Assembly (NCBI GenBank): GCA_031459625.1 | Contig: JAVKIH010000003.1 | Location: 65,199 to 129,198 of the forward strand | Direction of reading: 5' to 3' | DNA length: 64,000 nucleotides | DNA from: Candidatus Geohabitans tengchongensis | GTDB lineage: Bacteria > Sysuimicrobiota > Sysuimicrobiia > Sysuimicrobiales > Humicultoraceae | Part shown: one piece after another, positions 1 to 64,000 of the stretch | Layout: each line of letters opens with the position of its first letter | Numbering within the stretch: position 1 is the first letter of the stretch | Notes under the pieces: model-generated | Database searches by the model: none | The model's input: the letters and a program-made list of their open reading frames with translations, nothing else | Told to the model about the DNA's origin: nothing | Translations under genes and position numbers: made by a program

Positions 1-724
1 GGTGCGGCGCGCCGCCTTCGGGGAGGCCTTCCCCCAGGTGCGGGAGCAGGTCTTCTTCCGCGCGCCCGGCAACCGCTTCTTCTACGTCGAGCGGGTGGAC
101 GACGCGGAGCGGCGGTTGCAGAACGTCATGGTCTACGAGGTGACCCCGCCGCTGCCGCGCCTGATCACGGCGCGCCAGGCCCGCTGGGACGACCGCACCT
201 GGCACCTGCGGGACGGCGTCGTGCGCGAGTTCGACCCGGAGGGGTTCACCCGCTACGAGGCGCGCTTCGACGAGATGCGCATCCTGGTGAACCTCCCCGG
301 CGGGATCTTCTTCGCCGGGCAGAAGACCCCCGACGAGATGACCGCCGCCGAGCTGCGCCAGTACCTGGCCGCCTTCGGCCGGGAGGCGCCGCCCCGCTTC
401 GCCATCGAGTTGCACCGGAAGTTCGCCATCCCCGCCGCCAGCGTGGTCTTCGCCCTGGTGGCGGCGCCGCTCAGCCTGCTGGGCGCGCAGGGCGGGCGCT
501 TCATCGGGGTGGGGATGAGCGTGGTGCTGCTCTTCCTGTACTACGCCGTGATGTCGAGCGCGCGGGCGATGGGGGCAGCCGGGGCCCTCTCGCCGCTGCT
601 GGCGGCCTGGCTGCCGAACCTGCTCTTCGCCGCAGGGGGCCTCGTGATCTGGGCGCGGCAGGACCGGTGGCTGCGGCGGGTGCCGCCCGTCCCCAAGGTG
701 AGCACCGTTGGCGCGCCCTCCTGA
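1..724 (+). CDS. LptF/LptG family LPS export permease (5' truncated by window edge)
   Basis: Periplasmic beta-rich segment followed by C-terminal helices HRKFAIP...PLSL...LAAWLPNLLF typical of LptF/G; first gene of an lptC/A/D-like cluster. Confidence 0.9.
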   Translation, partial: VRRAAFGEAFPQVREQVFFRAPGNRFFYVERVDDAERRLQNVMVYEVTPPLPRLITARQARWDDRTWHLRDGVVREFDPEGFTRYEARFDEMRILVNLPGGIFFAGQKTPDEMTAAELRQYLAAFGREAPPRFAIELHRKFAIPAASVVFALVAAPLSLLGAQGGRFIGVGMSVVLLFLYYAVMSSARAMGAAGALSPLLAAWLPNLLFAAGGLVIWARQDRWLRRVPPVPKVSTVGAPS

Positions 725-1364
725 CGCGCCGCCACCTCCGCCCGTGCGCCTGCGTGCGGGCTCCAGGCTCCGGACCGCCCTCGCCGTGGCCGGCCTGGTG
801 GCCGCCGCGCTGGCCGCGGGCGCCTACCTGGGCTGGTCGGTCGCCTGGTCCCGCCGCGCCCCGGCACCGGTGGCCGTCGTGCCGACGCCCGCCGCCACGC
901 CCGCCCCGCCGGGCGTGGCTATCAGGGGTGCGGCGCTGGTCCTGCGCCACCAGGGGAAGCGGCAGGTGGAGGTGCGGGCGGACCGGGTGGAGGTCAGCGC
1001 GGACGCGCGGCTTGCACGCTTCCGGGGGATCCGCCAGGCCACCCTGTACCGCGACGGGGCCCCGGCCCTGCACCTGCGCGCGAGGGAGATCGTACTCGAC
1101 CGGGCCACGGACGACTTCACGGTGCTGGGCGACCTCGAGATCACCACCCCTCAGGGGGACCGCATGCGGGCGCCGGAGGCGCGCTGGAGCGCGGCCCGCC
1201 GGACTCTCACCTTCCCCCGGGGGGTGGACGTGACCATCGGGGGACACCGCGTGCGAGCGGGCCGCCTGGTGGTCGACCTCTCCCTGGAGACGCTGCACCT
1301 CGAGGGCGGCGTGGACGTCACCTTCGCCCTCTCGGGTCCGCTGCCCCTGGGGCTCCCGCGGTGA
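708..1364 (+). CDS. lptC: LptC-like periplasmic LPS export protein
   Basis: Single N-terminal TM anchor followed by beta-jellyroll-like strands; lies between LptF/G and LptA. Confidence 0.7.
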   Translation: MARPPDAPPPPPVRLRAGSRLRTALAVAGLVAAALAAGAYLGWSVAWSRRAPAPVAVVPTPAATPAPPGVAIRGAALVLRHQGKRQVEVRADRVEVSADARLARFRGIRQATLYRDGAPALHLRAREIVLDRATDDFTVLGDLEITTPQGDRMRAPEARWSAARRTLTFPRGVDVTIGGHRVRAGRLVVDLSLETLHLEGGVDVTFALSGPLPLGLPR

Positions 1365-2641
1365 GAGGGGCACCGCTGCGCGCCCTCGGGCTCGTCGTCG
1401 CCGCCACGCTGGCCGTCGCCGTTCCAGCCGCGGCCCGACGGTCCCTCGCCGGCCCGGTGGCCGCTGCGTCGGCTGCGCCGGGGCCGACCGCCACCCCACG
1501 GCCCACCCCCAATCCGTCCGCGACCGCGACGCCGCCGGTCCAGGTGGGCCGGCTCCGTGCCGACCGGGTCCGCTACGACGCCCGGGCACGCGTCTTCACG
1601 GCCGAAGGACGGGTGCGCCTCACCCTGGGCGCGGTGGAGATCCGAGCGGAGCGCGTGCGCCTCGATCAGCGGGTCCAGGTGGCGACCGCGCACGGTGGCG
1701 TGGTCGTGCAGCAGGCACGGACCACGCTCACGGCGGAGACCGTGCGCTACGAGGTCCGCACGCGCCTGGCCCAGGCCGAGGGCCGCGTCGTGGTGGCGCA
1801 GGGTGAGGGGACGCTGCGCGCCGGACGGGTGCGCTTCGCCCTGGACACGCAGGTCACGCAGGCCTCCGGGGGGGTGACGGTCACCCGGGGCGACCTGGAG
1901 GTGCAGGCCCCCTCGCTCACCCACGACGGCCGCACCGACGAGGTGACGGCTGCAGGCGGGGTGCGGCTGCGTCAGGGCGGGAGTACCCTGACCGGAGAAC
2001 GCCTCGCCGCCAACCTGCGGGCGCGGCGCGCCGAGGTGGTCGGCCGCGCTCGGCTGGTGCGTCCCGGCGCACCGGCCCCGGGCGGCGATGCCACCGTGGA
2101 CGCCCTCGCGCGCGAGGAGACCACCATCACCGCCGAGCGGATGCGCTTCCGCTGGGACACGCCGGAGGCCGAGGCGCTCGGGGAGGTGGAGGTGCGGCAG
2201 CGGGATCGCACCGCCCGCGCGGCCCGCGGGCGCTACAGCGAGGCGGACGGCCGCCTCGTGCTGGAGGGGGACGTGGTGGTGGAGGGCCTCACCGGTGACC
2301 TGTTCCTGCCGGAAGGCGAGCGCCCGGCCGACCCGGAGACGCGCCGCACCCTGGCCGCCCCGGCGCGGCTGGCCTGCGATCGCCTCACCCTGCTCCTCGG
2401 GCCGCGGGACATGGAGGCCGAGGGACGGGTGCGCGTGACCCAGGGCGCCCGGCAGGCCACCGGCGACCGCGCCCGCTACACCCACCGCGACCGGCGGGTG
2501 GTGGTGACCGGGAACGTGCACCTGCAGGACGAGGACGGCAACCGGCTGCGCGCCGACCGTGTCGTCATCGCCCTGCAGGAGGAGACGTTCGAGGCCCTCG
2601 GCAACGTGCAGACGGAGTTCAAGGTCCGGCGCGGTCGCTAG
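1361..2641 (+). CDS. LptA/OstA family protein with several tandem jellyroll repeats
   Basis: Signal peptide, Pro/Thr linker, repeated A(D/E)RxxY...AxGxV OstA-type strands. Confidence 0.75.
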   Translation: MRGAPLRALGLVVAATLAVAVPAAARRSLAGPVAAASAAPGPTATPRPTPNPSATATPPVQVGRLRADRVRYDARARVFTAEGRVRLTLGAVEIRAERVRLDQRVQVATAHGGVVVQQARTTLTAETVRYEVRTRLAQAEGRVVVAQGEGTLRAGRVRFALDTQVTQASGGVTVTRGDLEVQAPSLTHDGRTDEVTAAGGVRLRQGGSTLTGERLAANLRARRAEVVGRARLVRPGAPAPGGDATVDALAREETTITAERMRFRWDTPEAEALGEVEVRQRDRTARAARGRYSEADGRLVLEGDVVVEGLTGDLFLPEGERPADPETRRTLAAPARLACDRLTLLLGPRDMEAEGRVRVTQGARQATGDRARYTHRDRRVVVTGNVHLQDEDGNRLRADRVVIALQEETFEALGNVQTEFKVRRGR

Positions 2642-2650
2642 TCTCCGCTC

Positions 2651-4897
2651 ATGCGCCGCCTCTGCGTCCCTGCGGCCGCGCTGCTGGCGCTCCTCACGCT
2701 CGTCCTCCCGTCCTCCGCGCCTCCGGCAGCGGGCGCCACCGCACCGCCGCCCGCGCCCCGGTCTCCCGGACCTGTGGCCCAGCCATACCCCACGCCGACG
2801 CCCACCCCCACACCGGCGGCCCCCACACCGGCACCCGCACCGTCGCCAACACCCGCTCCCGCACCGCCCCCGGTGGCACCCGCCGACGAGGTCCCGGTGC
2901 AGATCCGCGCCGATGCCTTCCGCTACGACCGCCGCACGCGCGTGCTGGTGGCCACGGGGAACGTCGTCCTCACCTTCGAGGACGTGACCATCCACAGCGA
3001 CGCCCTCATCGCCAACCTTGAGACCGGAGAGGTGACCGCGGAGGGAGGCGTCCGCCTGCGAGTCGGCACGCAGGAGGCCACCGCCGACCTCCTCACCTAC
3101 AACCTGCGGACCCGCCTGGGGACGCTGCACCAGGCCCGCGCCCAGGTGACCAGCCCGATGGTGCTCGGCCCCGTCCACCTGCGCGCCCAGCGGCTGGAGG
3201 GCGTGCTCGACCGCACCGTCTCCATCCGCCAGGGCTTCGTCACCACCTGCGACGCTGACGACCCGCTCGTCTACCTGACGGCGGACGAGATCGCCGTCTT
3301 CCTCACCGACAAGGTGGTCGGCCGGCGCGTCTCACTGTGGCTGGCCGGGCGGCGGATCCTCACGCTGCCGGCGTTCATCATCTTCCTGCGCGAGCGGCAG
3401 GAGACCCGCTTCTTCCCGGTGGTCGGCTACAGCCCGGCCGAGGGGTGGTTCGTGAAGACCCGGACCACCTACTTCGTGAACGAGGCCCACTGGGGGTCCG
3501 TGCTGGCCGACTACATGGAGCGGCTGGGGATCGGCCTCGGCGTCGAGCACGTCTACCGGCTGGGCGGCGGGCGGGGCCAGGGCAACGCCGTCGTCTACCG
3601 CCTGGCCAACCGCCAGACCGACGGGACCGACTGGCGGGTGATCCTCAATCATGCCCAGGAGCTCACCCCCGCGCTGCGCCTGGGCCTCTTCGGCGACTAC
3701 ACCCTGCGCGCGCCGGGCGGGACCCCGCCCCCGCCGGCCACCAGCGACCTCTACACGGCGCTCGACCTCAACTACCGCACCCCGCGCTCGACGACCTTCC
3801 TGTACGCGACGCACACCAGCGCGTCCCTCGGCCCGACCCACAGCCTGACGGGGACGCTGGTCCACACGCAGAGCCTCTCGCCGACACTGAGCGGCGAGGC
3901 GGTCCTCACCTTCACACGCGCGGCGGGGACGGCAGGCGTGGACGACGAGCTCCTGCCGCGCCTGGTGCTGCGCCACGCCGGCCCAAACTTCTCTGCGGCT
4001 TTGGTGGCCGAGACCCGCTGGGACCTGGACGGTGCGGCTTTTCCCGCCGACCAGCGCTACACGCTGGAGCGGCTGCCGGAGCTGACCGTGGCGCTGGCGC
4101 CCGTCCCCCTGGGGCGGTCACCCTTCATCCTGCAGGTGGAGGGCGGGGTGGGCCGGTTCCGCGAGCACAACGTCACGCCCTCGAGCCTGACCGACGCGGT
4201 GCGGGCCGACGCGCTGCTGACCCTCAGCGGGCCGCTGCCGGTGGCGGGTGGGACGCTCTTCCTGCGCGCCTTCGGCCGGACGAGCTGGTACACCACCGGC
4301 GACCTGCGCCTCTTCACCGGAGGCCGGGTCGAGTACCTCCGCCCGCTCAGCCCCGTCCTGGAGCTGCGCGGGGCTTACACCGCTCAGGGTGTGGCCGGAC
4401 GGAGCCCCTTTCTGTTCGACCAGATCGCCGGGACGTTCAGCTTCGGCGAAGCCAGCCTCACCTACCGGACCCCGGGGCTCTTTGCCCGCGCGTCGGTCAC
4501 CTACGACTTCCTGACCCGGCAACCGGGCAGCGTGGTGGCCCAGGCGGTCGTCCTGCCGCGGCCCGAGTGGACGGTGGCGCTGGCCGCCAGCTACAGCCCG
4601 ACGCTGGGCCGGCTGGAGCGCGTCGAGGCCAGCCTGGACCTGCGCCTCAGTCCCCAGTGGCAGGTGCAGTACCTGGGCTTCTACGATGGGACCACGGGGC
4701 AGGTCTTCCACGACCGCCTGACGGTGACGCGCATCTTTTGCGACTGTCTGGCCGTGAGCCTCTCCTACCTGGGGGTGCGAGGGGAGATCTGGCTGGAGAC
4801 CTGGCTCACCGCCATCCCCTGGGGGCGGGGGCGCATCGGGCTGGGGCAGAGCGGCCTGCTCTTCGACCAGCCGCTGCCCTTCCCGGGCAGCCCCTGA
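2651..4897 (+). CDS. LptD-like LPS-assembly outer-membrane protein
   Basis: Signal peptide, N-terminal OstA domain, FVTTCD motif, long beta-barrel-like C-terminus with ERLPEL motif and a C-terminal DC. Confidence 0.75.
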   Translation: MRRLCVPAAALLALLTLVLPSSAPPAAGATAPPPAPRSPGPVAQPYPTPTPTPTPAAPTPAPAPSPTPAPAPPPVAPADEVPVQIRADAFRYDRRTRVLVATGNVVLTFEDVTIHSDALIANLETGEVTAEGGVRLRVGTQEATADLLTYNLRTRLGTLHQARAQVTSPMVLGPVHLRAQRLEGVLDRTVSIRQGFVTTCDADDPLVYLTADEIAVFLTDKVVGRRVSLWLAGRRILTLPAFIIFLRERQETRFFPVVGYSPAEGWFVKTRTTYFVNEAHWGSVLADYMERLGIGLGVEHVYRLGGGRGQGNAVVYRLANRQTDGTDWRVILNHAQELTPALRLGLFGDYTLRAPGGTPPPPATSDLYTALDLNYRTPRSTTFLYATHTSASLGPTHSLTGTLVHTQSLSPTLSGEAVLTFTRAAGTAGVDDELLPRLVLRHAGPNFSAALVAETRWDLDGAAFPADQRYTLERLPELTVALAPVPLGRSPFILQVEGGVGRFREHNVTPSSLTDAVRADALLTLSGPLPVAGGTLFLRAFGRTSWYTTGDLRLFTGGRVEYLRPLSPVLELRGAYTAQGVAGRSPFLFDQIAGTFSFGEASLTYRTPGLFARASVTYDFLTRQPGSVVAQAVVLPRPEWTVALAASYSPTLGRLERVEASLDLRLSPQWQVQYLGFYDGTTGQVFHDRLTVTRIFCDCLAVSLSYLGVRGEIWLETWLTAIPWGRGRIGLGQSGLLFDQPLPFPGSP

Positions 4898-5012
4898 CGG
4901 GGCGTGGACCTCCGGCGAGTGTGGCCGCCAGCGCGGTTCGGGCATAAGCCATGAGGAGTCGCCGGTGAAGCGGGACGGGTCGCCGGTGAAGAGCGGAGAG
5001 GGAGGCGCTATC

Positions 5013-5624
5013 GTGCCCACGAGGATCGGTGGCCCGCTCGCTGGCGTCGTCCTGGCGGTCGTCGCCTCGATGGCGGCGACGACCGGACCCGCCGCAGCGC
5101 AGGCCGGAACGCAACTCGCCATCACGGTGCAGTTCGCGGCTCCCGTCCGTCCCACGGGCGGGGTCTACTACATCGCCTTCACGGTGGACGAAACCCTGCT
5201 GCGCGGACCGCAGCCCGACAGCACCGACTGGACCCACTACGTCCTCCTGCGCGGGGGGCGCTTCTTCTTCGGCCGCGTCCCTCAGGCGCCGTACCGGCCC
5301 TTCGGGTTCGAAGCCATCCGCCCGCCCGAGCCCTTCCTCTTCGGCGAGGTCCTGCCCGACGGGCGTACCATCCGCGCACGGGTGCCGATTGCCAGTCTGC
5401 AGACGGGCACCGCACCCCCGAGGCGGGTGAAGGTGAACGTCGTCACGGTGGACGGGCGGCAGCGGCCGCTCGACGCCCTCGGCCCGGGCGCCCGGGACGC
5501 GTTCGGGTTCGTCACGGTGGAGGTGCCGCGGGACCTCTTCACCACGCTCGTGGACCCGACGGGAGACGCACCAACTCCAGCGTTCGACATCGTGGGGGGA
5601 GAGGTTCGGATCGCGACGCCGTGA
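5013..5624 (+). CDS. Secreted hypothetical beta-sandwich protein
   Basis: GGAGG RBS before GTG 5013; signal peptide ending AAQA. Confidence 0.65.
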   Translation: MPTRIGGPLAGVVLAVVASMAATTGPAAAQAGTQLAITVQFAAPVRPTGGVYYIAFTVDETLLRGPQPDSTDWTHYVLLRGGRFFFGRVPQAPYRPFGFEAIRPPEPFLFGEVLPDGRTIRARVPIASLQTGTAPPRRVKVNVVTVDGRQRPLDALGPGARDAFGFVTVEVPRDLFTTLVDPTGDAPTPAFDIVGGEVRIATP

Positions 5625-5641
5625 CCGGCCGCGCGGCTCGC

Positions 5642-6991
5642 CTACCGCCGCCGCTCGGCGAAGAGGCGGCGCTGCTCGTCCAGGTTCACCGTCCGCAGCA
5701 GGCTGGGCAGGAACTCCGCCAGCGGGGCGGTATCGCGCTCGTACCGCTCGAGCTCCGTGGCGAAGTGGTCCACCAGGATGAGCCCCCGGTCGTAGTGGCG
5801 GCGCAGGAAGGCCGCGCGCTGGTCGGGGGGCAGGACCAGTCGGGCCGTGACCGCGGCCACGAGACTCTCCTGGATGACGGCCGCCCACTCCTGGTAGCCG
5901 TGGCGCTGTGCCGTCTCGCGGACCAGGTCAAAGAGCGGGCTGGTGCGCTGCACCTCGGCCGCCGCCTCGGGCCGGAGAGTCCCCAGGACCAGCCGGGCGG
6001 TGAGGGTCACGAGCGTGACTGAGTCGGGCGGGCCGACGGAGCCCAGGACGAAGACCACCACGTCGTCGAGCGGCACGAGGTAGCCGCGGCCCGGCGCGTC
6101 CAGGAGGTTCGGCACGAGCACCAGCCGCTCCCGCGGGGCGTCGCCGGCCCGCAGGTAGTCGAGGGTGCGGCCCATGAGTGCCAGGCCGTCACCGGCGAGC
6201 GCGGCGGCCGCCTGCTGGTGAGCCTCGGCCTGGGCCTTCCAGAGGTCCGCCACCCCGGCGGCCTTGTAGAAGTCGGCCAGCACCCGCCCCCAGCCCTCCA
6301 GGCCCCGGAGGGCGCGCTGCTCGGCGAACCCCGGCGGGGCGCCCAGCGTAAGGGTGGAGCGGACGTAGGCCTCCAGGGGCAGGGGGTGCTCCTCGCGGTA
6401 CCGGCGCACGGGCTCGACCACGCGGAGCGGCAAGTCCCCGAGCCTGTCCCGCACGGCCTGGCGGACGGCCCCCGACTCCCGGAGCCCCTCGTCATAGCCG
6501 GCGGCGTTGAGGGCCGCAAAGAGGGTGAAGAGGCGCTCGTCCGCCCGCACCTCCACCCGGTCGCGCAGGCGTGCCTGACCGGTCCCGGCCCGGGCGGCCG
6601 GCGGCCCGGCGGTGAACGACCAGGTGAAGGGGGCCAAGGTATTCCCGGCCCGGTCGCGGCCGCTCACCGTGACGGTGTACCGGGTGCCGGGGTTGAGCGG
6701 GTTCTGCGGGCGCACGGTGACAGTCCGCTCGTCGGCCGACCACTCCGCCGGGGCGAAGGTGACGGCCGGCTCGGCGGCGACCGTCACACTGCGGGTGTTC
6801 ATGGCCTTGCTGAAGGTGACCGAGATCTGGGCGTCGGCCGGGATGGTCCCGTCACGCTGGGGGACGGTCGCCGTGACGGTGGGAGGAGTGGCGTCGGCGG
6901 CGGGGGTAAGGGGAGGTAGGCCGCTCAGGCTGCCGCAGGCGGTCAGAACCGCCGCGGCAAGGACGCATAGGGTGATGCGCGGCAACGTCAT
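5642..6991 (-). CDS. Lipoprotein with N-terminal Ig-like (Big_5-type) domain and helical C-terminal domain
   Basis: Lipobox VLTAC; DATPPTV...ISVTFSKAM...DRAGNTL...WSFT Ig-like motif. Confidence 0.75.
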   Translation of the reverse strand: MTLPRITLCVLAAAVLTACGSLSGLPPLTPAADATPPTVTATVPQRDGTIPADAQISVTFSKAMNTRSVTVAAEPAVTFAPAEWSADERTVTVRPQNPLNPGTRYTVTVSGRDRAGNTLAPFTWSFTAGPPAARAGTGQARLRDRVEVRADERLFTLFAALNAAGYDEGLRESGAVRQAVRDRLGDLPLRVVEPVRRYREEHPLPLEAYVRSTLTLGAPPGFAEQRALRGLEGWGRVLADFYKAAGVADLWKAQAEAHQQAAAALAGDGLALMGRTLDYLRAGDAPRERLVLVPNLLDAPGRGYLVPLDDVVVFVLGSVGPPDSVTLVTLTARLVLGTLRPEAAAEVQRTSPLFDLVRETAQRHGYQEWAAVIQESLVAAVTARLVLPPDQRAAFLRRHYDRGLILVDHFATELERYERDTAPLAEFLPSLLRTVNLDEQRRLFAERRR

Positions 6992-7104
6992 CTCGAGACC
7001 GATCCCTCAGATAGTTCTGCCCAGGACTCACCGACTTCCTGTGCCCTCGCACAACCGAGCATGGACGGGCGGTGAAGGACGCTGCCCGGGCAGGGGGCCC
7101 TCCC

Positions 7105-7146
7105 CTGAGGGAAGTTGCCCACCCGCTGAGGGAAGTTGCCCGCCCG
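7105..7146. repeat. Two tandem 21-bp units (ctgagggaagttgcccRcccg)
   Basis: 7105-7125 and 7126-7146 differ by one base; in a divergent intergenic region. Confidence 0.9.
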
Positions 7147-7189
7147 CCCGCGAAATGCCCCGGGGATGACGCCTGGGAGGAGGGTTCCG

Positions 7190-8917
7190 ATGACCATCAA
7201 CGGGGCATTCCGATACGCTTTGGCCGTCATCGCTGTGGCAATGCTGACGGCCGCCTGTGGGGGCGGTGGTGTCAGCACTCCCACACCCGGGCCAGGCGTG
7301 GGATCCGTGTCGGGGACTGTCTCCATCTCGGTCGCGGCGCGGGGCGCGCGTCCCCGTCTGCCTGCGCACCGGGGTTTCCGGCAGGCTTCCATGAGACCCA
7401 TGGCGAGGCCCAATGAGTTCCTGGTCAAGTTCCGACCTGGAGTCATGCCTGGCGAGGCCGCCAACCTGAACGCCCGGGTAGGAACCCAGGAGATCCGGCG
7501 ACTGCTGAAAGGGCGCATTGCGCTCGTCCGGGCAGTTTCAGCAACTCCCGATACAGTGCTCAGCAGCTATCGCGGCCACGCCGCCGTCGAGTACGCTGAG
7601 CCAAACTACTACCGCTATCTCCTGTCGACCCCACCGCGTCGTCCTCTTGCGGTTCCCAACGATCCCTTCTACTCGTTCCAGTGGCACTACTCCAACATCG
7701 GCACCGAAGCTGCTTGGGACGTCACGACCGGAAGTGCGTTGGTCGTGGTGGCCGTCATCGACACTGGGATCCTCTTCGGCCACGCGGACCTCAACGGGGT
7801 CACCGTGGCCGGCTTCGACTTCGTGGACGACGATACGAACCCGGCAGATCCCGGGTGCCCGGGCCCCTCCGATGTTAGTCATGGATCGCACGTTTCGGGC
7901 ACGATCGCAGCTGCGACCAATAACGCGACCGGCGTGGCCGGTGTCAACTGGGGCGGCCCGAGTCGAACTCGCATTATGCCTCTGCGTGTCTTCGGGAACA
8001 TCGGTGGATCCTGCACGGCGACGAGCGCCGATGTCATCGACGCCATCGAGTACGCAGCCGATCACAGCGCTCGTGTCATCAACATGAGCTTCGGCGGACC
8101 CGGATTCAGCCAGGCGGAACAGGACGCCGTCAATTACGCCTACGGGCTCGGGGTAACCCTGGTGGCCGCGGCGGGCAACGACAATGTGGACCTGGGGGCC
8201 TCACCCGTGTACCCCGCGTGCTATGCAAACGTGATCGCCGTCGCCGCGACCACGATCACCAACACGAAGGCTCCCTATTCGAACTTTGGCTCCTGCATCG
8301 ACCTGTCGGCTCCGGGAGGGGACGTCAATACCGATCTGAATGGTGACGGCGAGCCCGATGGCATCTTGAGCACCAGTGGAACCCCTGCGACGCCCACGCA
8401 GTACTGGTGGTTCGACGGCACTTCGATGGCATCTCCCCATGTCGCCGGGGTGGCTGCCCTCCTACTGAGCAAGGGCGTCACGGGGGCCGCGATGATTCAG
8501 AACGTCCTGCAGAGCACCGCGACCGACCTCGGGACTTCCGGATACGACACCACGTTTGGCTGGGGGAAGGTCAACGCCGCGGCCGCCGTCGGCGCATCCG
8601 TCAGCACCAACCCCATGCTTGCCTTTACCGGAGACCTGAGCGGGTCGACCATTACGGTTGGCAGTGACCAGGTGGGGGTCGCCTCTGATGGAACCTTCGT
8701 CATCACCAACGCGCAGTCAGGGACGCACACGGTCTTCGCGTGGCAAGACACCAACGCCAACGGCATCATCGATGCCGGAGACCTCTATGGGACGGCGCCT
8801 GGCGTCGTGATCTTCCCGGGCACGACGACCTCGGGCGTCATGGTGTCCGTCTCTGAGCGCCCCTCTGGTTCACCGCCGATCAACCTGGCTGCCCGGCGCG
8901 GAGCCCCGCTCCCGTAA
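7190..8917 (+). CDS. S8 family (subtilisin-like) serine peptidase, lipoprotein
   Basis: Lipobox LTAAC; catalytic motifs VIDTG, HGSHVSG, AAAGN, GTSMASPHVAG; GGAGG RBS before ATG 7190. Confidence 0.95.
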   Translation: MTINGAFRYALAVIAVAMLTAACGGGGVSTPTPGPGVGSVSGTVSISVAARGARPRLPAHRGFRQASMRPMARPNEFLVKFRPGVMPGEAANLNARVGTQEIRRLLKGRIALVRAVSATPDTVLSSYRGHAAVEYAEPNYYRYLLSTPPRRPLAVPNDPFYSFQWHYSNIGTEAAWDVTTGSALVVVAVIDTGILFGHADLNGVTVAGFDFVDDDTNPADPGCPGPSDVSHGSHVSGTIAAATNNATGVAGVNWGGPSRTRIMPLRVFGNIGGSCTATSADVIDAIEYAADHSARVINMSFGGPGFSQAEQDAVNYAYGLGVTLVAAAGNDNVDLGASPVYPACYANVIAVAATTITNTKAPYSNFGSCIDLSAPGGDVNTDLNGDGEPDGILSTSGTPATPTQYWWFDGTSMASPHVAGVAALLLSKGVTGAAMIQNVLQSTATDLGTSGYDTTFGWGKVNAAAAVGASVSTNPMLAFTGDLSGSTITVGSDQVGVASDGTFVITNAQSGTHTVFAWQDTNANGIIDAGDLYGTAPGVVIFPGTTTSGVMVSVSERPSGSPPINLAARRGAPLP

Positions 8918-8940
8918 CCAGGACCCCGAGAACCGACTGA

Positions 8941-8979
8941 CGATGCCGGGAGCCATCCCCGGACTGGCTCCCGGCATCG
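8941..8979. terminator. 15-bp stem hairpin between convergent genes
   Basis: cgatgccgggagcca / tggctcccggcatcg. Confidence 0.7.
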
Positions 8980-8982
8980 GGT

Positions 8983-9429
8983 CTAGATCCGCACGTCGAT
9001 GATCGCCGAGACGCCTACCCCTACGACCCGGCGGAGCTGGCGCCACGGCTCCAGGCTGTCCACCGGGATGAGGGCCCGGATCTGCCACACCCCGGAGAAG
9101 TTCGCGTCGATGGCGGCCACCGCCTGAACCCGCTGCACGGCCCGGCTGGGGCCGGCCACCTGGGCGGCCCCGATGGTGGCCCGGCCGGGGGCGTCCACCC
9201 CGATGGAGAGGCTCAGGATGGGCACCACCTTGGTGGTCTGCTGTGTCTGCGCGTCACGCGCCGCCAGGAGGTTGTTGATGAAGGTGTTGATCTGGGGCGC
9301 GAACATGCGCACGGCCGCGCCGATGCCGATCGTCTTAATGATCGCCGTGATGTCCTGCGCGTAGGCGCCGGTGACCCCGGAGAGGAGCGCGACGGCGACG
9401 AGCAGCGCTGCCAGGCGAGTCTTGCGCAT
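8983..9429 (-). CDS. Secreted hypothetical protein
   Basis: GGAGGT RBS, signal peptide ending AYA-QD, host-like codon usage. Confidence 0.75.
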   Translation of the reverse strand: MRKTRLAALLVAVALLSGVTGAYAQDITAIIKTIGIGAAVRMFAPQINTFINNLLAARDAQTQQTTKVVPILSLSIGVDAPGRATIGAAQVAGPSRAVQRVQAVAAIDANFSGVWQIRALIPVDSLEPWRQLRRVVGVGVSAIIDVRI

Positions 9430-9707
9430 GGATCACCTCCAGGTCAGCTCTCGAACTTCTCATTTCCCCACACGGGGGCAGGTCCTGCCAGGTTCCCGTG
9501 CCCGGTCTCCCGGGGGCTCATCCTCCCTCCCATGGGCGACCGCCCCGGCGTCGCTGTGCCCGCCCCTTCGACGGCGGAACCGGACCGCCTGCCCGCTCCG
9601 TGATCTCGGGTGGCCCCGCCACGCTCGGGGCCGCCCCCGGGGTCCCGTGAGGGGGAAAACTGCCCTTGCCCCGTCGGGGAGGGGGAGCAGGCAGAGGAGG
9701 AGTCGAC

Positions 9708-10361
9708 GTGGCTAGAGGAGTCATCGCCGTGGCAGTCGTGGTGCTGGTCGTGACCGCGTGCAGCGGGCTGGTCGAAACCTCGGTGACCAGCCGATTCGCC
9801 GACGGGGTCGGGGATACAGCCCCCGGAGCCCCGCCCACCGAGTACGACATCACCCGCGTCGTGAGCACCCGGACAGGGAGTGGGGTGACCGGACAGCTCG
9901 CGGTCGAGGTGACCTTCAGCCAGGGGATCGCGCTGCCGCCGGCCGGCTCCGGCCCGGACAGCCTGGGGATCCAGCTGGCCTTCGATATCGGCTTCAACAC
10001 GGACCAGAACACCGCCACGGGCGGCAGTCTGAACTGCGGAGTGCTGGGCACCACCGCCGGCATGGACTTCTTCGTCATCGGGGACGGGCAGTTCGCGCCC
10101 CTGGGCAACCGCCTACCCAACGGGAACTACCGGGTCATCACGGCCTCGCTGGTGCAGACGGGGGAAGCGTCCGTCGCGGTGAGCGGCAACGTCCTCACCG
10201 TGACGGTTCCCCTGAGCGCCCTGGGCAACGACGACGGGCAGACCCAGCTGGTCGTCTTCGCCGGCAACCGCAACGGCGGTTCGCTGAACACCACGGACTG
10301 CGCGCCGGACCCGACCGGGGCCGTCATCACGCGGGAGTCGCCGGGGATCCGGCGGCGCTGA
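9708..10361 (+). CDS. Hypothetical lipoprotein, beta-sandwich
   Basis: GAGGAGG RBS before GTG 9708; lipobox VTAC. Confidence 0.75.
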   Translation: MARGVIAVAVVVLVVTACSGLVETSVTSRFADGVGDTAPGAPPTEYDITRVVSTRTGSGVTGQLAVEVTFSQGIALPPAGSGPDSLGIQLAFDIGFNTDQNTATGGSLNCGVLGTTAGMDFFVIGDGQFAPLGNRLPNGNYRVITASLVQTGEASVAVSGNVLTVTVPLSALGNDDGQTQLVVFAGNRNGGSLNTTDCAPDPTGAVITRESPGIRRR

Positions 10362-10386
10362 CCTGCACCCGAACAGGGTGGGTCAG

Positions 10387-10420
10387 GACGGCGGTCGGGG
10401 CGGCCGCCCCGACCGCCGTC
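10387..10420. terminator. Perfect 34-bp palindrome between convergent genes, probable bidirectional terminator
   Basis: gacggcggtcggggcggccgccccgaccgccgtc equals its own reverse complement. Confidence 0.7.
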
Positions 10421-10424
10421 GGCG

Positions 10425-11012
10425 TCAGTTCCCCGCCGGTGCGGCGTACCAGGCCCGCAACCAGCCTCGGAGCATCTTCGCCTCCTGACCGTCCACCCGG
10501 GCCAGCTGGGTGCCGAAGGCCTTGAGGTCGGCTTGGGTGGCCTTCGCTGCGGCCAGGCGCCCGAGGGCCGCCGTCTGCTCCAGCCGCCCGGCCATGAGCG
10601 GCAGGTAGACGCGCTCCAGGGCGGCGCCCTTGAGCGCCCGCATCTGCTTCACCGGTGCCGACGCCACGCCCACCATCCGCCTGCTGGGGGACTTGCCCGC
10701 CTGCTGGAGCCAGGTCAGCATGCGGCGGACCTCGGCGTTCTTGCGCTCGACCATACGCTGGTTCCACTTGAGCAGTTCGCTGTGGTCCGCGTTCAGGGTG
10801 GCGGCCATGGCGATCTCGACCGCCTCCTCGTGGAGGGGGATGAGCGTCTGGAGGAAGGCGATGTCGAAGGCCGACCCGCTGAGACGGGAGAGCGCGGCGA
10901 CGGTGGGGTCTGGCGGGGCGGCGGCCTGGGCCGTGACGGACACGCCAATGGTGGTGACGAAGGCCGAACCGAGGGCCAGGACAAGGGCGAGGGCAGGGAT
11001 GATGCGCGGCAT
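10425..11012 (-). CDS. DUF305 (ferritin-like) secreted protein
   Basis: FDIAFLQTLIPLHEEAVEIA motif; signal peptide; RBS GAGGTG before ATG 11012. Confidence 0.75.
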   Translation of the reverse strand: MPRIIPALALVLALGSAFVTTIGVSVTAQAAAPPDPTVAALSRLSGSAFDIAFLQTLIPLHEEAVEIAMAATLNADHSELLKWNQRMVERKNAEVRRMLTWLQQAGKSPSRRMVGVASAPVKQMRALKGAALERVYLPLMAGRLEQTAALGRLAAAKATQADLKAFGTQLARVDGQEAKMLRGWLRAWYAAPAGN

Positions 11013-11169
11013 CGGCTCACCTCTCAGGTCGCAGAGTCGTCTTCGTGGGCTGTTATGCCCCAACGGGGGGAGGCCCGGACGCTGTTCGGCAGGATTCGGG
11101 CAGCGTAGCCAGAAGAGAGCGGGCAGTTTGCGACGAGCAGGGACCGGCACCGCGCCTCCGACCGTCCCC

Positions 11170-13878
11170 ATGACCACGGACCTCACCCCGATGATGCGCC
11201 AGTACCACGAGCTGAAGGCGCGTCACCCCGGGACGCTCCTCCTCTTCCGGCTCGGCGACTTCTACGAGCTCTTCTACGAGGACGCGGAGGTCGCCGCCCG
11301 CGTGCTGGAGATCACCCTCACCTCGCGGGAGGTGGGCAAGGGGCGCCGGGTGCCGATGTGCGGCGTGCCCTACCACGCCGTCACCGGCTACCTCGCCCGC
11401 CTGGTGGAGCGCGGCTACCGGGTGGCGCTGTGCGACCAGGTCGAGGACCCGCGCAAGGCGCGCGGCCTGGTGCGCCGGGAGGTCACCCGCATCATCACGC
11501 CCGGGACGGTCATCGAGGAGGCCCTCCTGCCCCCGCGGGCCGGCGTCTACCTGGCCGCGCTGGCGCGGATAGAGGGGCGATGGGGGCTGGCCTGGGCCGA
11601 CCTCTCCACCGGCGAGTTCGCCGCGGCGGAAGCCGGCCAGGGCGACCTGCCGGCGCTGCTCGAGGAGGTGGAGCGGATCGGCGCGCGGGAGCTCCTCCTG
11701 GCCCCCGAAGAGCGCAACGCGGTGGAGGGCCGCCTCCACAGCGGCAACCGCGGCACCCCCGTGCACGTCACCGAGGTCGAAGGGTGGCGCTGGGAAGCCG
11801 GACGGGCGGAGCGGGCGCTGCGCGAGCACTTCCGGGTGCACGGCCTGGAGGGGTTCGGGCTGGCCGGGCTCCCCGCGGCAGTCAGCGCAGCCGGCACGCT
11901 GCTGCAGTACCTGCAGGAGACGCAGCGCAGCCCGCTGGCGCACCTGCAGGGGGTGCGCGTGCTGGCGCTCGACCGCTACCTGGCGCTCGACGCCGGCACC
12001 CGCCGCAACCTGGAGGTCCTGGCCAACCTGCGGGACGGCTCCTCGCGCCACACGCTGCTGGGGGTCCTCGACCGCACCGTCACGGCCATGGGCGCGCGGC
12101 TCCTGCGCGCCTGGCTCACGCGGCCGCTGCGGGACCAGGAGGCGATCCGCGAGCGCCACGACGCGGTGGCCGACCTGGTGGCCCACCCGGCCCGACGCGA
12201 GGCCCTGCGCCAGGCATTGCGCCCGATCGCCGACCTGGAGCGCCTGGTGGGCCGCATCGGCCACGGCTCCGCCACCCCGCGGGACCTCGTGGCGCTGCGC
12301 GCCTCCCTCGAGCGCCTGGGCCCGGTGCGGGAGGCGCTCGGCGCCGCGACGGCACCGCTCCTGCAGGCGCTGGCCGCGCAGGTGGACCTCCACCCGGAGG
12401 TCACCGACCTGATCCGCCGCGCCATCGTCGACGACCCGCCGGGGGCGCCGCGCGAGACGGGGATCATCCGCGACGGGTACGACGCCGAGCTGGACGCCCT
12501 GCGGACGGCGGCCCGCGACGGCAAGGCGTGGATCGCCGGCCTGGAAGCGGCGGAGCGGGCGCGCACGGGGATCCGCTCCCTGCGCGTGGGGTTCAACAAG
12601 GTCTTCGGCTACTACCTGGAGGTGAGCCGCCCGAGCCTCCACCTGGTCCCGCCCGACTACATCCGCAAGCAGACGCTCACCCAGGCGGAGCGCTTCATCA
12701 CCGCCGAGATGAAGGAGCGCGAGGCGCAGATCCTGGGGGCCGAAGAGCGCATGGCCGATCTGGAGGCGCGGCTGCTCGACGGGGTGCGCCGGCAGGTGGC
12801 CGCCCACGCGCCCGCGCTGCAGGCCACCGCGGCCGCGCTGGCCCAGGCCGACGTGCTGGCGGCCTTCGCCGAGGTGGCGGCGACGCGCAGCTACGTCCGG
12901 CCGGAGATGACCGAGGCGCCGGTGCTCCGGGTGCGGGCGGGGCGCCACCCGGTGGTGGAGGAGGCCCTGCCGGCGGGAGCCTTCGTCCCCAACGACCTGG
13001 AGCTGGACGTGGAGGAGCGGGCCGTCCTCATCGTCACCGGGCCCAACATGGCCGGGAAGAGCGTCTACTGCCGCCAGGCGGCCCTGCTCGTCGTCATGGC
13101 CCAGGCGGGGGCGTTCGTCCCGGCCGAGCGCGCCGTCATCGGGCTGGCCGACCGGGTCTTCGCCCGGGTCGGGGCGAGCGACGACACGGCCATGGGGCGC
13201 AGTACCTTCCTGGTGGAGATGCAGGAGACCGCCGCCATCCTCCACGGGGCGACGCGCCGCAGCCTGATCGTCCTCGACGAGGTCGGGCGCGGGACCAGCA
13301 CCTACGACGGGATGAGCCTGGCCTGGGCGGTGGTCGAGTACCTGCACGACGTCGTCGGCGCGCGGACGCTCTTCGCCACCCACTTCCACGAGCTGACCGA
13401 GCTGGCCGCGCTCCTGCCGCGCGTGCACAACGTGAACGTGCTGGTGCAGGAGGAGGGGGAGGAGGTGGTCTTCCTGCACCGGGTGGTCCCCGGCGCGGCC
13501 GACCGCTCCTACGGCATCCACGTGGCCCGCCTGGCCGGGATCCCCCAGCCGGTGATCGCCCAGGCCCGCCGCGTCCTCGCCCACCTGGAGGCGGCCTCGG
13601 TGGGCCCGGCCGCCGACACCTTCCTGCCGCCGCTGCCCGGCCGCGCCCGCGGCGCCCTGCAGATCCCCCTGCCGCTGCAGGTCCCCTCCCCGGTGGAGGA
13701 GGAGCTGCTCAGCCTGGCCGTGGAGACGCTCTCGCCGCTGGAGGCGCTCAACAAACTCTCCGAACTGCGCGAACGGGCCCGCGCCGCCCGGGAGGGCCAG
13801 GGGCGGGCGGGTCCTGCGGGGCGTGCCGGTCATGCGGATCAGGGGCGGGCCGAGGGGCGGGCCCGGCGCGTGCAATAG
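11170..13878 (+). CDS. mutS: DNA mismatch repair protein MutS
   Basis: TPMMRQY, GDFYELF, TGPNMAGKS, STFLVEM, DEVGRGT, SYGIHVA motifs. Confidence 0.98.
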   Translation: MTTDLTPMMRQYHELKARHPGTLLLFRLGDFYELFYEDAEVAARVLEITLTSREVGKGRRVPMCGVPYHAVTGYLARLVERGYRVALCDQVEDPRKARGLVRREVTRIITPGTVIEEALLPPRAGVYLAALARIEGRWGLAWADLSTGEFAAAEAGQGDLPALLEEVERIGARELLLAPEERNAVEGRLHSGNRGTPVHVTEVEGWRWEAGRAERALREHFRVHGLEGFGLAGLPAAVSAAGTLLQYLQETQRSPLAHLQGVRVLALDRYLALDAGTRRNLEVLANLRDGSSRHTLLGVLDRTVTAMGARLLRAWLTRPLRDQEAIRERHDAVADLVAHPARREALRQALRPIADLERLVGRIGHGSATPRDLVALRASLERLGPVREALGAATAPLLQALAAQVDLHPEVTDLIRRAIVDDPPGAPRETGIIRDGYDAELDALRTAARDGKAWIAGLEAAERARTGIRSLRVGFNKVFGYYLEVSRPSLHLVPPDYIRKQTLTQAERFITAEMKEREAQILGAEERMADLEARLLDGVRRQVAAHAPALQATAAALAQADVLAAFAEVAATRSYVRPEMTEAPVLRVRAGRHPVVEEALPAGAFVPNDLELDVEERAVLIVTGPNMAGKSVYCRQAALLVVMAQAGAFVPAERAVIGLADRVFARVGASDDTAMGRSTFLVEMQETAAILHGATRRSLIVLDEVGRGTSTYDGMSLAWAVVEYLHDVVGARTLFATHFHELTELAALLPRVHNVNVLVQEEGEEVVFLHRVVPGAADRSYGIHVARLAGIPQPVIAQARRVLAHLEAASVGPAADTFLPPLPGRARGALQIPLPLQVPSPVEEELLSLAVETLSPLEALNKLSELRERARAAREGQGRAGPAGRAGHADQGRAEGRARRVQ

Positions 13879-13884
13879 CGGACG

Positions 13885-15711
13885 ATGGACACCCTGCCCG
13901 GCCGCATTGTCCGCCTGCCCCGCGAGGTGGCCGAGCGCATCGCCGCCGGCGAGGTCGTCGAGCGGCCGGCCTCCGTGGTGAAGGAGCTGGTGGAGAACAG
14001 CCTCGACGCCGGCGCGCGAACGGTCTCCGTGGTCGTCGAGGGGGCGGGCCTGCGGCGCATCCGCGTCAGCGACGACGGCATCGGGATGACGCCCGGGGAC
14101 GCGCCGTTGGCGGTGGAACGCTTCGCCACCAGCAAGATCCTCCGGGCGGAGGATCTGGAGCAGGTGGCCACCTACGGCTTCCGTGGCGAGGCCCTGCCCA
14201 GCATCGCCGCCGTCAGCCGCTTCGACCTGGTCACACGGCCGCCGGCGCAGAGTGCGGCGACCCGGGTGCGGGTCATCGGGGGTGGCCCCGCCGAGGTGCG
14301 CGTGGCCGCCGGCGCGCCCGGCACCACGGTCACGGTCGAGGACCTCTTCTTCAACACCCCGGCCCGGCGCAAGTTCCTGAAGTCCCCGGGGCGCGAGTTC
14401 GCGCTGATCGTCGACGCCGTGCAGCGCCTGGCGCTCGCGGCCCCGCGCGTGGCCTTCCGGCTGAGCCACGACGGGCGGGAGGTGTTGGCCTACCCGCCGG
14501 CCACGCCCGACGAGCGGCTGGCGCAGGTGCTCGGGCGGTCCACGGCCGCGCAGCTGGTGCCCGTTGCGGGCCCCTGGGGGACGGTGGCGGTGGCGGGGTG
14601 GGTGACCCGGCCCGAGGCGGCGCGGCCTGGCCGCGGCCTCGACTACCTCTTCGTGAACGGCCGGCCCATCCAGAGCCGGCTCCTCTGGCGCGCCGTCGTG
14701 CAGGGCTGTGCGGAGCTCCTCCCGCACGGGCACCACCCCATCGCGGTGCTCTTCCTGACGGTGCCGCCGGGTGCCCTCGACGTGAACATCCACCCGCGCA
14801 AGCTCGAGGTGCGCCTCGCCGACGAGCACCGCGCCTTCGCGGCGGTCGTCCACGCGGTGCGGGGCGCGCTCCTGGGCCCGGGCGGCATCCGGGAGGTCGG
14901 AGAGGGCGGGGGACCCGGCCACGCCTCCGAGGCTCTTGCCCCGGCATCGTCGAGAGCGGCGAGCCTTGCCCCGGCATCCTCGGACCTGGCGACCCTCGCT
15001 CCGGCATCCTCGGGGCCGGCGACGCTCCTCCCCGGTCGCGCGTCTTCCCTCCCCGATGCCATCGGCGAGACCGGCGGCGCATACGCGCAAGGAGCCGCCG
15101 CCGTCCCGGCCGCGCAGGTGACCTTCGACGAGCGCGGCCGCCTCCCGCCGCTGCGCCTGCTGGGGCAGGTGCACGCCACCTACCTCCTGGCCGAGGACGC
15201 CCGGGGGGTCGTCCTCGTCGACCAGCACGCCGCCCACGAGCGCGTGCTCTACGAGCGGCTGCTCGAAGGCGCCCGGCGCGGCCGGGGAGCGACCCAGCTC
15301 CTGGCCGTGCCCGTGACGGTGGACCTGAGTCCCCGCGAGGAGGGAGTGCTGGCGGAGTTCCTGGCGGCCGCACCGGCGCTTGGGTTCGACGTCGAGGAGT
15401 TCGGCCGGGGCACGCTCCTCGTCCGGGGCGTGCCGGCGGCGCTGGCCGGGCGGCCGGTGGAGCCCCTGGTGCGGGCGGCCCTGGAGGCCCTCGCCGACCC
15501 CGGCGGCGGCGACGAGGCGCTGCGCCGGCTCGCCATCGCCACGGCCTGCCACACCGCGGTCCGCAGCGGCGACGTCCTGACCCCGGAGGCGGCGACGGCG
15601 CTGCTGCGCGACCTGGCGGCCACCGAGGACCCCTACACCTGCTTCCACGGGCGGCCCACCATGGTCCGGGTGGCACTGGAGACGGTCGACCGCTGGTTCC
15701 TCAGGCGCTGA
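13885..15711 (+). CDS. mutL: DNA mismatch repair endonuclease MutL
   Basis: IAAGEVVERP, GFRGEAL, DQHAAHER, ACH and CFHGRP endonuclease motifs. Confidence 0.98.
   Translation: MDTLPGRIVRLPREVAERIAAGEVVERPASVVKELVENSLDAGARTVSVVVEGAGLRRIRVSDDGIGMTPGDAPLAVERFATSKILRAEDLEQVATYGFRGEALPSIAAVSRFDLVTRPPAQSAATRVRVIGGGPAEVRVAAGAPGTTVTVEDLFFNTPARRKFLKSPGREFALIVDAVQRLALAAPRVAFRLSHDGREVLAYPPATPDERLAQVLGRSTAAQLVPVAGPWGTVAVAGWVTRPEAARPGRGLDYLFVNGRPIQSRLLWRAVVQGCAELLPHGHHPIAVLFLTVPPGALDVNIHPRKLEVRLADEHRAFAAVVHAVRGALLGPGGIREVGEGGGPGHASEALAPASSRAASLAPASSDLATLAPASSGPATLLPGRASSLPDAIGETGGAYAQGAAAVPAAQVTFDERGRLPPLRLLGQVHATYLLAEDARGVVLVDQHAAHERVLYERLLEGARRGRGATQLLAVPVTVDLSPREEGVLAEFLAAAPALGFDVEEFGRGTLLVRGVPAALAGRPVEPLVRAALEALADPGGGDEALRRLAIATACHTAVRSGDVLTPEAATALLRDLAATEDPYTCFHGRPTMVRVALETVDRWFLRR
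14932..15035 (+). repeat. About 3.5 tandem 30-bp repeats in the MutL linker (LAPASSxxAx)
   Basis: ccggcatc recurs with 30-bp period. Confidence 0.85.
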
Positions 15712-15716
15712 CCCGC

Positions 15717-16685
15717 ATGCTCCTGGTCCTCTGCGGCCCCACCGCCACCGGCAAGAGCGCGGCGGCCATCGCGCTGGCCCGGCGCGTCGGCGGCGAGGTG
15801 GTGAACGCCGACTCGCGCAACGTCTACCGCGGGCTGGACATCGGGACCGCCAAGCCCACGCCCGCCGAGCGCGCCGGCGTCCCGCACCACCTCTTCGACG
15901 TCGCCGACCCGCGCGAGGTCTTCACCGTGGCCGACTACCAGCGCCTGGCCCTGGCCGCCATCGAGGCGATTCACGCCCGCGGCCGCCTGCCCATCCTGGT
16001 CGGCGGGACCGGCCTCTACATCCGGGCGGTGGTGGACCGCCTCACCATCCCCGCCGTGCCGCCCGATCCGGCCTTCCGGCTGGCCGCAGAGGCGGAGGAG
16101 GCGGCCCATCCCGGCACCCTCCACGCGCGCCTGCAGGGGCTCGATCCGGCGGCGGCCGCACGCATCCACCCGCGCAACGTCCGGCGCCTCGTGCGGGCCC
16201 TGGAGGTGATCCACCACACCGGCCGCCCCCTGTCGGCGCAGCAGGGACGCAGGGGCGCGCCCGAACCCGTCCTGCAGGTCGGCCTGCGCCTCCCCCGGCC
16301 CGTCCTCGACGCCCGCATCGACCGGCGCGTGGAGGCGCAGCTGGCAGCGGGGCTGGTGGAGGAGGTCCGCGGGCTCCTGGCGGCCGGCGTGCCGCCCACC
16401 ACGCCGGCCATGCAGGGGCTCGGGTACAAGGAGCTCATCCCCTACCTGGAGGGACGCCTCCCCCTCGACCGCGCCGTCGCCCTCCTGAAGCGCAACACCC
16501 GCCGCTACGCGCGGCGGCAGGAGATCTGGTTCCGCGCCGACCCGCGCATCCGGTGGCTCGACGTGGAGGGGCTCGACGCCGAGGCGGTGGCCGAGCGGGT
16601 CCATGCTATGCTAGCGGCGTTCGCGGCGGCGCCGTCGTGGGGCGGCGTCCCTGCGCGGCCCGACGCCGGGAGGAGGGTCACGTGA
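15717..16685 (+). CDS. miaA: tRNA dimethylallyltransferase
   Basis: GPTATGKS, DIGTAKP, VGGTGLY, YARRQ motifs; real start ATG 15717 within the long listed ORF. Confidence 0.97.
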   Translation: MLLVLCGPTATGKSAAAIALARRVGGEVVNADSRNVYRGLDIGTAKPTPAERAGVPHHLFDVADPREVFTVADYQRLALAAIEAIHARGRLPILVGGTGLYIRAVVDRLTIPAVPPDPAFRLAAEAEEAAHPGTLHARLQGLDPAAAARIHPRNVRRLVRALEVIHHTGRPLSAQQGRRGAPEPVLQVGLRLPRPVLDARIDRRVEAQLAAGLVEEVRGLLAAGVPPTTPAMQGLGYKELIPYLEGRLPLDRAVALLKRNTRRYARRQEIWFRADPRIRWLDVEGLDAEAVAERVHAMLAAFAAAPSWGGVPARPDAGRRVT

Positions 16686-17839
16686 GCGCAGCCCGTCGTC
16701 TCGAACGCATCGGGGCCTACCTCTTCGCCGACCTCGACCGCAAGCAGGAGGCGCTCCAGGCCCAGGGCGTGGACGTCATCAACCTGGGGGTGGGGGACCC
16801 CGACCTGCCCACGCCCGAGCACATCGTCGCCGCCCTGGCCGAGGCGGCGCGCGACCCCCGCACCCACCGCTACCCGCCCTATGCCGGCACGCGCGAGTTC
16901 CGCGAGGCGGTGGCGGCCTGGTACCGTCGGCGCTTCCAGGTCGACCTCGACCCCGAGCGCGAGGTCCTGGCGCTGATCGGCTCCAAGGAGGGCCTGGCGC
17001 ACCTCCCCTGGGCGCTCGTGAACCCCGGCGAGGCCACGCTCGTGCCCGACCCCGGCTATCCCGTCTACCGCGCGGCCACCATCCTGGCCGACGGCGAACC
17101 GGTCACGGTCCCCCTGCGCGCGGAGCGTGGCTTCCTGCCCGACCTGAGCGCCATCCCCTCCGCGACGGCCCGGCGCGCGCGCCTCCTCTTCCTGAACTAC
17201 CCGAACAACCCCACCGCCGGCGTGGCGACGCTGGCGTTCTTCCAGGAGGTGGCGGCGTGGGCGCGGGAGCACGGCGTGCTCGTTGTCCACGACAACTCGT
17301 ACTCGGAGATCGCCTACGACGGGTACCGCCCCCCGAGCTTCCTGCAGGCCGACGGGGCCAGGGCGGTGGGGATCGAGCTCCACTCGCTCTCCAAGACCTA
17401 CTGCATGACCGGCTGGCGGGTGGGCTTCGCCGTGGGGAACGCCGACGCCCTGGGCGCCCTCGGCCGCCTGAAGACCAACGTCGACTCGGGGGTCTTCGTG
17501 GCGGTGCAGCGGGCCGGGGTGGCCGCGCTCACCGGGCCGCAGGCCCCGGTGGCGGAGCGCGTGGCCGTCTACCAGCGCCGGCGGGACCGCGTGGTGGAGG
17601 CGCTCACCGCGCTGGGGTGGACCCCGCCGCGGCCGCGCGCCACCTTCTACGTGTGGCTCCGCGCGCCCGGCGCCTCGGGCGCGGCGTTCGCAGCGGAGGT
17701 CCTGGAGCGCACGGGCGTCGTCCTCACGCCGGGGCGCGGCTACGGGGAGGAGGGGGAAGGGTACGTGCGCCTCTCCCTCACCACGCCGGACGACCGTCTG
17801 GAGGAGGCCCTCGACCGCCTGCGCCGGACGTACGGGTGA
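16682..17839 (+). CDS. dapL: LL-diaminopimelate aminotransferase-like class I/II aminotransferase
   Basis: GSKEG, NYPNNPT, SLSKTYCMTGWRVG, KTNVDSGVF motifs. Confidence 0.8.
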   Translation: MSAARRLERIGAYLFADLDRKQEALQAQGVDVINLGVGDPDLPTPEHIVAALAEAARDPRTHRYPPYAGTREFREAVAAWYRRRFQVDLDPEREVLALIGSKEGLAHLPWALVNPGEATLVPDPGYPVYRAATILADGEPVTVPLRAERGFLPDLSAIPSATARRARLLFLNYPNNPTAGVATLAFFQEVAAWAREHGVLVVHDNSYSEIAYDGYRPPSFLQADGARAVGIELHSLSKTYCMTGWRVGFAVGNADALGALGRLKTNVDSGVFVAVQRAGVAALTGPQAPVAERVAVYQRRRDRVVEALTALGWTPPRPRATFYVWLRAPGASGAAFAAEVLERTGVVLTPGRGYGEEGEGYVRLSLTTPDDRLEEALDRLRRTYG

Positions 17840-18158
17840 GGGCACCGGCGCCGTCGGGGCGGAAGCGGCCGAGACGGCCCGGCGCACGGCGGCATCAGGG
17901 GGCAAAACGCCACCAACCGGCCGATGACACGAGCGGAGGCATGCTATCTTTGAGGGTGGACGATGACGACCTCTCCGCTCGAAGCACGCCTGGGGGCATG
18001 GAGGCCCGCGTGGCACGCCTGGCAGGTGTGTACGAACAGGTCTTCGTCTGACCCTTGTCCCACATCCTGACCCCGCCCACAGGGGGACGACCGGAGGGAG
18101 CTGGCTCATCCCACCCGTCCACGGCCTGACCCGCGCCATCCAGCCCAAGCACCGAGAG

Positions 18159-19961
18159 ATGCTCCAGGCGCTCTTCCGCCGGCGCGTCCCGCAGGAGCGC
18201 CTGGTGGACCTGCCGTTGCTGGAGACCCTGGCCCACCTGGCCCAGGCCACGCAGCGGGAGGTGGGGGTCTACCTCGACCGCCACGGCGTGGTGCGCGAGG
18301 TCGTGGTCAGTCGGCGCTGGCAGGACCTGCTGGCCCAGTTCCAGCGTCGCGCCGCGCCGACGCGCCCGGTGGGGCTGCGGTACGTGGGCGCGCGCCCCGG
18401 GCCCGTGAACGGGCTGGAGGAGGGCGACCGCCGCCACGTCCTGGAGGGACGCCTCGACCTGGCCGCCCTCGTGCCGGTGGACCGGGCACGCCCGGGGGAG
18501 GGGTGGGTGCTCCAGGTGGCGGCGGCGCAGAACGGGCAGACTCCCCAGGTGGTCGCCGAAGGTCCCTACCCGGCGGAAGCGCTCTGCCGCCTGGAGGTCG
18601 CCCCGCGCCTGCGGGCGGTGGAGGCGGCGATGCGCCGGGCGGGTCCCGTGGTCACTCCGCCGCGGCGCGAGCGGGCCGTGCTCGTCGGGTTGCTGCCTCC
18701 GGTCCGAAGAGGGGATGTCGACGCCGCCCCGGCGGAGGTCCCCGTCGCCGCGGAGTTCACCGCACAGGACTCCCTGGAGGAGCTGGCCCGCCTGGCCGAC
18801 ACCGCCGGCGCGGACGTCGTGGGCACGGTCCTGCAGGCCCGCTCCCGCCCCGACCCCGCCACCTACATCGGGCGGGGCAAAGTGGAGGAGGTCCGGCGCC
18901 TGGTCGAGGAGCGGGACGCCGACCTCGTCGTGGTGGACGAGGAGCTGACCCCGGCCCAGCAGCGCACCCTGGAACAGGCGCTGGGCGTGAAGGTGCTCGA
19001 CCGCACCGCCCTGGTCCTCGACATCTTCGCCCGGCGGGCGCAGACCCGTGAGGGTCGGCTGCAGGTGGAGCTGGCGCAGCTCACCTACCTCCTGCCGCGG
19101 CTGGCCGGGCGGGGTGCGTGGCTCTCGCGCCTCGGGGGCGGCATCGGGACGCGCGGGCCCGGCGAGACCAAGCTCGAGGTGGACCGCCGGCGCATCCGCG
19201 ACCGCATCACCGAGCTGCGGCGGGCGCTGGCTCAGGTGGAGCGCCACCGCACGCTCCAGCGGCGGGGCCGCCAGGAGGCCGACCTGCCGGTGGTGGCCCT
19301 CGTCGGGTACACCAACGCCGGGAAGTCCACCCTGCTCAACGCCCTCACCGGCGCCGGCGTGCTGGTGGAGGACCGCCTCTTCGCCACCCTGGACCCCACC
19401 GTGCGGCGCGTCGTCCTGCCCAACGGCCGCCCGGTGCTCTTCGTCGACACCGTGGGCTTCATCCACAAGCTGCCCACCCACCTGGTGGCGGCCTTCCGGG
19501 CCACGCTGGAGGAGGTGGTGGCGGCGGACGTCCTGGTGCACATCGTCGACGTCAGCCACCCCCGCTGGCGCCACCAGCAGCAGGTGGCCGAGCGCGTCCT
19601 GCGGGAGCTGGGTGCCGGCGGGCGGCCCTGCCTCGTGGCCTACAACAAGATCGACCGCCTCGACCCGGCCGCCCGCCAGGCCCTGCGGCGGGAGGCCCCC
19701 CAGGCGGTGCTCCTCTCCGCCGCGCAGGGGGTCGGCCTGCTCAACCTGCTGCGGCGGGTCGCGCAGCTCCTCATCCCGCCGCTGGTGCGCCTCCACCTGG
19801 CGGTCCCCTACGCCGAGGCGGGCCGGCTGGCGGAGATCTTCGCCCGGGGGCGGGTGATGGCCCAGCGGTACGAGGGGGACGCCATCGTGCTCGACGCCGA
19901 GATCCCGCCAGCGCTCGCGGCGCGCTTCCAGCAGGACGGCCTGGTCCGGCCCACACTGTGA
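18159..19961 (+). CDS. hflX: GTPase HflX, long form with N-terminal extension
   Basis: LDIFARRA, GPGETKLEVDRR, GYTNAGKS, DTVGF, NKID motifs. Confidence 0.95.
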   Translation: MLQALFRRRVPQERLVDLPLLETLAHLAQATQREVGVYLDRHGVVREVVVSRRWQDLLAQFQRRAAPTRPVGLRYVGARPGPVNGLEEGDRRHVLEGRLDLAALVPVDRARPGEGWVLQVAAAQNGQTPQVVAEGPYPAEALCRLEVAPRLRAVEAAMRRAGPVVTPPRRERAVLVGLLPPVRRGDVDAAPAEVPVAAEFTAQDSLEELARLADTAGADVVGTVLQARSRPDPATYIGRGKVEEVRRLVEERDADLVVVDEELTPAQQRTLEQALGVKVLDRTALVLDIFARRAQTREGRLQVELAQLTYLLPRLAGRGAWLSRLGGGIGTRGPGETKLEVDRRRIRDRITELRRALAQVERHRTLQRRGRQEADLPVVALVGYTNAGKSTLLNALTGAGVLVEDRLFATLDPTVRRVVLPNGRPVLFVDTVGFIHKLPTHLVAAFRATLEEVVAADVLVHIVDVSHPRWRHQQQVAERVLRELGAGGRPCLVAYNKIDRLDPAARQALRREAPQAVLLSAAQGVGLLNLLRRVAQLLIPPLVRLHLAVPYAEAGRLAEIFARGRVMAQRYEGDAIVLDAEIPPALAARFQQDGLVRPTL

Positions 19962-19974
19962 AGCCCCGGCCCAC

Positions 19975-20661
19975 ATGCTGATGGCCCGGCCCTACGAGGT
20001 CCTCACCTTCGACTGCTACGGGACCCTGATCGATTGGGAGCGCGGCATCGGGGAGGCCTTCGCCCGGGCGGCCGCCGCCCGGGGCCGGGAGGTCGACCGG
20101 CAGCGGGTGCTGGCCCTCTACGCCGAGGTGGAGCCGCAGGTGCAGGCCGAGGCATACCGCCCCTACCGGGAGGTGCTGGCGGAGGCGGCCGTGCGCGTGG
20201 CCGCCCGCCTGGGTTGGACGCTGCCGCATGGCGAGGCCGGCTTCCTGGCCGACAGCCTGCCCGCCTGGCCGCCCTTTCCCGACACCGCCCCTGCCCTCCA
20301 GCGCCTCGCCCGGGCGGGCTACCGTCTGGGCATCCTCTCGAACGTGGACGACGACCTCCTGGCCGCGACGCTGCGCCACCTGCCGGTCCGGTTCGACCTG
20401 CTCGTCACGGCGCAGCAGGTGCGCGCCTACAAGCCGGCACCGACCCACTTCGAGGCGGCGCGGCGGTGGGTGGGCGACCGCGCCTGGCTCCACGTGGCCC
20501 AGAGCGCCTTCCACGACGTGGCCCCGGCCCGGCGGCTCGGGATTCCGGTGGTCTGGGTCAACCGCAAGGGCGAGCGCCTCCCCGACGGGAGCGCGCCGCC
20601 GGAGCGGGAGGTGCGCACGCTCACGGAGCTCGCGGACTGGCTGGCGGGTGAGGGCGGGTAG
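19975..20661 (+). CDS. HAD superfamily hydrolase (haloacid dehalogenase-like)
   Basis: FDCYGTLIDW, LSN, YKP, HVAQSAFHD motifs. Confidence 0.9.
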   Translation: MLMARPYEVLTFDCYGTLIDWERGIGEAFARAAAARGREVDRQRVLALYAEVEPQVQAEAYRPYREVLAEAAVRVAARLGWTLPHGEAGFLADSLPAWPPFPDTAPALQRLARAGYRLGILSNVDDDLLAATLRHLPVRFDLLVTAQQVRAYKPAPTHFEAARRWVGDRAWLHVAQSAFHDVAPARRLGIPVVWVNRKGERLPDGSAPPEREVRTLTELADWLAGEGG

Positions 20662-20676
20662 AGTCCGATGGCAACC

Positions 20677-21297
20677 TCAGGAGGCGAAGCGGCGGATCAG
20701 CCCGACGACCTTCCCCTCGATGACCACGTCCTTCGTGATGATGGGGGCCATGCGGGAGTTCTCCGGCTGGAGCCGCACGACGCCGTTCTCCCGGTAGAAG
20801 CGCTTGACCGTGGCTTCGTCCTCCAGGCGGGCGACGACGATATCGCCGTTCTGCGCCGTGGGCTGCTTGCGCACGATCACGTAGTCCCCGTCGAAAATGC
20901 CGGCCTCGACCATGCTGTCGCCGCGCACGCGCAGCATGAAGCACCCTTCCCCGTCGCGCAGGAACCCACTGGGGAGGGGGAAGTAGTCCTCGATGTTCTC
21001 CTCGGCCAGCAGCGGCCCGCCGGCAGCCACGCGCCCCACCACCGGAATGGGGATGAGCCGCTTAGGCGGATGGGCGCGCTCGTCACGCAGCACCTCGATG
21101 GCGCGGGGTTTGCTCGGGTCCCGGTGGAGGTAGCCTTTTCGGGACAGGGCGGCGAGGTGGCTGTGGACGGTGCTGCTGCTGGTCAGGCCGAGGGCCTGAC
21201 CGATCTCGCGGACGGACGGCGGGTAGCCGTGCGTCTCGGTGTAGCGCTGGATGAATGACAGGATCTCGGCCTGGCGGCGGGTGAGACCTCGGCCCAT
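20677..21297 (-). CDS. lexA: SOS repressor LexA
   Basis: [16 protein letters not shown] cleavage site, GDSM Ser and TVKR Lys. Confidence 0.97.
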
Positions 21298-21333
21298 GAG
21301 GTAAGCACCTCCTGTCCCGGGAACGGCGGAGAC

Positions 21334-21373
21334 AGTCTACCACGGGCGGGAGGACAAGGCAAACAGGTGTTCG
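21334..21373 (-). promoter_or_regulatory. lexA promoter (TTGCCT-17-TAGACT) overlapped by an SOS box
   Basis: -10 at 21334-39 with TG extension, -35 at 21357-62; CAAAC-AGGT-GTTCG at 21360-73 is one mismatch from the Gram-positive CGAAC-N4-GTTCG box. Confidence 0.75.
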
Positions 21374-21394
21374 CAGGGCGGAACAGGCGGTGGC

Positions 21395-22339
21395 TTACCG
21401 CCCGCCCGGGAAGCGCAGCTCCCGCCGCACCACCTCCAGCAGCCGGTCGGCGGCCACCGCGGTGTAGATGCGGGTGGTCCGCGGGTCGCGGTGCCGCAGC
21501 AGGTCCTGGATGTACTCCAGCGGCACGCCGCGGTCGGCCAGGTGGACCCCGACCGTGTGCCGCAGCGCGTGGAAGCTCAGCGGACGCGAAATCCCGGCGG
21601 CCTGCAGGTAGCCGCGCAGGATGCGCTCGGCGCTGAAGTAGTGGAGGCCGCGCCGGCGCCGTGGCGGCAGCGCGGTGAAGACGTAGGGGTGCGGGACCCG
21701 GGGCCGCACCGCGAGCCAGGCCAGGAGCGCCGCCACCGCCTCAGGCGTCACCGGCTGGAGGTAGGTGCCGCCGCCTTTGCCGCGCACCCGCACCTGGCCG
21801 CGGTCGAGGAAGAGGTCGTCCAGCCGCAGCCCCACCACCTCGGAGACGCGCAACGAGCTTAGCCCCAGCTCGACGAGGGCCCGGTCGCGCCGCCCCGCCG
21901 GCGTGTCGGGGATGGCGGCGCGCAGCGCGCCCACCTCCTCCGGACGCAGGAAGCCCGGGACGTACTGGCTGGCCACGCGGGGCAGGCGTACCTCCGCCGT
22001 CGGGTCGGCCGTCACGCGGCCGGTGGCCACGAGGTAGGCGTAGAACTGCCGCAGGGCCACCAGGCGCCGCATCCGGCTGCGCGGGGCGAGCCCGGCCCGC
22101 TGCATGGCGTGGGTGTAGGCCCGGACGTCGTCGGGCCGCGCGGCGGTCAGGGGACGCCGCAGCCACTCGGCGAACTGCCGCACGTCCACGAGGTAGCCGG
22201 CGATGGTGCGCTCGGCGCGGTTCTGTGCGGCCAGCTCGTCGGCCCACTCGGCGAGCAGCGGCGGGAGCGGCCGTCCCCCGGGACCCCGAACCCGGGGCGG
22301 GGGGGAGGGGCGGCGACGGGAGGGGCGGCGGAGCGGCAT
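21395..22339 (-). CDS. XerC/XerD-family tyrosine recombinase
   Basis: SAM-like N-domain; catalytic R (LRVSE), K (GKGG), HALRH, LLRH, TRIY. Confidence 0.92.
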   Translation of the reverse strand: MPLRRPSRRRPSPPPRVRGPGGRPLPPLLAEWADELAAQNRAERTIAGYLVDVRQFAEWLRRPLTAARPDDVRAYTHAMQRAGLAPRSRMRRLVALRQFYAYLVATGRVTADPTAEVRLPRVASQYVPGFLRPEEVGALRAAIPDTPAGRRDRALVELGLSSLRVSEVVGLRLDDLFLDRGQVRVRGKGGGTYLQPVTPEAVAALLAWLAVRPRVPHPYVFTALPPRRRRGLHYFSAERILRGYLQAAGISRPLSFHALRHTVGVHLADRGVPLEYIQDLLRHRDPRTTRIYTAVAADRLLEVVRRELRFPGGR

Positions 22340-22411
22340 CAGCGCGTCGGCGGCGGTCGGTCGTCGGTCTGGTCGCCGGAGAGATTCGCCCCGGCCGGGC
22401 CGATCTCCTTC

Positions 22412-22439
22412 ATGTGATATAACGGCTCTTGTGCAACAT
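22412..22439. other. dif-like 28-bp recombination site (11-6-11)
   Basis: Minus strand reads ATGTTGCACAA-GAGCCG-TTATATCACAT; right arm matches the E. coli XerD arm TTATGTTAAAT at 8/11. Confidence 0.65.
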
Positions 22440-22578
22440 TGACTCGCCCCGGGGCGAGCCCTCTCCGTATGATCGGGGAGGCGGCGGGCGGGCACTGTGA
22501 TCGGGAGGCGGCGAGCTGGCGGGCGCCGGGGCCTCCCGGGCCCGGCCGCTCCGGGGTCCGTCGGAGCCGGGCATCCCT

Positions 22579-23016
22579 ATGACGCGCGAGGAAGCCGTCG
22601 TCCTGTACGGCCGGGCCTTCACGTTCCGCTTCTACGACCGCCCCGACCTGCAGCGGGTCGAGGTGGAGATCCTGGAAGGCAGCGGCGCCCAGGCCCGCCG
22701 CTACGTCCGCGTGCGCGTGCGCGGCCGCACCACCGATGAGGCGCGGGACCGCGCCCTGGACGTCCTCCACCACCACGCCGGGTTGGACCGCTACCTGGCG
22801 CTCGTCCAGCGCGCGGTCGACCGGCTGGCCCCGGGCTCCCGCCTCGACGTCTCCGAGAACGCCCGGGAGATCCAGGTCGACCTGCAGGGCCCCTGGGCGC
22901 TTGACCCGCCGCTCATCCTGGTGCAGGAGGACGCCCTCGACCACGAGCGGACCGACGAGGAGCTGACCGCCTTCATCGAGGCCCACCTGCGGGCCTACCT
23001 CCAGCGGCGTGGCTAG
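22579..23016 (+). CDS. Hypothetical protein
   Basis: ATG start, host-like codon usage, no recognisable motif. Confidence 0.7.
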   Translation: MTREEAVVLYGRAFTFRFYDRPDLQRVEVEILEGSGAQARRYVRVRVRGRTTDEARDRALDVLHHHAGLDRYLALVQRAVDRLAPGSRLDVSENAREIQVDLQGPWALDPPLILVQEDALDHERTDEELTAFIEAHLRAYLQRRG

Positions 23017-23140
23017 CGCCACCCTCCCGAGCAGCGGGCCTGGTCGTGGCGCGGAGGAGGATCATCAACACCCCCGAGGGCCCGTCTCACCGGTCAACCC
23101 TGGCGGGCATGGACCTGTCAGGATGCCCGTGGAAGGACCG

Positions 23141-23524
23141 TTGCGTCTCCCTCGTCGTGCAGCCGTCGGCCTGGCCATCGCCCTGGTCGGCGTGCTGGCT
23201 ACCGCCTGCCTGGGCGGCCTGGCTCCCCCGCCGCTCCGCCGCGGCATGGTCCGCGAGCGCACCGTCACCATCCGCGTGGAGGGCACGCCGGGCCTGCCCT
23301 TCGAGGGGAGCTACGGCACGCCCACCGCCACCCGTCCCGTCCAGGGGCGCGTCCCGGCCGCCTACACCGTCACCACGGCGGTGGCCGTCACCGCCGCCTT
23401 CACCAAGGCCAACGCCGAGGGGGAGCTCGTCGTGCGCCTCCTCCTGGACGGCCACGAGGTGGCCCGCCGTGCCACGCGCCACCCCTACGGCACGGTGACC
23501 CTCCTCTACCAGGTCATGCGGTAA
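23141..23524 (+). CDS. Small hypothetical lipoprotein
   Basis: GGAAGGA before TTG 23141; lipobox LATAC. Confidence 0.65.
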   Translation: MRLPRRAAVGLAIALVGVLATACLGGLAPPPLRRGMVRERTVTIRVEGTPGLPFEGSYGTPTATRPVQGRVPAAYTVTTAVAVTAAFTKANAEGELVVRLLLDGHEVARRATRHPYGTVTLLYQVMR

Positions 23525-23645
23525 TTCACCGCCGGCCCACCACCCGGGTGACGGATGATGGGCCGGCCCGGGCCAGCATCCCAGGTCAGGCGGCAATTGA
23601 CCGCCGCCGGCCCGGCGCCTAGAGTCAGGGTGACAGCACCGAAGG

Positions 23646-23820
23646 CTCGCAGCCCTTCGGGGCAGGGTGAGGCTTCACCCCTTGCGGGCGAGGCCAATTC
23701 CCGATCGGCGGTGACAGCCCGTGAGGTCCTGCCGGCTGTGGCGCAGGCCGGGCCGGTGGGACCGTGGCTCGGTGGAATTCCGAGGCCGACGGTACAGTCC
23801 GTATGAGGCAGGGCTGCGAG
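23646..23820 (+). ncRNA. FMN-riboswitch-like (RFN) element, variant
   Basis: 11-bp P1 ctcgcagccct/agggctgcgag; CTTCGGGGCAGGGTGA, AATTCCCGA, GGTGACAGCCC, GGTGGAATTCC, GCCGACGGTACAGTCCG blocks in RFN order. Confidence 0.9.
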
Positions 23821-23841
23821 ACCAGGCGCCTGCATGCCCCG

Positions 23842-23874
23842 GAGACGCCCGCGTTCGGGCGTCTCTCCTTTTCC
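23842..23874 (+). terminator. Expression-platform hairpin upstream of pdxS
   Basis: gagacgccc/gggcgtctc stem followed by tccttttcc. Confidence 0.6.
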
Positions 23875-23898
23875 AGGCGTCGGGGGGAGGGATGTGTG

Positions 23899-24801
23899 AT
23901 GGTGGTGGACGCCGCCCCGGTGCGGCCGGGGACGGAGCGGGTGAAGCGGGGCCTCGCCCAGATGCTCAAGGGCGGGGTGATCATGGACGTCACGACCGCC
24001 GAGCAGGCCCAGATCGCCGAGGAGGCGGGCGCGGTGGCGGTGATGGCGCTCGAACGGGTCCCCGCCGACATCCGGGCCGAAGGCGGCGTGGCGCGCATGG
24101 CCGACCCGCGGCGCATCCGGGAGATCATGGAGGCGGTGACCATCCCCGTGATGGCCAAGGTGCGCATCGGCCACTTCGTCGAGGCCCAGATCCTGGAGGC
24201 GCTGGGCGTCGACTTCATCGACGAGAGCGAGGTGCTGACGCCGGCCGACGAGCACCACCACATCGACAAGCGGGCGTTCACGGTCCCCTTCGTCTGCGGG
24301 GCACGCGACCTGGGCGAGGCCCTGCGCCGCATCGGGGAGGGCGCGGCGATGATCCGCACCAAGGGTGAGGCGGGCTCGGGCAACGTGGTGGAGGCCGTCC
24401 GCCACATGCGCCTGGTGCTGGGCGGCATCCGGCGCCTGCAGGCCCTGGCCGACGAGGAGCTGATGACGGCGGCGAAGGAGCTCGGCGCCCCCTACGCGCT
24501 GGTCCTGGAGACCCGGCAGCTCGGCCGCCTCCCCGTGGTGAACTTCGCCGCCGGCGGCATCGCCACGCCCGCCGACGCCGCCCTGATGATGCAGCTCGGC
24601 GCCGACGGCGTCTTCGTCGGCTCCGGGATCTTCAAGTCCGCGGACCCCCGCCGCCGCGCCCGGGCCATCGTCGACGCGGTCGCGCACTACCGGGAGCCGG
24701 GGGTGCTCGCCGAGGTCTCGGCCGGGCTGGGCGAGCCCATGCGCGGGCTCGACCTGCGCCGCCTGCCCGAAGCGGAGCTGCTGCAGGTGCGGGGAGTGTG
24801 A
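23899..24801 (+). CDS. pdxS: Pyridoxal 5'-phosphate synthase lyase subunit
   Basis: [43 protein letters not shown]. Confidence 0.98.
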
Positions 24802-25382
24802 GGACGGTGCGCGTGGGCATCCTGGCGCTGCAGGGGGACGTCGCCGAACACGCCGCGGTGGTGCGGGCGTGCGGCGCCGAGAACCGGGAGGTGCGCCGGC
24901 CGGAAGACCTGGCGGGCGTGGAAGCGCTCATCATCCCCGGCGGCGAGTCCACCACCATCGGACGGCTGATGGCCCGGGTCGGCCTCGACGAGGCCATCCG
25001 CGAGCGGGTCGAGCAGGGGCTGCCAGTGCTGGGGACGTGTGCGGGGGCCATCCTCCTGGCCCGCGAGGCCCGCGGGGGCCGGCCTCCGCTGCTGGAGGTG
25101 ATGGACATCGCGGTGGCCCGCAACGCCTACGGTCGGCAGCGGGAGAGCTTCGAGGCGGACATCCACGTCCCGCCGCTCGGCTCCGCGCCGCTGCGGGTGG
25201 CGTTCATCCGGGCGCCGGTCATCGAGGCGGTGGGGCCGGCGGTCCAGGTGCTGGCCTCCTTTGGAGGGCAGCCGGTGCTGGTGCGCCAGGACCGCCTGCT
25301 GGCGGCCACCTTCCACCCCGAGGTGCTGGGGGAGACCGCCCTGCACCGGTACTTCCTCGAGACCGTCGTGCGGGCGGCCTGA
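24798..25382 (+). CDS. pdxT: Pyridoxal 5'-phosphate synthase glutaminase subunit
   Basis: GILALQG, PGGESTT, GTCAG, RNAYGRQ, FHPE. Confidence 0.98.
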
Positions 25383-25393
25383 ACGTCCAGGCC

Positions 25394-26226
<833 letters not shown>

Positions 26227-26230
<4 letters not shown>

Positions 26231-26904
26231 GGCGCCGCACCTCCGCGGCGGGCCAGGGCGGCGTCCACCTGTGCCCGCAGCGCCCGCGCGGCTGCGGTGA
26301 TGTCCGCCTGGCCGACGACGGCGCGGATCACCGCCACGCCCGCCGCCCCGGCGGTGATGACCGCCGCCGCAGTGCCGGCATCGATCCCGCCGATGGCCAC
26401 CACGGGGATGCGCACCGCCTGCACCACCCGGCGCAGTCCCTCGAGGCCCACCACCGGGCCGGCGTCGGGCTTCGTCCGGGTGGGGAAGATCGGCCCCAGC
26501 GAGACATAGGTCGCCCCCTCCCGCTCCGCCTGTACCGCCTCCGCCACCGTGTCCACGGACCGCCCGATGACGCGTTCGGGACCCAGGTGGGCCCGCGCCC
26601 GGGCCAGGTCACCGTCGGCCTGGCCGAGGTGCACCCCATCGGCGTCACAGGCGCTGGCGACCTCGGGTCGGTCGTTCACCAGGAAGAGCACCCCGGCCTC
26701 CCGGGTGAGGCGCCGCAGCCGCCGGCCGATGGCCACGAGGGCATCGGGCGGCAGGGACTTGTCCCGCAACTGGACGGCCGTGGCTCCGCCGGCGATGGCC
26801 TGCGCCACCTGCTCCTCGTGGGAGCACCCGGCGAGGGCCCGGTCGGTAATCACGTAGAGCCTCAGGTCCACAGCCAGCCCGGTCCGCCCCATCCCGGTCT
26901 GCAC
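26227..26904 (-). CDS. thiE: Thiamine-phosphate synthase (start uncertain)
   Basis: LYVITD, VQLRDK, VNDR, GVHLGQ, PTRTK, VAIGGI. Confidence 0.95.
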
Positions 26905-26908
26905 GAAC

Positions 26909-27742
26909 TCACCCGCGATCGGTCAGACCTGCCGCCTCGCGGACCGCCGCGCCGTCGCGCACGCGCCCGGGATCGAGGCCAGCCAGCGCGTCCAGCAGGG
27001 CGGGACGGAAGCTCCCCGGTCCGCGTGCCCCCCTGGCGGCCTCCTCCGCGGCCAGCCCGAAAGCCACCAGCCCAGCCAGGGTGGCCACCACCGCGTCCGG
27101 CTCCACGGCGGCCACGGCGGCGACCACCGCCGTCACCATGTCCCCGCCCCCGGTGATGCGGGTGAGGAGCGGATGGCCGTGGACGACCGTCCAGGCCTGC
27201 GCCCCATCGCTCACGACGTCGTGCTCCCCGGTGGCGGCGACGACCGCCGCGCTCCGGTGCGCCAGCCGGCGTGCCGCTTCCAGCGGGTCGACCGGCGTCT
27301 CCCCGGATTCCACCCCGACCATGGTCGCCTCGAGACCGGCGAGCGTGGCGATCTCGGCCCGGTTGCCCCGGACGACCCGCACCCGCACCGCCTCCAACAG
27401 CCGGGCTGCGGCCGCGCGGCGGAAGCGGGTGGCGCCGCACCCCACCGGGTCGAGGATCACGGGGACGTCGTGGCGGTTGGCCGCCCGCCCGGCCGCCAGC
27501 AGCACGGCGAGCCGTTCCCGGGTGGGGGTGCCCAAGTTGAGGACCAGGGCCGCGGCCTGCGCCGCCACCTCCTCGACCTCCTCGCGCGCCTGGGCCATCA
27601 CCGGCCGGGCGCCGCAGGCCAGGGTGACGTCCGCGACGTCGCCGGCCGTGACGACGTTCGTCAGGTGGTGGACCAGGGGGCGCCGCCGGCGCACAGCGGC
27701 CCAGGCCTCGGCCAGCCGCGTCCCCGAGACTACCGTGGCCAC
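26909..27742 (-). CDS. thiM: Hydroxyethylthiazole kinase
   Basis: PLVHHLTNVV, GARPVMA, NLGT, LDPVG, RGNRAEI; occupies only the 3' part of the long listed ORF. Confidence 0.93.
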   Translation of the reverse strand: MATVVSGTRLAEAWAAVRRRRPLVHHLTNVVTAGDVADVTLACGARPVMAQAREEVEEVAAQAAALVLNLGTPTRERLAVLLAAGRAANRHDVPVILDPVGCGATRFRRAAAARLLEAVRVRVVRGNRAEIATLAGLEATMVGVESGETPVDPLEAARRLAHRSAAVVAATGEHDVVSDGAQAWTVVHGHPLLTRITGGGDMVTAVVAAVAAVEPDAVVATLAGLVAFGLAAEEAARGARGPGSFRPALLDALAGLDPGRVRDGAAVREAAGLTDRG

Positions 27743-29124
27743 ACGCCGCGCAGGAGCGCGTACGCCACCAGGGCGGCCAGGAAGCCCGGCACCGAGCCGC
27801 CCAGCCAGGGGACGACATCCCGCAGCGGGAAGGGCAACCCCACCGCCGTGAAGGCCGCGCGCAGCGCCCCCTCCCACCCCGGGAGGGCGGTGGGGGCGAT
27901 CCACTGGTAGACGAGGAAGCCCACGGCCCAGGCCACCAGACCGGGCAGGGAGACGCCGCGCCCCGCGCCCTCGGCGCGCCCCGCGCCGTCCGCAGCCGCC
28001 TGCGACAGGGGCGCGCGGGCTCGGCCGCCCGGCACGAAGTAGTCGGCCGCCAGTACGCCGAACAGCGGGACGAAGACGGCGCCGATGAGGAAGAGGAAGG
28101 CCTCGTAGGCGACCAGGTTCACGTTCACCGCCACGACGAAGCACAGCGTCCCCACGAGGACGATGAGGAGGCGCTGGGGGGCGCGCGGCAGGATGTTCTG
28201 CAGGCTGAGCGCCGTGGAGTAGATGTTGGCGAAGGCGTTGTCGGTCTCGTCCACGAGCAGCAGGAGGAGGGCCAGCGCGCCACCGGCGACGCTCAGCACC
28301 GCCGGGATCACCTCCTGGGTCCGCAGCGCCAGCACGAAGAGGGCCCCGAGCGCGTAGAACCACACGTTGGCCAGGAAGTAGCCCAGGTACGTCCCCCAGA
28401 ACGCCGCCGCCGGGCGCTGCGCGAAGCGGTTGTAGTCGGCCACGAGCGGCATCCAGGAGACCGGCATGGCCACCACCAGGTCCACGCCCAGCCAGAAGGG
28501 CAGCGCGCCCGTCCCCGGCCGGGCCAGCAAGGCCCGCAGGTCGTGGTGGGTGAGCAGGTAGCCGGTCAGGTAGAGGGTGGTGGCGTAGACGAGCCAGATG
28601 GCAAAGCGCTCCAGCCACCGGCGCACGACCACCAGCGGGCCGCCCAGCGCCAGCAGGGTGGCGATGGCGGCGAAGAGGAGCGCCCACAGCGCGGGGCGGT
28701 GCAGGCCAGTGAGCTGGCGGCTGATCGCATCGGCGGCCTGCGCCATGATGTAGACCTCGAAGGCCCCCCACCCGACCAGCTGGACCACGTTCAACACCGT
28801 GGGCAGGTAGGACCCGCGCAGCCCGAGCACCGGGCGCAGGAGGACCATCGTGGGGAGCGCGGTGCGGCTGCCGACGAGGCCGGTGAGGGCGAGCAGCAGG
28901 TTCCCGATGAGCGTGCCCAGCACGATGGCGCCCAGCGCCGCCCGGGGGCTCATCCCTGGCACCAGCAGGCCGCCCGCGGCCAGGACCAGCAGGCCGACGC
29001 CCAGGCTCGACCACAGGGCGAAGAAGTCGAGGAAACCCAGGCGGCGGTACGCCGCCGGGACCGGCTCGATGCCCCACGCCGGCGGGACCTGGAGGCGGGG
29101 ACGAGGCAGGGTGAGGACGCCCAC
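27730..29124 (-). CDS. NCS1/cytosine-permease family transporter, CytX-like (probable HMP uptake)
   Basis: WGIEPVP, SWMPLVADY motifs, about 12 TM segments; inside the thi operon. Confidence 0.85.
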   Translation of the reverse strand: MGVLTLPRPRLQVPPAWGIEPVPAAYRRLGFLDFFALWSSLGVGLLVLAAGGLLVPGMSPRAALGAIVLGTLIGNLLLALTGLVGSRTALPTMVLLRPVLGLRGSYLPTVLNVVQLVGWGAFEVYIMAQAADAISRQLTGLHRPALWALLFAAIATLLALGGPLVVVRRWLERFAIWLVYATTLYLTGYLLTHHDLRALLARPGTGALPFWLGVDLVVAMPVSWMPLVADYNRFAQRPAAAFWGTYLGYFLANVWFYALGALFVLALRTQEVIPAVLSVAGGALALLLLLVDETDNAFANIYSTALSLQNILPRAPQRLLIVLVGTLCFVVAVNVNLVAYEAFLFLIGAVFVPLFGVLAADYFVPGGRARAPLSQAAADGAGRAEGAGRGVSLPGLVAWAVGFLVYQWIAPTALPGWEGALRAAFTAVGLPFPLRDVVPWLGGSVPGFLAALVAYALLRGVWPR

Positions 29125-29162
29125 GTCAAACCGTCCCCGGGTCGGCTGCCCCCACCACAGCC

Positions 29163-29663
29163 TCACCCCCGCGCTCCGGTGGGCGCGGTCACGCCCGCGC
29201 GCTCCAGGGCCTTGAGCAGGAGCGTCCCCACCGCCGCGCCGGGGATCGAGCTGGCCAGGAAGGCCACCATGAGCGCCCCGAGCGGCAGCGCCTTGCCCAT
29301 GAAGGCGGGCGCCACGATGAGGGCGCCGACGGTGGCGCCCACGGGACCGGTGCCGAGCGGCTCGAGCAGCCCCACCCACGGCCGGCGCCACAGGCGGTAG
29401 GCGAAGCCGACGACGAGCGCCCCGGCCATCCCCCCGGGAAAGGCGAGCGGCGTGCCCACGCCCAGGGCGTTGCGCACGATGGCGGCCACCGTGGCGGCCA
29501 GGGCCGCGTACCACGGCCCCAGGGTGATGCCGGCCACCACGTTCACCATGTGTTGCCAGGGCAGGACCTTGGCGCCGGCGACCGGGATGGCACCGGGGAA
29601 GAACGAGAGGACCACCGGCAGCGCCGCGAAGAGCGCCGCCAGGACCAGCGGTCGCGCCTGCAT
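29163..29663 (-). CDS. thiW: ECF S-component ThiW (thiazole uptake)
   Basis: PWQHMVNV, LGPWY, RNALGVGTPLAFPG, EPLGTG motifs. Confidence 0.9.
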   Translation of the reverse strand: MQARPLVLAALFAALPVVLSFFPGAIPVAGAKVLPWQHMVNVVAGITLGPWYAALAATVAAIVRNALGVGTPLAFPGGMAGALVVGFAYRLWRRPWVGLLEPLGTGPVGATVGALIVAPAFMGKALPLGALMVAFLASSIPGAAVGTLLLKALERAGVTAPTGARG

Positions 29664-29689
29664 CGAGCATCCCCCCTCACGGGGGAAGC

Positions 29690-29720
29690 AAAAGCCGCCA
29701 GTCCACGCGCTACTGGCGGC
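29690..29720 (-). terminator. Intrinsic terminator of the TPP riboswitch
   Basis: Minus strand gccgccagt...actggcggc followed by tttt. Confidence 0.8.
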
Positions 29721-29722
29721 CT

Positions 29723-29820
29723 GCCTCTCCCCACGCCAGCATTACCTGGATCGGGTGCAACGGGTCGGCGTTGTCATCGGAACGCCCTCTCAGCCCGCCT
29801 CGTCGAGCTCCCCGGATGGC
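29723..29820 (-). ncRNA. TPP riboswitch
   Basis: Minus strand GGGAG...CTGAGA...ACCCGT...ACCCGATCCAGGTAATGCTGGCGTGGGGA; upstream of thi operon. Confidence 0.95.
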
Positions 29821-29907
29821 TATGCAGTTGTCCCGTCCTTACGGTAGCAGTGCGCTGCGCTCCTGGCAATCCTCCCGCCCCGGGACGCGCACGGGTCCGC
29901 GCCCGCG

Positions 29908-30900
29908 TCAGCCCTCGACGTCGCGCGGGGCCGCGACCTCGTAGTGGATGTTCCGGGCCTCGAAGAAGTTGACGATTTCCGGCACGTCCACCTCCGTGGC
30001 CATCCAGGGCGCAGGGTTGGGGGTGTGGAACGAGGCCGGCAGGCCCAGCTCCTCCAGCCGGCGGTCGGTGATGTACTCCACATAGGCGTTCAGAACCTCC
30101 GCGCTGACCCCCAGGACAGGCCGCTGGAGCAGCGCCCGGTTGTAGTCCCGTTCGAGGTCCACCGCCGTCAGGATGAGGTGCAGGAGCTCCCGACCCAGCC
30201 CGGGCGTCATCAGGTCGGGGTCCTGGGCGAGGAGTTCCCCGATCAGGTGGATGCCGAAGCTCAGGTGCAGGCTCTCGTCCTTGAGGGTCCAGTCCACGAT
30301 GGTGGCGAGCCCACGGAGGAGGTTGCGGCGACGGAAGGTGTAGGCGAACAGGAACCCGCCGTAGAAGAAGACGCCCTCCAGGATGATGTAGTAGCCCACC
30401 AGGTTCCGCAGGAAGCTGCGCCGGTGGGAGACCCGGGACAAATCCAGCGGGTCCAGCATGGTCCGGGACAGGTCCACCAGGAACTCCTCCTTGGCCCGGA
30501 CGGCCGGCTCGTTCCGGTGGGCGTTGAAGACCCGTTCGCGCTCTACGGGAAGGGTCTTGAGCACGTACTCGAAGGCCATGGTGTGGTTGGCCTCCTCCCA
30601 GATTTGCCGGGCCAGGTACAGACGCGCTTCGGGAGCGGTGACGTGGCGGTAGATGGCGAGGACGAGGTTGTGGGTCACCAGGGACTCCATGGGGTTGAAG
30701 AAGCCCAGGAGGAGCTCCACGGCGCGCTGTTCGTCCGGGGACAGACGGGTCTCCCAGTCGCGGACATCCTCGGCCAGGGGGACCTCCTCGGGAAACCAGG
30801 TGTTGCGCTTGCCCTGCTGGGCGTGCGCGTACGCCCAGGGGTAGCTGAGGGGCACGAGCTGGACAGGCTCGAGGGGATTCCCGCCAACCAGAGGCCGCAT
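29908..30900 (-). CDS. nrdB: Ribonucleotide reductase beta subunit, class Ic signature
   Basis: WFPEEV, FFNPME, EEANHTMAF, EGVFFYGGF, DESLH, NFFE. Confidence 0.93.
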   Translation of the reverse strand: MRPLVGGNPLEPVQLVPLSYPWAYAHAQQGKRNTWFPEEVPLAEDVRDWETRLSPDEQRAVELLLGFFNPMESLVTHNLVLAIYRHVTAPEARLYLARQIWEEANHTMAFEYVLKTLPVERERVFNAHRNEPAVRAKEEFLVDLSRTMLDPLDLSRVSHRRSFLRNLVGYYIILEGVFFYGGFLFAYTFRRRNLLRGLATIVDWTLKDESLHLSFGIHLIGELLAQDPDLMTPGLGRELLHLILTAVDLERDYNRALLQRPVLGVSAEVLNAYVEYITDRRLEELGLPASFHTPNPAPWMATEVDVPEIVNFFEARNIHYEVAAPRDVEG

Positions 30901-30911
30901 GGTCCACCTGC

Positions 30912-33260
30912 TCAGCCGGCACAGGACTCACAGCCCGGTGCGCAGCTGATCGCGTGTTCGGGAAGTTCCAGGTTCCAGCGGAGCCGCTCGCGGGCCTTGT
31001 TGACGTGGACGGTACTGGGCTCCGCGTACATGCGGGGAGCGGTGAACAGGTAGTAGGTGGACTTGAGGCCGGCCCGCCACGCTTCCAGGTACAGGCGCGC
31101 CATGGCGTCCAGGGAGCGATCCCGCACGAACAGGTTGCGGCTGACTCCCTGGTCCACCCACTTCTGGGCCAGGGCGGCGACCCGGACGAAGTCCTCGGGA
31201 GGGATCTGGTAAGCGGTGCGGTGAACGTGGCGCAGGGCCTGCGGGATCTGCTCGATGCGCTCCAGATCCCCCCGCTCCTCGACCAGCTGCGCGCGCACCC
31301 GATCCCACAGACCCAGCGACTGCAACTGCTCCACGAGCACGCGGTTGAATTCCAGGAACTTCCCGGACAGCGTCTGGCGGGCGAAGAGGTTCGCGTAGCA
31401 GGGATCGATGCCAGGGGTGGTCCCGGCGACCAGGCTGATGGTGGCGGTGGGCGCGATGGCGAGGACCGTCCCGTTCCGGATGCCCTGACGCACCCGGTGG
31501 CGGAGGGCGTCCCAGTGCAGACGCCCCGAGCGATCCACGACAGGTCCGCCACGGAGTTCGGCCAGCTCCTGAAGGGTGTCGATGGGCACCTCACCCCGGG
31601 CCCAGCGGCTGTCGGGGAACGAGGGGAAGGGCCCGCGTGCTGTGGCCAGCTGGCAGCTGGCCTCGATGGCGCAGAAGCTCAGGAACTCCACTGCGCGGTC
31701 GGTGCACTCGCAGGAGGCTTCGTCACCGTAGCGCATGCCCAGCCGTGCGAAGACCTCCGCGAGCCCCATCAGGCCCAGTCCCACGGGCCGGTGGCGCAGG
31801 TTCCCGCGGGATGCGCGTGCTGTGGGGTAGAGGTTCAGGTCGATCACGTTGTCCAGGCCCCGGATGGCGAGCCGCACGGTGCGGCGGAGGCGATGCCAAT
31901 CCAGCCCCCCGGAGGTCACGTGACGTGCCAGGTTGACGCTGGCGAGGTTGCACACAGCCATCTCTTCCTCGCTGGTCGGCAGGTGGATCTCGGTGCAGAG
32001 GTTGCTGGAGTGGATCACCCCCGGCAGCATGCTGCGTACGTTGCTGGCGTCCTTGAAGGCGACCCAGGGGTGGCTGGTCTCCTGCAGTGTGGCCAGGATC
32101 TCCCGGAACAGGGACCGGGCGCTCTCGACGCGGAATGCGCGCGGCGGGATGCGGCCGGCCCGGGCTTCCTCGATTCGGCAGCGGTAGGCCCGGGAGAAGG
32201 CCTCGCCCCACAGGTCGGGGAGCTCCGGCGTGTACGCAGGGTCGAAGAGGTACCACTCGTCGTCCCGCTCCACCCGGAGGAGGAATTCGTCCGGGACCCA
32301 CAGCGCGGTGTTCAGGCTGTGGGCCCGCAGGTACGGGTCGCCGGCGTTCCGCTTGAGGTCCAGGAAGGCCCGGATCTCGAGGTGCCAGGGCTCCAGGTAC
32401 ACGGCGAGGGTGCCGCGGCGACGCCCTCCCTGGCTGACGGCTCTGATGAGCGAGTCGAAGAGGTGGATGAAGGGAATGATGCCGGAGCTGGTGCCGTTGA
32501 TGCCGCGGACCGGAGCACCCGCGGCGCGCAGTTTGGTGACGGAGGCCCCGAGGCCGCCGGCGTACTTGGCGACCTTCCCGAACTCCTCGCAGGACTGGAG
32601 GATGTGGTGCATGCTGTCCAGCACATCCGACACGTAGCAGCTGCTGAGCTGGTGGTGAGGAGTGCCCGCGTTGAACAGGGTGGGGGTGCTGGGCAGATAG
32701 TCCAGTCGACTCATGGCGTCGTAGAAGGCCTCCGCCCATGTCGCGGGATCGCGCTCAACGAGGCTCATCCCCATGGCGACTCGCATGAACAGGAACTGCG
32801 GGACTTCCAGCAGCCTGCGGGTTTCGGGGTCCCGGACGAGGTACCGGTCCGCAAGGGTAGACACCCCGATCAGGGGCAGCCACAGGTCCCGTTCGGGCCG
32901 CAGGACCCGGCTCAGGCCCTGGAGGTCGAACCGGAGCAGTCGTTCGTCCAGGGCCCCGGCGCTCGCGGCCTGCGGCACGTACCGGCAGAAACCGGCGCGG
33001 TAGGCGTCAGGGTCGGGTTCGGGGGTCCCCAGGGCTTCCCGGTACAGCCGGCGCAGCATCAACCTTGCCGCGAGGCGCTCGTAACCGGGGTCCTGGTGAA
33101 TCCGGCCCTGGCTGGCCTGAAGCAGGGCCAGTTCGAGCTCACTTTCCCCGCTGCCGCGGACCGCGGGGTCGTCACGGAGGCTGTTCAGCAGACGCGTGCC
33201 GCCGGGGATTGGGCGGGCAAGCCGTTCCAGCCAGTGCGGCAAACCAACCAGGGTCGCCAC
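30912..33260 (-). CDS. nrdA: Ribonucleotide reductase alpha subunit
   Basis: PSTPTLFNAG, LSSC, SNLCTEI, VCNLASVNL, IAPTATIS, LKSTYY, C-terminal CESC; GGAGGT RBS before GTG 33260. Confidence 0.95.
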   Translation of the reverse strand: MATLVGLPHWLERLARPIPGGTRLLNSLRDDPAVRGSGESELELALLQASQGRIHQDPGYERLAARLMLRRLYREALGTPEPDPDAYRAGFCRYVPQAASAGALDERLLRFDLQGLSRVLRPERDLWLPLIGVSTLADRYLVRDPETRRLLEVPQFLFMRVAMGMSLVERDPATWAEAFYDAMSRLDYLPSTPTLFNAGTPHHQLSSCYVSDVLDSMHHILQSCEEFGKVAKYAGGLGASVTKLRAAGAPVRGINGTSSGIIPFIHLFDSLIRAVSQGGRRRGTLAVYLEPWHLEIRAFLDLKRNAGDPYLRAHSLNTALWVPDEFLLRVERDDEWYLFDPAYTPELPDLWGEAFSRAYRCRIEEARAGRIPPRAFRVESARSLFREILATLQETSHPWVAFKDASNVRSMLPGVIHSSNLCTEIHLPTSEEEMAVCNLASVNLARHVTSGGLDWHRLRRTVRLAIRGLDNVIDLNLYPTARASRGNLRHRPVGLGLMGLAEVFARLGMRYGDEASCECTDRAVEFLSFCAIEASCQLATARGPFPSFPDSRWARGEVPIDTLQELAELRGGPVVDRSGRLHWDALRHRVRQGIRNGTVLAIAPTATISLVAGTTPGIDPCYANLFARQTLSGKFLEFNRVLVEQLQSLGLWDRVRAQLVEERGDLERIEQIPQALRHVHRTAYQIPPEDFVRVAALAQKWVDQGVSRNLFVRDRSLDAMARLYLEAWRAGLKSTYYLFTAPRMYAEPSTVHVNKARERLRWNLELPEHAISCAPGCESCAG

Positions 33261-33383
33261 TTCGGCCACCTCCGTCCTCAACCACGGCCCTGCGTGCGAT
33301 AGACGGAGGCGGCCCCAGGACGGCCTGGGAACCTGTCTCCGCTCCGCCCCACTCCACGAGGGCACGCGGATTGTTCACAGGCC

Positions 33384-33552
33384 GGCAGGTCTTCGGACTC
33401 GGGTTCCTCCGGACCGGACGCCTTCCCGGGCCAGTTCGCCCAGTGGCCCCGATCTCCGATCCGTCCCCCTTACCGCGGCGGGCCCGTCCCGGACTCGCGC
33501 AGAGCAGGAGCGCTACACCGGGTTCCCTTTTCACCCCTTAGGGGACCGGCCT
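33384..33552 (-). ncRNA. Cobalamin riboswitch
   Basis: Minus strand AAAAGGGAACCCGGTG...GCCCGCCGCGGTA...GCCACTG...GGGAAGG...AGTCCGAAGACCTGCC (B12 box). Confidence 0.92.
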
Positions 33553-33553
33553 G

Positions 33554-33601
33554 CATCTACATCTTGTGTCCGCAGAGACTTCCTATCACAAGATGTAGCA
33601 C
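33554..33601. promoter_or_regulatory. Two tandem NrdR boxes
   Basis: catCTAcATcTTGtgt (33554-69) and tcaCAAgATgTAGcac (33586-601), 32 bp apart; TTGACA on the minus strand at 33604-09. Confidence 0.85.
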
Positions 33602-33666
33602 CATGTCAAGCATGCGCGTTGTGCGGTTGACGGGGCTCTGGGAAGATCAGGCGGGCCGGATGACGG

Positions 33667-33900
33667 TCAGGGCTGGCGGGTGACCCCCTCCTCCACCACC
33701 TCGACCTCGGCCGCCCGCACCAGGCGCTCGGCTTTGCCGGCCTTGGCCCCGTCGACGATCACCGCCACCAGCGCGTAGCGGTCCCCCCGGTACCCGGGGA
33801 TGACGCGCCGGACCTCGCCCTCCTGGGCCGTATCGTCCAGGACCCGCACCCGGACCCCGGGCCGGATCACCCGGCCCCTGCGGTCGTGCACCTGCTCCAT
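33667..33900 (-). CDS. Small hypothetical protein, possibly SH3/KOW-like barrel
   Basis: AGGAGG RBS before ATG 33900; IRPGVRVRV...GEVRRV pattern. Confidence 0.7.
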   Translation of the reverse strand: MEQVHDRRGRVIRPGVRVRVLDDTAQEGEVRRVIPGYRGDRYALVAVIVDGAKAGKAERLVRAAEVEVVEEGVTRQP

Positions 33901-33947
33901 CGCCCGCCTCCTCGTCACGGTCCTCGATCCGCCGGGGGGCCCGACCC

Positions 33948-35153
33948 CTACCGCGGCAGCCGCTCGATCACCAGCGCGATCCCCTGCCCCACGCCGATGC
34001 ACATCGTGGCCAGGCCGTAGCGCCCCTCCCGCCGCTCCAGCTCGTACAGGAGGGTCGTGAGGATGCGCGCGCCGCTGCAGCCGATGGGGTGCCCGAGCGC
34101 AATCGCCCCACCGTTGGGGTTGAGCCGGTCCAGCGGCAGCCCCAGCTCGCGCACGCAGGCCAGCACCTGGGCCGCGAAGGCCTCGTTGAGCTCGATGACG
34201 TCCAGGTCCTCCACCCGCAGCCCAGCGCGCTGCAGCGCCTTGCGCGTGGCCGGCACCGGGCCGAGGCCCATCGTGGCCGGATCCACGCCAGCCACCGCAC
34301 TGGCGACGACGCGGGCGCGGGGGACGTGCCCGTGGGACTCGGCGTAGGTCCGCGAGGTCACCAACAGGGCCGCCGCGCCGTCGTTGATCCCGGAGCTGTT
34401 GCCGGCCGTCACGGTGCCGCCCGGCTTGAAGGCCGGGGGGAGCTTTGCCAGCGCCTCCAGGGTCGTTGCCGGCCTGGGGTGCTCGTCGGTGTCCACCACC
34501 ACAGGCTCGCCCCGCGGCCGGGGGATCACCACGGGGACGATCTCGTCCCGAAAGCGCCCGCTGGCGATGGCCGCCGCCGCGCGGCGCTGGCTCTCCAGGG
34601 CGAAGGCGTCCTGCTCCTCTCGGGTGATGCCCCAGCGTTCGGCCACGATCTCGGCGGTCTCGCCCATGCTGTAGGGCGGGTACACCTCGGCGAGGCGCGG
34701 GTTGACGAAGCGCCAGCCCAGCGTGGTGTCGTAGAGCTCGACGTTGCCGCGGGGAAACCCCTGCGCGGGCTTGGGCATCACCCAGGGCGCCCGCGTCATC
34801 GACTCGACGCCCCCGGCGATGAAGACGTCCCCCTCTCCGGCGGTCACGGCATGCGCCGCCGTGACCACCGCCTGCAGCCCCGAGCCGCAGAGCCGGTTGA
34901 CCGTCTGGCCGGCCACCTCCACCGGCAGCCCGGCCAGCAGGACGGCCATGCGGGCGACGTTGCGGTTGTCCTCCCCCGCCTGGTTGCTGCAGCCGAAGAT
35001 GATGTCCTCGATGTCCGCGGGCGGCAGGTGGTTGCGGCGCACCAGCTCGCGGATGACCAGCGCGGCCAGGTCGTCGGGGCGGACGTCCTTGAGGACGCCC
35101 CCGTGCCGACCCACCGGCGTGCGCACCGCGTCGACGATCACGGCGTCAGGCAT
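33948..35153 (-). CDS. Acetyl-CoA C-acyltransferase, PaaJ/PcaF-like thiolase
   Basis: [38 protein letters not shown]. Confidence 0.93.
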
Positions 35154-35173
35154 CGACGTCCCCTCCGGCCTCA

Positions 35174-36832
35174 TCATAGCCGCGGGCCCGCATCGGGGGC
35201 AGGTCGGCGCCCCGCCCCCTCAAGGACGCCGCGGCCGGCCGCCACCACGCGCCGCAGCAGCGGGGCCGCCCGGTAGCGGTCTTCCCCCAGGTCGGCGTGC
35301 AGCCCATCCAGGACGGCCAGCACGAGGGGCGGCCCCACGCTGTCCGCCAGGGCGAGCGGCCCCGCAGGGAAGTTCATCCCCAACCGCATGGCCGTGTCGA
35401 TGGCCTCCGCGGTGGCCACGCCCTCGCCCAGGGCGAAGAGCGCCTCGTTCACCAGCATGGCCGCGATGCGCGGGAAGACCCCGGCGACCCCGTCGCGCAC
35501 CAGGGCGGTCTCCTTGCCCAGGCGGGCCAGCAGAGCCAGGGCCGCCTCCACCGCGGCGGGGGCGCTCTGCAGCGCCGGGAGCACCTCCACGAGCGGGCGC
35601 GCCTCCCACGGCGGGAGCGTGGCGAAGCCCACAACCCGGTGCGGCGCCGCCGAGCGCGCGGCCATGGCGGTGGCCGAAGTCGCCAGGGCCAGGGTGAGCC
35701 GCAGCGGGTCGCCGGCCCGGTCCGCCGCCGCCATCACCGCCGCCTTGGCCGCTGGCGCCACCTCCACGTCCACCACCGCGTCCAGGGGGCCCTCCGCCGG
35801 CACCCCGCGCGCCACCACCAGGCCGGCGCCTTCGGCGGCCCGGACGATCGCCTCGGCGAGCGCGCCCTCCCCGGCCACCGCGATACGGCGCATCGCCGCG
35901 GCCTGCCGCTCCACCGCCGCCGGCAGCGCCGGGACCCCCGCCTCGCCACCTCCGCCGCTCTCCGCCCCCTCGCCGTACGTGTAGAAGCCCCGCCCCGTCT
36001 TGCGTCCTAGCAGCCCCGCGTCCACCATGCGCTGCTGGATGGGGTGGGGCCGGAAGCGCGGCTCGTGGAAGGTCGCCTCGTACAGCGAGCGCGTCACCGC
36101 CAGGTTCACGTCCAGGCCGATGAGGTCGAGCAGCTCGAAGGGGCCCATGCGGAAACCCCCGGCGCGGCGCATGATCCGGTCGATCACCGCCACCGGCGCG
36201 GTCTGCTCCGCCAGCAGGCGCACGGCCTCCACGTAGAAGGGGCGGGCGATGCGGTTGACGATGAAGCCGGGCGTATCCTGGACCTCCACCGGCGTCTTGC
36301 CCAGCGCCGCGACGGCCTGCCGCGCCCGCGCCACGACCGCCGGGTCGGTGGTACGGCCCGGCACCACCTCGACCAGCGCCATGACCGGCGCGGGGTTGAA
36401 GAAGTGCAGTCCCAGGACGCGCTGGGGGTGGGTGGTGGCGCCGGCGAGGGCGGTGATGGAGAGCGAGGAGGTGTTGGAGGCCAGGATCGCCGGAGGCGGC
36501 ACGACGGCATCGAGGCGGGTGAAGAGCTCGCGCTTCAGGGCCAGGTCCTCGGGGACCGCCTCGACGACCAGGTCGCACGCCGCCAGGTCGGCCAGGTCGA
36601 CGGTGACGGTGAGGCGCTGGAGCGCCGCCTCCGCGTCGGCCCGCGTGAGCCGCCCCCGCTCGACGTCCCGGTCCAGGGCGGCCTGGAGGCGGTCGCGGGC
36701 GCGTTGCAGGATCGGTGCTGCCACGTCGCAGAGCACCGTGGGGATCCCGCGGCGCACCCCGACCTCGGCGATCCCCGCTCCCATGGTGCCGGCGCCGACG
36801 ACGCCCAGGCGCCGCACCACCGTCCCGTCCAT
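35174..36832 (-). CDS. 3-hydroxyacyl-CoA dehydrogenase, PaaH-like long form
   Basis: [32 protein letters not shown], duplicated C-terminal domain. Confidence 0.93.
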
Positions 36833-36864
36833 GGCGGCCGAAGCTCCCCGGCGTGGCCGCCCGG

Positions 36865-37656
36865 TCAGGCGCCAGTGTAGCGGGGCGGCCGCTTCTCCAG
36901 GAAGGCCGCCACGCCCTCGCGGTGATCGGCGGTGCGCCCGGCGACCTCCTGGAGGTAGGCTTCGTACTCGAGCGCCTGCTCCAGCGGCGCGGTCTGCGCA
37001 AAGCGCAGGCCGCGCTTGGCCAGGGCGTAGGCCCGGGTGGGACCCCTCGCCAGCCGGCGCGCCCACGCCAGGGTTTCCGGCAGCAACGCCTCGTGGGGCA
37101 CCACCCGGTTCACTAGCCCCAGCCGCAGCGCCTCCTGGGCGTCCAGCGGCTCCGCCAGGTAGGCCAGCTCGAAGGCCTTGCCCAGCCCGACGAGCCGCGG
37201 CAGGAACCAGGTGCCGCCGGAGTCGGGGATGAGGCCGACGCGGGCGAAGACCTCGATGAACGCGGCGCGCTCGCTGGCCACGCGCAGGTCGCACGCCAGG
37301 GCCAGGTTGCACCCGGCCCCCGCCGCGACCCCGTTCACGGCGGCGATGGTGGGCTTCTCCATGGTGGCCAGGCGCACCACGATCGGGTTGTAGCGCCGGC
37401 GCAGCGAGTCGCCGTAGGAGACCTCCCCCACCCCCCGCCGGTCCCGCAGGTCCTGTCCCGAGCAGAAGCCGCGACCGGCGCCGGTGAGCACCACGCAGCG
37501 CACCGCCGCGTCCCGCTCGGCCCGCCGCAGCACCTCGTGCAGCTCCTCGCTCATGCGGTCGTTCACGGCGTTCAGCACGTCGGGGCGGTTCAGCGTGCAG
37601 AGGAGGATCCCCTCCTCCACCGTCACCTGCACCGTCTCGTATGCGGGCTCGGCCAT
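36865..37656 (-). CDS. Enoyl-CoA hydratase/isomerase, PaaG-like
   Basis: FCSGQDL, AAGAGCNLALACD, GLIPDSG. Confidence 0.88.
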   Translation of the reverse strand: MAEPAYETVQVTVEEGILLCTLNRPDVLNAVNDRMSEELHEVLRRAERDAAVRCVVLTGAGRGFCSGQDLRDRRGVGEVSYGDSLRRRYNPIVVRLATMEKPTIAAVNGVAAGAGCNLALACDLRVASERAAFIEVFARVGLIPDSGGTWFLPRLVGLGKAFELAYLAEPLDAQEALRLGLVNRVVPHEALLPETLAWARRLARGPTRAYALAKRGLRFAQTAPLEQALEYEAYLQEVAGRTADHREGVAAFLEKRPPRYTGA

Positions 37657-37720
37657 ACCGCTCACCTCCACGGACCCGACGGGCTCAGCCCGACGCGCCG
37701 CCGCTCCGGCGGCGATCCGG

Positions 37721-38494
37721 CTACCGCCCCTGGAACTGCGGCGGGCGCTTCTGCAGGAAGGCCGCCACCCCCTCGCGGTGGTCCTCGGTGGCGAAGAGCA
37801 GGTAGAAGCACTTGCGCTCGTAGTCCAGCCCGCCCTCCAGGTGGGTGTCGAAGGCCTTGAGCACCGCCGCCTTGGCCAGGCGCACCGCCACCGGGGCTTT
37901 GCCGGCGATCTCCCGGGCCAGGCGCAGCGCCTCGTCCAGCACCAGCTCGTCCGGGACCACCCGCGTCACCAGGCCCGCCGCCTCCGCCTCCCGGGCGGTG
38001 AGGTGGCGCCCGGTGAGGACGAGCTCCATCGCCCGCGCCTTCCCGACGGCGCGGGTGAGCCGCTGCGTCCCCCCGGCGCCCGGCATCAGCCCCAGGTTGA
38101 TCTCCGGCTGGCCGAAGCGGGCGCCCTCCCCGGCGATGATCATGTCGCACAGCATCGCCAGCTCGTTGCCGCCCCCCAGCGCAAACCCCTGCACCGCGGC
38201 GATGAGGGGCTTGCTGACCTGGCGGATGCGCTCCCACTGCTGGAAGCGGTAGCCCTGCAGCATCGTCACCGGGGTGGCGCCCTCGAACTCGCGGATGTCG
38301 GCCCCGGCGGCGAACGCCCGCGGGCCGCCGGTGAGGACGATGCAGCGTACGGCCTCGTCCCGGTCGAGGGCCTCCAGGGCGGCGACAAGCTCGTCCATCA
38401 CCGCCTGGCTGAGGGCGTTGAGGACGTCGGGCCGGTTGAGCCGCACGACGGCCACGGCGTCCTCGCGCGTGACGATGAGGTGCTGGAACTCCAT
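37721..38494 (-). CDS. Enoyl-CoA hydratase, PaaF-like
   Basis: FAAGADI, LGGGNEL, FGQPE, PGAGGTQRL. Confidence 0.9.
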   Translation of the reverse strand: MEFQHLIVTREDAVAVVRLNRPDVLNALSQAVMDELVAALEALDRDEAVRCIVLTGGPRAFAAGADIREFEGATPVTMLQGYRFQQWERIRQVSKPLIAAVQGFALGGGNELAMLCDMIIAGEGARFGQPEINLGLMPGAGGTQRLTRAVGKARAMELVLTGRHLTAREAEAAGLVTRVVPDELVLDEALRLAREIAGKAPVAVRLAKAAVLKAFDTHLEGGLDYERKCFYLLFATEDHREGVAAFLQKRPPQFQGR

Positions 38495-38545
38495 CGGCAC
38501 CCTCCTCCCGTGTACGGGTGATGTGCGCCCCGAAGGGCCCGGGGA

Positions 38546-39652
38546 TCAGGCAGGCGGGCTGGCCGGGCCCGGAGGTGCGCCGCCCGCCCACCCCGCCCCG
38601 GGCGGGCCTCCGGGCGATCCCGCTCCGGGCAGGCCTCCCGCCGATCCCGCCCCGGGCGGGCCCCCCGCGGACCCCGCGCCCGTGCCGGACCCCTCACCGG
38701 GCGGCGGCAGGGGGTGCCCGCACCGGCCGCAGTAGGCGAACCCCTGCGGGAGGCGCGCAGCGCCGCAGTGGGGGCAGGTGCGGGTGGCCGGGCCCCAGGG
38801 GTACTCCGTGGACGCCCCCGCGGCCAGACGCCGGCGGATGGCGGCGTAGTCGGGCGGCCGCTTGGCGCGGAAGGCCTCCAGGCCCTCCTGCGTCTCCGGT
38901 GCGCCCGCGTGCAGCGTCAGCCAGTCGCGGGCGTGCCCCACCGTGAGGTGCCAGGAGAGGTCGCGCCAGAAGTTGAGCTGCTGCTTCGTGTAGCGGGTGA
39001 CCTCCGGGAGCTTGGCCAGCAGCTTGGCGATGAGCGCGTCGACGGCGGCGTCCAGCTCCGCCCGCGGGACGACCTGGTTCACCCACCCCCAGGCCAGCGC
39101 CTGCTGCGCCGTGTACGGCTCGCACAGGAAGAGCACCTCCCGGGCGCGCCGGTCCCCCACCAGCAGCGGCATCCACTGGGTCGCCCCCGCCGCCGGGACG
39201 CTGCCGCGCGCCGGCCCCACGTGCTGCAGGAGGATGTCGTCGGCGGCCACGGCCAGGTCGCAGGCCAGGTTGAACTCGTTGCCGCCGCCGACGACCATGC
39301 CGTTGAGGCGGGCGATGGTGGGCTTGCCCAGGTTGCGCAGCCGCTCGTTGGCCTCGATGAAGGCGCCCATCCACTTCCAGTAATCGCGCGGCCGCTCCAG
39401 GAAGCGCTCCTGCTCCCGCAGGTCCGCGCCCGTGCAGAAGGCGCGGTCTCCTGCCCCGGTGAGGACGAGCACCCCCACGGCGTCGTCCCAGGAGGCGTCC
39501 TGGAAGGCCGTGGCCATCTCGGTGAGCGTCTGGAAGTCCAGCGCGTTGAGGACCTCGGGGCGATTGATGGTGACGCGGGCCCACCCCGGCCCCTTGGTGT
39601 AGAGGATCTTCTCGAAGCCGAAGCGCTCGGGCGACTGGGGGCGGGGGTACAC
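38546..39652 (-). CDS. Crotonase-family hydrolase (Oah/BadI/MenB-like) with C-terminal zinc ribbon
   Basis: AFCTGAD, NGMVVGGGNE, HVGPARGSVP; CPHC...CGRC; Gly/Pro tail. Confidence 0.8.
   Translation of the reverse strand: MYPRPQSPERFGFEKILYTKGPGWARVTINRPEVLNALDFQTLTEMATAFQDASWDDAVGVLVLTGAGDRAFCTGADLREQERFLERPRDYWKWMGAFIEANERLRNLGKPTIARLNGMVVGGGNEFNLACDLAVAADDILLQHVGPARGSVPAAGATQWMPLLVGDRRAREVLFLCEPYTAQQALAWGWVNQVVPRAELDAAVDALIAKLLAKLPEVTRYTKQQLNFWRDLSWHLTVGHARDWLTLHAGAPETQEGLEAFRAKRPPDYAAIRRRLAAGASTEYPWGPATRTCPHCGAARLPQGFAYCGRCGHPLPPPGEGSGTGAGSAGGPPGAGSAGGLPGAGSPGGPPGAGWAGGAPPGPASPPA
38574..38690 (-). repeat. About 4 degenerate 27-bp repeats encoding GAGSxGGxP
   Basis: [36 protein letters not shown]. 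Confidence 0.8.
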
Positions 39653-39661
39653 GCGCCGGCG

Positions 39662-40216
39662 CTACTGGCGGACGATGATGATCTCGTACCCGACCGCACG
39701 CAACCGCTCGGCCAGCCGCTCGGCGTTGGCGCGGTCGGTGAAGGCGCCCACCTGCACCTTGTAGAGGTTCTCCGCGCGGAGGATGTAGGCGTCGAAGCCA
39801 GCGGCGCGCAGTTGCGCCGCGCGCTCCTCGGCGTTCTCCCGCCGCAGGAAGGCACCCGCCTGGACGCGGTAGAGCCCCGTCCCCGGAGCGGGCGGGCGCT
39901 CCGGCGCGGCCGCCGTCACGGTGGGGCGGGGGGTCGAGCGGCGCGCGGGGGGCGGCGCGGTGTGGGGCGGGGCGGGCGGCGTCACCGGCCGAGGCTCCCT
40001 CGCCGGCGCCGGCGAGGGACTCGGCGGCAAGGCGGGGCGGGGCACCACCGGCTCCGGCGTGGACGCCACGGCCGGGGGCGGCAGCGGCGTGACCGCGGGA
40101 GCTGGCGTCCGGGCCTCCGGCCGCAGGAAGACCTCGCCCGCCACATACCCGAGGGCCAGCGAGAGGAAGAAGAGACCGACGAGCGCGATGGTCACGACGA
40201 CGGTATTGGGTCGCAC
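39662..40216 (-). CDS. SPOR domain membrane protein
   Basis: TM anchor, Pro-rich linker, two YxVQxGAF...NA repeats. Confidence 0.92.
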   Translation of the reverse strand: MRPNTVVVTIALVGLFFLSLALGYVAGEVFLRPEARTPAPAVTPLPPPAVASTPEPVVPRPALPPSPSPAPAREPRPVTPPAPPHTAPPPARRSTPRPTVTAAAPERPPAPGTGLYRVQAGAFLRRENAEERAAQLRAAGFDAYILRAENLYKVQVGAFTDRANAERLAERLRAVGYEIIIVRQ

Positions 40217-40274
40217 GGGCGTCCCCCCTCACAGGTCGCGCCACGGTGGTGTTCGGGAGGATGCGGCGGTTTCC

Positions 40275-40352
40275 TGCGGCCGCGCACATGCTGGCCGCGT
40301 ACACCGGTGCAGCCGCGTACACCGCTGCGGCCACGCACACCGGCGCGGCCGC
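40275..40352. repeat. About 4 degenerate 18-bp tandem repeats
   Basis: tgcRgccRcgYacaccgS units between valS and the SPOR gene. Confidence 0.8.
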
Positions 40353-40357
40353 CCGGC

Positions 40358-43060
40358 TCACCCCTGCAGCGCCGCCAGGTGACCTTCCAGGACGCGCGAC
40401 CGCTCGCGCAGCGCCTCCCGCCGCGCGGTCTCCGCCTCCACCACCGGTTGCGGCGCACGCGCCTGGAAGTCCGCACTGCGCAGGCGGCCCTCCACCCGCT
40501 GCAGCTCCGCGCTGACTCGGGCGAGCTCCTGCGCCAGGCGCGCGCGGATGCGGTCGCGGTCGGCCGGCGCCACCGGGAGCAACACCTCCACGCCGTCGGC
40601 CAGCAGCCCCGCCGTCCCCGCCGGCCGCGCCGCCGCCAGGTCCTCCACGGTGAGCGGGTCGGAGCGGGCGAGGGCGGCGATGTAGGGACGCAGGGCCCCC
40701 AGCGTCGGGTGCAGCTCCGCCGGGGCGCGCAGCACGGCGGGGACCCGCGTCCCCGGCGGGACGCCGAGGTCGGCGCGCAGCGAGCGGATGGCGCGCACCA
40801 CCGCCACCAGGCGGTCGCCCGTGGCCTCCACCTCCGGGTCCACCCAGCTCTCCGGCACCTCGGGCCACGGCGCCACCATGATGCTCTCGCCGCGGTGGGG
40901 GAGGCGCTGCCACACCTCCTCGGTGATGAAGGGCATGATCGGGTGGAGCAGCCGCAGGCTCCCTTCCAGCACCGTCCACAGCGTCCAGCGGACCGCCCGG
41001 CGCCGCTCCTCGCGGGCCGGCCCGCCGTCGGGCGCGTAGAGGTCCACCTTGGCCAGCTCCACGTACCAGTCGGCGTAGGTGGACCAGAGGAAGTCGTAGC
41101 AGGCCCGGGCCGCCTTGTCGAACTCGAACCCCTCCAGGTCGTCGGTGACCTCCTGGACGGTGCGGGCGTAGCGGCTCAGCACCCAGAGGTCGAGCGGGGA
41201 GAGGCCCACCGGGGGCGCCGTGCCCTCGGACGGCCCGAAGCCGGCGAGGTGCAGCTGCACGAAGCGGGCGATGTTCCAGATCTTCGTGGTGAAGGTGCGC
41301 ACGTCGTCGAGCATCTTGGCGCTGAAGCGCAGGTCCTGCTGCTGCTGGGAGCAGCGCACCACCAGGGCGAAGCGGAGGACGTCGGCGCCGTAGCCCTGCT
41401 GCTCGACGTAGTCGATAGGGTCGAGACCCGTCCCCAGCGACTTGCTCATCCGCTGCCCCTGCAGGTTGAGCACCGTGGGGTTGATGTAGACGTCGGTGAA
41501 GGGCACCTCCCCGAGGAACTCCAGGCCCATCATGATCATACGGGCCACCCAGAGGTGAATGATGTCCCGCCCCGTCACCAGCACGTCGCCGGGGTAGAAG
41601 TAGCGCAGCTCGGGCGTGGTCTGCGGCCACCCCAGGGTGGCGAAGGGCCACAGCGCGCTGCTGAACCAGGTGTCGAGGATCTGCTCCTCCTGCTCCAGGT
41701 CCGCACCGCCGCAGGCCGGACAGCGCGCCGGCCGCTCCCGCTGGGCCACCATCTCGCGGCACGCCCGGCAGTGCCACACCGGGATGCGGTGCCCCCACCA
41801 CAGCCGCCGGGAGATGTTCCAGTCGCGGATGTGCTCCATCCAGTCCAGGTAGACCCGCGCCCATCGCTCCGGGTGGAAGCGCACCTTCCCCTCGCGCACC
41901 ACCCGGATCGCCGGGGCGGCCAGCGCCTCCATGCGCACGAACCACTGGTCGGTGATGTAGGGCTCCAGCACCGTCTTGCACCGGTCGCACACGCCCACCG
42001 TGGTCGTGTAGGGCTCCTCCCGCTCCAGCAGGCCCTGGCGGCGCAGCGCCTCCACCACCGCGGTGCGGGCGGCGAAGCGGTCCATCCCCGCAAACGCGCT
42101 CGCCGCCTCGCCCGCCATCCGCCCTGCCTCGTCCAGGACCACCAGGGTGGGCAGCCCGTGGTCGGCGCCGATCTCGTAGTCGAGGGGATCGTGGCCGGGC
42201 GTGATCTTCACCGCTCCCGTGCCGAAGTCCGGCTCCACCCGCCGGTCGGCGATCACCGGCACGCGCCGCTCGGCCAGCGGCACGATGACCTCCCGGCCTA
42301 CCAGCGCGGCGTAGCGGGAGTCCTCCGGGTGCACGGCCACCGCCACATCCGCCAGGATCGTCTCGGGGCGCTGGGTGGCGATGACCACCCCCGGGCCGCC
42401 GTCGGCGCCCCGGTAGCGCACGTGGTAGAGCGTCCCCTGCACCTCGCGGTGCTCCACCTCCAGGTCGGAGACGCTGGTGAGGTCGTGGGGGCACCAGTTG
42501 ACCATGCGCTTGCCGTAGTAGATGTAGCCCTTCCGGTAGAGGCGCAGGAACGCCTCCAGGACCGCGTCGCTGTAGGCCGGGTCCATGGTGAAGGTGGCCC
42601 GCGCCCAGTCGCAGGAGAAGCCCAGCCGACGCAGCTGGCTGTAGATGATCTGCTGGTACTTCTCCTTCCAGCTCCAGGCGAACGCCAGGAAGGCCTCGCG
42701 CCCGAGGTCGAAGCGCGTCTTCCCCTCCTTGGCCAGCTCCCGCTCCATCACCACGTGGGTGCCGATGCTGGCGTGGTCCGTGCCCGGCATCCACAGGACG
42801 TTGTAGCCCTGCATGCGCCGCCAGCGGATGAGGACGTCCTGCAAGGTGTTGTTCAGGGCGTGGCCCATGTGCAGGTCGCCGGTGATGTTGGGCAGCGGCA
42901 TCATGATGACGTAGGGCTGGCGGGCGGGATCCACCGGGGCGTGGAAGTAGCCGCGGGACATCCAGACCGCGTACCAGCGCGGCTCCACCGCGGCCGGGTC
43001 GTACACCTTGGGCATGGCCTCGGCCGTCCCCGCCTCCGGCGTCCTCGGGTCCTCTCCCAT
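40358..43060 (-). CDS. valS: Valine--tRNA ligase
   Basis: HMGH, PGTDHA, WNISRRLWWGH, LDTWFSS, RMSKS, C-terminal coiled coil. Confidence 0.98.
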   Translation of the reverse strand: MGEDPRTPEAGTAEAMPKVYDPAAVEPRWYAVWMSRGYFHAPVDPARQPYVIMMPLPNITGDLHMGHALNNTLQDVLIRWRRMQGYNVLWMPGTDHASIGTHVVMERELAKEGKTRFDLGREAFLAFAWSWKEKYQQIIYSQLRRLGFSCDWARATFTMDPAYSDAVLEAFLRLYRKGYIYYGKRMVNWCPHDLTSVSDLEVEHREVQGTLYHVRYRGADGGPGVVIATQRPETILADVAVAVHPEDSRYAALVGREVIVPLAERRVPVIADRRVEPDFGTGAVKITPGHDPLDYEIGADHGLPTLVVLDEAGRMAGEAASAFAGMDRFAARTAVVEALRRQGLLEREEPYTTTVGVCDRCKTVLEPYITDQWFVRMEALAAPAIRVVREGKVRFHPERWARVYLDWMEHIRDWNISRRLWWGHRIPVWHCRACREMVAQRERPARCPACGGADLEQEEQILDTWFSSALWPFATLGWPQTTPELRYFYPGDVLVTGRDIIHLWVARMIMMGLEFLGEVPFTDVYINPTVLNLQGQRMSKSLGTGLDPIDYVEQQGYGADVLRFALVVRCSQQQQDLRFSAKMLDDVRTFTTKIWNIARFVQLHLAGFGPSEGTAPPVGLSPLDLWVLSRYARTVQEVTDDLEGFEFDKAARACYDFLWSTYADWYVELAKVDLYAPDGGPAREERRRAVRWTLWTVLEGSLRLLHPIMPFITEEVWQRLPHRGESIMVAPWPEVPESWVDPEVEATGDRLVAVVRAIRSLRADLGVPPGTRVPAVLRAPAELHPTLGALRPYIAALARSDPLTVEDLAAARPAGTAGLLADGVEVLLPVAPADRDRIRARLAQELARVSAELQRVEGRLRSADFQARAPQPVVEAETARREALRERSRVLEGHLAALQG

Positions 43061-43118
43061 CGTCCACCTCGCTGTGCGTCGGTCCCGTCCCACCCCGTCG
43101 TCGGCGCCGACCAACGAC

Positions 43119-43358
43119 AAACGCCGCCCGCCCCAAGGGCGAAGCGGCGCTCCGCGGTACCACCCTGGTCACCGACCCGGGCGCCCGGGCCGGCAGCTCG
43201 ACGCGCGATCACGGGCGCACCCGGCGGCGGCGCCCGCGAGGCGCGCCTCCGCAGGTCCTCGAGGCGACGTTCAGGCCGTCCGTCGCCGGGAAACCTTGCA
43301 CCCGGTGGGTCTCCCTCGCTCCGGCCGGTGGCGGCCCTACTCCTCCTCGAGTTACCGC
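43119..43358 (-). ncRNA. T-box leader with Val (GUC) specifier
   Basis: T-box AGGGTGGTACCGCG at about 43153-43166, GAGTA in stem I, GAAC-GTC-G specifier at 43266-68, terminator hairpin 43119-51; promoter TTGCGG-17-TATACT at 43361-89. Confidence 0.88.
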
Positions 43359-43416
43359 CCAGTATAGGGAGGTCCCCGGCCCGCCGCAACGGGTCACGCC
43401 GCTCCAGCGTTCGGCG

Positions 43417-44103
43417 TCAAGGCCCGGGGAGGAGCCACCCCGCTTCGCGGCCCTCCTGACGCAGGCTGGCCACGTGCTCGCGCAGGGCCGCCTCGGCCCG
43501 GTCCGGGTCCCGTGAGCGGATCGCCGCGGTAAGCCGGGCCAGCTCACGGAAGGATCGGGTCGTGCGTCCGCGGTTCTGCAGGAGGCGCGCGAGCAGCGGC
43601 CGCAGACGCCCCCGGACCCGCTCGACCGCCCGGGCCAGGATGGGGTTGCCGGCAGCGGAGCCCACCGCGGCGTGGATCGCCTCCTCGGCCGCGGCGAAGA
43701 AGGCCGCGTCGCCGCCCCGCGCCGCCACGCTCACCGTCTTGATGAGCGTGCTGAGCTGTGCCCGGACCTCGGGGGTCGCGCGCTCGGCCGCCCGCCTCGC
43801 GGCCATGCCCCCGACGGCCTCCCACAGGTCGAGGAGCCCGGCGGCGGTCTGTGGGGTCAGGGCCGCCACGACCACCCCTCGCCCCCGCCGTCCCTCCACC
43901 AGTCCCTCGGCCAGGAGGCGGCGGAGAGCGTCGCGCACCGGTGTGCGGCTCACTCCCCAGGCGGCCGCCACTGCCGACTCGCGCACCACCTCCCCCTCCT
44001 GCAGGCGACCGGAAAGGATGGCCTCGCGTAGACGGCGGTAGACCGTCTCCGCGGCGGTTTCCCGCGGGGGGATCGGGCCACCCAGCTCCACGAGATTCGG
44101 CAT
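43417..44103 (-). CDS. GntR family transcriptional regulator (FCD type)
   Basis: GVSRTPVRDAL wHTH; AGNPIL and AIRSRDPDRAEAALREH FCD motifs. Confidence 0.92.
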   Translation of the reverse strand: MPNLVELGGPIPPRETAAETVYRRLREAILSGRLQEGEVVRESAVAAAWGVSRTPVRDALRRLLAEGLVEGRRGRGVVVAALTPQTAAGLLDLWEAVGGMAARRAAERATPEVRAQLSTLIKTVSVAARGGDAAFFAAAEEAIHAAVGSAAGNPILARAVERVRGRLRPLLARLLQNRGRTTRSFRELARLTAAIRSRDPDRAEAALREHVASLRQEGREAGWLLPGP

Positions 44104-44105
44104 TC

Positions 44106-44120
44106 GGTATCCAGAATACA
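44106..44120. promoter_or_regulatory. Probable GntR operator
   Basis: Imperfect palindrome ggtatccagaataca next to the gntR start. Confidence 0.5.
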
Positions 44121-44233
44121 GTACACATGATCCGCCTGCAAGATCCCCGTTGAAATGGGTTGTCAACGGCCCTTGAGCTCCGTTATTGTGGTCTTGAGAG
44201 AGCTTCTGACAGCATTTATTCCGGAGGTGCGGG

Positions 44234-44602
44234 ATGACCTACATCATCGCCGAGCCCTGTATCGGGACCAAGGACCGGTCCTGCGTGGAGGTCTGTCCGG
44301 TCGACTGCATCTACGAGTACGTCGAGGAGGTCGGCGGCTACGTCGTTCCGGACCCGGCCACGGGGGCCGGCCCCGACAAGCAGGTCATCCCCCGGGGGGA
44401 GGCCGTTCATGTCCCGCCCGACGACTTCCCCAAGGAGACCGCCCTCCAGCAGCTCTGGATCCACCCGGAGGAGTGCATCGACTGCGGGGCGTGCGAGTCC
44501 GTCTGCCCGGTGACGGCCATCTTCGCGGAGGCGGACGTCCCCGAGCAGTGGCGCCACTTCATCCCCCTGCAGTACCAGGCCTTCGGCCTGCAGCCGAAGT
44601 AG
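44234..44602 (+). CDS. Dicluster ferredoxin (7Fe type) with internal insertion
   Basis: C-x7-C-x3-CP-x2-C and CIDCGACESVCP; GGAGGT RBS. Confidence 0.92.
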   Translation: MTYIIAEPCIGTKDRSCVEVCPVDCIYEYVEEVGGYVVPDPATGAGPDKQVIPRGEAVHVPPDDFPKETALQQLWIHPEECIDCGACESVCPVTAIFAEADVPEQWRHFIPLQYQAFGLQPK

Positions 44603-44611
44603 CGTAGTCGG

Positions 44612-47050
44612 TCAGCTCACCGGGGGCGGCTCGGGTTGCCGGATCGCCTCCGGCTGCGGGATGGGCCGGTAGGCCGCCGCAGGGATCGTCGTCATCCCAG
44701 GCACCTGGGCCTGCGCCGGAGCCGGGGCGAAGGCCTCGGCCAGCACCTGGTCCATGTGGTCCACCAGCACGATGCGCAGGGCCCGGCGGACGTTGGCCGG
44801 GATCTCGTGCAGGTCCTTCTCGTTCTCCTTCGGGAGGATGACGGTGCGGATGCCCGCCCGGTGGGCGGCCAGAACCTTCTCCTTGACCCCGCCGATGGGC
44901 AGGACCCGCCCGCGCAGGGTGATCTCCCCGGTCATGGCCACGTCTCGCCGCACCGGCCGGCCGGTGAGCGCCGAGGCCAGCGCCGTGGCCATGGTGATCC
45001 CGGCCGACGGCCCCTCCTTGGGCTGCGCCCCGGCCGGGACGTGGATGTGCACGTCCAGCTTGCGGTAGAAGTCCTCCGGCAGGCCCAGCCGCCGCGCCCG
45101 TGAGCGGACGTAGGAGAGCGCCGCCTGGCCGGACTCCTTCATCACCTCGCCCAGCTGCCCGGTGAGGATGAGCTTCCCCTCCCCCGGCATCAGCGTGGCC
45201 TCGACGCTGGTGACGTCCCCGCCCATCTCCGTGTAGACGAGCCCGGTGGCCACCCCGACCTCGTCCTCCTTCTCCAGGCTCCCGAAGCGGAAGCGCGGCG
45301 GCCCCAGGAACTTGTGCAGGGTGGCCACGGTGACGCGGACCTGGCGGGTGGACCCGCGGGCCACCTCGGTGGCCACCTTCCGGCAGATCGTCCCGATCTC
45401 CCGCTCCAGGTTGCGGACCCCGGCCTCCCGCGTGTACTCCCGGACGATGCGCCGCAGCGCCGCCTCGGTGAACTGCACGTGCTGCTCGGTCAGCCCCGTG
45501 GCCTTGCGCTGCTTGGGAATGAGGAACTGCTCGGCGATGCGGACCTTCTCCTCCTCGGTGTAGCCGGGGAAGCGGATGACCTCCATCCGGTCGCGCAGCG
45601 CCGGCGGCACCGTGTCCAGGATGTTGGCCGTGGTGATCCACATGACCTCGCTGAGGTCCAGGGCCAGCTCCAGGTAGTGGTCGCTGAAGGCGTGGTTCTG
45701 CTCCGGGTCGAGCGCCTCCAGCAGCGCCGCCGAGGGGTCCCCGCGGAAGTCCACGCCGAGCTTGTCGATCTCGTCCAGCATGAAGACGGGGTTGCGGCTG
45801 CCGGCCTGCTTCAGCCCCTGGACGATCCGCCCCGGCAGCGCCCCCACGTAGGTACGCCGGTGGCCGCGGATCTCCGCCTCGTCCCGCACGCCGCCGAGCG
45901 AGACCCGCACGAACTTCCGCCCCAGCGCCCGGGCGATGGACTTGCCCAGCGAGGTCTTCCCCACGCCGGGCGGGCCGACGAAGCACAGGATGGGGCCCTT
46001 GCTCTCCCGGGCCAGCTTGCGCACGGCCAGGTACTCGATGACCCGCTCCTTGGCCTTGGTCAGGCCGTAGTGGTCCTCGTCCAGGATCCGCCGCGCCTCG
46101 TCGATGTCCAGGCGGTCCTCGGTGGTCACCGACCAGGGGATGGCCAGGATCCAGTCGAGGTAGGTGCGGACCACCACCGCCTCGGCCACCATGGGCGGCA
46201 TCTTCTCCAGCCGGGCCAGCTCCTCCAGGGCCTTCTCCTTGACGTGGGCGGGGAGGTTGGCCGCCTCGATCTTCTTGCGGTACTCGGCCGCCTCAGCCTG
46301 GCGCTCGTCGCTCTCCCCCAGCTCCTGCTGGATGGCCTTCATCTGCTCCTTGAGGAAGTACTCCCGCTGGGACTTCTCCATCTGCTTGCGGACGCGGTTC
46401 TGGATCTTCCGCTCCAGCTCGAGGATGGAGATCTCCCGCGAGAGCAACTGCCCCAGCTTCTCCAGGCGCTCCTGGGGCGGCGCCTCGAGCAGCTCCTGGC
46501 GCTCCTCCAGCTTGAGGTTGAGGTGCTGCGCCACCAGGTCGGCCAGCCGGCCCGGCTCCTCCGCCTGCATGATGGTGACGAACTGGTCGGGCGGCACCGC
46601 CCGGGACAGCCGGGCGAAGCGCTCGAAGGAGGCGGAGAGCCCGCGCACCAGGGCCTCCACCTCCAGGCTCCGCTCCACCACGTCGGGTCGGGCGGCGATG
46701 CGCACCGCGAAGTAGGGCTCGGTGTGGAGGTACTCCAGGATCTCGGCCCGGACCACGCCCTCCACGATCACCTGCAGGACGCCGTCCGGCTGCTTGCCCA
46801 CCTGCAGGATGCGGCACACCGTCCCCACCCGGTGGATGTCGTCGGGGGTGGGATCCTCGATGTCGTCCTGCCGCTGGGCGACCAGGAGGATGAGCTTCTC
46901 CCCCTCCGCCCCCAGCGCCGCCTCCAGGGCCCGCAGCGACTTGGGCCGCCCCACCCCCAGGCCCTGGGCCTGGTGGGGGAAGACGATGGTGCCCTTCAGC
47001 GGCAGGAGCGGCAGGGTCTCCCGGGCCACGGCCGTCATCTCCGTGCTCAT
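44612..47050 (-). CDS. lon: ATP-dependent protease La
   Basis: [30 protein letters not shown]. Confidence 0.98.
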
Positions 47051-47225
47051 CCAGCCTCCTCTACCCGATCTGTGCCCATAAAGAGAAAACGGGGCGCCCC
47101 CCGCCCCCTGTTCCCTGCCTCTGGCGCTACTTCCAGGATACCAGGGCGGCCGGCAGCCCGCCAGATCGGCGCGGGGCCCCGGGCCGGCCGGACCATCCCG
47201 CAGCGGCCCGGCGCCGCGACGGCCC

Positions 47226-48494
47226 TCAGGAGGCCGGCTTCTCCTTGGCCAGGCGGCGCAGGTCGGCCGAGGTGAGCAGGATGGGGTCGCGCCGCCGCAG
47301 CACCGCCTCCTCCGTGACGACGCAGCGCTTCACGTCGGTGCGGGAGGGGATGTCGTACATGATGTTGAGCATGATCTCCTCGATGATGGTGCGCAGCCCG
47401 CGTGCCCCCGTGTTGCGGGCCATGGCCTCGCGCGCGATGGCCCGCAGGGCGTCGTCGGTGAAGATCAGCTCCACCCCGTCCATGTCGAGGATCTTCTGGT
47501 ACTGCCGCACCAGGGCGTTGCGCGGCTCCACCAGGATGCGGATGAGGTCGGCCTCCTCCAGGGGGTCGAGGGGGACGATGATGGGCAACCGGCCGACGAA
47601 CTCCGGGATCATGCCGTAGCGCAGCAGGTCCTGGGGCATGACCTTGCTGAGCGTTTCCCCCAGCCGCCGCTTGGCCCGGGACTCCACGTGCGCACCGAAG
47701 CCCATGCTGCTCTGGCGCACGCGCGTCTCGATGATCCGCTCCAGCCCGTCGAAGGCCCCGCCGCAGATGAAGAGGATGTTCGTCGTGTCGATCTGGATGA
47801 ACTCCTGGTGGGGGTGCTTCCGTCCGCCCTGCGGCGGGACGTTGGCCACCGTCCCCTCCAGGATCTTCAGCAGCGCCTGCTGCACCCCCTCGCCGGAGAC
47901 GTCACGGGTGATGGAGGGGTTCTCGCTCTTGCGGGCGATCTTGTCGACCTCGTCGATGTAGATGATGCCGCGCTCGGCCTTCTTGATGTCGTAGTCGGCC
48001 GCCTGGATCAGGCGCAGGAGGATGTTCTCCACGTCCTCGCCCACGTAGCCGGCCTCGGTGAGCGAGGTGGCGTCGGCGATGGCGAAGGGGACGTCGAGGA
48101 TGCGGGCCAGGGTCTGGGCCAGCAGCGTCTTGCCGCACCCGGTGGGGCCGATGAGCAGGATGTTGGACTTCTGCAGCTCCACGTCGTTGGGGCGGCGGGA
48201 GCCGATGCGCTTGTAGTGGTTGTAGACGGCCACCGCCAGGGCCTTCTTGGCCCGGTCCTGGCCGACGACGTACTGGCAGAGGGTGTCGTAGATCTCCCGG
48301 GGCTTGGGAGTGGTGCGGACGGGGCCGGGGGCCTCCTCGGCGGAGAACTCCTCCTCGATGATCTCGTTGCACAGCTCGATGCACTCGTCGCAGATGTACA
48401 CCCCCGGCCCGGCCACGAGCTTGCGCACCTGCTCCTGGGACTTGCCGCAGAAGGAGCACTTGAGCCGCTCGCGCTCGTCGCCGAACCGGAACAT
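47226..48494 (-). CDS. clpX: Clp protease ATP-binding subunit ClpX
   Basis: CSFC...CDEC zinc finger, [16 protein letters not shown]; start ATG 48494. Confidence 0.98.
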
Positions 48495-48529
48495 CCCGTC
48501 CACGGGCACGTCGCCCCCGCCCGTCCCGC

Positions 48530-49132
48530 CTACTTCACCGCCACGGCCTTGCGCGGGACGATGATCTCGTCGATGATGCCGTACTCCTTGGCCTGCTCGG
48601 CGCTCATCCAGAAGTTGCGGTCGGTGTCGCGCTCGATGCGCTCCAGGGGCTGCCCGGTGTGGCGCGCCAGGATCTCGTTCATGAGCTGGCGCAGCCGGAT
48701 GACCTCCCGGGCCTGGATGTCGATGTCCACGGCCTGACCCTGCGCCCCTCCCCAGGGCTGGTGGATCATGATGCGGGAGTACGGCAGGGAGGAGCGCTTG
48801 CCCTTCGTCCCCCCGGCCAGGACCAGCGCGCCGCCGCTGGCGGCCAGCCCTACGCACACCGTCTGCACGTCCGGACGGACGTACTGCATCGTGTCGTAGA
48901 TGGCCAGCGAGGAGATCAGGTCCCCCCCCGGGCTGTTCACGTACATGATGATGTCCTTGTCGGGGTCGTCCCCCTCCAGGAAGAGCAGCTGGGCGATGAC
49001 CAGGTTGGCGACGTCGTCGTCGATGGGCCCGCCCAGGAAGACAATGCGCTCCTTCAGCAGACGGGAGTAGATGTCGTAGCCGCGCTCGCCGCGCGGCGTG
49101 GACTCGATGACGTACGGGATCAGCGGTGGCAT
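48530..49132 (-). CDS. clpP: Clp protease proteolytic subunit
   Basis: [23 protein letters not shown]. Confidence 0.97.
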
Positions 49133-49135
49133 GTC

Positions 49136-50431
49136 TCAGGCATCCTCCTCGCGCGTCTCCGTCGGTGGGGGCGCAGGCGCCTCGGCGGCGGCCAGCCCCA
49201 GGAGGAACTGCACGGTCTTGCGGCGCCGGAGCGAGGCCGCCAGCGCGTCGCGGCGCCCTTCCCGGGCGAGCCACTCGCGCACGCGTGACGCGTCCTGCCC
49301 GAGACTCTGCGCAAGGTTCTCTACCTCCGCAGCCATCTCCTCCTCCGTGGGCTCGAGCCCCTCGCGGCGCGCGATGGCGTCCAGGACGAGCCGGGTGCGC
49401 AGGCGCCCCTCCGCCGCCGCGGTCAGGTCCGCCTCCACCTCTTCCATACTCTTCTCGGCCGCCCGGCGGTAGGTTTCCAGGGTCAGGCCCCGCCGCCGCA
49501 GCGACGCCTCCAGGTCCTCCCGCAGGTGCGCCACCTCGTGCGCCACCATCGAGCGCGGCAGGTCCACGGTGCCCCGGCGGAGCACCTCGCGCAGCACGGC
49601 CTCCGCGTAGGCCTCCTCGGCCCGGCGGGCGGCGTCGGCGGCCAGCCGGCTCTCCACCTGGGCTCGCAGCGCCGCCAGGCTCTCCGCCCCCTCCAGCCTG
49701 GCCAGCGCGTCGTCCAGGGGCGGGAGCTCGCGGCGCTTCACGTCACTCACCAGAACCACGAGGACCTCGTCGCTATTCCCCCGGGGCAGGCGGCGCTCCT
49801 CGCCGGGGCGGGCGCCCACCAGCCCCTGCTCCAGGGCCTCCGGGTAGGTGCCGCTGCCGATCTCCACTAGGTACTCTTTGCCCGCCTGCAGCCGCCCCGC
49901 CCCCGCCGGACCCTCCAGGACCCGGATCAGGACGAAGTCCCCGGGCGCGGCCGGCTCCCCCGAGGCGACCAGCGTGGCATGGCGCAGGCGCAGGTCCTCC
50001 AGCGCGCGGTCCACCACCCCCTCCTCGAGCGTCTGCGCGGGGCGCGGGACGCGCACCTCCCGGTAGGGGCCGGGGTCGACCTCGGGTGCCACCTCCACGG
50101 TGGCGGTGAAGCGCAGCGGGGCGTCGGGCGAGACCTGCCGCTCGTCCACGTCGATCTCGGGGCGGCTGATCGGTTCCAGCCCCACCTGCTCCATCGCCTG
50201 GAAGACGGTACGGGGCAGGAGGAGCTTGAGGGTCTCATCCACGACCCCGTCGCGGCCGACGTAGCGCTCGACCAGGGCGGCCGGCGCACGACCGCGGCGG
50301 AAGCCGGGGATGTTCACCCGGTGGGCCAGGCGGCGGTGCGCCTCGCGCATCGCCTCGGCCACCGCTTCCGCCGGGAGCTCCACCTCCAGGACCGCCCGGC
50401 TCTGGGGTTCCCGCCGCACTTCGACCTTCAT
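49136..50431 (-). CDS. tig: Trigger factor
   Basis: [10 protein letters not shown] ribosome-binding motif; tig-clpP-clpX-lon synteny. Confidence 0.95.
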
Positions 50432-50552
50432 CGCCTCGGCCACTTCGGCTCCTCCCCGCGGGCCCTTCGCCACCGCACGGCCTGCGTCGCGCGCCCGCTC
50501 CGCTCCGGGCTTGGGACGTCCCTGACCAACACGGACCCCGACGGCCCGGAAC

Positions 50553-50590
50553 GAAAGAGCGGCCCGGGGCACCGCCCCGACGGCCGCCTC
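50553..50590 (-). terminator. Terminator after tRNA-Leu
   Basis: Minus strand gcggcc..ggggc/gcccc..ggccgc followed by tctttcgtt. Confidence 0.6.
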
Positions 50591-50618
50591 CGGCGTCCAG
50601 CCGCCCTCCGCGCCGCAC

Positions 50619-50706
50619 TGGTGCGGGCGGAGGGATTCGAACCCCCACCGGCTCGCGCCGACCAGATCCTAAGTCTGGCGCCTGTACCTGATTCGGCTAC
50701 GCCCGC
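50619..50706 (-). tRNA. tRNA-Leu (anticodon UAG)
   Basis: Cloverleaf with long variable arm, CU-UAG-GA loop, encoded CCA. Confidence 0.95.
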
Positions 50707-50718
50707 GCCACGTCACCC

Positions 50719-50794
50719 TGGAGGGCCGTGAGGGACTCGAACCCCCAACACGAGGCTTAAGAGGCCCCTGCTCTGCCTGTTGAGCTAACGGCCC
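50719..50794 (-). tRNA. tRNA-Lys (anticodon CUU)
   Basis: 76 nt, CU-CUU-AA loop, encoded CCA; TATAAT upstream at 50810-15. Confidence 0.95.
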
Positions 50795-50844
50795 TCACAC
50801 CAACCTCTCATTATAGCGGGGGCGGGTCGGCGCTCAACCCGGAG

Positions 50845-51168
50845 CTACCCGGGCAGGACCACGTGCTCCTCCAGGACCACCGTCCCCGAGGCGCGGGTGA
50901 AGCGGCCCAGGTCGGCCAGGATCTCCCGCACCTCGGGCGAACGGACGTCGGCGTCGAACTCCTCGCGGGAGGCCCACGTGAGCTCGGCCAGGCCGTCGAA
51001 GGGGGCCTCGCCGCGGGGGAGCGTGCCCACCACCCGCCGCACGACGTAACGCTGCAGCCGGGTGTAGACGCGCCGGACCAGCGTCGCGTGCGGGCCCAGC
51101 CAGTAGGCCAGGAACGCCTCGTCGCTCATCCCTTCCGCCTTGCACACCCAGGTGGCGATGGTGAACAT
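50845..51168 (-). CDS. EthD family dimeric alpha-beta barrel protein
   Basis: GMSDEAFLAYW..H and FDGLAELTW motifs. Confidence 0.85.
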   Translation of the reverse strand: MFTIATWVCKAEGMSDEAFLAYWLGPHATLVRRVYTRLQRYVVRRVVGTLPRGEAPFDGLAELTWASREEFDADVRSPEVREILADLGRFTRASGTVVLEEHVVLPG

Positions 51169-51237
51169 GGCGCGTCCTTCCCCGCACGACCCCTCTCCTC
51201 CTCCCCGCCGACCGGCCCGGTCTGGTACACTGGGCGA

Positions 51238-51315
51238 GGGCCCGTAGCTCAGCTGGACAGCAGCGACGCCCTTCGAAGGCGTAGGTCGGGGGTTCGAGTC
51301 CCTCCGGGCCCGCCA
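51238..51315 (+). tRNA. tRNA-Arg (anticodon UCG)
   Basis: acgcc-CT-TCG-AA-ggcgt arm, GTTCGAGT T-loop, encoded CCA. Confidence 0.93.
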
Positions 51316-51437
51316 CCCTCCCGTGGTCGACTGCTCCTTCCCCCCGCTCGTCGCCTCACTTTTCAGAAGACTGATTGGACGGCCTCATCCCCCGGGTACC
51401 TACGTTTCTGACACCCGTGCGGATCCGTCCGCCATCC

Positions 51438-52661
51438 ATGTCTGCGGGCCCCGACCACGTGCGTCTCCTGCTGAGCCGCCTGGTGCTCTTCGGCCTGGTC
51501 GGCACGAGCGGGGTGCTGGTCAACGTGGCGATCTTCTCGACGCTCACGGCGCTGGGGGTCGGCTACCTGCCGGCGGGCGTGGCCGCCGCCGTCGGGGCGA
51601 TGGCGTGGAACTTCCTGGGGAACGACGCGGTCACCTTCGACGACGGGGGGCGCCACCTCTGCCGCCGGCACCGGGCGGCGCGCTTCGGCCTCGTCTACGG
51701 CCTGGGCCTGCTGGTGGCCGCCTCGCGGCCTGGCCGCCCGTGGCGCGAGGCCCACCTCCAGGGAGGGCTCGTCTGGGACCCCCTGCGTGCCGCCTCGGGA
51801 CGTGGGGTGTTGGCTCGGATGACCGGGCTCTACGACGTAGAGATCCCCGACAGCACCGAGCTCTCACTGGTGAACCTGGAGTTCCGGAACCGCAACCCGC
51901 GGCACGCCTCAGGCTCGCTCTTCTACGGGATCCGGATCATCACCGAAGCGGACGGGATCGACGGGGCTGCGGGGATCGCCGTCGGGAACCGCGGCCGGGG
52001 CGACTACATCTACCTGGACGTCGCCGGGAAGGCCGGTCCCGCCCCGCGCAACAGTCCCACCGGTATTGGCATCGACCTCAACCGCCAGGGGATGGGGGAG
52101 AATTCCTCCACCCACAGCGGGTACGGCATCCAGATCTGGGACTGGAGTTTGACGGACGGCGGGGCGAACGGACCGACGGCGTTGCGGCTGCGCAAGCACC
52201 GCAATGCCAACACCGGTCATCTCCTCCTGTCGTTGGAGGGCAACCGGCACCTGATCCGGCTCTCCACCCCGGAAGGGCCCCAGTTTGACCCCGCCGCTCC
52301 CGTCGTGGAGCTCCGGGGGGCCAACGGCGCCTCCCGATGGACGGTCCACGCCGGTGGCCAGCAGACCTTCGGCCCGGAGGTCAGCCTGATCTTCACGCTC
52401 CCCGGTGGCCCCCCGGCCTCCATGCGGGCGGCTGACGGCTACCTGGAGGTGCGGGGCGGGGCGAGCGGCGTGCGTGTCGTGTCAGGCGCCGGGGGGCCAA
52501 ACAGCGTACTCGTCCAGTTCAGCGACGGGGACCTCGCCGCCGACGAAACCGTGTTGCTGGTGCGGAGCCGCACCGGTGGCACCGTCACGGTCAAGCGGGT
52601 CACGCTCGGCCCTCCGGACAGCTGCGGACAGGGGTATCGCTGTCTTCGCGTCACAAATTGA
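51438..52661 (+). CDS. Chimeric ORF: truncated GtrA-like N-terminus fused to an unrelated beta-rich domain
   Basis: FGLVGTSGVLVN...WNFLGNDAVTF GtrA pattern, then Gly-rich beta-strand region. Confidence 0.55.
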   Translation: MSAGPDHVRLLLSRLVLFGLVGTSGVLVNVAIFSTLTALGVGYLPAGVAAAVGAMAWNFLGNDAVTFDDGGRHLCRRHRAARFGLVYGLGLLVAASRPGRPWREAHLQGGLVWDPLRAASGRGVLARMTGLYDVEIPDSTELSLVNLEFRNRNPRHASGSLFYGIRIITEADGIDGAAGIAVGNRGRGDYIYLDVAGKAGPAPRNSPTGIGIDLNRQGMGENSSTHSGYGIQIWDWSLTDGGANGPTALRLRKHRNANTGHLLLSLEGNRHLIRLSTPEGPQFDPAAPVVELRGANGASRWTVHAGGQQTFGPEVSLIFTLPGGPPASMRAADGYLEVRGGASGVRVVSGAGGPNSVLVQFSDGDLAADETVLLVRSRTGGTVTVKRVTLGPPDSCGQGYRCLRVTN

Positions 52662-52873
52662 CCGCGGGCACACCGTCCGCGTACCTGCGCGTGCATGCGG
52701 GCCGGAGCCACGGTGGCGGCGATTCCTCTTGACGCCTGGTTCCCCCACCAGTTATCGGGGTATCCTGCCGATTCCCTCTTTTGTAGACCCTTGCAGGCCC
52801 CTTGCGACGCCTTACCCACCCGGCACGTGGTGGAGAGCTCCCTGCCACTGGAGACCCCTCCGCGCCGGATCTC

Positions 52874-52898
52874 TCACAACGAAATATCTTCGTTGTGA
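52874..52898. promoter_or_regulatory. Palindromic operator upstream of the ArsR-family gene
   Basis: tcacaacgaa-atatc-ttcgttgtga, perfect 10-bp arms. Confidence 0.65.
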
Positions 52899-52910
52899 AG
52901 GGACCCCGTA

Positions 52911-54002
52911 ATGTTTGGGGAGGCGGCCGATGTCTGGGGTGTGAAGTGGACAACTGTCCCGTGCAGACCGCCACAACGGTGGGATAAGCGTCGCTGGGCC
53001 CGACCGTTAGGTCATGTCACCCGGCTGCGGATCCTCCTGCGACTCCATCGAAGGTCACACGCGGTGACGGCCCTGGCCGTCGCCCTTGGCCTGGAGCAAC
53101 CGCGAATCTCCCACCACCTCAAGATTCTGCGCCGCGCCGGACTCGTCACCGGGACGCGGCAGGGTCGGCTACGGGTCTACGCCCTCGTTCCGCATCGGGC
53201 ACCGGACCGGCACGTCCTGCTGGAGGCCCTCCTTAACTCCTACCGCTCGCGTGTGGGACGCCTGCGGGCCAGCCGGGCGGCGCGGCCGCCAGGTGCGGCC
53301 GTGCCCGACCTCCGGCACGCCCGCACCTGCTTCGATCACCTGGGAGGACTCGCCGGAGTCGCGCTCCTGGCGGAGCTGGTCCACCGGGGATGGCTGGTCG
53401 AGCGTTCCGCCAGTCCAGCAGCCAGCGGGCCCGGGCCCATCCCTCCTGCATATGCGCTGACGACCCGAGGCATCACCCGGCTGCGCCGCCTGGGTGTGCA
53501 CGTGCTGCGCGCCACCGTCGCTCTGCGGCGCTCCGTCGTCTATATCTGTCCGGATTGGGGAGCGGACCGCCCGCATCTTGGAGGGACGCTGGGGGCGGAG
53601 ATCCTCATCGCCCTCTTGCAGGCAGGGGTCGTGCGCCGGGTGGCTACTGCGCGCGGTCTGGTCCTCCGCCGCTCCATCGCCGCCTGGCTCGATGAGGGGG
53701 AGCGCCCGCCCCGGCGACCGCCCTCGGCGCGCAGACCCCGGCAGCGGCCGCCGATGCCTGGGCACCGGAGCCCTCAGCCCTGGAGAGCACCGTTACGCCG
53801 AGAGCGGCGCGGCAGCTTTCCTAGCCGTTCCCCTATGGGGATGGCTACAGCGCGGCCGCTGGCGGGTAGCCGACGATGGCCAGGGCCTCCCGCAGGCGCT
53901 CCTCGGAGACCTGCGCGGGGTCGAACACGACGTCGACTTCCCGGCTCTCCGCCCGCCCTTCCACGCGGGTCACGCCCGGGAGGCGCTGCAGAGTCGCTGT
54001 GA
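52911..54002 (+). CDS. ArsR family regulator with C-terminal RTCxDHL domain (both ends uncertain)
   Basis: ISHHLKILRRAGLV HTH; ARTCFDHLGG and CPDW...PHLGG motifs. Confidence 0.75.
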   Translation: MFGEAADVWGVKWTTVPCRPPQRWDKRRWARPLGHVTRLRILLRLHRRSHAVTALAVALGLEQPRISHHLKILRRAGLVTGTRQGRLRVYALVPHRAPDRHVLLEALLNSYRSRVGRLRASRAARPPGAAVPDLRHARTCFDHLGGLAGVALLAELVHRGWLVERSASPAASGPGPIPPAYALTTRGITRLRRLGVHVLRATVALRRSVVYICPDWGADRPHLGGTLGAEILIALLQAGVVRRVATARGLVLRRSIAAWLDEGERPPRRPPSARRPRQRPPMPGHRSPQPWRAPLRRERRGSFPSRSPMGMATARPLAGSRRWPGPPAGAPRRPARGRTRRRLPGSPPALPRGSRPGGAAESL

Positions 54003-54057
54003 CCGTCGCCACGCACCCCTCACAGTGGATCCGAGGGATCTTGAACGTCCGCTTCAT
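53845..54057 (-). CDS. copZ: Copper chaperone (HMA domain)
   Basis: HCEGC motif, C-terminal GY, GGAGGGAGG RBS, start overlaps the copA stop. Confidence 0.88.
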
Positions 54058-56774
54058 GAATCCTCCCTCCTTTCGGCTCTCCAGTGCGACTGCACGTCTC
54101 TCCCGTTACTCCGGTGGCTCCCCCTCCGCTGGCTCTCTCCACGTGGGCCTGGCTGCCGTGTGGCACCACCCCGCGCGCCCCCCGGCAGGGGCAAGGAGGG
54201 GGACGGGAGCGGGGCCGGCCGCCACCGCCGCAGCCGCAGGCTGTTGGTCACCACGGTGACGGAGCTCGATGCCATCGCCAGGGCCGCCAGGGCGGGGTTG
54301 AGCTGCCATCCCGTGAGCGGGAAGAGTGCGCCCGCGGCCACCGGGATGAGGGCGACGTTGTAGACGAACGCCCAGAACAGGTTCTGCCGGATGGTCCGCA
54401 CCGTCGCGCGCCCGAGGTCCAAGGCGGTGAGCACCCCGCGCAGGTCGCTGCCGACCAGGACCACCTCGGCCGCCTCGATGGCCACGTCGGTGCCCGCGCC
54501 GATGGCGATGCCTACGTCGGCCTGGGCGAGCGCGGGGGCGTCGTTGATGCCGTCGCCCACCATGGCCACGCGCCGTCCCTCCGCCTGGAGCCGCCGCACC
54601 TCCGCAGCTTTGTCGGCCGGCCGCACCTCAGCCAGGATGCGGGCGATGCCGACGCGACGGGCCATGGCCTCGGCGACCTGGCGCAGATCGCCGGTGAGCA
54701 GCACCACCTCGAGCCCGCGGCGGCGCAGTGCCGTGACGACCGCGGCGGCTTCGGGCTTGGGCGTATCGGCGACCGCCAGCAGGCCAAGGAGGCGGCCGTC
54801 GGCGGCCACGTACACGGGCGTCTTGCCCTCGTCGGCGAGGCGCTCGGCCCAGGCCGCCACGGGCGCCGGTCTCAGGGGGAGACCCTCGCGCTCGAGCAGG
54901 GCGCGGGTGCCGGCCACGATGCGGCGGCCCTCGACCAGGGCGCGGAGGCCGGCACCGGGCACCGCCTCGAAGTCGTCGGGCTCCGGGACGGCGAGGCCCT
55001 CCTCTCGGGCGCGAGCGACGATGGCCTCGGCCAGCGGGTGCTCGGAGACCCGCTCGGCCACCGCGGCCAGGCGCAGGAGCTCCCGGAGGTCGACGCCGTC
55101 CACCGGGAGGACGTCCGTCACGACCGGAGTCCCGCGCGTGACCGTCCCCGTCTTGTCGAGGACCACGGTGTCCACCAGGCGCAGGCGCTCCAGGGCCTCC
55201 GCCGTGCGGATGAGCACACCCGCCTCCGCCGCGCGGCCGATCCCCACCATGAGGGCGGTCGGTGTGGCCAGGCCCATGGCGCACGGGCAGGCCACGATGA
55301 GGACGGCCACGACGGCCAGCAGCGCGTGCGTGATCGCCGGCGGCGGGCCGGCGGCCAGCCAGGCCACGCTGGCCAGCAGGGCCACCACGAGGACGGCCGG
55401 GACGAAGACGGCCGCCACCCGGTCGACCAGGGCCTGGATGGGAGCCTTGCTCCCCTGCGCCGCTTCCACGAGCCGGATGATCTGGGCGAGCGCGGTCTCG
55501 GCGCCCACCTTCGTGGCCCGGAAGCGAAACGCGCCGGTGCGGTTGACCGTCCCGCCGATCACCTCGTCCCCCGGCCCCTTCTCCACGGGGAGGGATTCGC
55601 CGGTCAACATCGACTCGTCGACGGCGGAGCGGCCCTCCAGGACCACGCCGTCGACGGGGATGCGCTCGCCCGGGCGGACGACCACCACGTCGCCCACCTG
55701 CACCTCGTCGGCGGGGACCTCCCGCTCCTCCCCATCCCGCAGGACCCGGGCCGTGCGGGGGCGCAGGTCCATGAGGCGTCGGATCGCCTCGGAGGTGCGG
55801 CCCCGGGCGAGGGCCTCCAGGTACCGGCCCAGTAGGATGAAGACGATGATGACCGCCGCTGTCTCGTAGTAGACCGCGGGCGGGATCCCGGCCGCGGTGA
55901 AGACACCGGGGGCCAGGGTGGCGGCCAGGCTGTAGCCGTAGGCGGCCGAGGTGCCCAGGGCGATGAGGGTGTTCATGTCCGCGCGGCGGTGGCGCGCCGC
56001 GGCCCAGGCGCCGCGGTAGAACCGCCAGCCGGCCCAGAACTGGATGGGCGCCGCCAGCAGGGCTTGCACCCGCCAGTCGGTCAGTAGCGGAGGGACCCAG
56101 ATGGCGAGCCCCATGTGGTGGGCGCTGCCCCAGAGCACGGGGATGGCCAGCACCGCCGCCACGACTAGCCGCCGGCGCAGGTCCCGGAGCTCGCGACGGC
56201 GACGGCGGGCCTCGCGGTCGGCGTCGCGCGGCGCCTCGACCGGGGCGCGTAGCCGCGCCTCGACCGGGGCGGCGAGCGGCGGCGCCTCCGGCTCGTAGCC
56301 CGCCGCGCGGATCGCCCGACGGAGGTCATCGGCCGTGACCACGCCGGAGATGCAGGTGACGACGACCTCCTCGCTGGCCAGATTCACGGCGACGTCGCGC
56401 ACGCCCTGGACCGCGCGCAGGGCCCGCTCGAGTGGCTCGCCCGAGGCCGCCAGCGCCAGGTCGCGCACCGGGAGGACGACACGCTCGACCGGCACCTGGT
56501 AGCCGGTCCGCTCCACGGCGCGGATGAGGTCCTCCAGCCCGGCCTGCGCGGGGTCGAAGAGCACGGCGGCCCGCTCGGCGGCCAGGTTGACGGCGGCATC
56601 GACCACCCCGGGGACCTGGCGCAACCCGCCCTCGACCGCCGCCACGCAGGAGGCGCAGCTCATCCCCTCGACCGGCAGCTCGATCCGCCGGCGGCCGGCG
56701 GGAGCGCCACCGTCCGGTCGGGGGCCGCTCGCAGGCGGCGCCGTGGGGGTGTGGGCTGGCGGTGGCGTCGTCAT
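54054..56774 (-). CDS. copA: Copper-exporting P1B-1 ATPase
   Basis: GMSCASC, TGES, CPC, DKTGT, SEHP, GDGIND, YN and MASSS motifs. Confidence 0.96.
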
Positions 56775-56782
56775 CCCCGGAC

Positions 56783-57094
56783 CTACCGCCTGCCGCTGTA
56801 GGCGAAGACGTCCATGATCTCCTGGATGGTCCGCCGCCGCTCGGCGGGATCGCTCGACTGCATCGCCCGGCTGGCGCAGGTCTGCAGGTGGTCTTCCAGG
56901 AGCAGCGCGTTCACGCGGTCGAGCGCCCGCTGGACGGCGAGGGTCTGCCGCACGATATCGATGCAGTAGGCGCCCTCTTCGACCATGCGCTCGATCCCCC
57001 GCAGGTGGCCGACGATGCTGCGCAGGCGGACGAGGGCCTGCCGCCGCTGCTCGGGAGAGCCGTGCCCGCTGGATGGCGCGCGCGTCTCGGTCAT
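56783..57094 (-). CDS. csoR: Copper-sensing repressor CsoR
   Basis: [14 protein letters not shown]...HLQTC (C-H-C ligands); GAGGAGG RBS. Confidence 0.92.
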
Positions 57095-57109
57095 CGCGTC
57101 CTCCTCGCC

Positions 57110-57132
57110 TATCCCTCCCCCCGGGGGAGGGG
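57110..57132. promoter_or_regulatory. Probable CsoR operator (C-tract/G-tract palindrome)
   Basis: ccctccccccgggggaggg directly upstream of the csoR RBS. Confidence 0.55.
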
Positions 57133-57260
57133 CTCCTCCCCATCTTCCCCCTCCGGGGAGGTCTCGTCAACGGCGCTCTGGGGCACATCGGGGGTGAAGG
57201 AGTTCGTCGAGCCGCCCCGAAGGAACACAACGGCTCGACGTCAAGCAAATAGCACGGGCA

Positions 57261-57340
57261 CCCGCGAAATGGCACCCCGCCTGCGAGGGCGGTCCGCAAA
57301 GCCACGGGACTGGTGACAGTCAGCCGGGCTGCCGAACGGG
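57261..57340 (+). ncRNA. c-di-GMP-I (GEMM-I) riboswitch
   Basis: CGAAAT-GGCA-ccgcct-GCGA-gggcgg-CGCAAAGCC-ACGG-gact..agtc-AGCCG-GGCTGCCGA; P1 cccg/cggg. Confidence 0.85.
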
Positions 57341-57349
57341 AAGGCGCCG

Positions 57350-57381
57350 ACGCCTTCTCCGCGGGAAGGCGTTTTTGCTTT
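57350..57381 (+). terminator. Intrinsic terminator of the riboswitch
   Basis: acgccttct-ccgc-gggaaggcgt then ttttgcttt. Confidence 0.85.
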
Positions 57382-57438
57382 CCCCGCTTTCCCGCGGAGG
57401 CGAGGCTGCGGCGGGCCGGGTGCTCCGGGAGCCCGACG

Positions 57439-57702
57439 ATGCAGGGGCTCTTGTCGACATGGGAGTTCTGGGCGGGCGTCCTCCTCGCCGGGCTGGCGAG
57501 CCTGGGGACCCTGCTGCGGTGGACACTGTTGGGCGACGGTCGCACTCCGACTCCAACACGGCTCTCCTCGATCCAGTCCCCCCCTCACTTCCGGCAACCG
57601 CCACTGGCTCACGCGCATCCTGACGCGGCCGTCGCCCGACTCTTCTCCGACCCGCTTCCCGAGGCAGTCCCTCCCACCGACTCCACCGTCGCCTCCCCCT
57701 GA
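57439..57702 (+). CDS. Small putative membrane protein (87 aa)
   Basis: First ATG ORF after the riboswitch; one hydrophobic helix then Pro-rich tail; weak RBS. Confidence 0.45.
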
Positions 57703-57899
57703 CCGGCTCACCTCCGCCGGCCGATCGGTCCGGCCCCGGCCTCCCCGGACGCGCCCACGGCGGGACCGTCGCTACGAGGTTGAAGCAGGCGTCCCGGCCC
57801 CGACGACACGGGGGCGCGACACCCTGGGTAAGAGAGAGGCGAACCCCGCGGGGGGAGGCGCGGGACGGGGAGGCGTCCCGGTCCCGAGGTGATGGTGAG

Positions 57900-58844
57900 G
57901 TGTCGACATCCTTCCAGTTCCTGCGCCCCGACGTCCTGTGGGGTCTGCTGGTCGTTCCGGCCCTGCTCGCCCTGGCGGTGTGGCGGAGCCGCCACCCTGC
58001 AGCGACCATCCGGTTCCCGGGGACGGCAGCGGTCGGGGTGGCCGTCCGCCACGCCCACCCGTGGCGCCGTCACCTGCCCCTGGCCGCCTTCAGCCTGACG
58101 CTGGTCGCCCTGCTACTGGGTCTCGCCCGGCCGACCGTCGCCGTGCCGGTCCGCAGCCCACGCCTGAACGTGGTCCTCGTCCTGGACGTCAGCAGCAGCA
58201 TGGACGCCACCGACCTGGCCCCCTCGCACCTGGACGCGGCCAGGGCGGCCGCCCACGCCTTCCTGCAGGCTGTGCACCCGCGCGTCCGCGTGGGGCTCGT
58301 GGCCTTCAGCACCACCGCCGCGCCCGTGGTGCCGTTGACCCGCGACCGGGGGCGCCTGCGCTCGGCCGTGAACCGGCTGGCCACAGAGAGCGAGACGGCG
58401 ATGGGAGAGGGCGTGCTCGAGGCGTTGCGCCTGCTGCTCGGGGGAGCGGATCCCCTGGCCGCCCCGCCTCGGCCTGCCGAGCCGGGGCGGCGGGTCATCA
58501 TCCTCATCTCCGATGGGCTCAACAATGCCGGGCGCGACCCCCTGGTGGCCGCCGACGCCGCCAGGCGGCACGGCGTGACAGTCCACACGGTCGGGGTGGG
58601 GACCAAGCGTGGCCCGGGGGGCGTGGACGAGGAGACGCTCCACGCCGTGGCCGAGCTCAGCGGCGGGACCTACCACCACGCCCCGACCGGCCGGCGGCTC
58701 TTCGAGCTCTACGAGCGGCTGGGACGTCGCCTGGGATGGGAGCGGCAGGTCGAGGAAGTCAGCGCGGTGCTGGCCGGTCTCGCCGCAGCGCTCCTCGTCG
58801 CCGCGGTGGCCGTCTCCCGGGTGCTGGCTCCGCTGGAGGTCTGA
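57900..58844 (+). CDS. VWA domain membrane protein (BatA-like N-terminus)
   Basis: FLRP..LW, LARP, MIDAS DVSSSM, LISDG, C-terminal TM. Confidence 0.9.
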   Translation: MSTSFQFLRPDVLWGLLVVPALLALAVWRSRHPAATIRFPGTAAVGVAVRHAHPWRRHLPLAAFSLTLVALLLGLARPTVAVPVRSPRLNVVLVLDVSSSMDATDLAPSHLDAARAAAHAFLQAVHPRVRVGLVAFSTTAAPVVPLTRDRGRLRSAVNRLATESETAMGEGVLEALRLLLGGADPLAAPPRPAEPGRRVIILISDGLNNAGRDPLVAADAARRHGVTVHTVGVGTKRGPGGVDEETLHAVAELSGGTYHHAPTGRRLFELYERLGRRLGWERQVEEVSAVLAGLAAALLVAAVAVSRVLAPLEV

Positions 58845-58951
58845 GCGTCCTTCCACGGGAGAGCTATGGGAACGCCCGGCGAGCCCTCCCGGCCGTACTG
58901 TCTTCAGACTTTTCAGAGGTCTAGCCCGTCTAGAGTTTTCTCCCTCCGGGC

Positions 58952-61900
58952 ATGCTCCCGTGGATGATCCTCCAGAAGCCCTTTTCGTCTCTGCGGAGCT
59001 GGATTGCCGCAGTCACCGCCCTGGCGTTCCTCCCGGGGACCGCCCTGTTCCTCCTCGCGACAGCCGACCAGCAACGCCAGCTGATCCGTCACGCCCACCG
59101 GGAGGTCCAGGTCCTCACCGAGCATGCCGCCGGGGAAGTCCTCAACGTCCTCTATGCCACGCGGCAGCTCCTGGTCGACCTGGCTGCGGAGCTACAGACG
59201 ATCAGGGCGCCTGCCGGCGAGTGCTCCACCCTGCTCGCCCGGCGCCTGGCCGCTTCCGCCGTCTACGTGAACCTGGGCGTGACCGCGCTCGACGGGCCCG
59301 TCCGCTGTCTTGCGCGTTCCGGTGACGGACGCGCCCCGGTGGATGCGGAGGCCATTCGCCGTGCCGTCGCACACCACGGCCTGGCCGTCGGACGCTATCA
59401 GGCGCCCCAGGCCGGGCGCCCCCCGGTCATCACGGTCGCCTACCCGCTCCCGGGCGGCTCCTCCCAGGTGGGCAGGCGGACCGCCCCGGCTGCGGTCTTC
59501 GCCCTCGTCGACCTGTGGTGGCTGAACGAGGTGGCGGCCGGGGTCCCCTTGCCGCCCGGAAGCGTCCTCACGCTCCTGGACCGCCAGCACACCGTGCTGG
59601 CGCGGTCACAGGAGCCGGGGGCCTGGATGGGCCGTCGGGCCCCCGACCCCGGCGTCCTGCAGGCGGTCGCGCAGGGACGACCCCAGGTCACCGTCCAGGG
59701 CGAGGACCAGGGCGGCCGGAGCGTCTTCGTGGGTCATCGCGCCCTGCGTGGTCCGACCGGCGACACCGAACTTGTCGTGGCGGTCACGGTTCCGCGCGAC
59801 GCTCTGCTGGCGGAACTGCGCAGCCACCTGGTGCGCTCCGCCTTCGGGCTGCTGGCGGCCGCCCTCCTGACCCTGACCGCGGCGTGGCGGACGGCCCGCC
59901 GGGTGCTCGTCGTGCCGGTGGAGCGCATCGCCGGGGTGACGCGGCGCCTGACCACGGGTGACCTGGACGCCCGCACCGGCGGCGTGGCGGGGCCACGTGA
60001 GCTCACGGTGCTCGCTCAGGCCGTCGACGAGATGGCTCGCGCGCTGCAGCGCCGGGCCGACGAAGCCGAGCAGGCCGCGGAGGCGGCCCACGCCGCGGCG
60101 GAGCAAGCTCAGGCGCTGGCCCACACGGCCCAGCGCCTCAACGCCCAGCTGGACCTGCCCACCGTCCTGCGCGCTGTCGTCGAGGAGACCGCGCGGGCGC
60201 TTCGGGCGCCCGCGGCCAGCATCGCGCTCTACGACGAGGCCACTGACCGCATCGCCATCGCCGCCACGTACGGGCTCCCCCACGACTACGCCGCCCGGGC
60301 CGCGCCCCAACCGCGCGCCGTCCTCGACCGGCTGGTGGCGGAGAGCCACCAGGACCTGCTCCTTGTTCCCGAGGCCCTGGACCGCCAGGACCTGCCCAAC
60401 ACGGCGCTGCACCGCGAAGCGGGCGTGCGCACCATCGTGGGGGCACCCCTGCGCCGCGACGGCCACCTGGTCGGCCTGCTCACCGTCTACGCGCTCGGCA
60501 TGCCGCGGCGCTTCCACCTCGAGGAGCTGGCCCTGCTGCGGGCGCTGGGTGATCTGGCGGTGCAGGCGATCGCCAACGCCACCCTCTACACCGACCACGT
60601 ACGACAGCTCGAGACCCTCAGCGCCCTCTACGCCAGCGCGCAGAAGCTCGGGATCAGCCTCGACCTCCAGGAGGTGGCGCGCAGCATCACCCGCACCTGC
60701 GTGGAGGTCTTCGGCGTGCGCCTGGCCTGGATCGGCCGCGCCGAGCCGGACGGGAGCGTCAGGCTCGTCACCTCCTATCCGATCAGCAACGACTACCCCA
60801 CGCGCCTGCGGATCCGCTGGGACGAGTCCCCGGAGGGCCGGGGGCCGACCGGCCAGGCCCTGCGTACGGGCTTCCCGCAGGTGTTCAACGACGTGGCCCG
60901 GGAGCCGCCGGAGCGGGCCTGGCGGGACCGGGTGCTGGCGCAGGGGTTTCGGGCGGCCGCGGCCTTCCCGCTGCTCAGCCGGGAGCGACCGTTCGGCGTC
61001 CTGCTCCTCTACAGCGACCAGGCGGGGTTCTTCACCGATGAGCGGGTGGGCCTCTTCCAGGCCCTGGCCCACCAGGCCGGCGCGGCGCTCGAGAACGCCC
61101 GCCTCTTCGCCCAGGCGGAGCAGCGCCTGCAACACCTCCAGGCCCTCCACGCGGTGGGCCTGGCCATCGGCAGCAGCGTCGACCTGGACGTCACCCTGGA
61201 CGTCGTGCTCTCACAGGCCGTGGCGCAGCTGCGCGTGGACGCCGCCGCCATCCTCCTCTACCACCCCGAACGGCAGGTGCTGGAGTACGCCGCGAGGCGG
61301 GGGCTCCGGCCGGACCACCTCGTGGCCCCCATCGGGCTCGGGGAAGGGCTGGTGGGCACCGTGGCCGCCAACCACCGGGCGGTCTTCGTCGACGACCTCG
61401 GCCACCCCGACGCGCCGGTGCACCCCATCGCCGCCGTGGAGGGGCTGGTCGGGTATGCGGCGGTGCCGCTCGTGGCCAAGGGGGTGGTGCAGGGCGTGCT
61501 CGAGGTCTTCCGGCGCACGCCGCTCGTCACCGACGAAGAGTGGCGGGCCCTGCTGCAGGCTCTCGGAGACCAGGCCGCCATCGCCATCGACAACGCTCGG
61601 CTCTTCGACGCGCTGCAGCGGTCGCACCGCGACCTCCAGGAGGCATACGAGGCCACGCTGGAAGGCTGGGTCCAGGCCCTGGACCTTCGCGACCAGGAGA
61701 CCCACGGGCACACCCAGCGGGTCACGGAGATGACGGTGCGCCTGGCCCGGGCCATGGGGATCGACGAGCCGCAGCTGGTCCACATCCGGCGCGGCGCGCT
61801 CCTCCACGACATCGGGAAGATCGGCATCCCCGACACCATCCTGCGCAAGCCGGGCCCGCTGACCGAGGAGGAGTGGGCGGTGGTGCGCCGCCACCCCCTC

Positions 61901-62650
61901 TACGCCCACCAGCTCCTCTTCCCCATCCCCTACCTGCGACCGGCGCTGGACATCCCCTACGCCCACCACGAGCGGTGGGACGGCAGCGGCTACCCCCAGG
62001 GCCTGCGCGGTGAAGCGATTCCGCTCGCCGCGCGCATCTTCGCCGTGGTGGACGTCTGGGACGCGCTGCGCTCCGACCGCCCCTACCGGCCGGCCTGGCC
62101 GGAGGACCGGGTGATCGCCTACCTCAGGGAGCAGAGCGGCAAGGCCTTCGACCCGCGGGTCGTCGAGGTCTTCCTTCGCCTCCTGGAGCAGCCCGGCCCG
62201 CGCTCCCTCGCCACCGGCGGCGGGGACGGAGGCGGCCACACCACGGGCGGAACCGGGAGCGGGGCACTGCCCGCGCCGTCACCCGCCGGCGCGGACGGCC
62301 GGGCCAGCGCTGAGGGGTCAGCCGCCGGTCAGTGCTCACGCACCGACCAGATCCAGGCGCCGAAGAGCAGGTTCACGATAATGGGAACGACGGCGGTCCG
62401 GGCGTCCAGGACGCCTTCCAGCCACCCGTCCAGGATGTATCCGGCCAGGGCGATGGCCCACACGGCGAAGACCCAGGCCAGCGTGCGCAGCCCCTCCAGG
62501 CGCCAGGCCGTGGCCAGCGCGGCCACACCCACGACGACCAGGCTCGTCCCCCAGGCCGAGAGGAAGACCGGGTGGGGGACGTACAGGGGGAGGACGGCCC
62601 GCGCCAGCGGCGAGGAGAGGAGCAGGAGGACCCCGGCGCTGATCGTGTAG
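58952..62650 (+). CDS. Membrane sensor phosphodiesterase: Cache-like + HAMP + 3 GAF + HD-GYP
   Basis: Two TM helices, HAMP, three GAF ends (AIANA, ALENA, AIDNA), LHDIGK and HHERWDGSGYP. Confidence 0.92.
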   Translation: MLPWMILQKPFSSLRSWIAAVTALAFLPGTALFLLATADQQRQLIRHAHREVQVLTEHAAGEVLNVLYATRQLLVDLAAELQTIRAPAGECSTLLARRLAASAVYVNLGVTALDGPVRCLARSGDGRAPVDAEAIRRAVAHHGLAVGRYQAPQAGRPPVITVAYPLPGGSSQVGRRTAPAAVFALVDLWWLNEVAAGVPLPPGSVLTLLDRQHTVLARSQEPGAWMGRRAPDPGVLQAVAQGRPQVTVQGEDQGGRSVFVGHRALRGPTGDTELVVAVTVPRDALLAELRSHLVRSAFGLLAAALLTLTAAWRTARRVLVVPVERIAGVTRRLTTGDLDARTGGVAGPRELTVLAQAVDEMARALQRRADEAEQAAEAAHAAAEQAQALAHTAQRLNAQLDLPTVLRAVVEETARALRAPAASIALYDEATDRIAIAATYGLPHDYAARAAPQPRAVLDRLVAESHQDLLLVPEALDRQDLPNTALHREAGVRTIVGAPLRRDGHLVGLLTVYALGMPRRFHLEELALLRALGDLAVQAIANATLYTDHVRQLETLSALYASAQKLGISLDLQEVARSITRTCVEVFGVRLAWIGRAEPDGSVRLVTSYPISNDYPTRLRIRWDESPEGRGPTGQALRTGFPQVFNDVAREPPERAWRDRVLAQGFRAAAAFPLLSRERPFGVLLLYSDQAGFFTDERVGLFQALAHQAGAALENARLFAQAEQRLQHLQALHAVGLAIGSSVDLDVTLDVVLSQAVAQLRVDAAAILLYHPERQVLEYAARRGLRPDHLVAPIGLGEGLVGTVAANHRAVFVDDLGHPDAPVHPIAAVEGLVGYAAVPLVAKGVVQGVLEVFRRTPLVTDEEWRALLQALGDQAAIAIDNARLFDALQRSHRDLQEAYEATLEGWVQALDLRDQETHGHTQRVTEMTVRLARAMGIDEPQLVHIRRGALLHDIGKIGIPDTILRKPGPLTEEEWAVVRRHPLYAHQLLFPIPYLRPALDIPYAHHERWDGSGYPQGLRGEAIPLAARIFAVVDVWDALRSDRPYRPAWPEDRVIAYLREQSGKAFDPRVVEVFLRLLEQPGPRSLATGGGDGGGHTTGGTGSGALPAPSPAGADGRASAEGSAAGQCSRTDQIQAPKSRFTIMGTTAVRASRTPSSHPSRMYPARAMAHTAKTQASVRSPSRRQAVASAATPTTTRLVPQAERKTGWGTYRGRTARASGEERSRRTPALIV

Positions 62651-62700
62651 AGCGCCCACAGGACGAGGGCCGGGCGCAGGCCCACCGTCTGCCGCACCAT
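62329..62700 (-). CDS. Small 4-TM membrane protein
   Basis: GGGAGGGAG RBS, hydrophobic, start overlaps the stop of the upstream regulator. Confidence 0.7.
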   Translation of the reverse strand: MVRQTVGLRPALVLWALYTISAGVLLLLSSPLARAVLPLYVPHPVFLSAWGTSLVVVGVAALATAWRLEGLRTLAWVFAVWAIALAGYILDGWLEGVLDARTAVVPIIVNLLFGAWIWSVREH

Positions 62701-63776
62701 CACTCCCTCCCTGCCCCGCCCGCCGCGCCCATAGACGCGGGCCGGCGCCTGCCCATCGCCTCGGCCAGGGCACGCACGATGCGCGCCTCCCACTGCGTCC
62801 CCGCCCCGGCCTCGAGAATGGCCCACGTCTCCTCCTCGGTGCGGGCCGGGCGGTAGGGCCGGTCGTGCGTCATCGCGTCGAAGGCGTCGGCCACGGCCAC
62901 AATCCGCGCCGCCAGCGGGATGGCCTCGCCGGCCAGGCCGTCGGGGTAGCCCCGGCCGTCCCACCGTTCATGGTGGGAGCGGGCGATCTCGGCGGCCAGC
63001 TGGAGCAGCGGCGAGCGGTGGCCGGCCAGGATGGCCGCCCCGATGGTGGTGTGCCGCCGCATCTGGGTCCACTCGTCCGGCGTGAGGGAGCCGGGTTTGA
63101 GCAGGACCTGGTCGGGGATGCCGATCTTCCCCACGTCGTGCAGGGGCGCGGCGCGCACGAGCAGCTCCACGGTGGCGGCCCCCAGGCCAAGGGCCTCGCC
63201 GATCCGCCCGGCCAGCACGCCCACGCGCTGGGTGTGCTCCCCGGTGTCGTCGTCCCGGAATTCGGCCGCGCGGGCCAGCACCTCGAGCGCCTCCAGCCGC
63301 GCTTCGTCCAGCTCCCGGGTGCGCTCCCACACCCGCGCCTCCAGCGTGCGGTTGTGCTCGCGCAACCGCTCGTGGAGGGTGCGGGTCTCCAGGAGGTTGC
63401 GGATGCGCAGCAGCACCTCGGTCGGGTCGAAAGGCTTGGTGAGGAAGTCCCGCGCGCCCCGGCCGAGGGCCTGGCGCTTGGCCTCGGCGGTGACGTCGGC
63501 GGTGAGGACCAGCACCGGCAGGTAGGTCTCGGGAGGGACGGACTCCAGGAGCTGCCCCAGCAGCGTGAGGCCGTCCACGTGGGGCATGTGCAGGTCGAGC
63601 AGCACCAAGTCCGGCTGGAACGCGGTGAAGAGGCCGGAGGCCTCGCGCGCGTCGGTCGTGCTGCGGACTTCCGTGGCCGGCGCCCCGCGGCGCAGGATCG
63701 CCTCGAGCAGCCGGACGTTGGCCTCCTGGTCGTCGACGATGAGGATGCGGGCGCCGTCAGGAAGGGAGGCCGACAT
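62700..63776 (-). CDS. Response regulator with HD-GYP domain (RpfG-like)
   Basis: ILIVDD, LLDLHMP, TKPF; LHDVGK and HHERWDGRGYP. Confidence 0.95.
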   Translation of the reverse strand: MSASLPDGARILIVDDQEANVRLLEAILRRGAPATEVRSTTDAREASGLFTAFQPDLVLLDLHMPHVDGLTLLGQLLESVPPETYLPVLVLTADVTAEAKRQALGRGARDFLTKPFDPTEVLLRIRNLLETRTLHERLREHNRTLEARVWERTRELDEARLEALEVLARAAEFRDDDTGEHTQRVGVLAGRIGEALGLGAATVELLVRAAPLHDVGKIGIPDQVLLKPGSLTPDEWTQMRRHTTIGAAILAGHRSPLLQLAAEIARSHHERWDGRGYPDGLAGEAIPLAARIVAVADAFDAMTHDRPYRPARTEEETWAILEAGAGTQWEARIVRALAEAMGRRRPASMGAAGGAGRE

Positions 63777-64000
63777 GGCGGCCCTCGCGCCGTTCCAGTG
63801 CCCGGTCGAGGAGCTCCAGCAGGCGGCGGACGTCCAGCGGTTTGGTCAGGTACTCCTGCGCGCCCATGGCGCGCAGCCGCTCGATCTGGTGGGGGGTGGC
63901 GTCGGCGCTGATCACCACCACGGGGATCTCCCGGGTCTGGGGCTGAGCCTGCAGGCGGCGCAGGACCTCGTCCCCGGGCATGTCCGGCAGGTGCAGGTCG
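63757..64000 (-). CDS. C-terminal receiver domain, probably of a hybrid sensor kinase (5' part outside window)
   Basis: DLHLPDMPG...VVVISADA...YLTKP; frame is open to the window edge. Confidence 0.85.
   Translation of the reverse strand, partial: DLHLPDMPGDEVLRRLQAQPQTREIPVVVISADATPHQIERLRAMGAQEYLTKPLDVRRLLELLDRALERREGRHVGLPS

Follow-up and report, generated by a model that had tools for sequence, protein, structure and literature searches.

In complexes of the FMN riboswitch, the flavin ring has been described as stacking between A48 and the G98-A85 pair (bioRxiv 10.1101/389148). The accessible text on these complexes also assigns phosphate and ribityl contacts to G10 and G11, has G33 help to hold the phosphate-bound Mg2+, and has A104 move together with A48/A49 on FMN binding. 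For PLP, the accessible part of a review by Kavita and Breaker from 2022 lists the molecule among the near-universal coenzymes without a validated riboswitch, maybe because it is not derived from RNA (PMC10043782), and the initial annotation of the present locus likewise named no validated PLP riboswitch. Neither an FMN-type RNA at pdxS nor a PLP riboswitch was found described in the full-text literature searched, a scope that left out most subscription papers. The product of pdxST is PLP. A window of 64,000 nucleotides from Candidatus Geohabitans tengchongensis carries, in front of pdxS-pdxT, a real, conserved and apparently undescribed FMN-riboswitch variant that would govern genes for vitamin B6 supply. 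The features of the locus are collected in Table 1.

Table 1. Coordinates of the variant RNA, its flanking elements and pdxST in the window.
Feature	Position	Strand	Basis
Sigma70-type promoter-like site; -35 23597-23602, -10 23620-23625, 17-nt spacer	23597..23625	+	Consensus match only
Variant FMN-fold aptamer, P1 to P1	23646..23820	+	RF00050 57.9 bits; class model R1 132 bits; covariation over 36 copies
J1/2 with G9-G12; also predicted antiterminator partner	23659..23664	+	G9-G12 in 36/36
Hairpin inserted in L2; not diagnostic	23671..23695	+	6/6 pairs with two-sided changes; also in the lineage's canonical ribD copies
U46 (canonical: C); G33-C46 becomes a G33-U46 wobble beside G47/A48; diagnostic	23722	+	33/33 U98 copies
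P4, long in the window copy, variable across the class	23725..23763	+	Fold
G63 (canonical: A), beside phosphate contact G62; frequent, not universal	23767	+	33/36
J6/1 from U98 onward; 6 nt if the extra P1 pair is counted	23802..23807	+	Alignment
Conserved C-rich segment, predicted antiterminator, complementary to 23655-23664	23835..23844	+	Prediction only
Intrinsic terminator-like hairpin, 11 bp, short U run	23841..23872	+	Folding; stem 23841-23866
pdxS, PLP synthase lyase subunit; ribosome-binding site 23885-23891	23899..24801	+	NF003215 517 bits, cut-off 395
pdxT, PLP synthase glutaminase subunit	24798..25382	+	TIGR03800 216 bits, cut-off 105.55

The variant RNA and its place in the FMN family

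The initial annotation had proposed an RFN-fold RNA with an 11-bp P1 followed by pdxST, and this is borne out by the match to RF00050, the reading of P1 and the NCBIfam cut-offs passed by both genes. The suggested alignment with Infernal gives a match to the FMN family (window 23674-23818, 57.9 bits, E 1.3e-12) that falls below the Rfam gathering score of 66.2 bits, and for this reason the RNA is missing from a gathering-level Rfam scan of the window. The insertions in L2 and P4 account in part for the low score. The hairpin inserted in L2 also causes Infernal to misplace P1, which is read from the sequence as 23646-23656 paired with 23810-23820 (11 bp). All six stems of the FMN fold, P1-P6, are present together with the conserved blocks, and among relatives several variant copies score above the Rfam FMN cut-off, up to about 74 bits. 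The source genome holds a separate canonical FMN switch before ribD (98.4 bits); a third FMN match in the same genome (G000:C3, 23 bits) was rejected, as by eye it has no FMN core.

Nucleotides are numbered after F. nucleatum as in the accessible text of PMC12219259, PMC6298564, PMC7573352 and bioRxiv 389148, transferred via the Rfam alignment, with positions 46 and 63 counted off from neighbours whose numbers are given. The eight direct FMN contacts comprise the guanines G10 (23660), G11 (23661), G32 (23707), G62 (23766) and G84 (23788) and the adenines A48 (23724), A85 (23789) and A99 (23803). All eight are kept in the window copy, and the substituted positions are U30 (23705), U46, G63 and U98 (23802), all as first noted.

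A class marked by U98 and U46

Rfam searches covered 34 genomes of the family and 94 of the phylum, and a second tier of FMN matches was seen. A class model (R1) was built from 36 distinct full-length copies, the window copy included (alignment A2). Over the 94 phylum genomes it returns 38 matches of at least 132 bits, the training copies among them, and the next match reaches 113 bits. By coordinates, the gene behind the 38 full-length matches is pdxS in 8 cases, an ECF S component in 14 and a solute-binding protein in 14, and the other 2 are followed by a contig end. U98 before an S component is also seen in four lower-scoring copies that have long insertions (G040, G044, G055, G056). All variant copies in the phylum, the CSP1-3/Sysuimicrobiota lineage, lie in two families, f1 and f3. 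Five genomes have two variant copies each, and in four of these one copy leads pdxS and the other a transporter gene. Two unpublished genomes, G016 and G024, contribute one canonical copy each, and G024 also holds two variant copies; none of the conclusions rests on these two genomes. A pattern scan of metagenomes added 39 loci, 30 of them distinct, which precede an S component (17), pdxS (7), a binding protein (4), a truncated pdxS start (1) or a contig end (1). A seeming exception among the metagenome loci, L173 with an amino-acid permease downstream, was discarded because a truncated pdxS start lies directly behind the RNA.

The structure is conserved across this collection. Pairing is kept in 97.9% of 1332 cells and two-sided changes are found in 20 of 37 pairs, values matched by none of 500 shuffles, with the counts from these 36 copies inflated by kinship. 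Single-stranded nucleotides of the pocket are invariant over at least 13 genera while the stems covary freely. The positions invariant in A2 are G9-G12, G32, G33, G47, A48, G62, G84, A85, G93 and A99, to which U98 and A102 are added by the selection of copies; all eight direct FMN contacts are unchanged in 36 of 36 copies. U30 and U46 retain wobble pairs. In 34 of 36 copies P1 gains a pair next to a bulge, leaving a 6-nt J6/1 without A104.

Segregation of these bases with downstream genes was followed in 125 distinct FMN-fold aptamers, found by Rfam and R1 searches and not by the U98 pattern; identical sequences were counted once, and eight variant hits that were not fetched and a few unparsed loci were left out. 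The 92 copies with G98 precede ribD (62), ribU-like genes (27) or unassigned genes (3), which places a rib-type gene behind 89 of them. Two of the three unassigned neighbours look ribU-like by eye. Behind the 33 copies with U98 lie pdxS (7), a PdxU/HmpT-family S component (11) or a binding protein resembling AfuA/P5PA (13), two copies being at a contig end, and none of the 33 in the parsed set is followed by a rib gene. U46 occurs in 33 of 33 U98 copies versus 0 of 92 G98 copies (86 read C, 6 were not parsed). C30U is present in 47 of the 92 G98, canonical-type copies of the phylum and a 6-nt J6/1 in 11 of the 92, and the L2 hairpin is also found in the lineage's ribD copies.

On these alignments, U98 together with U46 marks the class. 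C30U, the L2 hairpin and the 6-nt J6/1, which all occur in ribD copies, were rejected as class markers and are read as lineage traits. A low Rfam score was likewise rejected as a marker, the low-scoring matches of family f5 being G98 copies before ribD or ribU-like genes. The altered ring pocket that had been proposed from the window copy thus holds for the class-specific U98 and U46 and for A63G (33 of 36), but not for C30U and the short J6/1, which are common in rib-associated copies. Co-occurrence with pdxS had been expected of both U98 and the short J6/1: U98 copies do lead pdxS or transporter genes and never rib genes, whereas the short J6/1 is shared with G98 copies. Given the roles of A48, the G98-A85 pair, G33 and A104 in the FMN complex, the substitutions appear to surround the stacking site; the class changes would thus ring this site and leave phosphate recognition untouched.

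An exact-pattern scan of 185,579 GTDB genomes gave 42 matches, including Ca. Fervidifonticultor, Ca. Calidihabitans and 'Armatimonadota': 36 are variants of the clade, five are chance matches with no FMN fold, and one is a Bacillota fragment. In this cut-off fragment (L088), an RNA with U98 is followed by a PF12822 RibU-like gene, and U98 by itself is thus not bound to indicate B6. R1 peaked at 96.7 bits on a sample of 151 Bacillota genomes, and its top six matches all carry G98. The class was not found outside the phylum in the GTDB exact-pattern scan or with R1 on the 151 Bacillota genomes; because the exact pattern misses copies with L6 insertions, these searches do not establish its absence elsewhere. 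The top canonical R1 scores (up to 113 bits) belong to U30-type ribD copies of the same phylum, which is consistent with a local duplication of the lineage's FMN switch.

Downstream genes and the exchange with PdxR

The S component has PF07155 as its best Pfam family, an entry named 'riboflavin transporter'. Searched against the PDB, a 22-sequence profile of the S component hits a single entry, 4HZU_S (E 2e-33), which is HmpT/PdxU2. In the accessible literature, HmpT/PdxU2 has been shown to bind pyridoxamine, and HmpT was first proposed to carry HMP. Measured against the HmpT pocket, the S component keeps Y120, N140 and Q143, has E or D for E41, and replaces H84 by K and Q87 by E. In family f5, which is without the RNA, 11 of 12 genomes have the S gene on the contig and strand of pdxS, about 1 kb ahead of it, in the order S-AIRS-pdxS-pdxT.

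The binding protein, with PF13531 as its best Pfam family, ranks P5PA first when one sequence is used and AfuA first when a profile is used, at low identity. P5PA is a PLP binder and AfuA a sugar-phosphate binder. In a single-sequence alignment the phosphate residues S147/T149/S183 are kept, and the ring contacts of P5PA, Y103 and H203, are not; by the P5PA criterion (>65% identity plus Y103 and H203) the protein is a distant match only. Its assignment as P5PA was dropped beyond the family level, AfuA being equally near, and the protein for this reason adds little to the case for B6. A review, in its accessible text, limits the characterised B6 transporters to PdxU, PdxU2/HmpT (PF07155) and P5PA (PF13531), and both transporter genes behind the RNA have these same families as their best Pfam match. 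The names of protein homologues carried no information.

In families f4, f5 and f6, where the variant RNA is absent, a MocR-type gene adjoins pdxS. All three representatives tested pass the NCBIfam equivalog cut-off for PdxR of 320 (461, 382 and 332), and the remaining PdxR genes were assigned by similarity. At 43 pdxS loci, PdxR lies within 3.5 kb in 32 and the RNA in 8, both occur together in none, and neither is on the contig in 3. The order Gfo-[RNA]-S-AIRS is found in 13 of 14 variant loci examined in f3, the other one being without upstream sequence, and Gfo-[pdxR]-S-AIRS-pdxST in 5 of 5 loci of f5. At pdxS loci, and also in one syntenic position, the variant RNA takes the place of PdxR. 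As the RNA occurs in f1 and f3 only and PdxR in f4-f6, their mutual exclusion may rest on one or two events. Other, more distant MocR-like genes are present elsewhere in three variant carriers (G026, G028, G029).

These observations bear on whether the RNA is still a sensor of FMN, or of another flavin phosphate, that ties B6 genes to flavin status, its substitutions only adjusting affinity or folding in a lineage that is GC-rich and in part thermophilic. Such a switch is unlikely, even though the eight contacts are kept in every copy, U30 and U46 retain their wobbles, several copies pass the Rfam FMN cut-off and the L088 fragment precedes a RibU-like gene. The rib genes segregate with G98 and not with U98, canonical switches are retained at ribD/ribU in the same genomes, the RNA sits where sister families have PdxR, and G98, part of the platform under the flavin ring, is lost. 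The pdxH gene encodes an FMN-dependent B6 enzyme. It was not found in any variant-carrying genome, which leaves a flavin control of B6 genes without its obvious rationale. Because gene context and G98 both fail, the variant should not be filed as an FMN riboswitch; with each of the eight direct contacts in place, it may yet bind FMN residually or even physiologically.

A changed specificity could also have settled on some other phosphorylated ligand, such as HMP-phosphate, a PdxS substrate (ribose 5-phosphate or glyceraldehyde 3-phosphate) or a B6 breakdown product. HMP was the first cargo proposed for HmpT, and in f3 thiT follows the S-AIRS genes; however, thiT carries a TPP riboswitch of its own at L108 and L147, two of the five f3 loci scanned. 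A binding protein as near to AfuA as to P5PA, with only its phosphate-binding residues kept, would suit such a ligand, but an OFF switch on both synthesis and uptake would fit an end product and not a substrate, the conserved A48/A85/A99 stack would suggest an aromatic ligand, and PdxR, the regulator replaced, is PLP-controlled according to the accessible literature. Another phosphorylated ligand is thus quite improbable.

Switching, candidate ligand and comparison with known systems

Upstream of the RNA, the promoter scan finds one site versus 0.0 expected in 50 shuffles, which would place the transcription start near 23631-23633. The terminator-like hairpin of the initial annotation folds as proposed, but the consensus terminator scanner found none at the window copy, missing it because the U run is only four long; the U runs of relatives are mostly longer. 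On the 3' side of P1, three elements are conserved in the class: a short one rich in G, one rich in C, and a terminator hairpin whose tail is U-rich. In each of the 36 copies, the C-rich element and J1/2 share 5-11 bp of complementarity, and in the window the resulting helix would span 10 bp, 23655-23664 (P1 5' strand and J1/2) with 23835-23844, and overlap the base of the terminator. This antiterminator is treated as a prediction because energy minimisation selects it in only 14 of 36 transcripts ending before the 3' arm of the terminator and because it shows no covariation among the 36 copies. The leader as a whole is structured and conserved, with covariation and an expression platform, as riboswitches generally are. 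Public RNA runs offer assembled contigs only, at flat depth, and are unable to show termination.

A leader that binds no metabolite, whether a constitutive attenuator or a protein-binding element fixing the expression level, would be compatible with the strongly conserved terminator and the thin evidence for an antiterminator; it is nevertheless very unlikely, since an invariant single-stranded pocket over at least 13 genera, set among covarying stems, is as expected for a selected ligand pocket. Least credible is a decaying FMN-riboswitch relic captured before pdxS by chance, the refutation foreseen in the initial annotation: the window copy is the lowest-scoring full-length variant (132 bits with R1) with one base fewer near P1 than its relatives, and a clearly decayed copy does exist (G030), but 38 full-length matches with the same substitutions before three types of downstream gene, their structure maintained by compensatory changes across 36 copies, largely refute it.

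Viewed with the fold, its conservation, the gene association, the exchange with PdxR and the conserved terminator hairpin, the variant RNA is probably a transcriptional riboswitch that turns its genes OFF in response to a phosphorylated B6 vitamer, PLP being the most likely one. The earlier suggestion that an altered-pocket scaffold senses PLP or another B6 form at pdxST gains support from the gene segregation, the PdxU/HmpT-family S component and the replacement of PdxR, with a B6 vitamer as the likely candidate ligand. PLP, PMP or PNP would be favoured over free vitamers because all phosphate contacts are kept, and PLP among them because the RNA replaces PdxR. Against a B6 ligand, the eight direct FMN contacts are unchanged, unlike in published specificity variants, and the families are kin, not independent samples.

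A B6-responsive switch could have arisen and could work as follows. A duplicate of the lineage's FMN riboswitch would have changed its ligand to a phosphorylated B6 form, most likely PLP, with PMP or PNP possible. Against such a change, the distance from ring to phosphate is much shorter in PLP than in FMN. The five guanines would still bind phosphate with Mg2+, while U98 (facing A85), the G33-U46 wobble, G63 and the rebuilt J6/1-P1 junction would shift the A48/A85 stacking platform to fit a single pyridine ring close to the phosphate. With ligand bound, J1/2 would be held in the core, P1 and the terminator would form, and B6 synthesis and uptake genes would be shut off by transcription termination, an arrangement that suits feedback on both. 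When no ligand is bound, the P1 5' strand and J1/2 would form a helix with the C-rich segment at the base of the terminator, and polymerase would read through. With somewhat less assurance, though still favoured, the locus may represent a natural PLP (or PMP) riboswitch class that emerged from the FMN aptamer not long ago, through second-shell changes only, and displaced PdxR in two families. Besides an uncharacterised B6 binding protein, its regulon would then suggest a possible B6 kinase in the form of an AIRS/ThiL-like enzyme.

If true, a PLP aptamer on the FMN fold would fill a gap among the coenzymes, and a new coenzyme specificity would have arisen with every direct-contact base unchanged, by a route invisible to scans of contact positions. 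It would also provide a genetically encoded B6 sensor. At about 140 nt in some copies (e.g. L034 and L066), the variant RNA is small enough for direct tests with commercial ligands. The regulon nominates genes for B6 transport and salvage, a field called poorly studied in the accessible text of a recent review.

Among known systems, the FMN riboswitch (RF00050; F. nucleatum, 3F2Q) shares with the variant the six-stem fold, the eight direct ligand contacts and a terminator-type platform, and R1 scores its canonical copies up to 113 bits. The variant differs in U98, U46, a mostly present G63, invariant G9 and the extra P1 pair with its bulge (34 of 36); it lacks G98, the partner of A85, and the G33-C46 pair, and never precedes rib genes. 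PdxR (NF052282), a MocR/GabR-type PLP-sensing transcription factor, governs pdxST and the S component in sister families of the phylum, but it is a protein and is absent from pdxS loci that carry the RNA. As far as the accessible text of PMC6298564 describes them, FMN subtypes 1 and 2 of C. difficile and Atopobium also originate from the FMN fold, were hidden within the Rfam family, have new gene associations and keep A48/A85/A99. In those subtypes the phosphate and ribityl guanines have become adenosines, whereas the variant class keeps every such guanine and alters the ring side; they lead COG3601 or efflux (MFS/MATE) genes, and the variant class leads B6 genes. The 2'-dG riboswitch (from guanine) and the ppGpp and PRPP riboswitches (from guanidine-I), in the same source, are likewise rare and clade-limited and combine pocket changes with a new gene context (PMC6298564). 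Direct contacts change in those riboswitches, whereas in the variant class only second-shell positions do.

AIRS-family gene, a candidate B6 kinase

An AIRS-family gene (ThiL/HypE/SelD-like) follows the PdxU/HmpT-family ECF S component gene in families f3 and f5 of the phylum and in others, and in f5 it also lies upstream of pdxS. These two placements make the AIRS-family gene a member of the B6 regulon. A search of the 94 genomes turned up no TIGR00687 pyridoxal kinase, which makes the AIRS-family protein a candidate non-orthologous B6 kinase; alternatively, ThiD-type kinases could serve as the B6 kinase in its place.

pdxS and binding-protein loci

In family f4, an HD/HDIG-domain gene is flanked by pdxR, which encodes the PLP-sensing regulator, and pdxS at L255-L257, as it is at L254 (see table), and its product may be a B6 phosphatase or a hydrolase of a related kind. 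At L246 (G010:C134), pdxS is more divergent (73% identity), and its 2.6-kb contig carries neither the variant RNA, i.e. the FMN-fold aptamer with U98, nor PdxR. At L173, the variant RNA is intact and is followed by a pdxS start that is cut off after approximately 24 codons, and then by an amino-acid permease gene. The variant at L265 is decayed, having lost the 5' half of the aptamer and kept the 3' half and the terminator. At L066, L070 and related loci, the RNA-regulated binding-protein gene stands alone: the next gene is a tRNA gene, and there is no permease gene behind it. A paralog of the binding protein, with approximately 58-61% identity, occurs in many of these genomes.

Unusual aptamer copies

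Most variant copies share a short conserved stretch directly 5' of P1 (window 23637-23646). Some aptamer copies (L144, L145, L147, L229) carry a long perfect hairpin insert in L6. The near-identical insertion in L229, a canonical-type G98 copy, suggests either that the hairpin is a mobile repeat or that the G98 and U98 RNA types have undergone conversion. G47 is replaced by U or A in G98 copies L211, L212, L214-L216, L219-L221, L223, L229, L017 and L023, mostly 5' of ribU-like genes in f3, and these copies are possibly a second variant group. U98 in the Bacillota fragment L088 may be a natural substitution or an assembly error.

Coordinates of variant loci, associated genes and other switches
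Feature	Location	Strand	Context
Decayed variant RNA	L265:813-918 (G030)	-	before binding-protein gene
Intact variant RNA	L173:1078-1148	-	before truncated pdxS start
AIRS-family gene	L108:883-1872	-	behind S component
AIRS-family gene, further examples	L247:3541-4518; G000:C7:53794-54756
HD/HDIG-domain gene, f4	L254:3255-3821	+	between pdxR and pdxS
FMN switch fragment with U98	L088:2121-2156	-	Bacillota contig end, upstream of PF12822 RibU-like gene
Thiamine cluster (thiD, thiE-like, thiM-like, transporters)	window 25394-29824	convergent	names except thiD read by eye
TPP switch	window 29711-29824		heads thiamine cluster
Ribonucleotide reductase-like genes	window 30000-33565		names read by eye
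Cobalamin switch	window 33367-33565		heads ribonucleotide reductase-like genes
c-di-GMP-I switch	window 57261-57336
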